From: an uncultured Nitrososphaeraceae archaeon
Lineage (GTDB): Archaea > Thermoproteota > Nitrososphaeria > Nitrososphaerales > Nitrososphaeraceae
Length of the DNA stretch: 64,000 nt
Assembly: GCA_963765895.1 (NCBI GenBank)
Contig: CAVXZB010000024.1
Coordinates: 201,943 to 265,942, forward strand
Direction: 5' to 3'
The first letter of the stretch is position 1, and the number at the start of each line of letters is the position of its first letter. The notes below the pieces were generated by a model. That model did no database searches. It worked only from the letters and a program-made list of their open reading frames with translations, and was not told the DNA's origin. This document shows, in pieces, positions 1-64,000 of this stretch. A program made the translations under genes and the position numbers.

Positions 1-395
1 CTTGTTATGGTTTGATTTAAGACGTATGGAGTGGTGTGCCATCATAAGGAGATCCCGCCTAATAGATATAGGTCAAATAGTACATATCAAGCTCTTGCAG
101 AACCTATCCTGGAGTAAATCAAATCTTCAACATCTCCGCGATTTCGCTATATTTTTTTTACGTACCCGGAAAGCAGTTTTATTATTGAAAGATTGAGGAT
201 TACGGACATGGAACTTGTATATGAAAGAATGTTTCATACCTTTCAGCTAGGAAAGTATACATTATAAATCATGATATATATTTATTTAATAATGAAAGAG
301 CTACTGAATCTAGGTGTTAGGAAATCACTTTAGAACGTCAAGTAGTAAAACAAGTAGAATTAGATAGAAAAAGATGGTTAGTACGATATCTATTA

Positions 396-1838
396 TTGGG
401 TTCAGTTGCGATTGTACTTGCACTTAAAGTGTACTTGTTGTTATTTGTGATGGATTTTACATTAGGTATCTATAGTTTCTTTTCGAGCTTCGTTCTCTTT
501 AATATCTTGCTTTTTGCCTACACTAGATATAAAGATCCATACATCGATGCTGCGAATATTCCTATAAATTCCTCGAATTTGAATAGTCTTCCGTTTTTTT
601 CAATTGTAGTTCCGGTTAAAAATGAGGAGGAGAACATTAGAAACTGCGTACAATCTTGTATAAACCAATCATATCCAAAGAAGGAAATTATCATAGTCAA
701 TGATGGTAGCACGGATCGAACTGCGGAGGTACTTGACGACATGAGACGGGAAGAGAAAGCGAAAAATCATGATAACCAACAATTGCGCATTCTTCACTTA
801 TCAAGGAGTGTTGGAAAGAAAAAGGCTATAGAATTCGCCAGTCAAATATCCAAAGGTGAAATTTATGCTTTTATGGATAGCGATTGTGACATGGCGTATG
901 ACGCAGTAGAAAAGGCCGCGAAGATCTTTATTTCTGATAAACAACTCGGGGCACTGACCTCACATGGTAGGGTCAGGGGCGCGCACTCTGGTAACATATT
1001 GGAAAAATTTCAGGACGTATATATTGACGGCTCATGCAGAGCGATAAAAGCAGAAGAAAGCTCATTTTCTTCAGTTACCTGCTGCTCAGGGTCTCTCAGC
1101 TTCTATAAGAGAGAAGCCGTTCAACATTTTATCCACGAATGGGCGCATGACACATTTCTCGGAATGGATTTTAAATTCTGTACTGACCGACGTATGACGG
1201 CATATGTCCTTGGGACAAGGCCTAGAATGCATGAGAACAATACTGATGCAACATTAGCTACGAGAACGACTGACGACGTGGATCATGGACGAAGTGCTCA
1301 GGCTGATATTCCGATTCTAGCTGTAGGAAACGATGCAATAGAGTTATTGGAAAAGACTACAGACCCAGATCGGGATTATGATAAACGTTCTTCTCCTCCG
1401 CGTTGGAACGTCAAGTATAGCTATAGTATAAAGGTAAACGTAGGAGTACCCAACAGAGTCTCAGATCTCATAAAACAGCAAATTAGATGGAAAAAGAGTT
1501 TTATTCGAAGCCTGTCCTCTACCGGAGGAATGTACTGGAGTCGCCCATTTTATGTTGCTATGCTTTATTATATACAAACAGCTATGAAATTTATTCGCCC
1601 CTACATAGTGCTACATGCATTACTAGTTCTGCCCTTCGAAGGAGATTTTAGATCTACGATTTTATGGGTAATGGGTATAATGTATACCGGCATGATTTAT
1701 GCTGTAGATTTCAGGCTACGTAACCCAGGCGACAGGCTTTGGTTATATCGGCCAGTATTCACTTTTCTCACTACTTTCGTCTACACATGGTTGCTTCCAG
1801 TAGCTGCTATGACACTAAGAAATAAATCATGGCGATAG
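396..1838 (+). CDS. Glycosyltransferase family 2, hyaluronan/chitin synthase-like membrane enzyme
   Basis: IVVPVKNEE, VNDGSTD, GKK, MDSD (DxD), CCSGSLS, TDRRMT and QQIRWKKS (QxxRW) motifs; N- and C-terminal TM helices. Confidence 0.9.
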   Translation: MGSVAIVLALKVYLLLFVMDFTLGIYSFFSSFVLFNILLFAYTRYKDPYIDAANIPINSSNLNSLPFFSIVVPVKNEEENIRNCVQSCINQSYPKKEIIIVNDGSTDRTAEVLDDMRREEKAKNHDNQQLRILHLSRSVGKKKAIEFASQISKGEIYAFMDSDCDMAYDAVEKAAKIFISDKQLGALTSHGRVRGAHSGNILEKFQDVYIDGSCRAIKAEESSFSSVTCCSGSLSFYKREAVQHFIHEWAHDTFLGMDFKFCTDRRMTAYVLGTRPRMHENNTDATLATRTTDDVDHGRSAQADIPILAVGNDAIELLEKTTDPDRDYDKRSSPPRWNVKYSYSIKVNVGVPNRVSDLIKQQIRWKKSFIRSLSSTGGMYWSRPFYVAMLYYIQTAMKFIRPYIVLHALLVLPFEGDFRSTILWVMGIMYTGMIYAVDFRLRNPGDRLWLYRPVFTFLTTFVYTWLLPVAAMTLRNKSWR

Positions 1839-2028
1839 ATAAACTACACGTTCGCTATACCCTAGACTTCATATGTAAAATGGATAAGTAAAATAGGATA
1901 ACGAAATATGGCAATTGCACTTGGGAACTAATGTGGCTTACCCATCAACTGAATAACATTTTTCTACAAGAGCCTGGTATAATTAGCGTCTCGTCTTAGG
2001 AGGACAATCTAAATACTTATAATCCATA

Positions 2029-2508
2029 TTGGTCTGTATTTCTGTGATGTTATGCAAATCTAGCCTGATAAAGCTAACACTAGGGTTTTTTGTAGTATCT
2101 ATATTGTCATTCCTTTTCGTCTCTCATCCACCGACAGCATATGGACAGAGTGCTGCACTTGTGAAGCCTACGACTGGTGGTAGTCTGAAGGTTAAGATCG
2201 AGCCTACTCCAATAATCATCAAGGTAAATACGCCAACAAAATTTAAAGTAACATTCTCCAAATCAGCAGGAAATGCTCAGCCACATATTGATTATGATTT
2301 TCTTATTACAAAGAACGGCAAAGGTGTTTTCTCAGCATCTTCTTCAACGGGTCAAACGGGGGTCCCGCTACACACTGCTGAGGGTATTGTAACTATACCT
2401 TATGTATTTCATTCATCAGGTAATTACCTATTAACAGTAAAGGTGTTCGGTATACTTTTTAATCCTATTAGACCGGAATCTGCGGATTTTCCGATCAAGG
2501 TAACCTAG
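2029..2508 (+). CDS. Secreted hypothetical protein (beta-rich, thaumarchaeal QPHIDYDF...HTAEG type)
   Basis: Signal peptide ending TAYGQ, then beta-rich domain with conserved-looking His motifs. Confidence 0.65.
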   Translation: MVCISVMLCKSSLIKLTLGFFVVSILSFLFVSHPPTAYGQSAALVKPTTGGSLKVKIEPTPIIIKVNTPTKFKVTFSKSAGNAQPHIDYDFLITKNGKGVFSASSSTGQTGVPLHTAEGIVTIPYVFHSSGNYLLTVKVFGILFNPIRPESADFPIKVT

Positions 2509-2658
2509 TATACCAACGGTCTCGTGTCGAGTACACGATCACTGAAATAGGAGCCAACATTCTGCATTAACTAACCCTGTCTCGAAATCGAAAATGATAC
2601 AATGAGGATATGAAGAGAAAAGACGAAGACGGAAAATGGATATTTTAATCAAAGATTA

Positions 2659-3186
2659 TTACATATTAGACAAGAATTGTCTGTGTTGTTGTTCTGCGGA
2701 TGAAAAGAAGGAATTCCAGGCTTTCATAACATTATTATTGTACTCTGTGACAGTATCGATTGTCCTATTGCAGACCTTTAAGTTCTCTCTAAAGGTATCA
2801 AGACTATTAATCAGGAGTTGATTGTTAACGTCAACTGCCCTGATCGTGCCATTAGTAATCTGATTAGACTGATTTACCAATTGCTCCGCGTATGGACCAG
2901 AGGAGTGGATTGACCAATTGTTTCCTAGAAGCTGTTTTTGAGCAGATACTGTAGTTTGAATAATATTTTTTGCGGTCTGGATATAATCAAGCTGAAGATT
3001 AGAAACAGACTGATAATATTGAGGTTGAGCCTTCGCCATTTCGTCTACTGTTCTCAGTAAATTTTCCTTGACAGAATCGTAAATATTCAGACCTTTAGAG
3101 GTGATTGTATTTTCCTCTGTTGGTTTATAATCTACCATAGAACTATTTAGCTGTAGTTCTATATAAATATTGGTAATCAATACCAT
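2659..3186 (-). CDS. Hypothetical Gln/Asn-rich helical protein (phasin-like)
   Basis: 175 aa amphipathic Q/N-rich ORF; true start probably MVDYK. Confidence 0.6.
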   Translation of the reverse strand: MVLITNIYIELQLNSSMVDYKPTEENTITSKGLNIYDSVKENLLRTVDEMAKAQPQYYQSVSNLQLDYIQTAKNIIQTTVSAQKQLLGNNWSIHSSGPYAEQLVNQSNQITNGTIRAVDVNNQLLINSLDTFRENLKVCNRTIDTVTEYNNNVMKAWNSFFSSAEQQHRQFLSNM

Positions 3187-3468
3187 TGTTTACCGAATAA
3201 AACCGTAGGATTATCTATAGCATACCCTCTAAATTGCATATTTTTAAGGACATCTACTTTATGAGAATATCTATATGTGGTAACACGGGGAGTTAATATA
3301 CACGAATCTTTGATCAGAGGCAGGAAGATTTTCTAGCCAACTGGGTTTGATTAACTTGAGAAGATATAATTCTAGCTATTGCAATATTTGCTTAATCTTT
3401 CAGTACGATTTAGAATTCCACAATCTAAGGATTAGCAATCTTTCACAAAAATAGCATTGTCTAGAATT

Positions 3469-4313
3469 AGAACCCATGCCAAAAATAGATAGACATCTAG
3501 CTTGTGAGGGTTTTGCTCATAAGTGCGGCTTATGATAAAGTCAAATATCTTCCAATTGTCAAAAGAATCTCTGATGCGTTATGGAATGAGGCCAGGTTGT
3601 TGATACTTCCATCAGAAAAACCAAATAATTCCATAGGACGTCCAGCAGCAGTATGATGGCTAAAGTAGGAATTCAATAGAGAGGCAACCACTTGATAGTA
3701 GTAGTATTCGGTAAAGGCATCTCTAGGCAGAAATGACTGATTGGACCTAATCCTACAGACAAATGTAAGTTAGTTAGGAACAAAATGTCCTCCTGTATTA
3801 ATAACCGATGGACAAGGTATTTCCATTATCTGTTATTGTTATTATTATTGTTATTATTATTATTATAACTGGGGCTAATACGCATAATGATATGAAAGGC
3901 AGCAATAAACACGCTGGAAAATAATACCGTAGTTAAAAGACCATCGTCTAGGACATATAAAGAAAAACAGAATCTTTATCTATCTTGATAAAGGATATGA
4001 CTTTCAAACGATCGTAGTATACGAACCAATAAAGGATATGACTTTCAAACGATCGTAGTATACGAACCAATAAAGGATATCTATCACATATTTGACATAG
4101 AGGAGAACAATCAGTTATAAAGATTAATGGTTGTAATAATCATCGTCATCATACTAAAAGAAGATGGGTTGTAGAAACAACTAACTCTTGGCATAACAGG
4201 TTCAGAAAACTTTTAGTTGGGTATGAGAAGAAGTTAGGAGGCTATTTTGCCTTAGTAGTAGTATATTTAGGCTCTATTATTATCTATAGGAGGATAATTT
4301 TAGGATAGGCTCT
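3469..4313 (+). mobile_element. Degraded IS5-family element (transposase pseudogene)
   Basis: Fragments translate as ISDALWNE...PSEKPNNSIGRP, YLDKGYD and RRWVVETTNSWHNRFRKLLVGYEKK; degenerate TIRs gaacccatgccaaaaat / attttaggataggctc. Confidence 0.8.
3988..4080 (+). repeat. 41-bp tandem duplication (2 copies plus partial) inside the IS5 remnant
   Basis: ataaaggatatgactttcaaacgatcgtagtatacgaacca at 3988 and 4029, partial at 4070. Confidence 0.9.
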
Positions 4314-4373
4314 TAGATATACATGAGCCACTGACGACAACATACTACATCTACTGGTTTCAAGCATATTCGC

Positions 4374-4829
4374 CTAGCTTCTTTTCATTCGAGAATCTTC
4401 TTTTATAGTCCGTATAAACTCTTCCAATTTCTTTAGACTTTCAGGATGCAGGTGATGCTCAATTCCCTCCGCATCCCGATTGGCTATATCAACAGTTACA
4501 CCGATCATTTTGAAGAATTCTGCAAGAAGGCCATGTCGTTCCCTAATGCTCTCTGCAACTTTTATACCCTCGTTAGTTAGGCTTATGCCTCTATATTTTT
4601 CATATTTTAGGTGCCCACTCTCCCCTAGCCTTTGTACCATTTTTGTAACGCTTGGAGAGCTTACGTTAAGGTATTTGGATATTTCAATAGTTGTTGCATA
4701 TCCTTTTTGCTGAATTAGCTCAAATATTACTTCTAGATAATCTTCCATTCTATCTGTTCTATCTTCTTTTTTTGAGTTATTAGCGTCACGAATTGATTCT
4801 AATCTAGTTCCTTTAGTCGTAGGCTCCAT
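4374..4829 (-). CDS. mntR: DtxR/MntR family metal-dependent transcriptional regulator
   Basis: MEDYLEVI, HTH VSSPSVTKMVQRL, ERHGLL and AEGIEHHL metal-site motifs. Confidence 0.9.
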   Translation of the reverse strand: MEPTTKGTRLESIRDANNSKKEDRTDRMEDYLEVIFELIQQKGYATTIEISKYLNVSSPSVTKMVQRLGESGHLKYEKYRGISLTNEGIKVAESIRERHGLLAEFFKMIGVTVDIANRDAEGIEHHLHPESLKKLEEFIRTIKEDSRMKRS

Positions 4830-5295
4830 GCATATCCCAGTGATACATCATACAATAGGTACATTCCTAATTATGCTTTTACTAAGCCGTGTTAAACGAT
4901 AATTATACAATGATTTTGCTCGACCCGCTCCATTTGTAATTTATATGCTTTTTTTATATTCTATAACACCGATATCAGGAGTGGATCCACTGCTTCTTAT
5001 TCTCAGAGATAGTTCATGTCATTTAGCACAGAAAGAATTTCATATAATCAATATAACGCCCGATATTTGTACCAGTGATAAGATATGATTTGGGAGAAGT
5101 GATAATTAACTGATCTGCTGATGTGAATTATTAGAGTAGGGCCACACCAGAAGCTTTGTATACCGACTATATTTTATAAGCTTGAGATTAAATGAAATAT
5201 ACCAATTCTGGAGGTTAATTATTTAGTAACGCTTTCTGGCCTAGAACAATAAACCCCATTCAACTATGCTTTGCCAGAGATGATATGGTTGTCGG

Positions 5296-6279
5296 TTAGT
5301 TCCCGCAACTATCTTGTTTAATATGACCTATGAAGGATTCAAGATCTGCTGTTGCAAGGCAACATACTTTATCTCCTGCGCCGTAGTAAACAAACAACCG
5401 TCCGTCCAACACACATCCACCGGTGGGAAATACCACATTGTTAACATCTCCGTATAATTCATACGATTCCATTGGTTGCAATATTGGTCTCCTAGTCCTA
5501 GCAAGTATCTTGTTTGGTCTATTCAAATCCAGAAGCGCGGCACCGGCTCTATAAACTTTATCATTACTTACTCCATGATAGATAACTAACCAACCATATC
5601 TCGTTTTGATCGGTGGTGGCCCTGCTCCGACCTTTAATTCCTCCCAGTCTGACTTAGGACTTATAAGGAGAGTGTATTTGCTACGGGCCATCAAAGAGTT
5701 CCCTTCCCCAAGCCAGATACTCGGTCTATCTACTCCATAATCCTTTCCAACCCATCGACTTGGTCTATGTAACGAAAAATACTTATTTGTTCCTTTTCCA
5801 CTTATTGAATGTGCATCAAATTTATGTGGGAAGAAAACAACATCTTTGTCGTCATCGGTTTGTTTTGTTATGGTACCTAATCTGGTAAAAACACGATAAT
5901 CACTCGTCGTAGCTAATGCTGTTAAAGTCTCTGGACCTTCGCGTACATACTTGGAAGGAACTACATAAACAAGGTAATCCCTCTGACCAATCTTTACTAA
6001 ACGAGGATCTTCTATACCGAATCTCTCGTATTGGACATTAGGAGAAATAGCAACCTCATTACGTCTAACAAACGTATAGCCATCAGTGCTGGAAGCATAT
6101 CCTACTCTTGAAATATAGTCTTCATATTCGCCAATAGCACGATACAACATATGAATTCTAATCCCGTCATATAATACTCCGCAGTTAAAAACTGCCTTGG
6201 ATTCCCACCAGTTATTATTATCAGGACTCAAAATCGGATTTTTACTATACCTCTTTAGGACCATCTCGTTTGCAGACAA
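5296..6279 (-). CDS. Glycoside hydrolase family 130 (beta-mannoside phosphorylase/glycosidase)
   Basis: NPIL, VFNCG, LYRA, GIEDPR, DKDVVFFP, KVGAGPPP, YHGV, NVVFPTG, YYGAGD motifs. Confidence 0.9.
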   Translation of the reverse strand: MSANEMVLKRYSKNPILSPDNNNWWESKAVFNCGVLYDGIRIHMLYRAIGEYEDYISRVGYASSTDGYTFVRRNEVAISPNVQYERFGIEDPRLVKIGQRDYLVYVVPSKYVREGPETLTALATTSDYRVFTRLGTITKQTDDDKDVVFFPHKFDAHSISGKGTNKYFSLHRPSRWVGKDYGVDRPSIWLGEGNSLMARSKYTLLISPKSDWEELKVGAGPPPIKTRYGWLVIYHGVSNDKVYRAGAALLDLNRPNKILARTRRPILQPMESYELYGDVNNVVFPTGGCVLDGRLFVYYGAGDKVCCLATADLESFIGHIKQDSCGN

Positions 6280-6707
6280 GACAAATCCATAAGTAAATCT
6301 CTGGTTTTATTAACCTACGCACTTTAGATGGTATAGAATAAGACTCTTCAAAACCATTATCCGAGGTACTATCTACCCTAAACAAAAAGTGCCCTGAAAT
6401 TGAGCTGAAGTTACATCTACTGAACTGAAGTGATTTAGGTTGCCTTACTTATGTCATTGACATTGCTAGTGCTATCGTATAATAGTGATATCATCTAACA
6501 GCTGCAATGTATATACAGTTCTTCGACAATTTGCATCGATTCATGCCAAGGTACTAAAAACAACATCTTTAGTTGATTGTCCTACTGTATATATGCTCCG
6601 AAAAATCTGTTGTGAATGACGACAAAAATGGGGGGAGAGTAATGTGGTTATCGTATGCCATTCAGTGCCGATTCAACCTAATTTAATCATCCGAGCCTTA
6701 TCGACCT

Positions 6708-6917
6708 TTATGATTGGTGATGGTGGTGATGGTGGTGATGGTGGTGATGGTGGTGATGGTGGTGATGGTGGTGATGGTGGTGATGGTGGTGATGGTGGTG
6801 TCCGTCTGCATAAGCCAAGTGTTCAGTCACGATTGGAGCCGTTGCCATCAGTGCTATCGCGGCCATCAAAGTAATAGTTGCCATCAGTGCTATTTTCCTA
6901 TCACTATTTTTATTCAT
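6708..6917 (-). CDS. Secreted poly-histidine peptide (28 consecutive His)
   Basis: Basic N-terminus, hydrophobic core, AYA cleavage motif, then DG-H28-QS; TATA-like tttataa upstream on the minus strand. Confidence 0.7.
   Translation of the reverse strand: MNKNSDRKIALMATITLMAAIALMATAPIVTEHLAYADGHHHHHHHHHHHHHHHHHHHHHHHHHHHHQS
6712..6800. repeat. (ggtgatggt)n microsatellite encoding the poly-His tract
   Basis: 9-bp unit tandem array visible directly. Confidence 0.95.
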
Positions 6918-8139
6918 ATTTCTGCTAGATACTCTTTTTATTTACAATCTTATAAACAAAGTATACAAATACCTGCATTGGAACCCAGAGATGGAATTTG
7001 CCCTGCACTAGTCGAATATAAAATCTCGCTCAACCTACTCCGTCATTAAATCAAAATGTTGTTTAGCAATGAGGTGTGTCATCATTAACGAGTAAAATAA
7101 CAAGCCATAAAAATGAACATGAAACGGTCCCTCTTGGTCCTAGGAACGATGGTGGTGTTTACCAGGGATACTCGCATATCAGGCAAGTAAGCGAGTAAAA
7201 GTGATTGTATTGAACATCGTAAAGTTGGACAATAAAACAGTAATAGCTAAGGAGTTTGGTAGTCAAAGGATTTGATAAAGCTAGCAAACGATACCGTCTC
7301 ACTCACATCTTCAGGATCACCCAACAAATCTGGCTATGTTCCATCCATGGGTAATGCTATCGAGATAATTAATACTGGAAGTAGCAAAAGTAAAAACTTT
7401 ACCGCGATGTACTCTAAATGTTGAAGGTACACAAGGAAAAATGGTCAACAATCTCTAAAGCCTCGTCTCAGCAGCTACTTTACACCATCTAACACAACCA
7501 ACTCAGGTAACTGGTTAATTTACATGAAACTTGGCTACCCATATTGAGAACGTCCTAATAACCGAATTGTGCTAGATTAAAGCCGCAATTTAATGACATT
7601 TTTTGTTTGTATTTAAAAATATAGAAGACTATTTTGACCGTTGCTTAGACTTACCATAGTTACTGGTTATTATTTGTGCCTCGAGTCTTTTTTACAAAAT
7701 CTCGAGTGAGTGTGATAGGTTCAATTTTAAGAATTTATAATAGAAATGAGTTTCTACCGGCCTGAATATTATACTAGAGGTGTTTCATTAGAAGAAATTT
7801 CACATCTGGCCAATCCACACTTTTCCGTTTCCATTAAGTTTATTGAGAGTCTGTTAATTGCATTTTCGACAGAATAGCCAAATTGATTAGATTGTTCGCA
7901 ATAAATCCCATTTCTAACAATGCGAATCATAGGGGCCTATTCTAAACGTTACTTATGTTATCAATAGTAAAGTTTTTGACATATCATCTTATTGGTAATA
8001 AGATCATTTTTCGCAGTAGGCCCATCTGACTTATAGTACAAACATTAACCAGTTCATATCATATCAGATCTACTGACCGACTCATTTACCAAATTTCCGG
8101 TAGTACTTTCTATATATCTATTTTGCTAATGAAAATACT

Positions 8140-8160
8140 AACTAACCAAACAGTTAGTTG
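8140..8160. other. 21-bp dyad site, copy 1 (candidate attL or operator)
   Basis: aactaac-caaaca-gttagtt-g; identical to 32427-32447; 50 bp upstream of the integrase start. Confidence 0.65.
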
Positions 8161-8210
8161 ATATATAATACTAACTTATATGTCAGAAAAAATGCTATAT
8201 TATTTATTAA

Positions 8211-9656
8211 TTGGACAATACCGTTACTGCAATACGTAAAGAAAAACTAGTAAGAATCAATGGTGAACGTGATGATATTATTTTCGAAAGAAAAATGGAC
8301 GATATTACTTCGGGCTTGCAACCGGAATATTCTAGGTTACTACATGATATATCAGAAGAAAACGCACTCACAATAGGAAATTACATTCAAGCATTAAGAA
8401 TGGAGGTCAATCCCTCTGATCATTACAGAGGCGATGTAATTAAACTACTATGTACGTTCTCTAAATTTAATAATAATCATCCTTTTAGCGCTATAAGTAG
8501 GGATGATATAATTTCATATCTAGAAAGTTACCGCAAACCAGAGACATTAGATCCCATGCATAGATGGATTGAAACTTACAATATATACCGAATGCATTTG
8601 ATTAGATTTTTAAGATGGTTATATTATCCTGACATTGAACCAAGGAAACGACCAAAACCAGAAGTGATTCAGAATGTATTACAGCTCAAGCGAAAAGAAC
8701 AATCAATTTACAAGCCTACAGATCTTTGGACAGTTGAGGATGATCTGCTATTCCTAAAGTATTGCCCTTCTAAAAGAATAAGATGCTATCATGCTATGTC
8801 TCGTGACACAGGCTGTAGGCCACACGAATTATTGAAGTTAAGGATAAAAGACGTCGTATTCAAAGCCACCAGAAATAGACAATATGCAGAAGTTTTGGTC
8901 AACGGAAAAACAGGAAGCAGATTTATCCCTTTAATAGACTCGATTCCATATATCAAAGATTATTTAAATTATGAACATCCGCAGTCAGCAAATCCAAACA
9001 CGATATTTCTATGTGGAACACGTAAGAGCTTAGGTAGGATTCTGAATATATCATCACTATCACGGATTTATGGTATATATAAGCATGAATTATTTCCAAA
9101 GTTATTAAACGATCCAAATGTTCCATCGGAAGATAAGATGATGATTGAAGAATTACTGAAGAAACCATGGAACCCGTACGTACGAAGACATAGTGCGTTG
9201 ACAGATAAATCCAAAATACTCAAAGAACATACTTTACGTCAATTTGCAGGTTGGAGCACGAATTCCAACATGCCTCAGAAATATCTTCACTATTTTGGAA
9301 ATGAAGCAAGTGAAAGCTTGTTAGAAGCATATGGTATAGTTACAAAAGACCAGAAATTATCAGATGTACTAAGACCAAAGCAATGTCCTAATTGCAATGA
9401 ACCTAACAAACCTGATAGCAAGTTCTGCGCGCATTGCAGGATGGTTTTGACATATGATGCCTATAACGAAAGGTTAGATGAGCAGAAGAAGAAGGAAGAT
9501 AAACTGGCAGTTATAGAAGACCGATTCAATACTATGCAGTCTCAGATGTGTACGCTAATTACAGCTCTTGGAAATATGGATGGCAATAATAAAGTCCAAT
9601 TTGCAAAGCAGTTGTATCACAGCGGAATATATGAAGTAGATAGTGTCACTATCTAA
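8211..9656 (+). CDS. Tyrosine recombinase/integrase with C-terminal Zn ribbon and coiled coil
   Basis: DTGCRPHE (R), VNGKTG (K), PYVRRHS, FAGW, KYLHY; CPNC...CAHC; uninterrupted 481 aa. Confidence 0.9.
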   Translation: MDNTVTAIRKEKLVRINGERDDIIFERKMDDITSGLQPEYSRLLHDISEENALTIGNYIQALRMEVNPSDHYRGDVIKLLCTFSKFNNNHPFSAISRDDIISYLESYRKPETLDPMHRWIETYNIYRMHLIRFLRWLYYPDIEPRKRPKPEVIQNVLQLKRKEQSIYKPTDLWTVEDDLLFLKYCPSKRIRCYHAMSRDTGCRPHELLKLRIKDVVFKATRNRQYAEVLVNGKTGSRFIPLIDSIPYIKDYLNYEHPQSANPNTIFLCGTRKSLGRILNISSLSRIYGIYKHELFPKLLNDPNVPSEDKMMIEELLKKPWNPYVRRHSALTDKSKILKEHTLRQFAGWSTNSNMPQKYLHYFGNEASESLLEAYGIVTKDQKLSDVLRPKQCPNCNEPNKPDSKFCAHCRMVLTYDAYNERLDEQKKKEDKLAVIEDRFNTMQSQMCTLITALGNMDGNNKVQFAKQLYHSGIYEVDSVTI

Positions 9657-10192
9657 TCATCAGTTTGAGGTATGTGGGATTCATATCTAGCACATTTCGT
9701 GCATTCGTAATATTTTCCTAGCTTATAGAGTAACGTCTCCTTCCATTTATGCCCACAATTATTACGATATCTATCTTTATCTAAATAAAAGACTTCGAAA
9801 TATGATAAATAATCATCTTCTATGACTTTATGGACTTCAGGATAGATTTTGGCAAAGCTACTAGATAATTTGTTGTAACTTGCCTCTTTTAACTCAATGC
9901 CTTTGGTAATATCTTTGGTGTATTCCTTAGGAAGGATAGTCAAAAATGTTCCAAATAACTCTGGTAATGAGAATGCATTGTTAATGAAATCAAGACCTGC
10001 TTTTGTTCTCATATTACAGTTAGTAATCTTTCCTGTTGGGCTCATTGCCTCTATCAACATGTAAACAATGAATGCGCCGATTCGATTCACGATTTGAAAT
10101 AATGCATATTCTATATCATCCCTAAACAGCTCTGGATTTCGAAACCTTATCGAATCCAATTCTAAATCTGGGATAAATCGCATAATTAACAA
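9653..10192 (-). CDS. Hypothetical protein with C-terminal C-x-H...CxxC Zn finger, convergent with the integrase
   Basis: 179 aa ORF; CGHKW...YECTKC. Confidence 0.55.
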   Translation of the reverse strand: MLIMRFIPDLELDSIRFRNPELFRDDIEYALFQIVNRIGAFIVYMLIEAMSPTGKITNCNMRTKAGLDFINNAFSLPELFGTFLTILPKEYTKDITKGIELKEASYNKLSSSFAKIYPEVHKVIEDDYLSYFEVFYLDKDRYRNNCGHKWKETLLYKLGKYYECTKCARYESHIPQTDD

Positions 10193-10380
10193 GTAAACTT
10201 TAGATATCCTGCAAATTCTAATTTGCCATCGTCAAGTACATCATCTTTAACGAAGTATTTATTCCCATGCTTAACGATTTTATTTTCCATGATTAATTTG
10301 TTTACTAAAGAGGTAACGGTTTGCATAAAAGCGTAAAGGAATTTCCGGAATTTATATTATATATAACCTCAATATTCTGC

Positions 10381-10536
10381 ATGTCATCAAAATACAAGAA
10401 TATTGTGGTATCAGAGACCAACTACAATATTCTAAAACGGCTAGGAGAAGCAGGAGAGAGCTTTAATGATGTCATCACGGACATTTTGACTAGGACTTCA
10501 ACAGTCTCATTAAATGGTGAATTTAATGATGGATAG
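10381..10536 (+). CDS. Small RHH / VapB-antitoxin-like DNA-binding protein
   Basis: MSSKYKNIVVSETNYNILKRLGEAGESFNDVITDIL fits the archaeal RHH antitoxin-like pattern. Confidence 0.7.
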   Translation: MSSKYKNIVVSETNYNILKRLGEAGESFNDVITDILTRTSTVSLNGEFNDG

Positions 10537-10732
10537 TTTCGTCGCAATTGATACAGTAGCAGAATGCTTGACTGAAAAGTGTTCTGACTGTACAGGATTT
10601 TACATCAACAGATTATTTCAGCATCACTTACAGTGCATGCATGTCATAAAAAGGCCATGATGTTAGAACAGGTTGGGCACCCCGAATCTAACATCAATTT
10701 GCGGACACCCTCTTCAGTCAAAGGTGAAGAAA

Positions 10733-11260
10733 ATGAGCGCTGATGATAGATTCTCTAAAGATATAGATAAACATTTTCATCGAATGAAATCTAGCCCTGA
10801 TGATGGGTCCATAGCACATTCGAATTCAGACATATTAAAGACAACAGACATCACACAGAGAACAGGAACAAAAGCATACTCGATCAAATACGCCACAAAA
10901 AACAAGTGCTATAGTATTCATATTGAACAACGACAGCTTGAGGTCGATCAGGTGGGATTTTCCGGTCTAATTGATGACCTATACAAGCAGCTAGGTGACA
11001 AGTGGATACAAGATAGCACGGAGCATTCATGGGTAAACAAGTATACAGAGCGAGCCCAAGTGTGTTTGTTGGATATATATGAAGTCGGCCGCGCGGAATT
11101 CATTATAGATCCATCTGATTTGGATGATAAAACCAAATCCTTACTCTCTGAATTAGATGAGGACTCTGAAGAGTATATAATCAGGGAAGTTATCAGTAGG
11201 ATATTTGCTAGCATAGGTGTCCCGCACTTTAAGTTGACACAGAAATATTGTGTGTTATAG
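10733..11260 (+). CDS. Hypothetical protein (element backbone)
   Basis: Co-oriented ORF overlapping the next gene; start MSADD assumed. Confidence 0.55.
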   Translation: MSADDRFSKDIDKHFHRMKSSPDDGSIAHSNSDILKTTDITQRTGTKAYSIKYATKNKCYSIHIEQRQLEVDQVGFSGLIDDLYKQLGDKWIQDSTEHSWVNKYTERAQVCLLDIYEVGRAEFIIDPSDLDDKTKSLLSELDEDSEEYIIREVISRIFASIGVPHFKLTQKYCVL

Positions 11261-11688
11261 CACAGGTGCGTCTTGAGATGGTTGGACTCATTACTGTTGA
11301 AGAGAAAATCAGAGTAGTAAAGGAAACCTGGTCGACCGGAAGGCTTATTGATGAACTATTCTTGGAGCTCGACAATGCAAAGGAAATAGATGAAAAAGGT
11401 GGCATATCCAAAAGGAAGTATAGTAACGATACTAATTCCATTACAAAGTATGGGGCATTACATACCATTTTTAATCTATACAAATTGGATAGAATACCAA
11501 ATCAAGGGATCGTTATTGTCTATCATGGTACGAGGCCAGCCAATGATCTGGGCTTTATTCAGAAATATGAAACATATGATTACTCAGAAAATGAAGCTAA
11601 AAAAATTCATCAGCATAAATTCGATTCTGAGTTAATAAACCGACAAGTCGATTCTATTCTCGGTCAAAAACTGGGGTTTGCACATTGA
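11248..11688 (+). CDS. Hypothetical protein (element backbone)
   Basis: 146 aa ORF overlapping the primase start. Confidence 0.55.
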   Translation: MCVIAQVRLEMVGLITVEEKIRVVKETWSTGRLIDELFLELDNAKEIDEKGGISKRKYSNDTNSITKYGALHTIFNLYKLDRIPNQGIVIVYHGTRPANDLGFIQKYETYDYSENEAKKIHQHKFDSELINRQVDSILGQKLGFAH

Positions 11689-14042
11689 GTATGGATAATG
11701 TGCTAGCTATGATTGCTAAGTATGGTCCGGATCCTGAATCCTCCTCTTTTGCTTCTCGTCACGATGCGATAGCATATCATAATATTTGGGCCGATTTTTG
11801 GCGTTACAATATAGGAGTCAACGTCATACCATCTGATACTAAAAATAAGAAACCAGTAGTTCCATGGTTTGGATGGCAAAGCAAAGCAATACCAGAGTCA
11901 TTGCATCGCCAATGGAAAACAGAAGGCCTATTTTCAAATGGGATTGCTGTTATATTGGGGAAAGTCTGGCACAGACAAGATCTGGCTCATTATTACCTGG
12001 TTGGAGTGGACGCGGATAACAAGAAAGCTATTGACGAAATTTGTAATTATAATGGAGAGGAATTTGCTGCGAAAACCTTAGTTGAACAGCATAGAGATAA
12101 TCCCGCTAAAGCTCATTTTTATTTTTATGCTACAAGACCGATTAAAGGTAAGAGTAGCGATAATGCTCTACTAGCCCACAGGCTTTCGACCAACGAAATA
12201 CCTGCAATAGAGATCAAAAGCCTTGGCAGCCATGGGATTCTGTATTGCTCCGGCTCTTTTCATAAAGATGGATACAATTATGAAATTATAGGATCACGTA
12301 AACCAGCAATATTAAATGAATTACAAACCGCAGAGCTAGAAAACCACTTTAACAATATTTTTAACAAATATATGATAAGTTATCTCTCCGTAGGTAGCGC
12401 AGATAATTCAGCAAGTGCAAAAACAAAGTTACCAATAGAAGAGCTTTTCAAGCCAGTCTATAAAGTGCTGGAGGGCCATAATCGACATGAGGCATTGTTA
12501 CGGGTGATAGAATCACTTACTTCGCGACCGTAATATTTTCTCACTGGAGGAAATAAAACAGTTATCGAAGAACTGGAACAACACTCATTGTATGCCGCCA
12601 CTTGATGATAGAGAGTTGGAAGGACAATGGAAATGTGCCCTAGAATTTATTGCGCCAAAACAAAGGCAATCATCATGGCAAAACGATATTGGGTCCCAAG
12701 ATCACAATCAAAGCATTACTGCTGAAGAAAGACAACAGGAACAAAATTCGCATCCAGTTAGTGAACTAGCCGAGAAAATAATGTCTCGGTATATCTTTAA
12801 AACACTAGCAGACACTGAAGAGATGCTGTATTACAGAGACGGAATTTATCATTCAGGTGGAGAACAAATAATCAAGACAGAGCTGGAAAAAATTGCCGGT
12901 TATTCGATTAAAATTAATCAGCGAAATGAGATTATAGCTCATATAAAGTACCGGACAATTGTAAACAGGGAAGAATTTGACAAGAATGAGTCAGTTATTA
13001 ATGTGAAAAATGGTTTATTAGATATAACGACTGGAGAAATTAGGCCACACAAGCATGATTATTTGTCGATCATCCAGTCGCCAGTGACGTACGATCCTCG
13101 CGCTACCTGTCCCCGAGTAATCAAGTTCCTAACTGGAGTAAAACAAGAGATGGGATTTCAACTCTTGTAAGATTATTTGGGTATTGTCTATACAGGAGCC
13201 CGCGTTACGAGAAAGCAATTATGTTAGTTGGTCCAGGCAGAAATGGCAAAAGCGTTCTCATCAAACTAATTGAAGCTTTAGTAGGAAAGCATAATGTAAG
13301 TCATGCAAGCCTACAGGAATTGTTAGGAGATAGGTTCGCAAGTGCAGATCTCAATTGTAAACTTGTTAACGTTTTCGCTGACCTTGAAGCGGATAAACTA
13401 GTAAATACTGGTAGGTTCAAAGCCCTTGTTTCTGGTGATAGTATCCGGGCACAACGGAAACACCAGCAAGTCTTTAGTTTTAGAAACTATGCCAAACTGA
13501 TTTTTAGTACGAATAAGATACCTGAATCTATGGATAACAGTTATGCCTATTATCGTAGATGGGTGATACTGCCTTTCGATAGAATTTTTGAAGGTGAAGA
13601 AGAAGATACGGATTTGATAAGTAAACTAACCACCGAAGAAGAATTGTCAGGTCTTCTGAACCTGGCACAAAGGGGCTTGACTAAACTCATTAAGGAAGGT
13701 GGTTTCAAAGAGACACCGGTAGAAAAAATAAAGCAACAGTATGAGCATAATGCCAGTATAGTAAAGCAGTTTATTGAGGAGCAATGCGTTATTGATCTAA
13801 ATAAACCGGACATCTGCATTATGGCAACCACTTTGCGGGATTCATTTCAAGAATTTTGTCGGACAAGGCATACTAAAGTGTTAGAAGAAAACATATTAGG
13901 AAAAGAGTTGGCACAACAAGGCATACTAAAGGATCGTATAATGAAGAACAAGAAACGGGAATATTACTATGTAGGAATCACAACAAAACAGGCATTAAGA
14001 GGTGAAAATGAGACGTTGATCTCTACCTCTACTACCTTCTAG
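11685..14042 (+). pseudogene. Bifunctional Prim-Pol + PriCT + D5/SF3 helicase (P4-type plasmid primase), split by two frameshifts
   Basis: NVIP..KKP, GVDAD, HFYF (Prim-Pol); NRHEALL...PPLDDRE (PriCT); INVKNGLLD (D5_N); GPGRNGKS Walker A, FSTNKIP, YYRRW; ORFs 11685-12533, 12592-13170, 13221-14042. Confidence 0.88.
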
Positions 14043-14127
14043 TGTAATATTTTGGGCTCATAATAGGACTTTAGATATTCTCTCCTGATCGCATTTCAAG
14101 CAGAGCCATTTTTCGTCAGTTGTAGGA

Positions 14128-14258
14128 TATTGCCCTAGTTGCCTTAGATGCTGTTAACTTATTGTCAATTCAATAGAATGTACTATGACAAGATACTATT
14201 ACAATTAAGAAGAAAGTAAGAGAATAAGTTGCAACTTACTAGGGGAGCCAGGGCAATA
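14128..14258. other. Candidate replication origin: 20-bp imperfect inverted repeat around an AT-rich spacer
   Basis: tattgccctagttgccttag (14128) vs ctaggggagccagggcaata (14239), 16/20 complementary; palindrome taagttgcaactta at 14225-14238. Confidence 0.5.
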
Positions 14259-14489
14259 ACGCCATACTCCACAAATGCAAAAGCCATGCATGAATTCACA
14301 AGGCGAATTAGGAGGAACACGATCTATTGTGTTAACCAACGACGGCGCGTTCAACCTATCTAATGTATAGAAAATCAACTCTGACGGATTAATTTACATA
14401 TAATTTTCTTATGATAACACTTATATCGCTTAGCGATATTAGGAGAAAACTTGACGGTCAAGGTTAACTGTATAATCAACTACTTTTAT

Positions 14490-14704
14490 GATGATTCAGC
14501 AATATCATAACCCCACTTCCCAAACATGATTTAGACCGTAGTCCATGTTATCCAATAATATCTCTAAAACAAGGAGGATATTATTGTAAATTACATCCTG
14601 AAATAAAGAATGTAGATTTGGATTCGATAGAGCATCATATCCAATACAAACGTCCTGTGGCGCGTAAATCAGATTTATTAAAAATGCCCCGAAATTACTT
14701 ATAA
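14490..14704 (+). pseudogene. Cys/His mini-domain remnant, copy 1
   Basis: PLPKHDLDRSPCYPII..YYCKLHPEIKN..IEHHIQYK; homologous to 25525-25744. Confidence 0.65.
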
Positions 14705-14719
14705 ATGGATTATTCTATA

Positions 14720-14880
14720 AATAGGTAACATTGTCAGAACTTGAAGTAAACTTATTTAGTCACGAACAAAATTGTCGACTCTACAATTTGATGATATCTA
14801 TAGATAGTAGCAATTAGTGAATGTAAAAATAAAGCATTTAGTTCATATGGCAAGTTCTAACATGCCCGACAATATTTGAT
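14720..14880 (-). repeat. Backbone repeat copy A (decayed IATIYRY mini-gene)
   Basis: tatctatagatagtagcaattag at 14795; minus strand reads LHSLIATIYRYHQ. Confidence 0.75.
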
Positions 14881-15189
14881 TAAAGTCAGGTTAGTTATAT
14901 AGGATAACTGTTATAAGATGGTTCGTAGCTTGACACCTTAAGAATATTTCCGAAATTGAAGCGTGCTAAGTTTAGACGAACTGTTCAGTGTACATAGACA
15001 TTGATCAGAATGGTTCGTTAGTAGATAAGCCATGGGTGCATGCTATGTCCTCTCTGCCTTTCATCAGATTATGTTGGAATCTTACTATCAGATAATTTTA
15101 TTTTAATCTCTTGTCCTGTACTGGGTTTTAGAGTCGTTTGATTGTTATTATGACTACTGTATCTCTTCTTCGATTTTCTTCGTCCAATA

Positions 15190-15354
15190 TCATTGCATAT
15201 ATTGCTGCATTGCTTCTACCTCTGCCAAATTCTCTTCTACAATTCGCATGTTGAACTTTTCCTGGTCTACAGACTTTTGCTTCTTCTGAATTGCTTTGTA
15301 TATCATATCTTTAACCTCCTTTACCGTTAGTTCCTTCTCTTTAGTTTTGGGCAA
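15190..15354 (-). CDS. Small coiled-coil hypothetical protein (54 aa)
   Basis: Manual translation from TTG: PKTKEKELTVKEVKDMIYKAIQKKQK... Confidence 0.35.
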   Translation of the reverse strand: MPKTKEKELTVKEVKDMIYKAIQKKQKSVDQEKFNMRIVEENLAEVEAMQQYMQ

Positions 15355-15607
15355 TTGTTACGTCCTGTAGATAGGTAGTGATTTCTATAGACTGAAGAAC
15401 TGCAAGTAGAGGGAGTGTCCTTATCATGACAACATTTCCAGTAGAGCAGTCTAAAAAAGTGTATTGGAAGTTTATGAACGGCTAACCTGCATTAATATTA
15501 CATGTCAGAAACTGCCCTGCTCCCTATGGTACCAGTTGCTTGTAGTGAGCCAGGGTGGCTCTAACATCTTGGCGTGAATTCGTATAGATATATGTAGTAG
15601 CAGGACT

Positions 15608-16281
15608 TATTTTTACCAACCTTCCTTTAACTTGTTGGCGATCAAGTTTGGCCTTGCTTGGTGTTTCTAGCCCAAGTGACCCCGTCTTGACTTCTCCTGA
15701 GCGCTCGTAATTGGCGATTATAACTCCGCTTGGTGAAATCCCGCTTTCAAGAAAGTTTGAACCCAGCTGAATCTAAACCTTCTGCAAACAAGCGCTTGCC
15801 AGTGCCAAGAGTAATAGGAAATATTTTTAGCCAAAGCTCCTGACCAAATCATACTTTAAGAGTGTCTGAACAAGATTGCTGGTTGCCATGAACTTGTATT
15901 TCTGGCCCATCCTGCTCCTTTATCCTTTTAATTCCCTCTGGAACATCACCATTTATCAGTTCTGAATTATTCCAATCCAGTTTTGTCAGGGTCTTTGAAG
16001 CTACGTATTTCTTGGCATTATTGAGTTTGGCCGGCGAATGGGTTTTGATTTGCGTTCACGTATGGCCAGTATGCTCCGGAATATTTCTGTACGTTTTTCT
16101 GCCAAGCAACAAATCGAAAGGTTTACTCGTCTGCTTGATCACCACATTAAGAAGAAAGTCGTCAGAGTATCCAGCTACCCAGCCTTCGTGTTCAAACCCT
16201 CCAGTAGGATTCTTCAGGCCCACCTGGAGCCTGCATCACGTTGTCAAGGGATATGAAAGACAGGACAATTGTCTTTCTCAT
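15608..16281 (-). pseudogene. Dihydrofolate reductase family (RibD C-terminal-like) protein, multiply frameshifted
   Basis: MRKTIVLSFIS..VMQAPGGPEE, LLLGRKTY, KKYVASKTL..WNNS, FPITLGTGKRLF; purine-rich RBS upstream. Confidence 0.8.
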
Positions 16282-16680
16282 TTATTTCCCCTCTCCTAAA
16301 ATTTCCCTCGCTATATATCTGATAATCTTTTTAAGTTCATATGTGATTGGCTTATCCAAAGGAAATCGGACAGGCCCTTTTTCTTATATATGGTGCCAGT
16401 TCTTTTTTGACCGGTTCAATGCCATGGTGGTTTTGAATTTTCCTCCGACGCACATATCATTTTCGGTAGCCAACGCTTCCCAGTTCGAAGCAAACGCCAG
16501 CCGATGATAGACATTCCAAATGACATTAACCGGATCATAAGAAAGCAAGACATTATTATTAATATAGCTGCACGCGCTTAAGGTCTGCAAATATAGTAAG
16601 ATATTCAGACCATTATCTTCAAGAACAGCAGCAACATCTGCATTATTGATGCGATCGTTTACAAGGAGATAATTTTTCTT
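16278..16680 (-). pseudogene. Chimeric remnant ending in a DUF1801/YdhG-like C-terminus
   Basis: After a stop it reads KGPVRFPLDKPITYELKKIIRY, directly upstream of the DHFR-like gene. Confidence 0.4.
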
Positions 16681-17184
16681 TCACCCCCTTCACAGAAAGA
16701 AATTTTCCCCCTAGTAGTCAGAAAGTAAATGAAGTAGAGCATAACCTAAGCTTTATCCTATCACACCAGAATTCGGCAGTTTCCGATAACTCATTGATCC
16801 ACACAGAACCGAAGGTCCTCTAACCTTCAGACACTATAACCTTACCAACAGATATCTATTGGTATGGGAATTACATTGTCCCACACTATCAAACACTGTT
16901 CCACATTATAGTTACAGGTCTTGACGACGAAATGGCACTTCGTTTCTAATCAACTGCAATTAGAATCTTCTTCTATAAATATTAAGCAGAATGTTCAATA
17001 ACATCTATCACTACAATTGTGACATGTGGAGTAAGGCCAAATCAATTATCGTAATGCCAACAGTCATGATGGCAATAGTGCTAAATTCTGTGATTGTAGA
17101 GTTAAGAAATTCTGGATATAAGGTCGTAACGGGTTTCGTGGAGGAATCAAAGAAGGGTTTACCACCAAGGGCTGAAAGTAAATA

Positions 17185-18016
17185 ATGAATAAATTTATTA
17201 TTTTATTTTTGATTGTTGGCTTGGCAGCTTGTATGGTTTCGGTGGGTGGTTTTAGTGTGAGTCTGGTCGAGGCTAAGGATTCAGATAGTGGCGGCGACGA
17301 TAGTAGTGATTCAGGAACCAGTGATAATGGTGACAATGGCGGTAGCGACAGCGGTTCAAGCGATAATGGTGACAATGGCGGTAGCGACAGCGGAAGTAAC
17401 GATAATAGTGATTCAGGTGGCAGTAGCACTAGCGGTGTAGATGATAGCGATAATGCTGTCACTGGTGATAATAGTGCTCCTACCGATGATACACCAGCCC
17501 CAACACAAGACGACACCCAAACGGCAAACAGTGACACGGCACAAGTTACGCCAATAGCACCGGCAACGACAACGACAACAACGCCAACAGTGCCTCAAGA
17601 AGACGCTGCTAAACTTCCAGATTGCCATGGCAAGTCTAAAGACTGTGTGACAATGCGGCGATGTCTGTCTAAAAGGCTCACGTGCGCATGAATGCGAATG
17701 CGATGGTAAACATGACCCTAATTGTCAAAAGCACAGTCCTATATGTGATAGTATCCGGGGCTGTGAAGGTTTAGGAAACTTTTGCCATTCCCATAAGGAT
17801 GCAGGTGTATGTAAGCCATTTAACCCGTCACACCCTGACCATGGTACTAAGGTCATAGTCATACACAAAACCAAGACAATTCATAAGAAAGACTTTACTA
17901 GTATACCAACCGTGTTCGTTCCAAATGTCGGTCTAGTTCAACCGTTGAATTGTAAATTAAATCAAGATAATGGAAAAATCGGATGCGAGTTCGTCGTAAT
18001 AAAGGTGATTAACTAA
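17185..18016 (+). pseudogene. Secreted D/S/G-rich low-complexity protein with Thr/Pro linker and Cys-rich tail, frameshifted near 17660
   Basis: Signal peptide ending VEA; 39-bp tandem unit (DNGDNGGSDSG x2); the Cys-rich reading continues in another frame. Confidence 0.6.
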
Positions 18017-18064
18017 CCACATCTTTACTTTGCGAATTGACAACTCTTTTGTCTAAGGTCAGAT

Positions 18065-18274
18065 TTACCTTAAATACTGTCTTCCAACATCAATATCCGA
18101 AGGAGCCGTTTCAACGAATTTTCTGGCAAACTCTTTGCTATTCCACTCTTCAAATGGATCAAGATACAACTTTCTTAATTGACTTAACGTGAGACAGAAA
18201 ATCTGATTGAATGACTTGACCTCGACTTTTGTTTTTGGGTATATACAATCCAAGTCTAGAAATGATTCTCTCAT
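18065..18274 (-). CDS. Small hypothetical protein or remnant
   Basis: 69 aa ORF only. Confidence 0.3.
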   Translation of the reverse strand: MRESFLDLDCIYPKTKVEVKSFNQIFCLTLSQLRKLYLDPFEEWNSKEFARKFVETAPSDIDVGRQYLR

Positions 18275-19711
18275 CTTATAACAGATATGATATTGCGTGA
18301 TGAGAGTATTAAAGAAGTAGTTTGTAATTAGTTAGCGCCATCTATCTTTCATCATTCTGGCTATGGTCGTTACTGATGGGTATTACTGTTCACACCTAGT
18401 AGTAATAAAATAGTCTTTGACACCAGCAACAAGTCGAAGTATATAAAACCTAGTACCAATCATATTTGCATAGATAAAAAGATATGTTGTGTTTGGATAT
18501 TTCTCCAATAATAGAAACCCGCTTCAGGGCGGTAATGGGCCGGCATCTAGGAAATAGACGTGGTAACTTAACATTAGCGACGGAACAAGCAATTTGGTTA
18601 TGGGGAGTATTGTGAGCAATACCAGGTATAGTTCCATAAACACTCGATGGTAGAGAGCACAGATGGATCTTTTGGGCATAGGATTCTTTCTAATACTGCT
18701 TTCCCTTGAGGTGTGATGGCGCGATGGTCTGGTGTAACTAAAGTCTCGCAAGGTTGTGATATATAAGAACGAACGAGGGAGTTATTGCATATACCCCACC
18801 AATCTATGCCTTCATAATAGACTCCAGAAGGTTCTTTAGTGAATGAATCTGGTTTGGATCAGGTTGTTGCATTGAAACTTCGGCTATGGACATTGACTTG
18901 TTCGCCTGATCAATAGAAGTTTAGTTTACATCATATCCATCATCTGGCGTCATGCCATAACACTGTGCCTCAGTTAAATACTGTGGGCAAATCGTATAAC
19001 CTTCGTCATCTTCCGCCTCTGATCGGTCTACACCAAAAAATGGTATTCTTATTTGCTCTATAGTAGGCCCTTGATTGTTTGTCGATCCAAAGTTATCACA
19101 AAGTGTAACGTTTGGATAGATCAGGCGTTGAATACAGGAATGGAATGATGCATTGACTAAATTTAACATAAGAGAGCATTAACGTGTTGAAACCTCGCAT
19201 ACCCAAAACTTGAAGTGCCAAAGCTGAATAACTGAATATTAATAGATCGTCACCACAGCCTATGGAAGCAGATGCAGAATTGAACGAAGTCCATCAAGTC
19301 CACTTGATTCGTTCATTTTAATAATACCATCACATCCAGTGGGCCCCGCGAGCAGACCTAATCCTCTGATAATCCACCCTATCTGTAGCGCACGAACAAG
19401 GTCAAGTTAATTTATGAATGACAACGGCAACTTATTTAACGTTTTTTTATCCTTAGGAACACAAGGGAGCGCTGGTACCCCGTCGCTACTACACATATGA
19501 ACATGGACTCAACTCCAATGGTATCGTCCGTAGTAGCCAGTTGAACGAAGTCGATAGGGTACCACACCCCGCCACTATATCTTTAAGTCATCAGTTAGTC
19601 ATGACAGTCAGATTGGAGTGGCATATTAGAAATACGCAATCGAGTATATAGTATTGCTAATTGTTAGTTCTAGGTTAATTTTCTATATGTCGGATATGGT
19701 AGAATCAAATA

Positions 19712-19800
19712 GATATCAAAAATATCTAGTCCTACGTGTAGATTGACGTCCCTCGATGATAAAATTTATGTATGCTGTCTGTGAATAGGCGCGCCAAATA
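19712..19800 (+). repeat. Conserved non-coding box, copy 1
   Basis: gtcctacgtgtagattgacgtccc..gataaaatttatgtatgctgt matches 25975-26045. Confidence 0.75.
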
Positions 19801-20096
19801 ATTCGTAATGAGCCTGAACCACAACACTATAAAACCAAACAAGTCCTTTCGATTTCAGGTTAGTCGTGCTCTGAGGCCATAGCGGGTAATGTAGGATTTG
19901 GTGCATCGTATCCATCATGAAATCGTTTGTCATATTCTCCGAACATATTCTTTGGAGCCATTCTTGGCAAGTCTTGCCCATGTACGAATATGTTTTTGTT
20001 ATTATAAAACAATTTTGTAGAATATTAGAACATTTAATATGACTTTATCAATGTGGAGAATTCTTTATGAGGTTAGACTTTTGTTAACATGGGTAG

Positions 20097-20151
20097 GCGC
20101 AAAACCTTGGGCCTTTTGCTGAAATGCAGAGGCTAAGCAAGGTTCATGTGC
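20097..20151 (+). ncRNA. Candidate structured leader RNA, copy 1
   Basis: Nested helices gcgca/tgtgc, ccttg/caagg, gcctt(t)tgc/gcagaggc; conserved at 31568-31623. Confidence 0.45.
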
Positions 20152-20190
20152 AGTTTGCTATTGATGGATGATTTCAATGGTGAGTTATAA

Positions 20191-20352
20191 GTGACTGATA
20201 AAGAAAATGAGAAAATCATGCCTCCATTAAAGATAATGAAAAAGAATGAGGTAATGAATGATTTGCTTAAACTACTTGATCTGGTTCAGAAACATGCTGA
20301 TAAAGAAGGGTGTGAACATTGTCTTGACATACTGGAATCTGTCTTTACGTAG
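20191..20352 (+). CDS. 53-aa CxxC micro-protein, copy 1 (below ORF-track cutoff)
   Basis: GTG start; ..NDLLKLLDLVQKHADKEGCEHCLDILESVFT; paralog at 31659-31823. Confidence 0.75.
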   Translation: MTDKENEKIMPPLKIMKKNEVMNDLLKLLDLVQKHADKEGCEHCLDILESVFT

Positions 20353-20619
20353 TGAAAAAGCTCAGTAGATAAAACGCCCCAATTCTTAGATTTTATAGGT
20401 AGTCGTGCCTAAGCCTGACACGCACTCAAACCATCGATTCAACTACGATACGATAGAATCCATCTTTGAAATATTCAGTATGTTTCTATGCATGTACGCT
20501 TGCGTTGCCTGCCCGGCTATCCTAACTCTAATACTAATGCCAATATTGTTGCCATCAGGACTATTGCCATTACGATAATTGTTCTGGTCTTAATCTATTA
20601 TATGCATAATAGATGCATA

Positions 20620-20720
20620 ATATTGAATATTCTACTCATTCATTCTAAATGAAGGCGCTAATAATGATATCTATAGTTAGTATCAGCTACTTAGATGCGA
20701 ATCAATATACCACAGTACAG
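20620..20720 (-). repeat. Backbone repeat copy B (short, diverged)
   Basis: gatatctatagttagtatcagctacttagatgcgaatcaa resembles copy C. Confidence 0.6.
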
Positions 20721-21207
20721 TCTGGTTTAGCATCTCTGGTAGTCAGGTATAAAAGATAACAATAGCATGAAAATATCAATAACCTATTGAAGTAGTGGAA
20801 TGCTGTAACGTTCATTAGGGTTCTATGAGCTCATCACGGACGTTGCCTGTAAAACTCTATTGTAAGTTCTCTTACTCTAGATTATGGCTTCTGTTTCAAG
20901 ACCTCTTCTATGACCGGTTCTAGATATTCACTACTGGTAGCAAATTGACAAACAGAAAACTAAGCGATGATAAGTTGCAAAAGGTCATTGATTTGTATAA
21001 GCAAGGTAACCTATAAGGCAGATATTTAACGAGACTGGTATTGCTCGTACTACAATATTGAGACAAATCCACCTTCATAGTTAGTTTAGTCTATTGGAAT
21101 AATTCAATGTGGATTGTCGAGCCACTTGACCTCCCATTTTCACAAGGTCATATGAGACGATAGCAGGTTTTTATAGACAGGTAGTCTGGAATTTCTTAGT
21201 GTATCCT

Positions 21208-21453
21208 CTAGACATTACAAGCACTATTTACACCTGTCACACAAATCCCCATTTGTGTACCGCCAGTCGGCCTACCACCCATATCGTCATTAGATGTATG
21301 TGCATTTATCATTATTGTCGGTACAGATAATGAAAGTAGGCTTATTCCAATGACTAAAACTAAAAACACAAACATGGCATTCAATGATAAAATCGTAGCA
21401 AAAACTGCAATTGCACACTTTGGTTTTGTATATTCGTTTTTATTCGTTTTCAT
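21208..21453 (-). CDS. Small secreted/membrane peptide
   Basis: Hydrophobic segment then a short tail with GICVTGVNSACN. Confidence 0.5.
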   Translation of the reverse strand: MKTNKNEYTKPKCAIAVFATILSLNAMFVFLVLVIGISLLSLSVPTIMINAHTSNDDMGGRPTGGTQMGICVTGVNSACNV

Positions 21454-21719
21454 TCCTAATTCTTGCTCTCATAAATGCATTTCAGCATAAGAATACTTAA
21501 GTAGTATGAGTTTTTTGCAACTAAATATTGATTTTTTATGTATATTTAGGTAATTTAACATAATAGTTACAAGGTAAGCAAGTAATTGCGTCGCAACTAA
21601 ATTATATATAAAATAATACATAATAAATTGGTTTGAAGTTATTTATTTAACCATGCTATACCAAATTTGATGTGCTATAACTAACTTAATAGAAGAAAAA
21701 GAGATAAACCATCATCATC

Positions 21720-22242
21720 AGCATCAAAGTAAAAGTATCACCTTTAATTAGACAATATTATTTTAGATAAACTGCATCGTGAAGCAGAACAAAAGGATAC
21801 CAGTGTCAATACATTAGTAAGTCATATAATGAGAATGCACGTTGATTGGTATTCTAATGCAGCAAAAGCTGGATTTGTAAGTGTAAGGAGAGGATTGCTA
21901 AGTAACCTCATAAATAGACTTCCAGAGAAAGAGATATCTTCCATTGCAGAAAATATAGCAAAGAATGAAACCAAAGACTTTGTATCCTTCTAAGAAATGA
22001 ATACAATATTGAATCGAGCTTTAGATGTGATTGAAACTTGGATCAAAATTTCAGGTCATCCATATAGACACGAAGTCAGCTACAATCTACACTCATATGT
22101 TATACAACATGATATGGGAAGAAATTGGTCTCTTTATATGGCAGAACAATATCGGTTTTTGTTTGAAGCATTTGAATTGAAAAAAGTAGATTTTGATATA
22201 AACTACAATACATTAGATTTTGTTGTTGATACTGAAAGATGA
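21720..22242 (+). pseudogene. RHH-domain regulator (Nitrososphaerales type), frameshifted
   Basis: KSITF/LDNIILDKLHREAEQKDTSVNTLVSHIM..WYSNAAKAGF, then IQHDMGRNWSLY. Confidence 0.65.
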
Positions 22243-22353
22243 CATACGAATTCAATAGCATATATTTCATAAGACTTGTTTCGTAGCGGAACCTGACTGT
22301 AACTTCTCTCATAGCCAATCAAAGTGAATCCTATTGAGGGTATGATGTCATAA

Positions 22354-22464
22354 AGGTCAGATATTGTCAGATGGGTCATTGGGCTGTAATGCAGTATCAG
22401 TTCAATGCGATTCGAGATCACATGTTGGGGAATGTCAGATAGGTCAGATATTGTCAGATGGGTC
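22354..22464 (+). repeat. 24-bp direct repeat x2 built from phased GTCAGAT units (iteron-like)
   Basis: aggtcagatattgtcagatgggtc at 22354 and 22441; gtcagat at 22356, 22366, 22434, 22443, 22453. Confidence 0.85.
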
Positions 22465-22589
22465 TTATTTCTTGTTCGATATCAAGATTAAATATGTCAA
22501 AACTGTATTTGACAGTGAGCCCGAAGTTTTATCATTACTTGTAGGTTGACAAGATTGAAACATCAATGGACTTGATTAATGAAGTTAAA

Positions 22590-22712
22590 TTCTAGACTAG
22601 GAATTCAGAGTTGACCTTGCAAATTGATATCTATAGATAGTAGCAGCTAATCGATGCGAATCAACAGACTAATTCCGTTAATATGCAATACGTTTAACAC
22701 ATAGGACAACAT
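22590..22712 (-). repeat. Backbone repeat copy C
   Basis: gatatctatagatagtagcagctaatcgatgcgaatcaa..cgtttaacacataggacaac; minus strand reads MLSYVLNVL../DSHRLAATIYRYQF. Confidence 0.8.
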
Positions 22713-22948
22713 TACATAGCATACACAAAAAGTTATACACTATGCTAAGAATATTTGAAGAAGAGACTGAAACTAACTAATGACCAAACAGGAAGTTAAA
22801 GACATGAATGGTTGGAATAGAATCAGAAGAGAAGTTCTTGTTGCTCATACAGTTGCAGATGAATTCTAGTTTAAGATCTTGACTTATATTCTTGAATCAT
22901 CAATTTTTGAACCAATTATATGCTTTATTGTTCCTGTTCCAATAATTT

Positions 22949-23836
22949 CTAGCCTGAAGTGATATTTTTTAGTATGCTCTCCACTTCAAGCAGATTTTCA
23001 TCGTGTATCTCCACTATAATTTTGTGTAGTTGTTTTAGAACATTATCTGCGCCTCTTAATGCTATAACCTCTGCTCCTTCAATGTCCATCTTCATCACAT
23101 TACAATCATAACCATGCAAAATATTATCGAGAGTGTCGCAGCCTACCGGGTTTGAGGGAATATCATCACTTGATCTCGCAGTAATGCTGAATTGTCCCGT
23201 ATAAACATGGCCACGTTGTCCATCTGACAAATGTTCGTAGATATAACTAACACCTCTGTGATCTGATACCGCCTTGTTTACAGTTCTTATATTTGTAAAC
23301 CCGTCAAGGTCAACATTCCTGCAAAGTGCTGTAAAGGTTTCAGGATGTGCCTCTATTGCAAAAATTAGCACTCCCTTACTTTTGTATTGTTTTGCAATTT
23401 GAAGGAAGTACGAGCCTACATTCGCTCCTACGTCAACAAATACATCATTTTCATTCAAAGCGAGATGTTTTTTAAGGTCCTTTTCTCTTTCTATGAAGAG
23501 AACATAAAAATCATCTGTATGTTTTCTAGGTATTACCCTTATATTATTTAGTTTACAGATTTTTTCTGCAAATAGCCATTCAGGTAGGAAATTTACATAG
23601 GAAATATTATTATTTTTCAGGAATTTGTCCCTAAGGGACTTTCCCATCTTGATTCGTAAAAATAATCTATATAATATATAATAATGCTTTGCATAGTGGA
23701 CAATAAACTTCGGGTTGAGTTTATTTCCTGCTAAGAATGCAGAATCATTCGCTACGGCTACGGCTTTGTATAGATTCGTGGGACTTCTCCCAACATCTAC
23801 TTCACTAGTAGGCGTATGTAAGTAGAAATACCTCAT
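22949..23836 (-). CDS. FkbM family methyltransferase
   Basis: VDVGANVG, IEAHP, NKAVSD, KMDIEGAE, IVEIH. Confidence 0.88.
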   Translation of the reverse strand: MRYFYLHTPTSEVDVGRSPTNLYKAVAVANDSAFLAGNKLNPKFIVHYAKHYYILYRLFLRIKMGKSLRDKFLKNNNISYVNFLPEWLFAEKICKLNNIRVIPRKHTDDFYVLFIEREKDLKKHLALNENDVFVDVGANVGSYFLQIAKQYKSKGVLIFAIEAHPETFTALCRNVDLDGFTNIRTVNKAVSDHRGVSYIYEHLSDGQRGHVYTGQFSITARSSDDIPSNPVGCDTLDNILHGYDCNVMKMDIEGAEVIALRGADNVLKQLHKIIVEIHDENLLEVESILKNITSG

Positions 23837-24326
23837 ATTAGGATCAGCAGTCAGAACGGCCTACCTCTTGAAAGATAATGGTTTCTCATCACAGAGATCA
23901 ATTATGGAATCCCACAAGTTATCAATTTATCATTTACTAATAATAGGTTGCAATATTTTTATATTGATAACTTACTCTGATTTGCTCAGAGAAATCTATC
24001 TAGCGGTAAGATGATAAGTGGTCTATAAGGCATATTCAAATACTTCAATCGTCTACCTGGGCCAAGAAGATGTATTTGATAGTCATATGAAGTATTTACA
24101 GGCAGTTGTTATTAGAATAGTAAAGCCTATTAATATTGTATGGCCGCCATCCAAATATGGCTGAATGCGGGACTGGAAATAATGTCGTATAACGTGTGAT
24201 GATGGAAGTCTCCATGATTTGATCTCTTCGGTTAAGATATTGACGTTGTCCTTTTCTTCTTTTTATTCATTTTGAGACACTTTCACTATCAACTTGATGC
24301 GTTTACCCCCTTTTTGTGGGCGCGCC

Positions 24327-24555
24327 AAACATCATACGGAAGTCGAATTAAAACCAGAAGACTTCAGCAAAGACATGTCTCTCAATCCTATGCTGACTCA
24401 TGATCTTACCATCAAGACAATTACACATCATACAGATACTGTTAGTGTAATCGTGCCTGCTCTCTAAATCCAGTAGCCGTTGACCTAAGGGGCCTAGTAC
24501 GACTATCTAATGCTTTAACTCGGGTAGAGGAGCGATTGCTACGATATATAGAATG
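24327..24555 (+). pseudogene. Internal fragment of a hypothetical element-associated gene
   Basis: HHTDTVSVIV../NPVAVDLRGLVRLSNALTRVEERL; no start or end of its own. Confidence 0.45.
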
Positions 24556-25524
24556 CGCGCCTCAGCCGCTGTCACTGTCATCGTCAGCCGAGTCAAGTCT
24601 TATTCCTAACATCCATGTAGTAAAGCAAAGTCTTACATCCAATAGATAGATATGACAACTTACCAGCAGCAGAAGAAAGAAAAAATAATTAGAAAAGCGG
24701 TCGAGGATAAAGACAATAGTAACTGTAAGAGGTAATGACGGTAATCCTATTGTATTTGATAATGAGAAGAAATTCACACAATATCCAAAGCCGCTAATGA
24801 AAAAGCAACAAGCGAACTAGGTAGGGTAGGTAGGTAAGTAGATATGTCATTCACAACTGAAGAAATGAAGTTACTAACAAATATTTATACATAAACTAGT
24901 AATGATATACGATAAAATATATCGAACCACAAACACAGACACAGACTTCACGTTAGAAGAAAAAGCGAATATAAAGAAACTTAGAGATAGATTATCGCAA
25001 TAATAACTAAATATGGTGTTTGAGGGTGCACCATCCTCAAACACCATCGTTCTGTCTGTCTTACCATCGGATTCTTTATAGGACATTGGTTATAGGTCGA
25101 TAACATATTAAAATCTTATAATTAATTAATTAATTAAAGTGGCGTCGGGGACAAACCCCTGCGCCCCCAAACGCCACTTATTCGTCCTGTCCTGTCTTTA
25201 GTCACCAGTCTATGTATGGCATAATCTATGAAGCAAACATCTATTAAAATTTTAAGCTTAAATCTAACCTATGGTGGTTAGCGAATGTCTCGGGTGAGTC
25301 GAACCACCAGACCATTAAAAGTCCACTAAAATTCCTGTTTGTTGATATCCTCTTCTATAACGACCTTATGAGAGGCCTGAGAATCGGGCAAGCCATACCA
25401 AGAGCATTATATTGATAAACTTGAATGTTGGCAACGGGGAACCGAAAATTATGCCATTAGAAAGTTTCGTGGTGGGTTCCCCATCTGAAAATGGTCCAAT
25501 TCACGCTCAATTTGAGCACAAACG

Positions 25525-25744
25525 GTGATGATCCAACTATGCTTTACGTAGCGCTACCAGACCATAAATTAGTCCAGAGCCCATGTTATTCTATTATAAC
25601 AATGAAGGCAGATACTATTACTGTAGGTTGCATCCTGAAATAAAGAACACAAATCTGGAATCCATAAAGGACTACATAAAGTACAAAGATCCAGCAACAC
25701 ATAAATCAGAGCTATTAAAATTGTCCAAACTTACTCATAACTAG
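25525..25744 (+). pseudogene. Cys/His mini-domain remnant, copy 2
   Basis: ALPDHKLVQSPCYSII../YYYCRLHPEIKNTNLESIKDYIKYKDPATHKSELLK; homologous to 14490-14704. Confidence 0.65.
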
Positions 25745-25754
25745 TTTAGCCTAT

Positions 25755-26070
25755 CAATAGGATAAAACTATCAGGACTTGTGTACTTAGCAGAATTGCCT
25801 ATTCTATAGACTTATATCTATAGATAGTAGCAATTAGTCAATTCGAATCAAAATACTTAGTTCTGTTAATACTCAATACGTTTAACACATCGGACAACGT
25901 CGGATTTTTAAACATCCGGCATAATTATTCGGAAAAAGCGTTAAATAGGATATGCGGCAGGCCAGATTATAAATATTATCAAAAATGTGCGTCCTATGTG
26001 TAGACTGACGTCCCAGGATGGTGATAAAATTTATGTATGCTGTATTATCACGAGGCACTCAAAACATCAT
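25755..26070 (-). repeat. Backbone repeat copy D (longest): IATIYRY mini-gene, promoter and conserved box copy 2
   Basis: Minus strand MFKNPTLSDVLNVL...LIATIYRYK; TATA-like atatttataat at ~25970; box gtcctatgtgtagactgacgtccc. Confidence 0.8.
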
Positions 26071-26141
26071 GTAAAACTGGAGATTAATTAGGGACGGAAA
26101 TTTGAGAAATATCATAGTCACTTGCAATTTGCTCCTTTCTA

Positions 26142-27811
26142 TCAATACCAGGCTGAAGTCTGTAATTGTGTAAGTGCTGCACAACAAGTAAAGTGATCTT
26201 TACCTGGACCGCCAGTAAGAATATCATTACCATTGCCTCCAGATATTTGGTCGTTGCCGGAACCGCCTTGTATCACATCATTTCCTGCACCCCCATTCAG
26301 AATATCATTTCCTTGACTCCCTGCAATGCGATCGTCTCCGTTACCACCATCAATAATATCCGCTCCATTGCATCCATTTATTCCGTCATTTCCACCTCGG
26401 CCATTAATGATATCAACACCTGAACTTCCTATTAGCGTGTCATCTCCATTTGTACCCGTTATAATCCTGCCAGTTCTGCTGTTACTAACACATGAACTAT
26501 CTGGGGGCGGGGTAGGGGTAGTTACTTGCCAAGTAAATGATACAGAAGGTCCTTGAAGTGCTGTACTATCAGTAGCCCTAAAGTGAGATGTATGCTGTCC
26601 AACACCTAAATTACCGTCAGTAACAGGACTGGAACAGCTTGAAAATGGAAAGTTATCTAGGCTGCATTGTAGTGTTATAGGCGGTGTACCTCCAGAAGTA
26701 GTTACTTGAAATGTTATTTTGTTAGATGTGGTCGAGCCTCCGTTTAACACTGGGTTATTATTTCCATCGATAGCGGAAGATAAAGTGCTTGGAGGAGTCT
26801 GAGGTGTAGTAGAGATTACGGAGACAGTATTTCCGGGAGCATCATTTGAATTATAATTGGTCACATTAACATTATGATGTACTGGATCATATACTGGTGT
26901 GACTGGCCCCTGCCCTACGGTAACATTTCCTATTACCTGATTGTTTGTGCCGTTAATTAATGAAATATGGTTCGCACCTTGGATGCCCACATAGATAACA
27001 CCTGTATCTTGATTAAATCCAACACCTGTCGGATCAGGACCTACATTTACTGTAATAATTACACTATTTGTAGAACTGTCTATAACAGAGACAAACTGGG
27101 TATCATGATTTGCCGCATATATATTACCATTGACCGAGTCATATGTAAGAAATACAGGGTTTGGTACATCAGATACAATATCTATCACAGTTCTAGATGC
27201 TCCATCTATTACCGAGATGGGTCCTGGTCCTGTATTAGGAATGTATGTAAGCCCATTGCCGGGGTTAAAGACTCCTTGTAGTGGTTGTCCTCCAACCGTT
27301 ATAGTATCAATTACTGCTCTGGTTGCTCCATCTATTACTGAAACAGTTCCACTTCCGGCATTAGCTGCATATATGTAGTCATTAACAGGATCATAAATCA
27401 CGCCGTCTACTATTGAGCCACTGCTTTGTATCGTGTCAATCACATTATTAGTTGGAGCATCTATTACGGATAGTGTGTTTGAATATACATTAGCTGTATA
27501 GATGTAATTGCGCTTTGTATCCACAGCAAGTTCACGTGGAGTATAATTATTTGGTAGGTGAATAGTTGTAAGTACACTTTTTTAGAAGCTGTATCAATTA
27601 CTGATACAGTGCTTGAAGCAATATCTGCAGTGTACACATGACCTGTAATTGGATTATAAATTGCGCCATAAGGTCCTATTCCAACAGTTATTGTGGCAAT
27701 TACAGAATCTGCATGCACAATAGAAGAAGATAGCGTAGGCGCAATTGCCGATATAATAGTAGCTATTACACATAAAATCATAGTAACAGTCCGCGCTTTT
27801 ATAACCTTCAT
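26142..27811 (-). pseudogene. Secreted YVTN/YncE beta-propeller + Ig-like + RTX (hemolysin-type Ca-binding) repeat protein, frameshifted
   Basis: Signal peptide ending VHA; repeated IY.AN..S.TVSVID blades; GGxGxD nonapeptides; frameshift ~27540. Confidence 0.85.
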
Positions 27812-28121
27812 GGTTAAAAGAAAACTTACGATAACATATTTAACATAAAGGTAGCACCATTATATAAAATTCCAGATTATATATGGGTTAATCAGAATTT
27901 ATGATAAGAATGTACATGATTGGAGTAACGACTAATTTTCTGATTTATCTTCATGTACGAGATCAATGAAATACGTGTCTTGTAACTATATTGTTGGACA
28001 TCGTTCCATAATGTCCTACATTGTGATACCTTCATCAGTAATTTAATATATCTTGTACAAATTGAATTTCATTATATTATAAAGGAATATTAAATAGCGT
28101 TCTCATGAAATCTGACCAATA

Positions 28122-28358
28122 TTGCCCACATTCTTGGACGTCCACTCTATCGGGACGTTGACTGAGTATGGTCTCATAAAAGCGCAGAATGCACCCAGAG
28201 ATAAACTAGGAGTAAAGACGGTAAACATTCTCTACAATTTAGAAGGCGGCGTGATTTATTGCTTGTTAGATTCTCCAAATAAGGAGGCAGTGGAAAAACA
28301 TCATAATAACATTGGCGTAAAAGGTGACTGGGTAATTGAAGTAAAAACTACTCGATAA
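28122..28358 (+). CDS. DUF4242 (SCO4226-like nickel-binding) protein
   Basis: MPTFLDVH...IYCLLDSPNKEAVEKHH..G...D.VIEV. Confidence 0.75.
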   Translation: MPTFLDVHSIGTLTEYGLIKAQNAPRDKLGVKTVNILYNLEGGVIYCLLDSPNKEAVEKHHNNIGVKGDWVIEVKTTR

Positions 28359-28485
28359 ACATAAATTATAGGATTACTTCGAGCCAAAGTAACACTTAAT
28401 TAGTATATTCCAATGACGGGCCACGCACCAGATGCTACAGATACTATAAAAAGAGAATAAGAAATGAGCCTATTCATTTCTCCAT

Positions 28486-28722
28486 TTAATGAAGCAGTTG
28501 CGCCGCAGTCCATCCTACACGATAACCTAATTTGTAATCGAAGCAGTATGTGTCTGAATGATCGAAACTGCAATGGTCGTCAAAATTGTCTCCATTCATA
28601 TATGCATTTCTTGCATCCCAATATCCTTGATTGTATGCATTTGAATGAGCTAATACGGAATCACCTTGCAGCAGAGCCCCTAAAGCAAGAGACATGATTA
28701 GCGCTAAGCTGGTTACTATCAA
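28486..28722 (-). CDS. Small secreted Cys/Tyr-Gly peptide
   Basis: Signal peptide ending VLA; YNQGY...CSFDHSDTYCFDYKLGY. Confidence 0.65.
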   Translation of the reverse strand: MIVTSLALIMSLALGALLQGDSVLAHSNAYNQGYWDARNAYMNGDNFDDHCSFDHSDTYCFDYKLGYRVGWTAAQLLH

Positions 28723-28755
28723 TTTTTTCGTTGTCTATCCACCTCCTAGACTATT

Positions 28756-29161
28756 TTACTTGCCGTATTCTCCGTTGTCAGAATCGCTGCTTGATGATGC
28801 CGCTTGTTCTTGAGTTTGTCGTGGAGCTATTACCACATTATTGTGACTGCCATCAACGCGTACGTTAGAGTCGCCTTGTGCCTGGCTCTGGGTTTGCTGC
28901 TGTGTTGTCGTCTCACCTGCCAATGAATTCCAACGAATACCCATTACAGAATTCATAAGTGTGCTTTTTATCATTTGGACAGCTCCTATCATGACCGTGC
29001 TTGCTGCCATCACAATTGCTATAGTCGCAGGCCGCATAGTTCTGACCGGGATCATATCCATCATTATAGCGTTTTTGATCTGATATGTGTGCAAAACCAC
29101 TGGATGTCAAAGTAGCAACCATCATGATGGCAACCATTGCTGCAAATATGCCATTGTTCAT
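28756..29161 (-). pseudogene. Secreted paralog of the above with Q-rich tail, frameshifted
   Basis: Signal ending GFA; YNDGY...CPNDKKHTYEFCNGY; tail QQQTQSQAQG in a shifted frame. Confidence 0.6.
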
Positions 29162-29707
29162 CTATAGCTCAATCTCCTCTAAGAGAACTTTGCCTCCGTC
29201 CTTTGCCACATTATCTAACGCTGTTTCAATGCTGAGTAGCATTATTTCGCTATAGCCATACTGTGATATGGTAAATTTTATCTTGTATTTACCAAGAGCC
29301 TGAACTGCAAACAAAGATCTCTGAGAGTCCAAGCAATATATTTTACTGTAATCACTGTATTTCTTGTAGCCCATATGCACCCTTAGATATGGACTTGTCT
29401 TGCAAATCTGATGATTCGCAGTTGATTGGATACTCATATCGCAGCTCCCTTAATTGAGCCTTCAATCAAAGTTAGGATTGAGTATAACACTCGCCTCTGC
29501 CAATCTTTTTTGTTATGCATAATCCCCAGGAATAGGAGGACTTTTTGTAAGATTATGACCTTGAGATGCCTGCTATATTTGGAACTAGATTTGTTATTAT
29601 AGGATCTGCCTGTAAAAATGGCATAATGTAAACTCCATATTTTCTTTTTTCCTAGTTTACAATATATTTAAAAGGAACACCCTTTATTTCTAATACGATA
29701 TCCCCTA

Positions 29708-31058
29708 ATGAAGGGCCTTCTTACGAGCGCCATAGTAGTTATCGTTATTCTAATGATACTTTGTACAGGTACTGAATTCTTTTACCCTGGTTGGAATACC
29801 TGCTAAGACGCAAAAGCAGAGGGTCACGATTACTGCAATACTTGAAGACCAAGGGGATCCACGAAGATGGAACTCCTTATTTCAGCCAGCGCTACAAGAA
29901 CTAAGAGCAAAACATCCTGATTTAGAGATATTACTAAATGCCACGAAGCTTCCATATAATCAAGCTAGACCACACATGTTAGCTGCATTAGAGACAAAGA
30001 CTCCTATTGATCTAATATCTTTGGACCAAATATGGCTTGGAGAGTTCGCTCAGAAACGACTCTTGACTGATCTTACCAATTATACCAAGATTTGGGGAAG
30101 AGAAAAAGACTGGTACGAAATGAATTGGGATGGTGGGATTTATGGTGGAAAAGTCTATGGAATATGGGCATGGACAGATATCAGAGGAATATGGTATTGG
30201 AAAGATCTGTTAAGTGAGGCAGGGGTCAATCCAGATTCATTAAAGACTTGGGACGGATATATTGCAGCTGCAAAAAAACTAAACACAGTTCTCAGACCTC
30301 AAGGAATAGAAGGTATACATCTTACTGGTGCTAGTCATTCTCCTGATTTATGGTATCCATATCTGTGGATGCTTGGCGGTGAAATTGTGAAGATGAAGTC
30401 GGGACATCCAACAAAAGGTAGTTACTGGTTTCCTGCGTATAATAGTAGTGAAGGTGTAAGGGCTATGAATTTTATCAAGCAACAGGTCGATGCCGGGATA
30501 AAGCCGCAGAAAAATCATTATTGGGGATTAGAATTTATTGACAGAAAGTTTGCAGTAATGATAGAGGCATTACAACATCATATAAATGAGAGATTTCCAA
30601 TTACTTCGCCTGAAAAGCGAGCAGAATTTCAACAAAAAGTAGGATTCATACCAATGTTTCCTGTACCAAGTCCAACCAATGCGACCGCTAGTTTAATGGG
30701 AGGCTGGGAATTGGCTGTTCCATTGACGTCGATACATAAACAGCTTGCGTGGGATCTGCTCGCAATCATGCTAAAACCCAAAATACTTGCCCCATATTTA
30801 GGAGCACACTCTAATCTTCCTACACAGATACCTATAGGTGAGGGTCCATATTCAGGAGCAATATATAATACAACACCCTATTACGACCAATTGATCGCTT
30901 TACTTAAAGCAGGGCACAGTAGACCCAGTATACCTGAATATCCTAAGATAGCAGAAAATATTCATCATGCACTCGACGAAGTTTACTATGGCATGAAAGA
31001 ACCAAAGCAAGCTCTAGATGAAGCAGCTAATAAATCTGCAAAGGCATTAGGATGGTAG
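29708..31058 (+). CDS. ABC sugar-type extracellular solute-binding protein (N-terminal anchor frameshifted)
   Basis: DQIWLGEFA, YGIWAWTD, GGWELAV, RPSIPEYP, KQALDEAA; hydrophobic leader from ATG 29708 is out of frame with ORF 29976-31058. Confidence 0.82.
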
Positions 31059-31567
31059 CAACAGCAGATCATCATCATCATCTACTACTGCACTTATGTC
31101 AGTACAATTTTCTGTACAAGATGTAAACTAGTCAGTTTTCTAGTTGAGAATCTGGAGACAAAAATTCTCTATGCCACAGACTATTAAATGCTAACACTCC
31201 TCCTTACTGAAAGCTGATCGTAGAATTATGCTTAAATCTACTAATCCTAAGCGTTTCAGACAGCGTCGGATTTCTCATCAGAGGACTATGATAACATCGG
31301 AAATAGTGCCTACAAGATGTGCGGCATACCAAACACCCGTAAAATGAGGTATAATTTTTATTGATTGAGATTGATAATAGATCATCATAATGTGTATATA
31401 TCATGAGGCGCCAAATAATGTATTCTTTTGCACTGACAGGACTAAGCTCAGCCGTGGATAAAATTTTTTGTTCTTATAAAATAGTTTAGTAGAACAAAAG
31501 AACATTTTATATGACTTTATCAATGTGGAAAATTGTTAAAAGAGCTTTACGTTTTATTTAGGAGTAG

Positions 31568-31623
31568 GCGCAAAAACCTTCGGCCTCTGGCTTAAATGCA
31601 GAGGCTAAGCAAGGCGTATGTGC
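31568..31623 (+). ncRNA. Candidate structured leader RNA, copy 2
   Basis: gcgca/tgtgc, cctt/aagg, gcctct(g)gc/gcagaggc. Confidence 0.45.
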
Positions 31624-31658
31624 GGTTACAATTAATCACCATTCCAATGATGAAACTA

Positions 31659-31823
31659 ATGACTGATATAGAAAATGAGAAAGTCATACCACCATTAACG
31701 TTAATGACCAAAAGTGAGGTAGTAAATGATTTGCTTAAACTTCTAGATATGGTTCAAAAACATGCAGATAAGGAAGGATGTCAACATTGCATTGACCTAC
31801 TAGAATCTGTTTTTGAGCACTAA
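31659..31823 (+). CDS. 54-aa CxxC micro-protein, copy 2
   Basis: MTDIENEKVIPPL..NDLLKLLDMVQKHADKEGCQHCIDLLESVFEH; start set by homology with 20191. Confidence 0.75.
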   Translation: MTDIENEKVIPPLTLMTKSEVVNDLLKLLDMVQKHADKEGCQHCIDLLESVFEH

Positions 31824-31849
31824 AATAAGACTCGGCCGGTCGGGGTACG

Positions 31850-32085
31850 CTAGTTAAATATTGGACGTAATATTCAAGGTGCTATAAGGTGCCCATAAAT
31901 TGGTATCTATATGTAGTAGCAATTAATGGATGTAAACCAATGTCTTCAATTTAGTAAATCACCAGTAAGCTTTAACACATCAGACAGTATTGGGTTCTTG
32001 AAACGCCCAGTATAATCATATCGGAAAAATCCCTTCTAATACAGTTTTGTGGCGCACCAAATTATAAATATTTTCTAAAAAGTGG
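31850..32085 (-). repeat. Backbone repeat copy E
   Basis: Minus strand FFRYDYTGRFKNPILSDVLK../GLHPLIATTYRYQF; promoter-like gaaaatatttataat. Confidence 0.78.
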
Positions 32086-32426
32086 TATCATGTGAATAGA
32101 CCAGCTTGGTTGAATACACATAGATATTGATTAGATGACACTGCCCAAACATCTAAGTCATGGGCGGCGCACCAGCAACCTGTCTTCTCCCTATCTCCTG
32201 CAATCTAGCCGATAGTGACACAAGTTGATCTGATAATTGGGCTATGACATCATCCTTTACTTTATCGCGCTGTCCTAGTGACTGATTTAGATCTTCTAAT
32301 TCTTCTGCCTTAGTTTGTATATCGGCGCCTTGTCTTTCTAACTAATGGATATTTAGGAAGATTGAATAAGGCTCGATTTTGCTGAATTTTTGCCTAATCT
32401 AATCTGATAAGCAAGTATTCATAGCA

Positions 32427-32447
32427 AACTAACCAAACAGTTAGTTG
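32427..32447. other. 21-bp dyad site, copy 2 (candidate attR or operator)
   Basis: Identical to 8140-8160; just upstream of the tfb promoter. Confidence 0.65.
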
Positions 32448-32502
32448 GTAGTTTGTTACTTACTATACCATTTATATGTAATTACTTTATTACATTAGAT
32501 AT

Positions 32503-33468
32503 GGTGATGTTAGCGTAGATACAGACTCATATGGTAAAATTCCTCCGAACAACCAAAAAATAAAGGCTTCTGTTATAACAACATGCCCAGGATGTAAGAA
32601 CGAGAGTATAATCACCGATTCTGAATCTGGAGAGATCATTTGCAGTAATTGTGGTCGTGTAATCTCTGATAAATTACAAGATATTGATTCCGAATGGCAT
32701 AGATACTTTGTCGATGAGTCTAAGATAGGAACCAGGATTGGGAGTCGTAGTTCGCTCGCCCGTCACGATATGGGATTGTCTACAGTTATTGGCAGATCTG
32801 GCAGAGATGCCAGCGGTAACAAACTTGATGCAGTTATGCAGACCAAGATGAATAGGTTAGCTACTTGGGATTTAAGATCCCAATTACATACGCCAAAAGA
32901 TCGAAGTCTCAGACAAGCATTTTTTAAATTAGATGTTCTAAAAGATAAACTCGGACTCTCGGACAGTATTGTCGAGAAAGCGGCATATATCTATAGGAAG
33001 GCTCAGTCGAAGAAAATTACTCGTGGTAGAACCATCTCAGGGGTCCTAGCAGCCGCAATATATATTTCATGTAGAGAAATGGGAATCCATAGGACACTGA
33101 ATGATATCGCTGCTGCATGCAGTGTAAAGCGTAAGGAGCTGTCAAAAGATTTCAGGATCCTTTGTACCCGACTTGATCTTAGAATACCTCAACCTGATCC
33201 CATGAAGTGCATAGCAAAAGTTGCAAATAAAGTCAAACTAAGCGAGAAAACGAAACGGCAAGCCTCGCTGATCATGAGCAACGTCACAAAGGAAGAAATA
33301 TCTGCTGGAAAAGATCCTATGGGTCTAGCTGCATCTGTGCTGTATCTATCTGGAATTAAAAATGGAGAAATTGTTACCCAATCAAATATAGCTGCTGCAG
33401 CCGGGGTTACTGAAGTAACCGTTAGAAATAGAACAAAGGAATTAAGAGATAAGCTTATGCTTAATTAA
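32503..33468 (+). CDS. tfb: Transcription initiation factor IIB (TFB paralog)
   Basis: Zn ribbon CPGC..ITDSESGEIICSNCG in frame upstream of ORF 32770; HDMGLST, RGRTI, GKDPMGLAA, VTEVTVRNR; start codon uncertain. Confidence 0.9.
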   Translation, partial: GDVSVDTDSYGKIPPNNQKIKASVITTCPGCKNESIITDSESGEIICSNCGRVISDKLQDIDSEWHRYFVDESKIGTRIGSRSSLARHDMGLSTVIGRSGRDASGNKLDAVMQTKMNRLATWDLRSQLHTPKDRSLRQAFFKLDVLKDKLGLSDSIVEKAAYIYRKAQSKKITRGRTISGVLAAAIYISCREMGIHRTLNDIAAACSVKRKELSKDFRILCTRLDLRIPQPDPMKCIAKVANKVKLSEKTKRQASLIMSNVTKEEISAGKDPMGLAASVLYLSGIKNGEIVTQSNIAAAAGVTEVTVRNRTKELRDKLMLN

Positions 33469-34256
33469 TTCCTGTAATTTCTGCCTTTGACATAGGTAGC
33501 GTTGCCTGGTAGTTAGGCCCAATTTCTCTAATCGGTTATATGGTAAGTCCATTGAGGTATCGAAGTGCCCGAAGTAAATTATCTGAGATTGAGACGCTAG
33601 AATAGATGATATTGCCATTCGGTGTATCTCTTAGATATAAGATTACCATAACACATGATTTTTCTAACATGAAATTTGGTTATACTATTTAATTCGAAAT
33701 AGCAAGTATCGATACTGATAAAATCTCAAGAAGTAGAAGCTAATTGCTTTGAACACTAATTTCTCTTCTGTTTTACATTAGTGGTACTCCATGATTTTTC
33801 ATCTAAGCTTTCTCCATTGAGTCCTAGAACGTTTCTATTATTCAATTACAATTCATTTTATTTCGTTCGGAGTACCTGCCCCGCACAGATCATAATTCAA
33901 ATTTTACAAGCGATAAGTTCCGATTCATTTACCTAGCCTTAATGATTAGTTGTTATTGCTTGGGAGCAGACAAATAGGGATCTCGAGTCTTGCCTAGTTA
34001 TTTCAATGTTGAATAGCAATAGCATATCCTCGAAAATTGTTTGGACATACTTGTGTTGACAAGAATAGTCTGAACTGCCTGTTTCCTAGTTTGACATATA
34101 TAATTGGAATATTTGCAGAAATCACTATGATACTATCTTGACATACAGCCAGATTGTAATAGTAACACTACTAGTTTTTCCAATTGGGAAGCTTGAAACA
34201 AATTCCAAGAAATGTAGCATATATTGTACTAATTCGCATACAGTACTTATACTAAA

Positions 34257-35140
34257 TTGGCAAAATTAGTTATAGTTACGGGGGCATCTAGTGGTATCGG
34301 TAAAAAGACCGTTATGAGGTTACTTGAATCTGGATATCAAGTTATTGGACTAGCTAGACGATTTGATAAACTAGCTGCTGAGCAGTTACAATCATCACAT
34401 AAGATACAGTCTAACGGGAGTTACAAGCACACCTATGTACCATTGGAATTTGATATCGCTAAACCAAAAGTTTTCACTGAGGTTATAGACAGAATTGTCT
34501 CTATAACCAATGGTAGTGAAATCTATGGTCTTGTAAATAATGCAGGCTACCTTGAGCCTGGAGCAATTGAAGATTTGACTATGACAAACTTGAGAGATCA
34601 ATTTGAAACAAATTTCTTTGGCCATGTAGATTTTACAAAAAAGTACTTGCATTGATGGTGGAACGAAACCAATCAGGCGGGAGAATTATAAATGTTAGCT
34701 CATTTGCAGGTCTCATCTCGCTTCCATTGATTGGAGCTTATGCAGCTTCAAAACATGCACTTGAAGCGGTGTTTGATGCCCTCAGAGTGGAGCTCTGGAA
34801 TACAGATATCAAAGTCATAACCATTAATCCTGGTGTCATCAGTACTGGTATATATGATACCTTGAAACATAAGACTGAGGACATACTAAATATTAAGAAT
34901 GTTAATAAAACAAGATTTGTTGTGGCATATAACAGATATCTGCTGAATAATAATTATTACACAGGACTGAATCCAATTTCTGTAGCGAACGTTATTCTAA
35001 AGGCTGTTAGTTCACTGAAACCACATCACAGATATTTCGTGGGCTCTAGAAAAGAGATATTGATGATAAGGCTCCTGCCGTACATACCTGAAAAGCTATT
35101 ATTCACCCTACTCGCTAACAGAATACACTCCCGAACCTGA
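34257..35140 (+). pseudogene. Short-chain dehydrogenase/reductase, frameshifted ~34645
   Basis: TGASSGIG, NNAG, NVSS, YAASK, INPG. Confidence 0.88.
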
Positions 35141-35266
35141 CAGATATGAAACATTCTTGATCGATTACAATCAAGATGCTACTAGGCTCGTGTGGTCAAA
35201 ATTTCATCCACACCTCTTATAAAGAAATATACACAGGCCAAAGTGGTATATAGCTAATGTTTAGGA

Positions 35267-35650
35267 GTGAGCTTTCCGACGAGCGATGCTAAGTCACTAG
35301 AGATTCAAGTGAAGGAGCATCCCAACTTCAGAACGATCAATGTGAATGGTGTCTTTGGTGGGGCTAGAGGGATGTATTTTGATATAGTGTTATTTTCTGA
35401 TGAGAGCAAGGTTAGCTCAGCCTTATCAACTATAGGAACAGCACCCGAAAAGACAACGATCAACCGTACATTAGAGTGCAGACTAATAATAGACCCATTA
35501 AATGCCAAGGCGATTTCGCAATGGCTTATGCTAAATATTGCTGAATACGAAAAACAATTCGGAAGGATTCCATCGCCTGAAGAATTACTAGACAAACACG
35601 AAAACGTGGATCTGGAACTCAATAAAAGCTCAAAAACAGTTTATCAGTAG
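35267..35650 (+). CDS. Hypothetical protein (DUF3467-like)
   Basis: FRTINVNGVFGG...AKAISQWL...YEKQFGRIP pattern. Confidence 0.55.
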   Translation: MSFPTSDAKSLEIQVKEHPNFRTINVNGVFGGARGMYFDIVLFSDESKVSSALSTIGTAPEKTTINRTLECRLIIDPLNAKAISQWLMLNIAEYEKQFGRIPSPEELLDKHENVDLELNKSSKTVYQ

Positions 35651-35985
35651 AGTCTGTGATGGGTTTCCACTTATTAGTCATAAAGTTATTAGTCTAGTTA
35701 GAATGTAAATATCATTGCTTCGAATTGCATTATGATAGAATTGATCAACCGATCTAATTGACTCCCGACTAGAATCTCCTCGATTTCAAATCGCATTTCA
35801 TTAAATATATTATCGATATACTGAGCTAAAGGATGTTATAATAACTATGATAGGAAACGTCATGATTTATTTTTTTATTTCTGTGTTCACCAGGATCTAG
35901 AAAGAATGTTCAGGCTGATTTGGGACTCTAGAAAAATTAGGTAGTCGATCATGACTAGTATCGCATATGAGACAAAGCATAGCTC

Positions 35986-37830
35986 TTATGGTAGTCCAAA
36001 TGCAGCTAAAGTTCCTTCTCTATTGGTCGAACCTTTGCGTTGACTATCATCAGTTTTTCCAGTGGGTACAAATAACATTCCATCTGCAATAGAGGGCCCG
36101 ACCTGGCCAATCGGGGCGTGTAAGTCATATTCCCATAGTTTATTCCCAGTTTCCTTATCTAAAGCTAAAATTATTCCGGATCTACTCGCCTTGACATGGT
36201 TTGAAGTCGTCTTAGTCCTTTCAGTGAACGGGATGTAACCGGCAATGACGATTTTGTTGGTAACTAGTGGTGATATCCTTGGTGGAAATTTTGTCTCATA
36301 TTGCCATTTGACTTTACCATTTAGCAAATTCATTGCAATTATTGTACCATTGCGTAGTCCGTCTTGTATAGTGTGAGGTGCAGTATTCTTATGTCCGGCA
36401 ATCCCATCTGTAAAATAATTCACTCCTCTATTTGTAGCCGAAATATATAGAGTATGGCTAGCATCATCTACAGCATGATAGTTTGATATTCCATAAAACC
36501 AAATCATGCCACTGCCATTCGTGAAGGGATCGATTCTGTATTGTAATGAGGCCCTATAGTCCTCCACCAGATTTCTTTACCTGTGGTTGCGTCCATTGCC
36601 ATTACATTTCCCATCTTATCATGTCCTACAACTAATTTCTTCTGAGTTCCATTATCAAAGGTAACTTTGCTAATACTGCTTCCCCATGAGGTGATCCCAA
36701 TCATGCGTATCTGGGATTGTTACATTCAGAACTGTTCCATGTGCAATAAATGGAGTAGCCCATATTATTTTGCCATTAGTAATATTTACGGCAATCATGT
36801 GGTTTGAATAAAGGTTCGGTGATTGCCGACTAGTCGCATTAAAGTTTGGCGATGCACTTCCTATGGGCATGTAAATGGTTCCCGTTTCAGGATCGACCGA
36901 TCCTCCGGACCAATCGTTTGCTCCAGCATTATATGCCGGAGCAGAACGTGAATTTACCCAATCACCCACTGTAGTCTGCAGGACCCAGATCACATTACCA
37001 TTAGTACGGTTTAATGCTGTGATATTTCCTCTAACAGTTACAACGCCACTGGATGTATCATCATGACCGGCTGATCCAACGATCACATAGTTTCTCCAAA
37101 CAATTGGAAATGTAGGAATATTATATCCTGCCTTAGAATCGCCCAAAACTTGCGATTTCCAGACAACCTTGCCAGTTGTGGCATTAATTGCTATAACATT
37201 GGCATTATATGCAGTACTCTGCATAAGATTATTCCGTCATTAAAAGCCAAACCCATTGTTGGACCATTACCTCCATGATGTTTCCAGATTACATCTCCAG
37301 TATGAGTATCAAATGCTATCACAGCGCCGGCGTAATCCTGTACATATCCTTTATTGCCAATAACTATTGGAGGGTCTTGTACCTCAGCATCATTAATTAA
37401 TCTCCATTTAAGCTGCAACATTGCTACATTGCTTCTATTAATTATCGTTTGAGGACTATTTCTGGTATCGTAGACATCATGGTTAACAGTTATCCAGTTA
37501 TTGGCATTACTAGGTTCTGTTCCTAGTTCTGAGTAGGGTTGGTCAGGTGACATGCTAGAATTATGATGTAGTTTATACATACTAATGTGAGGAAATACAT
37601 TCTCTGTAACTTGCTTGTCGATCCACTATGTCGATAGATTTCAGTTCACCTGAATGTCCTGGCCGAATTTGATTCGACTCAATAGACAAAATAACAGAAT
37701 CCCTATTTTTGTCCTTCAACTGACTGTTTGTTCCTGGAATAGGACGCATGACTAAGAAAGTCACAATTAATATTAAAATTATAAACGCAAAATCATCTTT
37801 TAAAACGAATTTGTGCAGATTGGATACCAA
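35986..37830 (-). pseudogene. PQQ-binding-like beta-propeller protein, multiply frameshifted
   Basis: NNWITVNHD...INRSNVAMLQLKW, repeated A.DA.TG...W blades, WSGGSVDPETG, HDWD; five partial ORFs. Confidence 0.82.
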
Positions 37831-38425
37831 TTATGTGTTCAAACACGTCGATAATAATAAACTATTTCGTATTTTCGGCAACCACACTTATCGATGTGTA
37901 ATATTTAATGGATATTAGCGATACCTGCTCCACGTCAGAGAATAGTTTGCATCAGCATAACTATTTTTTCTTAAAAATTAGAGTATAACATGTTAGTAGT
38001 ATATTTTCTTAAATAACATTAAGAGATCTGAATCCTATAGTTAATTATTTGAACGGGCTTACTGTTAAAAACCGTTAAAGGTATGCTATTTAAGGTTCAA
38101 ATCGAGCCTTTCTTGTACCATGTGAATACAAAAGAGGCTAATGGACGATTAACATCTCAGCAAGCTGCAGATTTAAGATAACGTTAGAACAAAAACATTA
38201 CTATGCCTAGTCAGGCAGCCAACTAACCTTTTGCCCTTAGCAGCAATCTTTTATCTCGTAGGCGAATAAATGTCAAGATTGATCTAAAACACCATTCATT
38301 ACATCTACTAAATATGTATCTACACACATATTTTTATCGAAATAGGAACAAGGCTACTTCTACATGGGTACCAGGCAATTGAACGCATGACTATGTACCT
38401 CACTCAGTTGCAGTCATCTCTTTCA

Positions 38426-39388
38426 TCATCCTAAAGAATTATCAGGCAATATTTCTATTTCCGACATCAAGTCCCAGATTGAATTTTGCCTATTCTCTGG
38501 CTTCAATTCAATCATCTTAAGTATACATTTATCTAGTTGTGGAGAAATCGTTGGATTATATTTTGAGGGTGGGTCTATCTGTGGTCTCTGCATGTCAATA
38601 TTATCACGATCATAAGTAGGTGGACGTCTCCCAGTCATCAGTTCATAAAATATAACACCTATAGAGAAAATATCAGTTCTTGCATCGATAGATGCATCTT
38701 TATGGACCGTTGCAAACCACTGTTCTGGAGAACAATAGTTTGGAGTTCCACCGATGTTTCCTTCAGCTACTACAGCAGTTAATTCTAGCGATTCTTTATC
38801 TATAATGGTAAGATTATCGTAGTCTACATTGTTGCCACAATGATTGCTATTATTAGTATTAGTATTATAATCCTGTCCTTTAACAAGTCCCCAATCTGCA
38901 ATTTTTATTTCTGACCTTGTAGCATTTGTAAATAATATATTCTCTGGTTTTAAATCTCTATGGAAGACATTGGAGCTATGAGCCTGTGATAAAGCATTAC
39001 AAATCGGCAAAATTATTGTCCTAAAAGTCCATCTCTTATCAAATAAATTTAGATCTGTATAACCACTTACATTAATACTACTTCTGATGGTAGAGAATTT
39101 TTCATCTATATATTTCCTAAGAGATCCACCACTTAGAAACTCCATTATATAGTAAGGACTAAAACTAGGAGGCTCACCTGCCATATTCCATTCAAAGATT
39201 TTTACAATATTCGGATGATTTAATTCAGAAAGTATCTGTACTTCTCTCTCAAAACGTTGTTTACTTATTGAATTTATATTCGAAAGTTCCTTTAATGCAT
39301 AGGTCTTATTTCCATTGTCTCTACCCTCTATTTCATATATAGTTCCAAACGCACCAGAACTAATTTTTCGTTTTACATTATATTCCAA
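38426..39388 (-). CDS. Hanks-type Ser/Thr protein kinase
   Basis: SGAFG, ALK, HPNIV, HRDLKPENI, DWG, GTPNYCSPEQ, DIFSIG. Confidence 0.93.
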   Translation of the reverse strand: MEYNVKRKISSGAFGTIYEIEGRDNGNKTYALKELSNINSISKQRFEREVQILSELNHPNIVKIFEWNMAGEPPSFSPYYIMEFLSGGSLRKYIDEKFSTIRSSINVSGYTDLNLFDKRWTFRTIILPICNALSQAHSSNVFHRDLKPENILFTNATRSEIKIADWGLVKGQDYNTNTNNSNHCGNNVDYDNLTIIDKESLELTAVVAEGNIGGTPNYCSPEQWFATVHKDASIDARTDIFSIGVIFYELMTGRRPPTYDRDNIDMQRPQIDPPSKYNPTISPQLDKCILKMIELKPENRQNSIWDLMSEIEILPDNSLG

Positions 39389-39783
39389 TAGAATTTAACT
39401 CTGTTCCTGATATTCATATGGATAACATTGGTAATATAGTAACATCAATTATAGCAGGCAGCAGATCTCATTTATTATATATAATAGCTACATCATTTCT
39501 TAAAGATGACAATAATAATGACAGCTTAGAACAGACCATCGAATCTTATTAAAACTTATAATTTCAGATATTAAATCATAATTTTATTGCGTATTTCATC
39601 GTAAGAACAGAAAAATCTTTATCATTATGCTTATTTTAATTTTCTGCATTAATAATTGATGCCGTAACCTCCAGCATTTATGACTTGGTTGATAAAGAGA
39701 TAGCTTCCAATTGGGGAACAGTATTCTTCATATCTGTTTCTGCCACTATACTTATTGTTGGATTAATTCTTCTTTTGGGAATC

Positions 39784-40170
39784 ATGAAACAGCAAGCGCG
39801 CAATCTCACTCATCTTGTGACTCTGAACAAGGATGGAAGTCCTCAGGTCTCTATTTTCTGGGTTGGCATTGATGGCGATGAAATTGCCTGTGCTCATCTG
39901 AATCTCTACCAAAAATTGAAGAATATTCAGCGCGACTCCCAGGTCGCACTCTCTATAGCGACTGGTGGGAAGACTAATGGGCTGGATAATTACCTTGTGA
40001 TCAATGGTCGTGCCAGAATTACTGAGGGCGGTGCCCCCGAATTGGTAAACCAACTGGCCCAGATTTATATTGGCCCAGGTACAAAGTTCGCTCCTGATGG
40101 AGCGCCACAGGGATATATTACCCATATTACTGCTGAAAGTATTCATGGCATTGGACCATGGAGTGAATGA
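39784..40170 (+). CDS. PPOX-class F420-dependent oxidoreductase (N-terminus apparently truncated/chimeric)
   Basis: HLVTLNKDGSPQVS.FW, KLKNIQRDSQVALS, YLVINGRA. Confidence 0.8.
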   Translation: MKQQARNLTHLVTLNKDGSPQVSIFWVGIDGDEIACAHLNLYQKLKNIQRDSQVALSIATGGKTNGLDNYLVINGRARITEGGAPELVNQLAQIYIGPGTKFAPDGAPQGYITHITAESIHGIGPWSE

Positions 40171-40699
40171 GCTACGAATACGTTTTGCTGTTTAGGATTT
40201 TCGTCATATGACAGAACTCTAGCCGTTATTCCAGATATGATAAACTCGTTTTGCAACTATTCAGTAAGATCGTTTTAGGCTAAAAATCTTGTCCTCAGAA
40301 GCAAAGTAAAGATTTAGGGTACTGTTAGAGTGGATCTTCTCTAAATCTGGAACCAATTAGTTAAGACTAATGCGATACCTAACTCGAGATCATCATGTCA
40401 ATATGAATACACCGATATCATCCTATTTCAGCCACCCCAATCTTTTAATAAAGTCCTTGGTCTTGTCATCATATCCTAGATCCGGTACTCTAATTATTTT
40501 AAACCCATTATCATACATATACTTCATTTCCTCTGCAAACAGAGCTAAATCAGTACTACCTGATGCTGTGTTACCTATGATATGGTACGATGACAAGGGA
40601 CTTTGAACAACATAGCTAAGTTACATGGCATGAGGCTGAAGTATGACTTTACTAATGATTAATTTAATATTACCAGTTATATAGATATATACTTCACCG

Positions 40700-40851
40700 C
40701 TGATTAGTCTCTTCACGGTTAGCCTGTAGATCCTGTCATATTTCTGCTTCATTGCTTGCATTTCGCTATCCTTCTCGGACATCTTAGCCTCAATACCTGC
40801 CTCTAGTGCAGTACAATCTAGAAATCTAAGATACTCCTTGCATTTTGACAT
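40700..40851 (-). pseudogene. Probable integrase C-terminal coiled-coil remnant
   Basis: IEAKMSEKDSEMQAMKQKYD resembles the tails of the two integrases here. Confidence 0.35.
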
Positions 40852-40934
40852 CGACTTCCTCAGACTCTAGCATAATTATATGCTTCAAAAATATGAGAAT
40901 CAACATTTTTATAAACTAATTTAAAATAGGAAAG

Positions 40935-41375
40935 TTGATGTCAGTTCAGATTCAAGAGCAAAAACAGAAACAGCAAGTAAGACTTTCACAAATACTGAAA
41001 AATGCTACGGAAGAACAATGTTTTGGACATTTTATGAAAATTTCTGAAATTTCAGGCCTAAACGCCAAGGATTATCAAACCAAATTAAGAGCAAAATCTG
41101 TCAAGGTATGCGTTAACGGCTTGCTAATGTCAAAGTCTGGAATTGAAGATGAATCTTCGACGCCCTTATCTATATATGAATATGTAGCTGATGATGAAGA
41201 TATTTTGCGGGCTTACAGAACTTTAGGAATTGATCCATATTATAGAATTAAATGCAATAAATGTAGCCTGCTTGGTGATGGGTATCATATTTATCGCGTA
41301 CTTGAACATATGAATGATTATCATCGGGCTTCATTTAAAGAAATAGGATCATATCTTGAAATATTGGGACTTTAA
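40935..41375 (+). CDS. Hypothetical protein with C-terminal CxxC...H.ND.H Zn-finger-like motif
   Basis: CNKC...LEHMNDYHRASFKEIG. Confidence 0.6.
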   Translation: MMSVQIQEQKQKQQVRLSQILKNATEEQCFGHFMKISEISGLNAKDYQTKLRAKSVKVCVNGLLMSKSGIEDESSTPLSIYEYVADDEDILRAYRTLGIDPYYRIKCNKCSLLGDGYHIYRVLEHMNDYHRASFKEIGSYLEILGL

Positions 41376-41472
41376 ATAAGTAGTAATCAGCTAATGTGAT
41401 AGGCGCGCGCCTACTATAGTAATATTTCTCTAGACCTAATTCTTTAAATTTCATATTGTTTTTTTTAGATGT

Positions 41473-42524
41473 ATGAATGCGGCTGTATATCGTGAACATA
41501 ATAAGGATCCAAGAAAAGTTGTAAATATAGAAGATATAGAAATTCCATCTATCAAGTATAATCAAGTTCTTATAAAAGTCGAAGCAGCCTCATATAATTA
41601 CAATGATCTTTGGGGAATTTGGGGAGAACCAATCAAGATTCCTCTCCCCCACATTTCTGGAAGTGATGTATCGGGAACTGTAGTAGACATTGGAGAAAAT
41701 GTTTTAGATATAAAAAAAGGAGATAGAATAGTAGGATATCCTAATCTAACATGTAGAATATGTAATGCATGTACTTCGGGCAAAGAATATGACTGTCGTC
41801 AAAGACAAGTATGGGGTTTTCAAACTGGCCCATTATGGGGGGGATTTGCCCAATATACATATTTACCAGAGGTCAATGTCATTAAAATTCCAGATAATCT
41901 CTCTTTTCAAGATGCAGCGGCCATTTCTATGGTAGGCATGACTTCTTGGCACATGTTAGTTACTAGAGCTAATATTCAGCCAGGACAAACTGTCTTGATT
42001 ATGGGAGGCGGAAGTGGTATGGGAATAGCAGGTATTCAATAATTGCAAAGTTATTCAATTGTGATGTTATCGCAACTGCTGGTACACAAGAAAAAATGGA
42101 TAAATGTCTCAAATTAGGTGCTGATCATGTCGTAAACCATAGAGAGCCAAATTGGTACAAGAAAGTTAGAAATTTAACAAACAATCAAGGTGTGGACATT
42201 ATTTTTGAACATATAGGAAAATCTGTCTTTGCAGAAGAAGTTAGTCTTTTGAATATTGGCGGTACTTTAGTATCTACTGGAGCAACAACAGGATATGATT
42301 CAAAATTAGATTTGAGATACCTCTTCTTTCGAGGACTTAATCTTATCGGAGCTACTCAAGGAACACGTGCAGGATTAGAAAAGGTAATTAAGTGGACAAG
42401 TAAAGGAAAAATAAAAGCAATAATAGATACAGTTTATCCTTTCGAAGATATGGTAATGGGTCATATAAAAATGATGGAATCACAATTGTTCGGAAAACTG
42501 ATTACCACTCCACAAAAGTTATGA
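41473..42524 (+). pseudogene. Zinc-binding alcohol dehydrogenase (MDR) family, frameshifted ~42040
   Basis: LPHISGSD, CRICNACTSGKEYDC, GGGSGMG, FEHIG, GATTG, FGKL. Confidence 0.88.
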
Positions 42525-42889
42525 TTCAATGGGTTTGAATTTTCTCATTAAATAATGACTTGTAGTTAGGTAAGACTTGTATTGAACGAAAAGACAAAGA
42601 TGTCTAACGTCTACCCAAAAGGGTAAGATAATCATTTTCGGTCAGCCATCTTATTTTGGGTATCCTAGGTGCAATCAGATGGCCCAGCAGCGGCGCGCCT
42701 ACATGTAAAAGGGATCTGGCCGTCTTCTATTAGACTAGATAAGTGCTAGTCATAAACAAATAGTGATCACTTTCACGAATCATCACCTAGTATATTCCAG
42801 CGAGTATACAATCCCCTCGGGCTCTACCATTGTGGCTATGTTGTTAAAAAGAATGTAAACGACTTTAGTTGATAATGAAAGCGTCCTAA

Positions 42890-43174
42890 AATGAACAAGA
42901 AGAAGAAAATGGCAAAGTTGATATCTTAGCCAATGAAATCAAATCGTGGAAAGACTTTAGATGTGCTCTAAGGGAAGAAAGTGCACTTCTCTTTAATGAG
43001 ATGCTTTCAGAATGCGGACATAATGAAGACTATATTAGAGTTGTTAACTCCAAAGATGAATACTATTCAACTGAATCATTATTTATAGTCTTAATATTGC
43101 AGCAGCAAAAGATGATAAATGAATTGATCTTCAAAGTATCTGAATGTGAAAAGTTGCAAATGCAATCACAATGA
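42890..43174 (+). pseudogene. Small helical protein resembling the PolB2-operon-associated arCOG07300 type; start lost
   Basis: ANEIKSWKDFRCALREESALLFNEMLSEC...LILQQQKMINEL. Confidence 0.45.
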
Positions 43175-43477
43175 CTTATGCTAGTTCAAATCTTCTTCAG
43201 CGTTAACTAAACGGTAAGTTAAAGACTTAGTTTTCTATCTTCGGTTTATCCCATTCAGCAAGCATTTGTTACTCCTATGGAGACTACGAATTAAATTGAA
43301 ACATCAATTGCACATCAGGGATTGATTGCCTCAAGTCCATCACCTCAGATTGTACCCATTGATTAAAGCATTCTGCAATATCATTTGAAAATTATTCTGT
43401 GAATAAAAAGAATGGTATCAGAGGCAGATATTTAATCTGTCTGATCCTTATTCATTATAGTTTAGCCTTGCCTGGTT

Positions 43478-43696
43478 TTACTTAGTTGAGTTACCTGAAG
43501 TTGAATTTCCTGGAGGTGCTGGGCTTGCTGAGCTAGCACCACCACCTGGTGGAGGGCTATTCATGGGTGTTCCACCGTAGCCTTGCGCGTGTGCGGACTG
43601 AGTCAACAATGTATTTCCAGCCATGGTCGCCGATATTCCAACTGTCAATGATGATACGATCATTGCAAAGAAGATTACCTTTGTTTTTGTTATCAT
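43478..43696 (-). CDS. Small secreted G/P/S-rich peptide
   Basis: Signal peptide ending AHA; TATA-like tttataaa upstream. Confidence 0.6.
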   Translation of the reverse strand: MITKTKVIFFAMIVSSLTVGISATMAGNTLLTQSAHAQGYGGTPMNSPPPGGGASSASPAPPGNSTSGNSTK

Positions 43697-44129
43697 TTTA
43701 GATTAAATAGGAAACATTTTTTATAAACACTTGTTATAAAGGATTTTTGAAAACCCGAGTTAATTATAGGAATATAGGTTATCTCTAACTTTATTATGTA
43801 TAAAATACAATATATGCCTGTAATACTGTAAAACTCCTCTAATTTAGTTTGCTAGATAACTTAGAAAATTTATATAAATCAGGTCAGTACTACAAATCCT
43901 GATGTTCTTGAAGTTGGCCGACGAGATTTTTCTAAGATGTCTAGTCTAAAAAATGCATCTGGATATTAACCAACTACATGGTATCCATTCCTGATAAAAA
44001 AGGAAAGAAAAGGATTGCTAATGATAGACGTAAGGAACTGGCCGCCTTAAGTCTGAAATTCAGACATGAGGGAATAGAGAATTTATAGATATAGAACAAC
44101 TGCGACTTGATTACTTGATCATTGACTTG

Positions 44130-44800
44130 ACGTTACAATTTTGAGTAGATACGTTTTCTGTCTTTAGTTTTTCTAAGCTTCTCGGCAGATAGTCATCTCT
44201 CTTTACCGTATTAATATTATGTCTGATTATGTAATTTGGATTAAAGTCTAACCGCCTTAATTGGCTACATCTATCAAGCCAATCCTTTATTATTTTAGAA
44301 GCCTCATCAGTAGAACATTTTCTAATATTGATAAGGTAAGGAGCCAGGATGCATCACACTGCAAATTTGTTGTAGTCACTTAGTGGAGCTAGTAGTAGCT
44401 TTTCAATCCACCAGATTGTATTTGAATGTGCGGTCTTTGTGCGCGCCTTCCTGCTGCATAAATTTACTGGCAAGATCTTTTCCATTTTGGTCAATAAATT
44501 TCGCAAATACGTCTTCCTCTTCTAGGATAAATCCTTCCATCGGTTGGTAAATATGATAGTTGTTGCCAGTCCACAATACAGGAGGATGGCTGTGTATACT
44601 AGTTTCAATTTTCTTTAGGACTCTTTTCAACACTCCATCTAACTTATTTTTCGAAGCAAAATCCTTTAGATCTATATCGCTTATTAGAAAACTTGGTGGC
44701 GCTCTATTAATGTCATCATATTTAGTAAATGAAGGATAGGCATTGATTCTACAACAATAGAGGATCAACAATAGGTACAGCAATAAATGCTTTGACGATT
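44130..44800 (-). pseudogene. AEP primase-PriX fusion remnant with internal deletion
   Basis: RINAYP, DIDL, WTGNNYHIYQP; then WIEKLL..ILAPYLINIRK..IIKDWLDRC (PriX-like); middle part absent. Confidence 0.7.
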
Positions 44801-44953
44801 TCAGAGGTCGACTCAGTGTAGCGGGAAAATAAAGCAGGCGTTCATTCGCATAGCAAATGCGATACTAACGACTCTACCAATTCCGGATTAAGTAGTTTTC
44901 TAATCTAATTTGAGGAAATCGCAAATTCTCTGTGATATACACGATATTTTTTA

Positions 44954-45574
44954 TTAAACCTTCATCATAGTTGCAAACAATGCTTTAGGCCAAGGCACTA
45001 AATTTCCCTGAAAAACGGTCTCATTTATGCCTTCAATTTGGAATGATTCTCGCTCAAACATATCCATTATCTCATTTTCTGAGAATTTGTATGGCCCATC
45101 ATTCCTTAATTCTTTGTCACTGAAAACTTTTAAAAATAGTAAGCCATGATACTTTAACTTTTTATTTACTTGGATGATATAGGTTAGCCTTTTATTAATC
45201 GGAAGGAAATGAAAACATCCGCGGTCAAAGATATAGTTAAATTCGTTATCATTTATCTTAGAATTTAAGATATCATCTACTATAAAATCGATGTGTTTTA
45301 TCTTATCATTTTTGTTTTCACCCATTATTTTTCTTGCTGCGATAATAGCGGCCTCAGATATGTCAGAACCTACGACTCTAAAGCCCATATTGGCAAGTTG
45401 AAAAGCCTGAGTGGCCGGTCCAGTGCCTAAATCCAGAAACATCCCTTCTTTTATATGCCTGCTCTCTAATTCTCTCCTTAAATCTTCATCCAAGATTTTA
45501 CTATACCAGGGCATGGTCTCAACTTTTTGGTTTTTATACAGGTTGTCCCAATCTGGAAATTTCTTTTCTATCAT
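44954..45574 (-). CDS. Class I SAM-dependent methyltransferase
   Basis: LDLGTGPA, GSDIS, FDRGCFH. Confidence 0.88.
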   Translation of the reverse strand: MIEKKFPDWDNLYKNQKVETMPWYSKILDEDLRRELESRHIKEGMFLDLGTGPATQAFQLANMGFRVVGSDISEAAIIAARKIMGENKNDKIKHIDFIVDDILNSKINDNEFNYIFDRGCFHFLPINKRLTYIIQVNKKLKYHGLLFLKVFSDKELRNDGPYKFSENEIMDMFERESFQIEGINETVFQGNLVPWPKALFATMMKV

Positions 45575-45923
45575 GAATAAACAAATTAGATATATCGGAC
45601 TAAATTAGGATTCTGACCCATAAGTGTGATAATCAGGGGCTGATTCGTCTAGTTGGGAAAAAATTGCTTTCAATGATATAAACTCTCTCTTTGCAACACC
45701 ATCATCGGACGTGTAATATCCTATGGAAAGCTCCCGGCTTCAACAGGACTATTCACGATCCAATTAGTGCGTGACGGTAATGATGCTTGTGACATTTCTT
45801 TGAGGAATTGCTTTGCACCTTTGTAGCGCCATAATCATACCTGCCATCCGACCCATGGAATAGGCAAAAAAGTAGAATATTCTTTAACCGAGGATGCAAC
45901 AAAACAAATACGACTGAACCTTC

Positions 45924-46991
45924 TTGGGGTACCAATGGGACAAAATTATCCTTTTTAGAAAAATCTATCAAACGATGCTATTTAATGATATATCTGAAAG
46001 CTTACCAGTTAGAGTCGAGTCAGAAGAACAGTTTAACCAGATGATTTTATCAGAATTACGAGTTAACAGTAATGATCTGCAATGGGCACGAAAAGCAACC
46101 GGAGATAATGTTGACAGTGTAGACCTAATATACGAAACTCCACGTAGGAAAGATCGTCGAATGATTACTAACAAATATTGGGCAGAGAGAAAAGGTCAAA
46201 CAATTGTCTTGGAAGATATAGAATTCATATGTTATCCGTAGCTTCCAAAGGCAATTTAGATGTTATTCTTAAGAGAATTGAATATTGGCAAATTAACAAA
46301 CATTCGGATAATGTAAAATACAATGAAGAGTACTTATGTGAATTACATGGATTCTCGCAAGAGGAGGTGACTCGAAAGTGGGAGATTCAAATATGACGAT
46401 GTGATTCTTGCCTTTAATGCCCTCCGAGAACTAGGTTTGATTAAGCCAGCTATTGAATTCCAAGGTAAGATTAGGTTCATAATATCAGATAAGAAATCAC
46501 ATGAATTACTGATAGATATGCGGACTATTCATGGAGCAGAGATTTCCTATCTAGTGGAGAAATGGAAATACTTCGATGCGCCAACTCCTGAAGAAAAAAA
46601 TAGAATAGCTAGTCTTTTCGGCGAACATGAAGCTATCAGGTTCTTCAGACAATTACATCTTGCAAGATCTCAACATAATATGGACCTAAAAAAAATTAAA
46701 ACTGCAGATGAATACAATGAATATATTAAAAAGGAGTGCACAGATTTTTTGTGGGCTCTAGATATTGATACAGAACTGGAGAATTATAAAGAAAAGGAAA
46801 GAGGAAACAGAGAACTAGTAACAGATAAGGAACGAAAAGATGATGTATACAAGTTCGTCAAATTTAGGAAAGAAAAATTGTACAACCATTTGAAATACTT
46901 ACCTGCTAATTATGAATATGAAGGTATAGATGACTTAAAGATGACTATAGCGATACTCTTAGAAAATATCTTTTTTTTCAACCTGTTTTAA
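45924..46991 (+). pseudogene. Hypothetical protein, fragmented, convergent with the second integrase
   Basis: Three consecutive co-oriented partial ORFs. Confidence 0.45.
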
Positions 46992-47271
46992 AAGAGATTT
47001 GTCCTAAAGCATTAGAGGCAATCGATGAATCAGAATCTGAAGTGGAAGAGCAAAATATATCTCCGATTGAGAAGAAGAGGAAATCTTCGACTGTTACTCG
47101 TAAAAAAATTGCTAGAGGCACAGATAATAAGCATTCTCCTTCTAAAAGTAAGAAGATAGTGAAAATACCATATGAATTGATGAAAGTCCATAATCCTCGA
47201 AATAATACAGTTGAAGAAGTTGTGGTTTCAGATTTCACAGATATATAGATTATATTCACTAGGGAACAAGA

Positions 47272-48433
47272 TCATATTTGCTTCACTAATGCCTCTGGCT
47301 TAACCTGTGCCAGTTTAGGATTGTGTCGTATCATTTGCATCATCTGGGCCATTTGGTTTTGCACTGCCTCTAAATCTTTCCTGTACCGTTTTTCAAGTTC
47401 CATTATCTGATCACTTTTGAACTGCAATTCAGTTACCTTAGTGGTTAATCTATATTCTTCGTTTATAGTTAGATCATTAATTGCTGCCAGATAACCAAGG
47501 GCCTTGTCATTGCCTTCTAGCAGTTCCATGTCTGAGGGTTTGAAATAACTCTTGGTGAGGCCAGAATGGTGTCCCATAACGTATTCTGAATAAAGAGGAT
47601 TTACACCCGCATTGATACATGTCGTTTTAAAGTATTTTCTAAAGCCATGAGTCTGCATTAGTTCTGAGCGCTGTTTGATTTCACTGGGTGCTCTTACTCC
47701 TGACGCATCAAGTCTGCTTTTGTATCATTGTGGCTATCAGTTGCGAATTAATAGGATTGGGTCTATTAGCCTGGAGGATTGGGTCGAAGATCGTTCTAAA
47801 TAATGGTGAATTTGGTTGCAGTTTTTCACCCTGCCTTTGTCTATATTCTAGGTATTGGTCTATTGCATTAGCACATTCTGGAGTACAGAATGTTACGTAA
47901 TTTTCCTGCTCTTTCTTGTAGACGTTGATGCTGTATAACTGATATTTCTCAATTTTTTTAATGTCTCGTAATCTCAGATTAGGTATTGCTCCCCGTCTTA
48001 GTCCTGCTGAACACATTGTAAGTATAATGGCCCTGTCACGTAATGTGCAGGAGTCCAATAGTGTCTTTATCTGCTCTCTGGAGTAAGGTCTATCTTCAAC
48101 AACACTTCTATTTTTGGCTTTTAATTTCTTTAGCTTTTTCCAATTTATAGTCACATCATTCATCTCGTAAAAGTGGGTAATTGCTGCAATGTAGAGGGAC
48201 ACCGAAGCGGGTGCTAATCTCTTATTATGTCTTAGATGGACAATATAATCTCTTAATAGTCCCTCTAGCGTAGTCTTATCAAAACGCAACATATCGTCAT
48301 AACTCGTTTTTTTACAAAAATGCATAAAGTAAGGAAATGTCTTTCTGTAAGATTCTTTTGTTGCATCGCTATCAATGCTATTAATAAAATTCTTGTATGC
48401 CTCGGACTCCTCCAGAAGTTGTTGATCTGACAC
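47272..48433 (-). pseudogene. Tyrosine recombinase/integrase, frameshifted ~47710
   Basis: SAGLRRGA (R), VYK, HGFRKYF, MGH, SYF; ORFs 47708-48433 and 47272-47658. Confidence 0.88.
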
Positions 48434-48540
48434 ACCTAGAATAGCTCTACGCAGATAATTAAAGGTAGTATGTATGATTGTTAAATAACATTAAAAGTAT
48501 ATAACATAGAAAAATTATATATGTAGGTAACAAAAATGTC

Positions 48541-51500
48541 ATGTCTAAGTTAGTCCTTGTAAACCAGCTAATTAGAAATCGGAAGGTGGCTACCGGAACC
48601 GGTTTTGCAGTGATTTTCATTGTAATAGTCGATCTGCTCATGACACGTCAGATACTTGCATATACAAACTTCACAGAATTTGTTATGTTTATTTTGACCA
48701 TAGTTATAGGATATGGTGTAGGTTCTTGGGTCCTTTTGGGGTATACCGAACAAGTGAGTAAAGAGCTTAGGTCCAAGTCACGATTTATCAAGTTCAGTAA
48801 CTGGGTCGTAATAATAAGTCAATATTCGTTTTTAGCTATACTATTATTCATTCTTTTTAGTAGTACCACTGGATTTTTGTCTCCTTTAGTTTTTGGAGTA
48901 AGTTCCGTATTAGCGACCATAATTATGGGAATAATGACCCTCAAATTTTTTTCCTGGTATAGATTAAGTAGTAATAAAAAGAATTTGACACTCCTGTTAT
49001 ATGGCCTAGCGAGCATTAACGTTGGCAATGTCGATAGCAGAGGACGCCGCTACTAAGTTGTCAATGATCGATATAGTACATGAAAGATCACCTCCTGGGG
49101 TCATCCCAAAATCCTCTTTTCTGTACAAACACTCTAGTAAATATAACGGCGAAATAGAATACAAAGTGGTGAACCCGAGCACCACCACACTCTATTTACT
49201 ACCAAATTCAAACTTGATGTTTTACAACCTTTTGAATTCGATAGTGCTTCCTGTGGGATTCATATTTAGATGGATGGCTTCGGTTGTACTGTTGCGAAGT
49301 CTTTATCATAGAATGGGAAAGATGCCTTTATCATTTTGGATAATTCTTTCTCTGCCTCTAATATTCTATTTGATAGGAAAGATGCCTGGGTTCTTTTCCG
49401 GTGAAAGCATCTCAGGTGTTGATGAACCATACAGATATTTTTTTAGAGCATTGTTCAGGGCAGGTACAGTAGGCGGAAATATTCTTTTTGGAGTACCATT
49501 TTTTATAGCCGCTAGAGGTATGATTTCATCAAAAGTAAAGGATTATCTCATTATTTGCGGTATAGGAATTACTTTGGTGGGTATATGTCTTTCAACATCT
49601 GCCTTACAGCAAACGTACGGAATGGCTGCTCATTCGCTAGTATTACTATCTTCGTATTTGTTCACTGTCGGGTTTTATTCTTCGGTAATTTCCGTGTCTC
49701 AGGATAAGACGCTGCGAGAGTCTATAAAGAGATCAGCCACGGATGTTTCTAGGCTGCTCGATGTTCTTGGATCTCCCCAATTGAAACAGGAGATTGAAAC
49801 TAGAGTCCTGAATATAGCGAAAGAGCAGCAGCAAGTTCTCACAAAACAAACTGGAATATATCCATCCATAACAGAGCTTGAAATGAAACAATATCTTGGT
49901 AAGGTGCTTAAGGAGATAAAAGTTCTGAGTAATGTTGATGAAATTCTAAAAAAAGGAAGGGATATTTTGGAAAAGTCCCTCGATTATATGGTTTGTTCAA
50001 AATTCGGTAACCTGCGATTAGTCTACAATAATTACTTTGATCTGTATGAGAAAGTAATGACCACTAAATATAAAAATCTGCAACACAATGGTATCAGATT
50101 GGTTACCTCTATAGATACAGACAGTGTAGAATTGGTTAAGAAATTTGTCAACAAAGGTATTCAAATAAGACATGTAAGAAATATGCCACCAATCGATTTT
50201 GCCCTTTCAGATAAGGAGATGATAGCAACAATACAAAAAACTGAGGGCGGATATGAGATCCAAAATCTTCTGGTTAGTAACGAGCCAGCATATATGAAGC
50301 ACTTTGTATCAATTTTTGAAGAACTTTGGAAAGGAGGAATCGAAGCCAGTGAAAGAATAGATGCAATTGAGCAAGGCATAGAATCCGAGTTTCTTGAAGT
50401 TATAAGTGATAGAGAAAAAGTAAGTCAAATTCTTTTCGATCTATCTAAATCTGCGAAGAAAGAGGCACTCTTGCTTCTACCTAACGATACCGCCATGTTG
50501 AGGATGGAGAAAATGGGCGTGATTGAATGCCTAATAAATGCGTCGACCAAAATTAGTGCATCGATAAAAATAATTTGTCCTATGTCGTCTAGGAATTCTG
50601 ATATCATCCAATATATATCTAACCGTGCTCCAGACATCAAGATCCTTAATGGTGCAAATTCATCTTCAGGCATGTTCATTGTTGACAGTATCAAATTTCT
50701 AAGAGCCGAGCTTAAGTATCCTGATGCACAGGATTTCTCGCAAGCAATAGGTTTCAGCATATATTCGAATAGTAGGAAGAGTGTTGAATCATTTAAATCG
50801 ATTTTTGAATTGCTTTGGGAACAGACCGAATTATCAGAAAAGCTAAGAAAGGCAAATATGCTGTTTGAAATTGCAAATGAACAGTTAAAAACTCGCGATA
50901 AACAACAACAAGAATTTATTAATATTGCAGCCCACGAATTAAGAACACCTATACAGCCAATACTTGGACTCACAGAAGTTGCACTCTCGAGAACAAGCGA
51001 TAAGGAACAGGTAGAGTTATTGGGTATTGTTAACCGGAATGCAAAACGATTACGTGGTTTGACAGAAGATTTGCTAGATGTAACAAGGATTGAGAGTCAA
51101 TCTCTCAAGTTAACTAAAGAAAGAGTCGAGTTAGGCGATATATTACAATCAGCAGTGACCGATTTTCAAAACCACATCGCTAAACTACATGACAATAATG
51201 GAAATGTAGCTTTCACATGTAGAATGAAAGAAAATGTATTTGTGCTGGCAGATAAACGTAGAATTACACAAGTTGTCTCCAACTTGTTGAGCAATGCAAT
51301 AAAGTTTATTGACCAGGAAGGTGGCAACATTCAAATAATAACAGAAATGGCTCATATACACGATCGTCTTAGTAACAGTCATATTGTCGTAGCTATAAAA
51401 GATACAGGAAAAGGAATAGATCCTCAAATAATGCCAAGATTATTTTCCAAATTTAGTACAAATTCACAACAGGGAACTGGTCTAGGTCTTTATATCTCCA

Positions 51501-51598
51501 AAAATATTGTGGAAGCACATGGTGGCAGAATATGGGCAGGAAATAATGAAGATGGTATAGGAGCATGTTTTTACTTTACTCTTCCAATTGCAACGTAG
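48541..51598 (+). CDS. Multi-TM sensor histidine kinase (frameshift ~49015 separates the N-terminal TM part)
   Basis: AAHELRTP, NLLSNAIKF, DTGKG, GTGLGL; about 10 TM helices; two TrmB/PLD-like internal domains (inference). Confidence 0.88.
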
Positions 51599-52314
51599 AT
51601 TCTTTAATCCATTTGTAGTTTTTTTACATATACATTTATCGGATTTTATTTCTAAATGAATCCATATTTAAAATATAATCCCCTAGGTATCTAGTCTATT
51701 AATTTGCCAAAGCTAGAGGTCAGGACAGTCTTTTAGCATCTGATTGTGACAAGAAGTGTCACATCTGGTATCTTATTTCTGGTAACGATTTCATATTGGA
51801 AAGGTATAAACAGTGGACTTTCTTGTGCTCACTGTTGATTCGTTCTCGAGTTTATAACAAATACATTTGATATTTGTTTATCATCATGCAAATATAAGGC
51901 CATTGTCGATCTGGGTTCGGTGGTTCTCGCACTAATTGCAGTTCAAAAAAGAAACTCAATGATAGTAACATTATTCTAACTATTAAGTTTTCTGTCAAAA
52001 TTAGCCTTCGAACGGCTTGATAACAAGTTTTACAAATGTTGGAGCAAGAATTACACCGAATCCACGAATTTACATCATAATATCCAAAAAATATAAAGCT
52101 AAATTAGTTGAAATACTATTAACAAGAAATGGCTAATCCATAAGCTGCCTCTTACACCTGCTACACCAAAAGTTATTAAACTAATAATACTAAAGATCAC
52201 GAAGAACTTATTTCAATAACTGAAAAATAGACACTTGACTACCAAAAAGACGTACATCCAAGGGGCAAAGTGGTCTTAACTGTATGATGAACAACTGCAC
52301 TGGAAGAGATAACA

Positions 52315-53990
52315 ATGTCCAATGCACGTAGGGGACTTCCCCTAACCAGCTCCCGTATTGAGAAAATATTTCCAAAATTAACACCACAGCAAATTCGTCG
52401 CATTGAAGCATATGGAAGAATGCGTTCAGTACAGCCTGGTGAAGTGCTAATAGAGCAGGGAGACAAATCGGTACCGTTCTTTGTTGTTATAACGAGCGAA
52501 GTGGAGATTGTGCGCCCCTTCGATGCCTATGAAACCCTTGTGACTGTCCATGGTTATGGCGAATTCACAGGAGAAGTCAACATGCTCTCTGGCCGGCAGA
52601 TCTTTCTTTCGGGCACTTGCTACGAAGCCAGGCAAAGTAATCGAACTGGATCACCAACAAATGCGGACTTTGGTACAGACTGATGCTGAACTCAGCGATA
52701 TACTGATGAGGGCTTTCATCCTACATAGAGTCGAATTGATAGCTGCTGGTGTTGGAGATATTATTCTTATCGGATCAATACATTCTGCCGGGTATTTGCG
52801 GATCAAAGAGTTCCTGATGCGCAATGGACATCCATACTCTTACATAGACCTGGAACATGACCCTGACGTACAGAATCTATTGGATAGTTTTCAAATTTCG
52901 GCCAGCGAAATTCCCGTTTTAATCTGTAGAGGCCAAATAGTACTCCGCAATCCGGGTAACCAACAAATCGCAGACTGCCTTGGCTTTACCGAATCCCATT
53001 GACCAAACCCAGGTGCGCGATGTTGTCATCATCGGAGCTGGTCCCTCAGGGCTCGCGGCCGCTGTATATGGTGCTTCAGAAGGACTAGATGTTATGGTAC
53101 TAGAAACTGGTTCTCCTGGCGGTCAGGCTGGCTCAAGCTCAAGAATTGAAAATTACTTGGGATTTCCTACCGGGATCTCCGGCCAAGACATAGCAGCTAG
53201 GGCTTACCTCCAGGCTCAAAAGTTTGGTGCAGATATGCTCATTGCAAAGGCCACAAGACTCATCTGCGATCGCAGACCATACATAATCGAACTTGAGAAT
53301 GGGACTAGAATTTCTACTCGCACTATTGTGATTGCCACTGGTGCTCAATATCGAAAGCTACCATTGGAAAACCTGTCCAGATTTGAAGGTGCAGGCGTAT
53401 ACCATGGGGCTACCTTTGTGGAAGCGCAGTTGTGTGGAGGCAAAGAAGTAATTGTAGTTGGTGGGGGAAACTCAGCTGGCCAGGCTGCTGTGTTTCTGGC
53501 ACAGACTACAAAACATGTACATATGCTAGTCAGGTCCTCCGGTTTGGCTGCTACTATGTCTCGATACTTGATTCGTAGAATAGAGAATAGCCCTACGATC
53601 ACATTACGACCACAAACGAAGATTGTAGCCGTAGAAGGAGATAATCAGCTCGTTTTCGTGTACTGGCGAAACAGTCAAACAGAAGATACCGAGAAACACG
53701 AAATCAGTCACATATTTGTCATGACTGGCGCCGACCCAAACATCCATTGGCTCGATGGCTGCATTGCACTAGACGATAAAGGTTTTATAGGGACCGGCCC
53801 TGATCTGTCGCCTGAAAGTCTTAGCGCCGCAGGCTGGTATCCTACACGTCAACCATATTTGCTTGAAACTAGTTTGCCAGGTATTTTTGCAGTAGGTGAT
53901 GTCCGAGGCGGTAGTATCAAACGGGTTGCATCCGCAGTGGGTGAAGGATCAATTGTAATCTCGTTTGTTCATAAAGTACTCCAGGAATAG
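52315..53990 (+). pseudogene. cNMP-binding domain thioredoxin-disulfide reductase, two frameshifts
   Basis: LIEQGD..GEFTGE (cNMP); [48 protein letters not shown]. Confidence 0.88.
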
Positions 53991-54859
53991 GAAATACATG
54001 GTAGGAATAACGGCTATACTAAACGAAGTATAGAATACAGCACAAAATACAGAAGACAAAAGAGGAAAGATACAGGCTTTATCATTAGCTAAAGGAAAGC
54101 CTTATCGGAAGCTGACTTTGTACAAGAAAATGGATCAACGATTTGCTTACCCCTTAGCCTGCTTATTTCCCGACTGCTCTTACCCTCGTTATGTAATTGA
54201 ATAACCTGCTTTGCTTTTGTCAGCGGGTACCTTTTTAAACTGCTATCGTCCGGTTCTTATTGTTGTGGTTGGTGGTATGGTCTCTGCTTTCGCGATAATA
54301 TTTTTAATCGTAGGTGTGATAGCCTTCGGCCTGGGGTTGGTATTGATATATGTTCGTTCCAAGTAATGCTGACCAATTAATTTGATCAGGATTTGGTTAA
54401 GTCGTCATTGATAGAACTATTTGCTTCTCTCGTACCCGCTGGATATGGTTATGGCTTAGCAATGCCTCCAATATTGGCCTTAACTTATAATTAGCCTTTG
54501 TAAAGAAATTTCCACCTTGTCCTCTCAACTACTATCTTCCTTGGCCTTTGGTTTAACAACCTCTATTTTCTTTGCCAATTCAATAACTTTTGGATAAGCA
54601 AGTAGTCGATTAATTTGTTGTAGCTCTGAACCACATCTAATTATTATGCCTTTTTTCTTTGTACCTAAACCTGTACTGGAATTTATGAGATTTATTTCTG
54701 TAGATATGTACTATGGACTCTAAGTGTAGGTAATTTAATAGGGATACTGCCGGTAAGCTGGTAGCTTTCTTTTCCCAGTTTTGACATTCTCTTGAGAATT
54801 CAGCGAGTTTCTTATTAATGATATCTGTTGTCGCGTCATATAACATGCACGACATATAT

Positions 54860-55030
54860 TGTGCTACATCGTGACAAGGGAACATTTGCAGCTGGTGGCG
54901 TTACCGATGTACCATACCAACAAGCTATGATATGCGCTGGTCAAGGAAGTATTGTAGTACTCTCAGCCTATAACCATATACAAAAATTGAAAGGTGGAAA
55001 ATCACCACCAATTAAGTGGATTGGAAATCC
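54860..55030 (+). pseudogene. Thioredoxin reductase C-terminal remnant
   Basis: GTFAAGGVTDVPYQQAMICAGQG...SAYNHIQKLKG. Confidence 0.6.
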
Positions 55031-55549
55031 TCTACATCTAGTAAATAGGTTAACATCTCATCTGAGGTGATGAGCCTGTGTAATGGTATTACCAATAATG
55101 GAATTAAATGGAGGATTACAAAGGTATCCAGCAGCTGAATAACATAAGTACAGTAATGACGAATTAAGATAATTTAGAAGCACGCATATTTACTGAGTCC
55201 TTGTAGTGCAATTAATGTGCTAGATTTGGTTTGTTTACTCTTGGAATTTTAATGTTTAGCAGCTTTCCAAAAAATATTGCCTTAAATTCACAATGACCAT
55301 CGATTCGAATATCTCGTCCACATTTTGTGGATGAGTAAAACGCCGTTTTGGCGTTGTGGGCCAATGTGCGTTATTTTCATGAAAAATATATTCAACACAT
55401 TTTATCCATATTTTTATCATTTTGACATTGTATGATTTTAATACGCATTGAAGATTTTATAGAGTAATGAGATTAAGACTCCTCCCACTCTGCTTTGGGA
55501 GAGTTTTTCGCTAACTGCAATTCAGATCTATTTAGTATTATTCAGACTA

Positions 55550-56374
55550 TTAAATAGATATTTTAGAAAAAATTCCAGCATATTCTTCTATTTTTGATTT
55601 TGTAGGTATTTTGTCAAGACCTATACCATTTGCCTTGAGGGCTGCTACTATAGCACCTGCAGTGCTACATATCGCCAACCTTGAATCTTTTCCCTTAATG
55701 TATATGCAGGTAAATACTGCTGATAGAATATCTCCTATCCCGGTGGAGTCTACAGTAGGAATATAGTCTAGCCTCAGTTTATGTTCGTTCATATGAATTA
55801 CTCTTCGTGTTGCAGAAATCACAAAGTCAGCATTTATAGGTCTAAGAATCTTATATTCCTGCTCATCTGCTTTGACAGCAGAAACGCCTGACCAGTCTAA
55901 AGCTACGCTTCTATAAAGCGAAATGGTTCCTGAGGGTTGTATTTTCCGTAGATAACCTTGCGGATCCAGCATTACAAATTTTCCCTTCTTAGTTATCGCT
56001 CTAAGGACATCCAACGGAACCTCATCAATAACAGGACTTACTATCCAACCATCCGCATGTATATCACTAACGTCATCAATCGTGAGTGGCTTACATTTGG
56101 ACAATAAAGTCAGTTGTCTAGTATCATCGTATTGTCTAATAGAAAATTTTGTAGTTAGCCATTCTTTTTCAAATTGATTGATATTAACAAGATTTCGATT
56201 TAGAAAATCTCGCTTATCCTCTGGAAGATCTTCTCCCACTTTGGTGACTAGAATAGTTTCAAACCCCAGTTGTCTGCAAGTTAAGCCACAATAACATGCT
56301 GGACCTCCTAAAAAATAATTATCTTCATTGTCTATTGAGTCTAATGTTATGTGTGATGCTATCGCTATTTTCAT
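55550..56374 (-). CDS. PfkB family carbohydrate kinase
   Basis: HITLD, GGPACY, KVGED, LDPQGYLR, DSTGIGD. Confidence 0.85.
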   Translation of the reverse strand: MKIAIASHITLDSIDNEDNYFLGGPACYCGLTCRQLGFETILVTKVGEDLPEDKRDFLNRNLVNINQFEKEWLTTKFSIRQYDDTRQLTLLSKCKPLTIDDVSDIHADGWIVSPVIDEVPLDVLRAITKKGKFVMLDPQGYLRKIQPSGTISLYRSVALDWSGVSAVKADEQEYKILRPINADFVISATRRVIHMNEHKLRLDYIPTVDSTGIGDILSAVFTCIYIKGKDSRLAICSTAGAIVAALKANGIGLDKIPTKSKIEEYAGIFSKISI

Positions 56375-57433
56375 GTATGTCTCTCATCAAGAATCAGCGT
56401 ATTAACCAATTTAAATGCCATAGCCCTCTTGTAATCATGCAATAAAGATAGGCCAGACAGAAGACTGATCAAACTGTTGAACAAAAAAGAATAGTGGGTC
56501 AATGGCAAGGTATTTAGTGTAGGCTGCTATCCCTGCAGAGAATATGACCATGTATTATTACTGTCAAATGGGGCGTTAAACGTCATCAATAGCGCTGCTG
56601 CATTATCAGTTAATTCCTTGATAATAGAAGAAAGATATATTACTTATGATAAATCTGAACGAACAATTACAGTAGGATGTGGCAATATCCATCTCCAGAC
56701 ATACACAATAACTCCAAGCTCGCGATCTTTTAGACAGACAGCCTAAGGGAGTTTGGTTATTAAATGCTGGGATTACTATTGATAAAATGGCCTCTAATCA
56801 TTGATCCTCTAGACACAATGTGGCTCAAAATAGTTGCAGATAGCAGAAATGCATATCCAATTACGGTATTAGGCAGTATAAAAATTACCTCAATCGTGGT
56901 AACATTATGAATCCTCAAACCAGTAATTATGCTATCAGCAAATAAAATAGAGATTTTGATGACGCGGCTGACAAAAATAAGGTAATACCGGGATTTCCAA
57001 GACCATATATATAAGAATAGATGGAGAAGCCACTTGTGGTACAAATATTACAAATTCAGAAATTGCATGGTAGGTAAGAGGCAGGCTTAGGAGAAGGCAA
57101 AAAGTGGCCTCACGTACCTAGGCGGTGACAAAAGCGCATTAAGGAATAATAAGGTACATGATCTATATTTTGTATTTTAAAGTGGAGTAGGGGGTGTGGT
57201 TATTGAGAATAATCACATCTATAATAAAGGATACTCTAGATTATATCCACATACAGGAACTCATAATACGATAATAAGAAATAATACCGGTCACGATCAG
57301 GTTTTCGGTATTATTCATTTATCAGATACCCGAACAGAAGAACACCATACCAGTACGATACCATAAGGATGATCAATAAAAAATAGATAAGTACTTTGAA
57401 TATTATTATAGAAAAGCGGCAAAAGTAGAGCCA

Positions 57434-57694
57434 CTAGTAGACCATATACAGAGATACGTGTTTGTTATATCCTTGACATGAGTATCTAACAATTCTATTA
57501 AGATCATGTAAAAGATGGTAACTAGCACCCAACCCAATTAGTGTGGGGGTATATACATTACATCCTGCAGCCAGCAGCATTGGAGCCATGAAACATCGGG
57601 ACCGTCCACTATGTCCTGTGCCATTCATTAAGACAAAGGTGGTTGGCACGGCTTCGTTCATGATGCCAAGGGTATTCTTTGCAGAATATTTCAA
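57434..57694 (-). pseudogene. Alpha/beta hydrolase N-terminal remnant
   Basis: TTFVLMNGTGHSG...LAAGCNVYTPTLIGLG. Confidence 0.55.
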
Positions 57695-57864
57695 TTTTGA
57701 GGTAGGCTGTAGGACATTTTATTATATCTTCAATGTCTAACTGAAAAAAATCCAGCATACCTTTTGATCAGACCATGTGAAGCTCATTGTGGGATAAATC
57801 CAAATTTTCATTTTCAACTTTATTTGGTACACTTTATGAAACAACTAAAACGATGGATTATTTT

Positions 57865-58476
57865 TTACTTTAGATATTTAATCCTCTTATTTTGTTCTAC
57901 CATTATAAATGCTTTAGTGAGCAATACACCAGCAATGAAACCACCGATGTGTGCTGTAAATGCTACTTGAATTGCAGTAAACGAGCCTATAACAGCAAAT
58001 ACAATTTGAAGTATTAGCCAATAATAAGCCCTAGTGTTTCCAGCAGCAGCTGCTATACCTAGTATTCCGGAGATTGCTCCTGAAGCACCTATTAATACGG
58101 TGTGGCTATTTCCCAACATAAAAGTCGATATTGCACCAAAAAATAAAGCTCCGGCAATTCCTGCGATTATGTAAATTAAGATATATCTGAAAATTCTAAC
58201 TGCTCTTTCTGCATATCCTCCAAGGTATACTAATGCTAGTATGTTAAATGCTAGATGAGCAATGCTGGCATGAATGAATATTGATGAGAATAAGCGTGTT
58301 AAGGCATCTGAAAGCGAGGGGGGTGATATGGATGAGACTGATAATAGCTGGTCAGGAATGAAACCATAGCGCCGTATGACTTCCTCTTGTATACCTGTGA
58401 TTAGCCCAAAAGCGAGGATTATGACATTTAGAATTACGAGAGTTGTTGTAGCTATAGGTAGGCTTGATATGTTTAT
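57865..58476 (-). CDS. Rhomboid family intramembrane serine protease
   Basis: Frame open upstream of ORF 58119: SIFIHASIAHLAFN, GASGAISG, TAHIGG; no ATG/GTG/TTG at the 5' end (ATA at 58476). Confidence 0.85.
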   Translation of the reverse strand: MNISSLPIATTTLVILNVIILAFGLITGIQEEVIRRYGFIPDQLLSVSSISPPSLSDALTRLFSSIFIHASIAHLAFNILALVYLGGYAERAVRIFRYILIYIIAGIAGALFFGAISTFMLGNSHTVLIGASGAISGILGIAAAAGNTRAYYWLILQIVFAVIGSFTAIQVAFTAHIGGFIAGVLLTKAFIMVEQNKRIKYLK

Positions 58477-59088
58477 GATGATAATGTTAGTTTTGTAGAT
58501 ATAAATGGCTATGCAGACTTTCTAATTAAATATGGCATTATCAATTTTAGGCAGCATCGCGCAACGTAAAGTTGTGATACATTACCATCTGTTTAACTAA
58601 GATGTTGTCTTGTTAAGGTACATCTAGCATTTTGCCAGATATATGAAACAGTTTATTCTATTGACGTACCTCATATATGACAATTACGAATTAAGACTAT
58701 ATAATAGCGGTAACACAAGGATCTTGATACGATAGTTTCAAATCCAATGACCGACATATACAACATATATACAATATAACAAGGTTACAGAGTTATTTTT
58801 CTTTAACAAAATACTCTTGAAATGAACTTGTTGTATCTTCGTAAATAGGAGATCAGATAGCATATCATTGTTTTTGTTTAGTATTATTGGAAGTGTTTCA
58901 TTTAGCTGTAAAATAGATTTTGTTAGAGTACAATTTCTTTATGAGCCGCTATCTGGACAAATGGCTGATTTTCATACTAACAACTTCCCATTAATCTCTA
59001 CGTTGTTCGTTTTAGCTCTTCTCTATGCGCTGCTTGACTTGCACCTTTAATCTGTTGGGCTTCTAGTATCACACAATCTAGTTTTTAA

Positions 59089-59442
59089 TCATGCGGCCAC
59101 TACAAGAACAGGTATTGTGACATTGCTTATTATCTTCCGACTATCACTGAATAATGATCTTATCCATGAATCTATGTGAGATGAGGTCAAGACTATCATA
59201 TCATATCCCTGTGCTTTAATTTCATCTACGATTTCAGAGACAAGATTACCTGTTCTAAATTTGTACGATATCTTATTTTTGCATCCTGCTTCGTTACATT
59301 TCCTTATTGTGTCTTCCATTATATCTACAAATGGTCCTTGTACATCTCGATTTAGAGAGTCGTGTGTGTTTTGGTGAATTTCCAACATTAACCTTACATA
59401 TTCAATAAATATAGTAAATAAATCTGCACTTACCATTATCAC
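59089..59442 (-). CDS. Universal stress protein (C-terminal part)
   Basis: GNLVSEIVD..YDMIVL...SRKIISNVTIPVLVV. Confidence 0.65.
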   Translation of the reverse strand: MIMVSADLFTIFIEYVRLMLEIHQNTHDSLNRDVQGPFVDIMEDTIRKCNEAGCKNKISYKFRTGNLVSEIVDEIKAQGYDMIVLTSSHIDSWIRSLFSDSRKIISNVTIPVLVVAA

Positions 59443-59699
59443 TGTCTATTCTATCTATTGGAAAAACATTTACAGAATACAGAAGTCATGCTAAAATGGA
59501 GACAGGGACGGTACAGAATTTTGCCTAGACCATAATTCTTAATTTTTCACACATATGGACCAAATCAATGACATAAATCCACAATGTGATCTTAGAACAA
59601 CAGAAAAATAAATGAGAATGATCAGATATTACAAAAATTTTTACTGATTCTGAGCCAGGCGATTATCATCATCTGAACGCATGATGAAAGAATCCACCT

Positions 59700-59980
59700 C
59701 CAGATCGATGTCCTTGATGCGTCCTACTACTACTACCATTACTCTCATGTTTACTGACCACATGATGGGGGTGATGATGCGTCCTGCTGCTACTACTGCT
59801 ACTACTGCTACTACCATTACTCTCATGTTTACTGACCACATGATGGGGGTGATGATGCGTCCTGCTCTACTAGCTATACTGCTACTACTGCTACTACTGC
59901 TACTACTGCTACTACTGCTACTACTGCTACTACTGCTACTATCGTGTTTACTGACCACATGATGGTGGTGATGATGCGAA
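59700..59980. repeat. (ctactactg)n microsatellite plus three tgtttactgaccacatgatgg units
   Basis: Visible directly. Confidence 0.9.
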
Positions 59981-60356
59981 CTCGGTACTGCCTGGTGATG
60001 AAATATCTTTCACATTAAATGCAGCAATGCCGGGCTGGAGATTATACAAAACAGGATCAACTGTAAAGGCATTCACTTTAACTTGATAGGTTTGTGCTTT
60101 AACTGTTCTAGGTATCGTCCACGAATAGCTATAGATTCCATTTGAATTGCTAGTACCGTTAAACTTATTTTGAATTAAATTTCTTGTTGGATCAAAGACT
60201 ATACCACTTATTTGAGCATTTCCTATATTGTTATTTGAAATTGGATCGTGTATAGCAATACGGAATACTTCAGGCTCCCCTTTTGTTATAGGATTTTTAT
60301 CAACATTTACTAACACTGTTAATTCCGGGTTAGGTTGACTGGCGGATCGTATTGGC

Positions 60357-60821
60357 GATTTGGTTATAGCTCGTGGCATAAGCAATGCTTGCTGCTGCAA
60401 TTGAGTTTTTGGCATCAAGTTTGATGATAAAGGAGTAGGGACTATAGGATGATAGTTTTTTGTAGTTATAGGTGTGGTTGTTATTATTCGGGAGTCGGTA
60501 CTAGTGTTTAGTGATTTGGTTATAGCTCGTGGCATAAGCAATGCTTGCTGCTGCAATTGAGTTTTTGGCATCAAGTTTGATGATAAAGGAGTAGGGACTA
60601 TAGGATGATAGTTTTTTGTAGTTATAGGTGTGGTTGTTATTATTCGGGAGTCGGTACTAGTGTTTAGTGATTTGGTTATAGCTCGTGGCATAAGCAATGC
60701 TTGCTGCTGCAATTGAGTTTTTGGCATCAAGTTTGATGATAAAGGAGTAGGGACTATAGGATGATAGTTTTTTGTAGTTATAGGTGTGGTTGTTATTATT
60801 CGGGAGTCGGTACTAGTGTTT
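60357..60821. repeat. 156-bp perfect tandem repeat, ~3 copies
   Basis: Units start at 60357, 60513, 60669. Confidence 0.95.
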
Positions 60822-61590
60822 GGCCTTGTTTCCGCATAAGCAGAGGTGTATAAGAATAATGACGTCATAAGAACGAGTAAGGCGAACGTGATATGTGTCT
60901 CTTTTGTCGAAACTACAGATAAATGTAACATAGTAATGTAATTGATAATAATCTATATAAATATCTATAAAGGCGAACTCTACATTTTTAATGGTTCATA
61001 ATATTACTAAAACCAATCTGAAACTTAGTCTCCTATCAATATTTACTTATCAGATTAAGCGTTTCAATTTAGAAGCCCCTAAAATGATCGATACTTCTTA
61101 TTATATCGTGTCAGTTTAAGGTTTTCTGTGTCACATGTCATTTGCTTTCCTTCTAATTACGCTCTAGTGAAATGTATTATGTTTTGCTTATCATCGGCAA
61201 GGTTTTTGAAAGGAATACTGTCAATAAAATGTAGTATATTTGATTGGTAGTGTGAAACATGAACAGGCGTGCCTCACGATGTTCAGGTTGGTTCCAGATG
61301 GTGTTATTAGAGATTCCCAATGCTGCTGATCGCCGGATTTTGGCCCCGTTGTCCATGTCTTTCACTGGGATTTTACTCTTTGAACAATATATTCACGTGT
61401 TTCGTTTAGCTTACTCTTGCTTTTGTACTTACTCGCTGGTAGCTGTCATCTATTTCTTATTTTATGGTTTACCGGCAAACCCGGGCGAAGATTTCATCCG
61501 AGCATAAGCCGGCAACCAACTAAAGTGTTCTGAAGTATTCTCTTGGCGCTCTATATATAGATCAGTGGTGATATATTCTATTATAGTAAA

Positions 61591-61839
61591 TTGTCTGTTG
61601 TTGACCCGTGGGAACGATCTGTCCATTGCCTCTTCTGCAATAGTTTAGCTACTCTGAAACCGACCAAGACTAGACGTATTATGCTACGATGCAACACCTG
61701 CGGCGCTTTGATGTTCGCCAATGGCTTGCTATCACAGCAGAGAATCCAGAAACTGCGGGATTTTATATTTACACGGCTGTGTAGAAACCATCTCATACAG
61801 TCAAAGCTTTGTAAGAGTATAATACCAATAGTCTATTGA
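61591..61839 (+). CDS. Small Zn-ribbon protein, 3' end replaced by IS insertion
   Basis: CLFC...CNTCG; removing the IS restores ...DFIFTHIPT*. Confidence 0.65.
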   Translation: MSVVDPWERSVHCLFCNSLATLKPTKTRRIMLRCNTCGALMFANGLLSQQRIQKLRDFIFTRLCRNHLIQSKLCKSIIPIVY

Positions 61840-62722
61840 AAGAATCAATGTACGTCAGACTTGCAGGTACTATGTTCCGTGTTTTGAAGCATGCAAGGAT
61901 TCCTCTATTTTCTAACAGGAAAAGTAATCACATATTTACAATATGGCAGCACATAGTTCTAGTTGCTATACGACAGTATGAAGGTAAGAGTTATAGAATG
62001 TTTGTCGAGTGGTTAATTGAAGCCTATTACCTAAGGTCATTTCTACGGTTGTCACGTATTCCTCATTTTACAACATTGCAAAAGTTTACAGATAGAATCA
62101 ATAATTCATTGCTTGAAAAGATAATTTCGTCATTCATTGTAATTAGTGGTACCAAGCATATCTTTGCAGGAATAGATTCAACAGGATTTAAGATAACTCA
62201 TGCATCACAATATTATACTGATCGAACAGAATTGAGAAGAAAATATGCGAAATTATCTATTGGAGTAGATGTATTACAACAAATCATATGTACAATTAAG
62301 ATAAGACGAGCTCCAACAAGGCATGATAATGTAGATTTCAGGCCAATTATAACAAGGACATCAAATATTCTTCCATTATCTGTAGTTACAGCTGATAAGG
62401 GTTACGATAGTGAAGATAATCACCTTCTCGTAAGAGAGGACTTACATGCATTCAGTATTATTCCTGCTCGATATGAACATGTACCGATGTGGAGAACACA
62501 TGGTAAGTACAGAAAGCAGATGAAGCGTGGTTACTCCAAATTGCTGTACAATCAACGAAACAAAGATGAAACCATAATATCAGTCATAAAACGACTATTT
62601 GGAGAGAATCTTATGTCTAGATTGACTAGAATGCAGAACAGAGAGTTATCATTTAGATGTATCACCTACAATATGCATAGACTGACTAATCTTGTAATAT
62701 TGATGATGTTTTCTACATAGCC
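61775..62722 (+). mobile_element. Complete IS5-family element (ISH1-like group), 948 bp
   Basis: 18-bp TIRs ggctgtgtagaaaccatc / ggctatgtagaaaacatc (rc); 8-bp TSD atttacac at 61767-61774 and 62723-62730. Confidence 0.92.
61836..62720 (+). CDS. IS5-family DDE transposase
   Basis: PHFTTLQKF, GIDSTG, ADKGYDSE, YNQRNKDETIISVIKR. Confidence 0.93.
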   Translation: MKESMYVRLAGTMFRVLKHARIPLFSNRKSNHIFTIWQHIVLVAIRQYEGKSYRMFVEWLIEAYYLRSFLRLSRIPHFTTLQKFTDRINNSLLEKIISSFIVISGTKHIFAGIDSTGFKITHASQYYTDRTELRRKYAKLSIGVDVLQQIICTIKIRRAPTRHDNVDFRPIITRTSNILPLSVVTADKGYDSEDNHLLVREDLHAFSIIPARYEHVPMWRTHGKYRKQMKRGYSKLLYNQRNKDETIISVIKRLFGENLMSRLTRMQNRELSFRCITYNMHRLTNLVILMMFST

Positions 62723-62802
62723 ATTTACACATATCCCAACCTAGTATGTTGATTGAATAAATTAACTAATTCCTTGCCTACGTAAGTTCCTGGGAAAATC
62801 TG

Positions 62803-63156
62803 TCATAGAATGACTTCAGCTGCTACATCAAATTTCGTATAATACTTTTTTACCTCCCCTTCGCCATATTTGGATTTGAGTTTCCTCACAATATCGTTAA
62901 CAATACTAGTATTTGTTATTGGTTTACCTCTTGCAGGTGACTCTACGCCATTTATAGAAATCTTCAATGTTGGTTCGACTAGCAGATTCTTGTACCAGTT
63001 GGTTTCAGAGCCCTGAACTGGAAGCAAATACAGAGTGTTACCCTCAGACACAAACCAGACTGGACGAGGAATATCTCTACCGGATTTTCTACCTTTAACG
63101 TTGAGTGTAATTTCATCTACTTTGTTCAGTCTCTGGTGAAGATCGGCGTTGGACAT
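62803..63156 (-). CDS. Deazaflavin (F420)-dependent nitroreductase-like protein
   Basis: GRKSG...PVWFV...TNWYKNL. Confidence 0.78.
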   Translation of the reverse strand: MSNADLHQRLNKVDEITLNVKGRKSGRDIPRPVWFVSEGNTLYLLPVQGSETNWYKNLLVEPTLKISINGVESPARGKPITNTSIVNDIVRKLKSKYGEGEVKKYYTKFDVAAEVIL

Positions 63157-63315
63157 GACAATATTCTATGCTGCACATGTCAGTTATAGGTTTCGCGGAT
63201 CTTGCCGCGTATATATGAATGCTGCTCTGTGCTAGTTAACTACTGCTATTACTGTTGGAAAACCTATGAACTCACCTTGCAGCTTATTAGAGACTTGCTA
63301 GTTATTTCTGCAAGA

Positions 63316-63795
63316 ATGGTGGAACTTGCCTTAGTTGACTATTTTGTTATGGGAGAAGCAGTTGGAATAGTAGCCACGTTTGTTGCGGCATTTTATTATT
63401 CAAGAAAGCAAATGCAAAAGCTCTCAGTGGATATAGAAACGAAGGTTCTAAGTGATTTGGACGATAAAATGAACGACCTTACCAGGATTGCAATTGAAAA
63501 GCCACAGCTAATAAAGATAGTCAGCAACGTTGAGTCTGACATATCAGAAGAAATAGCATTTACATATCATCTATTGCATACATTTGCACATGCATATCAT
63601 TTGCATCAAAGAAAAGTAGTAAGTGATAATGAATGGACTGGATGGCTACGTAGAATGAGAACTTGTTTTGAGCAGGGCAAGATAAAGGAGTACTGGGAAA
63701 GTGGCCTTGAGTTAGAAAAATGGTTTGATCCTGCATTTGAAGATTTTATTGATAAGGAAGTAGTTCAGAAAATAAGTGCAAAGCAGGAAATATAG
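63316..63795 (+). CDS. Hypothetical membrane-anchored protein
   Basis: N-terminal TM from MVELAL, helical body with EWTGWLRRM. Confidence 0.6.
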   Translation: MVELALVDYFVMGEAVGIVATFVAAFYYSRKQMQKLSVDIETKVLSDLDDKMNDLTRIAIEKPQLIKIVSNVESDISEEIAFTYHLLHTFAHAYHLHQRKVVSDNEWTGWLRRMRTCFEQGKIKEYWESGLELEKWFDPAFEDFIDKEVVQKISAKQEI

Positions 63796-64000
63796 TAAGA
63801 CAATCTAATGTAGAATCGCATATCCAAAATATGGCTCATTCACATCAATGTATTAATCAGATTACTTGTTGGTTACTAACAAGCGTAGTGTTCAGTAGTT
63901 TGGACATAACCCCAAACAGTACTTTGCCGGCAATGACCATAGGGATATCAGCGAATAGCTTCCATTTCTGTTTATAACCATGATCGAAGCAAGCGCAGCT

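Follow-up and report, generated by a model that had tools for sequence, protein, structure and literature searches.

The stretch of DNA analysed here, hereafter the window, comprises 64,000 nucleotides of an uncultured Nitrososphaeraceae archaeon (contig CAVXZB010000024.1, positions 201,943 to 265,942), has a G+C content of about 37%, and belongs to a genome of 4.9 Mb in 88 contigs. It carries two homologous copies, A and B, of a compact unit in which a putative archaeal promoter, a leader with a predicted hairpin and a short open reading frame (ORF) follow one another on the forward strand. When window positions 19900-20450 were searched against the whole genome by blastn, copy A aligned with copy B at 79.5% identity across 356 bp (E 1.5e-78), the edges of homology being 19993-20346 in A and 31465-31814 in B, and the outer limits of the homologous units 19993-20352 and 31465-31823, respectively. 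The homology that the original prediction had proposed between 19995-20352 and about 31465-31823 is thus confirmed. The features of the two copies are as follows.

19993..20036, + strand: copy A upstream promoter region, conserved; contains the word AGAAYA twice, the second occurrence reaching into the BRE/TATA
20027-20040, + strand: copy A BRE/TATA, AGAACATTTAATAT, a putative archaeal-promoter motif
20037..20057, + strand: copy A invariant box, covering the last part of the TATA box and the stretch that leads to a transcription start predicted near 20063
20097..20151, + strand: copy A leader hairpin, a predicted fold of three stacked helices; covariance-model match 77.4 bits
20191..20352, + strand: copy A ORF, 53 aa, GTG start; family profile E 1.4e-33; alternative internal ATG at 20236
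31465..31512, + strand: copy B upstream inverted repeat (arms 31466-31480 / 31485-31499) and BRE/TATA, starting at the homology edge
31499-31512, + strand: copy B BRE/TATA, AGAACATTTTATAT
31509..31529, + strand: copy B invariant box; predicted transcription start near 31535
31568..31623, + strand: copy B leader hairpin, predicted fold; covariance-model match 79.8 bits
31659..31823, + strand: copy B ORF, 54 aa, ATG start; family profile E 5e-36; internal ATG at 31704

The 21-nt box atatgactttatcaatgtgga is identical in A (20037-20057) and B (31509-31529), in agreement with its earlier description as invariant, and the three-helix hairpin expected in both copies was recovered by folding at 20097-20151 and 31568-31623. 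The same holds for the ORFs of 53 and 54 aa, which contain KHADKEGCxHC and begin 39 nt (A) and 35 nt (B) past the hairpin, as anticipated from the spacing of 35-39 nt. The inverted repeat upstream of the copy B promoter measures 15 nt and is 87% complementary. The neighbours of both copies had been described as decayed, which is true of copy A, where about 5 kb hold no ORF longer than 82 aa, but not of copy B, which is flanked by an intact solute-binding-protein gene and, downstream at about 32.5-33.5 kb, by an intact gene for a TFIIB/TFB transcription factor (Pfam E 2.4e-33). Nor are A and B a duplication of two, as first proposed, for the genome holds nine hairpin-bearing units as well as fragments.

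Elsewhere in the window, Prim-Pol, D5_N and DUF5906 domains fall on three consecutive ORFs (11685-14042), apparently a split primase-helicase of the kind carried by integrated mobile elements, and a short-chain dehydrogenase at 34257-35140 is frameshifted into two overlapping ORFs (34257-34655 and 34652-35140). Outside the window, on the same contig (G000 contig C24:168102-168652), the genome's only amoA match is spread across three frames, which cover profile positions 1-86, 84-108 and 109-183, and there is a stop in one of them; this is either a broken gene or the result of local assembly indels.

A multi-copy family restricted to one genus

The nine units with this promoter and hairpin lie on contigs C24 (two), C61, C42, C19, C25, C48, C6 and C40, the last being truncated at its 5' end. 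A six-frame profile search with the protein found 14 ORF loci in the genome at E <= 6e-14, and one marginal locus. Protein matches were obtained in all seven genomes of the genus (15, 15, 7, 6, 3, 2 and 1), a congener of 4.8 Mb holding a single, degenerate copy, while only 2 of 144 other genomes of the family gave a match, one a contig-end fragment and the other marginal (E 9e-4). A DNA search gave the same genus-restricted distribution, and a covariance model of the hairpin matched in five of the six congeners and in the same outlier as the protein search, with no match in 16 other genera.

In a large protein database the relatives form 88 clusters, all short and unnamed, and the named relatives belong to Nitrososphaeraceae archaeon records. 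An exhaustive profile search returned 33 representatives at E <= 0.001, which are 29-101 aa long except for one marginal protein of 943 aa (E 4.9e-4). The small protein matched no family in Pfam, NCBIfam, PHROGs or PADLOC, with nothing below E 0.03 in the last three, and blastn of the unit against phage and plasmid collections gave no match. For RNA, Rfam 15 had no match at the gathering score over the whole window, and at E <= 10 the region 19900-20450 gave only three chance eukaryotic matches of 15-21 bits against cut-offs of 39-60, in keeping with the earlier claim that the RNA is undescribed. A literature search of titles and abstract openings found no description of the small-protein family. 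In view of these family-library, Rfam and literature results, we regard the putative family and its leader as undescribed.

The promoter region

The TFB gene beside copy B, the Nitrososphaeraceae records among the protein's relatives and an archaeal amoA on this contig mark the host as an archaeon and an ammonia oxidiser, and the promoter that the original prediction placed in the unit is therefore read as BRE/TATA. The promoter itself held up, with the BRE/TATA conserved at 0.87 among units, but it is of the archaeal and not the bacterial type: judged by its motifs, the region at the box is an archaeal BRE/TATA promoter. The unit consensus is AGAACATTT[T/A]ATAT, and an A/T-rich TATA box of 8 bp, with a purine-rich BRE directly ahead of it, is found in both A and B. 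A 32-mer of the family consensus, allowed up to three mismatches, matched the genome nine times, every time within a unit or unit fragment, and the reversed control matched nowhere.

Transcription from archaeal promoters starts about 25-30 nt past the TATA box. From this usual spacing, starts are predicted near 20063 in copy A and 31535 in copy B, which would leave a leader of about 125 nt. The neighbouring TFB gene offers a local calibration, with TTTATATG at 32472-32479 and RNA contigs from three studies that begin at 32509-32521, although RNA contigs cannot mark transcription starts. Among metatranscriptome contigs from four soil runs (90% likeness; window 29900-33500), the TFB gene was covered from this same point, while 30505-32440, including unit B, had no cover, and the data are uninformative on expression of the unit. 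The TFB paralogue itself (window 32428-33468) is a 328-codon open frame including an N-terminal zinc ribbon, in which an ATG, GTG or TTG in frame is reached no earlier than 32770. A relative at 97% identity is arranged alike, and the start codon may be non-canonical.

Conservation and pairing of the leader hairpin

The hairpin is an imperfect stem-loop in the middle of the leader, with a core of 14 pairs formed by CCUUGC/GCAAGG and GGCCUCUG/CAGAGGCU. The folding energy is -26.1 kcal/mol in copy A (z -3.1) and -23.4 kcal/mol in copy B (z -2.0), and an equally good fold arose in 1 and 6 of 200 shuffles, respectively. The differences between the two hairpins had been said to fall mostly in loops and bulges or to keep pairing, and most of them do: one is a C-G to U-G change, and the remainder lie in the loop and bulges. 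The exceptions are a closing pair that is lost and a middle helix that is shorter in copy B, where one base of CCTTGC is missing.

Mean pairwise identity over 48 distinct aligned units was 0.81 in the upstream region, 0.87 in the BRE/TATA, 0.86 in the box, 0.66 in the leader before the hairpin, 0.92 in the 5' outer arm of the hairpin, 0.89 in its core and 0.71 in the leader after it. The proposal that box and hairpin are kept while their flanks diverge is therefore upheld by the core (0.89) and the box against the two leader stretches. Both stretches beside the hairpin diverge about as fast as third codon positions, so the conservation is position-specific, which speaks against simple gene conversion. 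The comparison of units thus indicates clearly that selection maintains the promoter box and the hairpin independently of the stretch that lies between the two.

The covariation check proposed earlier was run on the 48 units and came out negative: pairing holds in 92.0% of 891 cells, whereas column shuffles give 92.2 +/- 0.2%, and 448 of 500 shuffles pair as highly as the real alignment. The covariation score was 0.069 against 0.075 in shuffles, and a double change occurred at one pair only, in two cells; as the hairpin columns are nearly invariant, the test is low in power. The diverged copy G002:C33 has one further double change, from G-C to A-U. When the pairing partners were slid by 1-3 columns, 22-47% of cells paired, compared with 92.0% in register, so that the complementarity is real but simply inherited. 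Only the two inner helices are well kept, the outer helix being unpaired at two of its pairs in 9-12 of the 48 units, and in one lineage (L076, L077 and L079) core mismatches go uncompensated. Two G-U pairs persist, the first in 46 of 46 units and the second in 36 of 47; because such pairs would be mismatches on the opposite strand or in DNA, they are a weak pointer to sense-strand RNA.

Within the genome, the hairpin occurs only in units (blastn-short), and two copies that have lost the ORF carry the most degraded hairpins (61 and 38 bits, versus 75-98 bits), which, like the double change of G002:C33, is a further weak hint of sense-strand RNA. Weak snoRNA matches raised the reading of a C/D-box sRNA, which was rejected: a C-box-like AUGAUGA is present in one subgroup only, and there is no D box at the right distance. 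A K-turn, a bulge-helix-bulge and a loop-leader pseudoknot were likewise discarded, their sequences being a misfit or without covariation. Taken together, the hairpin is probably a functional cis element. That it acts as RNA rather than as DNA is a serious possibility, to which we assign a little less than even weight.

The predicted small CxxC protein

Over 34 core codons (169 pairs from 20 intact units), the ORF has a dN of 0.081 and a dS of 0.56, a ratio of 0.14, so the dN/dS check suggested for it points to purifying selection. These 20 are intact, distinct units chosen from the 48 aligned, with broken, contig-end-cut and near-duplicate units and a few further intact ones omitted. Across the 48 units, codons 16-54 show a coding pattern, with identities of 0.89/0.92/0.76 at positions 1/2/3. 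By these measures of substitution, the predicted protein is shown to be a selected product of the unit.

Whether translation starts at codon 1 or at the internal Met16 is uncertain. Codons 1-15 lack third-position relaxation (0.82/0.90/0.89), and two units, L008 and L064, have an interrupted long ORF but a whole one from Met16, L016 being alike on a reading of the alignment. Favouring codon 1 are a dN/dS of 0.18 for codons 2-9 of intact units and one divergent branch in which Met16 is lacking.

The AF2 model, built from a 40-row alignment (mean pLDDT 84.5), has a disordered N-terminus, a helix at 17-38, a short turn and a second helix at 41-51, the copy B helices being numbered on a 53-residue model without the initial Met. 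The model predicts two amphipathic, antiparallel helices with no membrane segment, and the CxxC sits between them, at the turn and the start of helix 2. The motif, G-C-[QEHK]-H-C, occurs once per protein; Cys43 never varies, and conservation is 90% or higher at His34 and Cys40. With pI 4.7 and 5.2, GRAVY -0.16 and -0.42, and a highest 19-aa hydropathy of 0.6, the protein is acidic and non-hydrophobic. A thioredoxin-fold CxxC oxidoreductase was rejected, as the 53-residue model is all-helical and there is no Pfam thioredoxin match. Foldseek with the AF2 model found no PDB match at E <= 0.001, and the best ESM Atlas match (0.75) was to an unnamed, hence uninformative, cluster. Prediction of a homodimer with Zn (two copies) scored 0.07 and 0.02 against a mark of 0.42, which gives no verdict either way.

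The CxxC at a helix N-terminus, the His within C-x-H-C, the conserved His six residues upstream and some redox-gene neighbours suggest that the protein could have a redox or metal role, a possibility that we hold only tentatively and consider rather doubtful. The hint from neighbours is weak: some relatives of the ORF adjoin a Redoxin/thioredoxin-like gene, a thioredoxin-reductase-like gene or MsrA, but most neighbours of units are unrelated to redox (SHMT, M14 peptidase, methyltransferases, TFB, MFS transporter).

Turnover and modularity of the units

The ORFs of A and B are both intact, as had been stated, but this does not extend to the family: the long ORF is broken in 3 of the 9 units of this genome (C42, C6 and C40) and in 16 of 46 complete units overall, from about nine independent events, with promoter and hairpin kept. 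The frameshifts of C42 and C40 lie in A-runs and may thus be sequencing errors. The same ORF core is found behind at least three other conserved upstream regions, one of which shares the AGAACATTTTA word and has a short hairpin of its own; the protein therefore does not need the hairpin. In G065:C279, by contrast, the leader with its promoter and hairpin stands before a DUF2795 gene unrelated to the ORF. ORF and leader behave as modules that recombine separately, with leaders swapped from gene to gene, in a family that turns over quickly.

On its minus strand, downstream of position 1501, G002:C33 (L141) carries the promoter, the hairpin and the ORF's first 19 codons, which run into an unrelated hydrophobic stretch, giving a 51-aa chimera. 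At six loci, among them L094:2637-2882 (-) and L013:1562-1804 (-), the family is represented by divergent 'type IV' members, behind which comes a convergent 80-aa ORF that overlaps slightly and is rich in Cys and His (CxxC...CxxC...C...HC...H...C; no Pfam match). Among the upstream neighbours of these members are a Redoxin/Thioredoxin_10 protein and a thioredoxin-reductase-like protein that is cNMP-binding.

The copies of this genome share 75-95% identity, no two exceeding 95%, and are mosaics; the C42 unit, for instance, takes its 5' part from one subgroup and its 3' part from another. No terminal inverted repeats of the unit were found, its edges differ among subgroups, and the flanks of the copies have no common terminal motif. 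A MITE or IS end was rejected on the absence of terminal inverted repeats and the differing edges. At 13 loci of this genome there are no recurrent neighbour genes, and no recurring transposase or integrase lies nearby.

Copy B sits in a patchwork of dispersed repeats, elements 2 and 3, and in the relative G033, whose TFB region is 97% identical, the DNA upstream of 32427 is unrelated. Element 2 (window 31901-32131 and 25814-25977) is about 180 bp long, has 26 long copies in the genome and ends in the TATA-box-like GGCGCGCCA-GATTATAAATATT; it follows the small-ORF unit in 6 of 9 copies, and elsewhere it is found by itself in front of genes, MsrA and DUF1326 among them. Element 3 (window about 32167-32391; about 200-225 bp) is present in 24 long copies here and in numerous copies in each genome of the genus, and its minus strand holds a 62-aa coiled-coil-like open frame without a start codon.

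Discussion

In kind, the unit is a gene for a small cysteine-motif archaeal protein with a conserved leader, and it is very probably an archaeal small-protein gene with a promoter of its own. Going further, we favour, as a probable though not a firm reading, a self-contained small-protein gene of about 355 bp with a selected cis-acting leader, belonging to a genus-restricted, multi-copy orphan family. The BRE/TATA promoter with its conserved flanks would then drive a transcript starting about 30 nt past the TATA, the leader of about 125 nt, with an imperfect stem-loop in its middle part, would precede an ORF for an acidic two-helix CxxC protein of 39-54 aa, and the hairpin would act in cis on the sense transcript, by affecting mRNA stability or translation or by offering a site for a protein to bind. 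The small protein, for its part, may be a thiol-redox or metal-binding micro-protein whose action depends on association with a larger partner.

Several known systems resemble parts of the unit. The C(P)XCG zinc-finger micro-proteins of haloarchaea (Haloferax volcanii) are shorter than 70 aa, have CxxC and no enzymatic domain, and are thought to act via partners. The present protein is likewise a small archaeal CxxC protein without an enzymatic domain, but its CxxC is the only one and it lacks both a CPXCG motif and a second cysteine pair, whereas one or two C(P)XCG knuckles give four ligands; it is predicted to be all-helical and not a zinc ribbon, shows no sequence similarity to them, and is multi-copy with a conserved structured leader. 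In the Rad50 zinc hook, a CxxC lies at the apex of an antiparallel helical hairpin, much as it lies at the turn between two antiparallel helices in our model, although here the protein is a stand-alone one of 54 aa. Rop/Rom of ColE1 plasmids is a helical-hairpin protein that binds RNA hairpins; the modelled protein has a similar size and helix-turn-helix hairpin shape and is encoded beside a conserved predicted RNA hairpin, yet the sole structural match, a Rop variant, was not significant (E 9.1). The leader shares with autoregulatory 5'-leader stem-loops in mRNAs of bacteria and archaea, such as ribosomal-protein leaders, a conserved stem-loop between promoter and start codon that evolves more slowly than its surroundings, but differs from them in having no covariation and no Rfam family.

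The hairpin might instead work as DNA, that is, as an imperfect palindromic operator just past the transcription start, to which a dimeric repressor would bind, the box supplying a further site; the structure of the RNA would then not matter. Such a role would fit arms and a loop that are nearly invariant without covariation, a promoter with conserved flanking words and an inverted repeat, and the 3-nt insertion by which the core becomes a perfect 16-bp palindrome in C40 of this genome and in L062. We nonetheless consider it unlikely, as G-T pairs are conserved at two positions and one-sided changes often give G-U (34 cells), which is relevant only to sense RNA, the bulges leave the two arms unequal, and arms of 8 bp separated by a 9-nt loop would be atypical of an operator. 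Missing covariation and mosaic copies (C42) would also be expected of a hairpin without function, conserved only because its copies undergo gene conversion or have spread recently; gene conversion, however, would homogenise the adjoining leader too, and those stretches stand at 0.66-0.71 against 0.89, which makes this explanation most improbable. It is very unlikely, moreover, that the leader is itself a small RNA, processed or terminated before the ORF, in a dual-function RNA-plus-peptide gene: no oligo-T terminator follows the hairpin, Rfam has no match, and the hairpin is never found apart from this promoter or unit and decays where the ORF is gone, even though it is as conserved as coding sequence, persists with the promoter where the ORF is merely broken, and precedes with it the unrelated DUF2795 gene at one locus.

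Spread of the unit within and between genomes as a selfish or mobile cassette, with conserved ends and hairpin serving that spread, would agree with the 1 to 15 matches per congener genome and the degenerate copy that is all the 4.8-Mb genome holds, with the many copies at contig ends, the dispersed-repeat patchwork of copy B and the roughly one third of units that are broken, and with the unrelated sequence upstream of the same TFB gene from 32427 in the 97%-identical relative G033. We judge it quite unlikely in the face of units that have neither terminal inverted repeats nor a common flank motif, whose edges vary by subgroup, that have no recurring transposase or integrase nearby, and that are old (dS about 0.56), none here being above 95% identical to another. 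The original prediction had offered a type I or type III-like toxin-antitoxin addiction module stabilising the island. The unit does recall type I loci in its small ORF, upstream structured RNA, many copies and frequent pseudogenes, but in such loci an antisense RNA overlaps the mRNA of a small, hydrophobic and membrane-active toxin, and the type I reading fails on the toxin, the protein here being acidic and hydrophilic (pI 4.7-5.2, maximum 19-aa hydropathy 0.6) without a membrane helix. The type III reading fails for want of tandem RNA repeats and a large toxin gene: in ToxIN-like systems an endoribonuclease of about 170 aa follows tandem RNA repeats, whereas here the ORF has 53-54 aa and there are no repeats. 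With no PADLOC match and no second gene, and with units beside housekeeping genes, a toxin-antitoxin function is hardly credible, and the notion of an island being stabilised is not supported, most units lying among ordinary cellular genes and not in a single island.

Returning to the favoured reading of a small-protein gene with a cis-acting leader, a bolder version of it would be an autoregulated, self-propagating cassette, in which the two-helix CxxC protein would bind its own leader stem-loop in a Rop-like, redox- or metal-dependent manner, while the module of promoter and hairpin could in addition be moved before other genes, as with the DUF2795 gene; we regard this as a long shot. Were it true, this genus of ammonia oxidisers would possess a post-transcriptional switch that is portable and responds to stress.

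The ammonia-oxidising archaea of soil are difficult to cultivate, and small proteins and post-transcriptional control in them are almost uncharted. The present analysis defines an orphan small-protein family under purifying selection, with its promoter consensus and a selected leader element, in up to 15 copies per genome. To our knowledge, very few regulatory RNAs are known in this phylum, and the leader, if it is a regulatory RNA, would be among them; if it is not, the family would still be a useful marker of rapid gene turnover in one genus.
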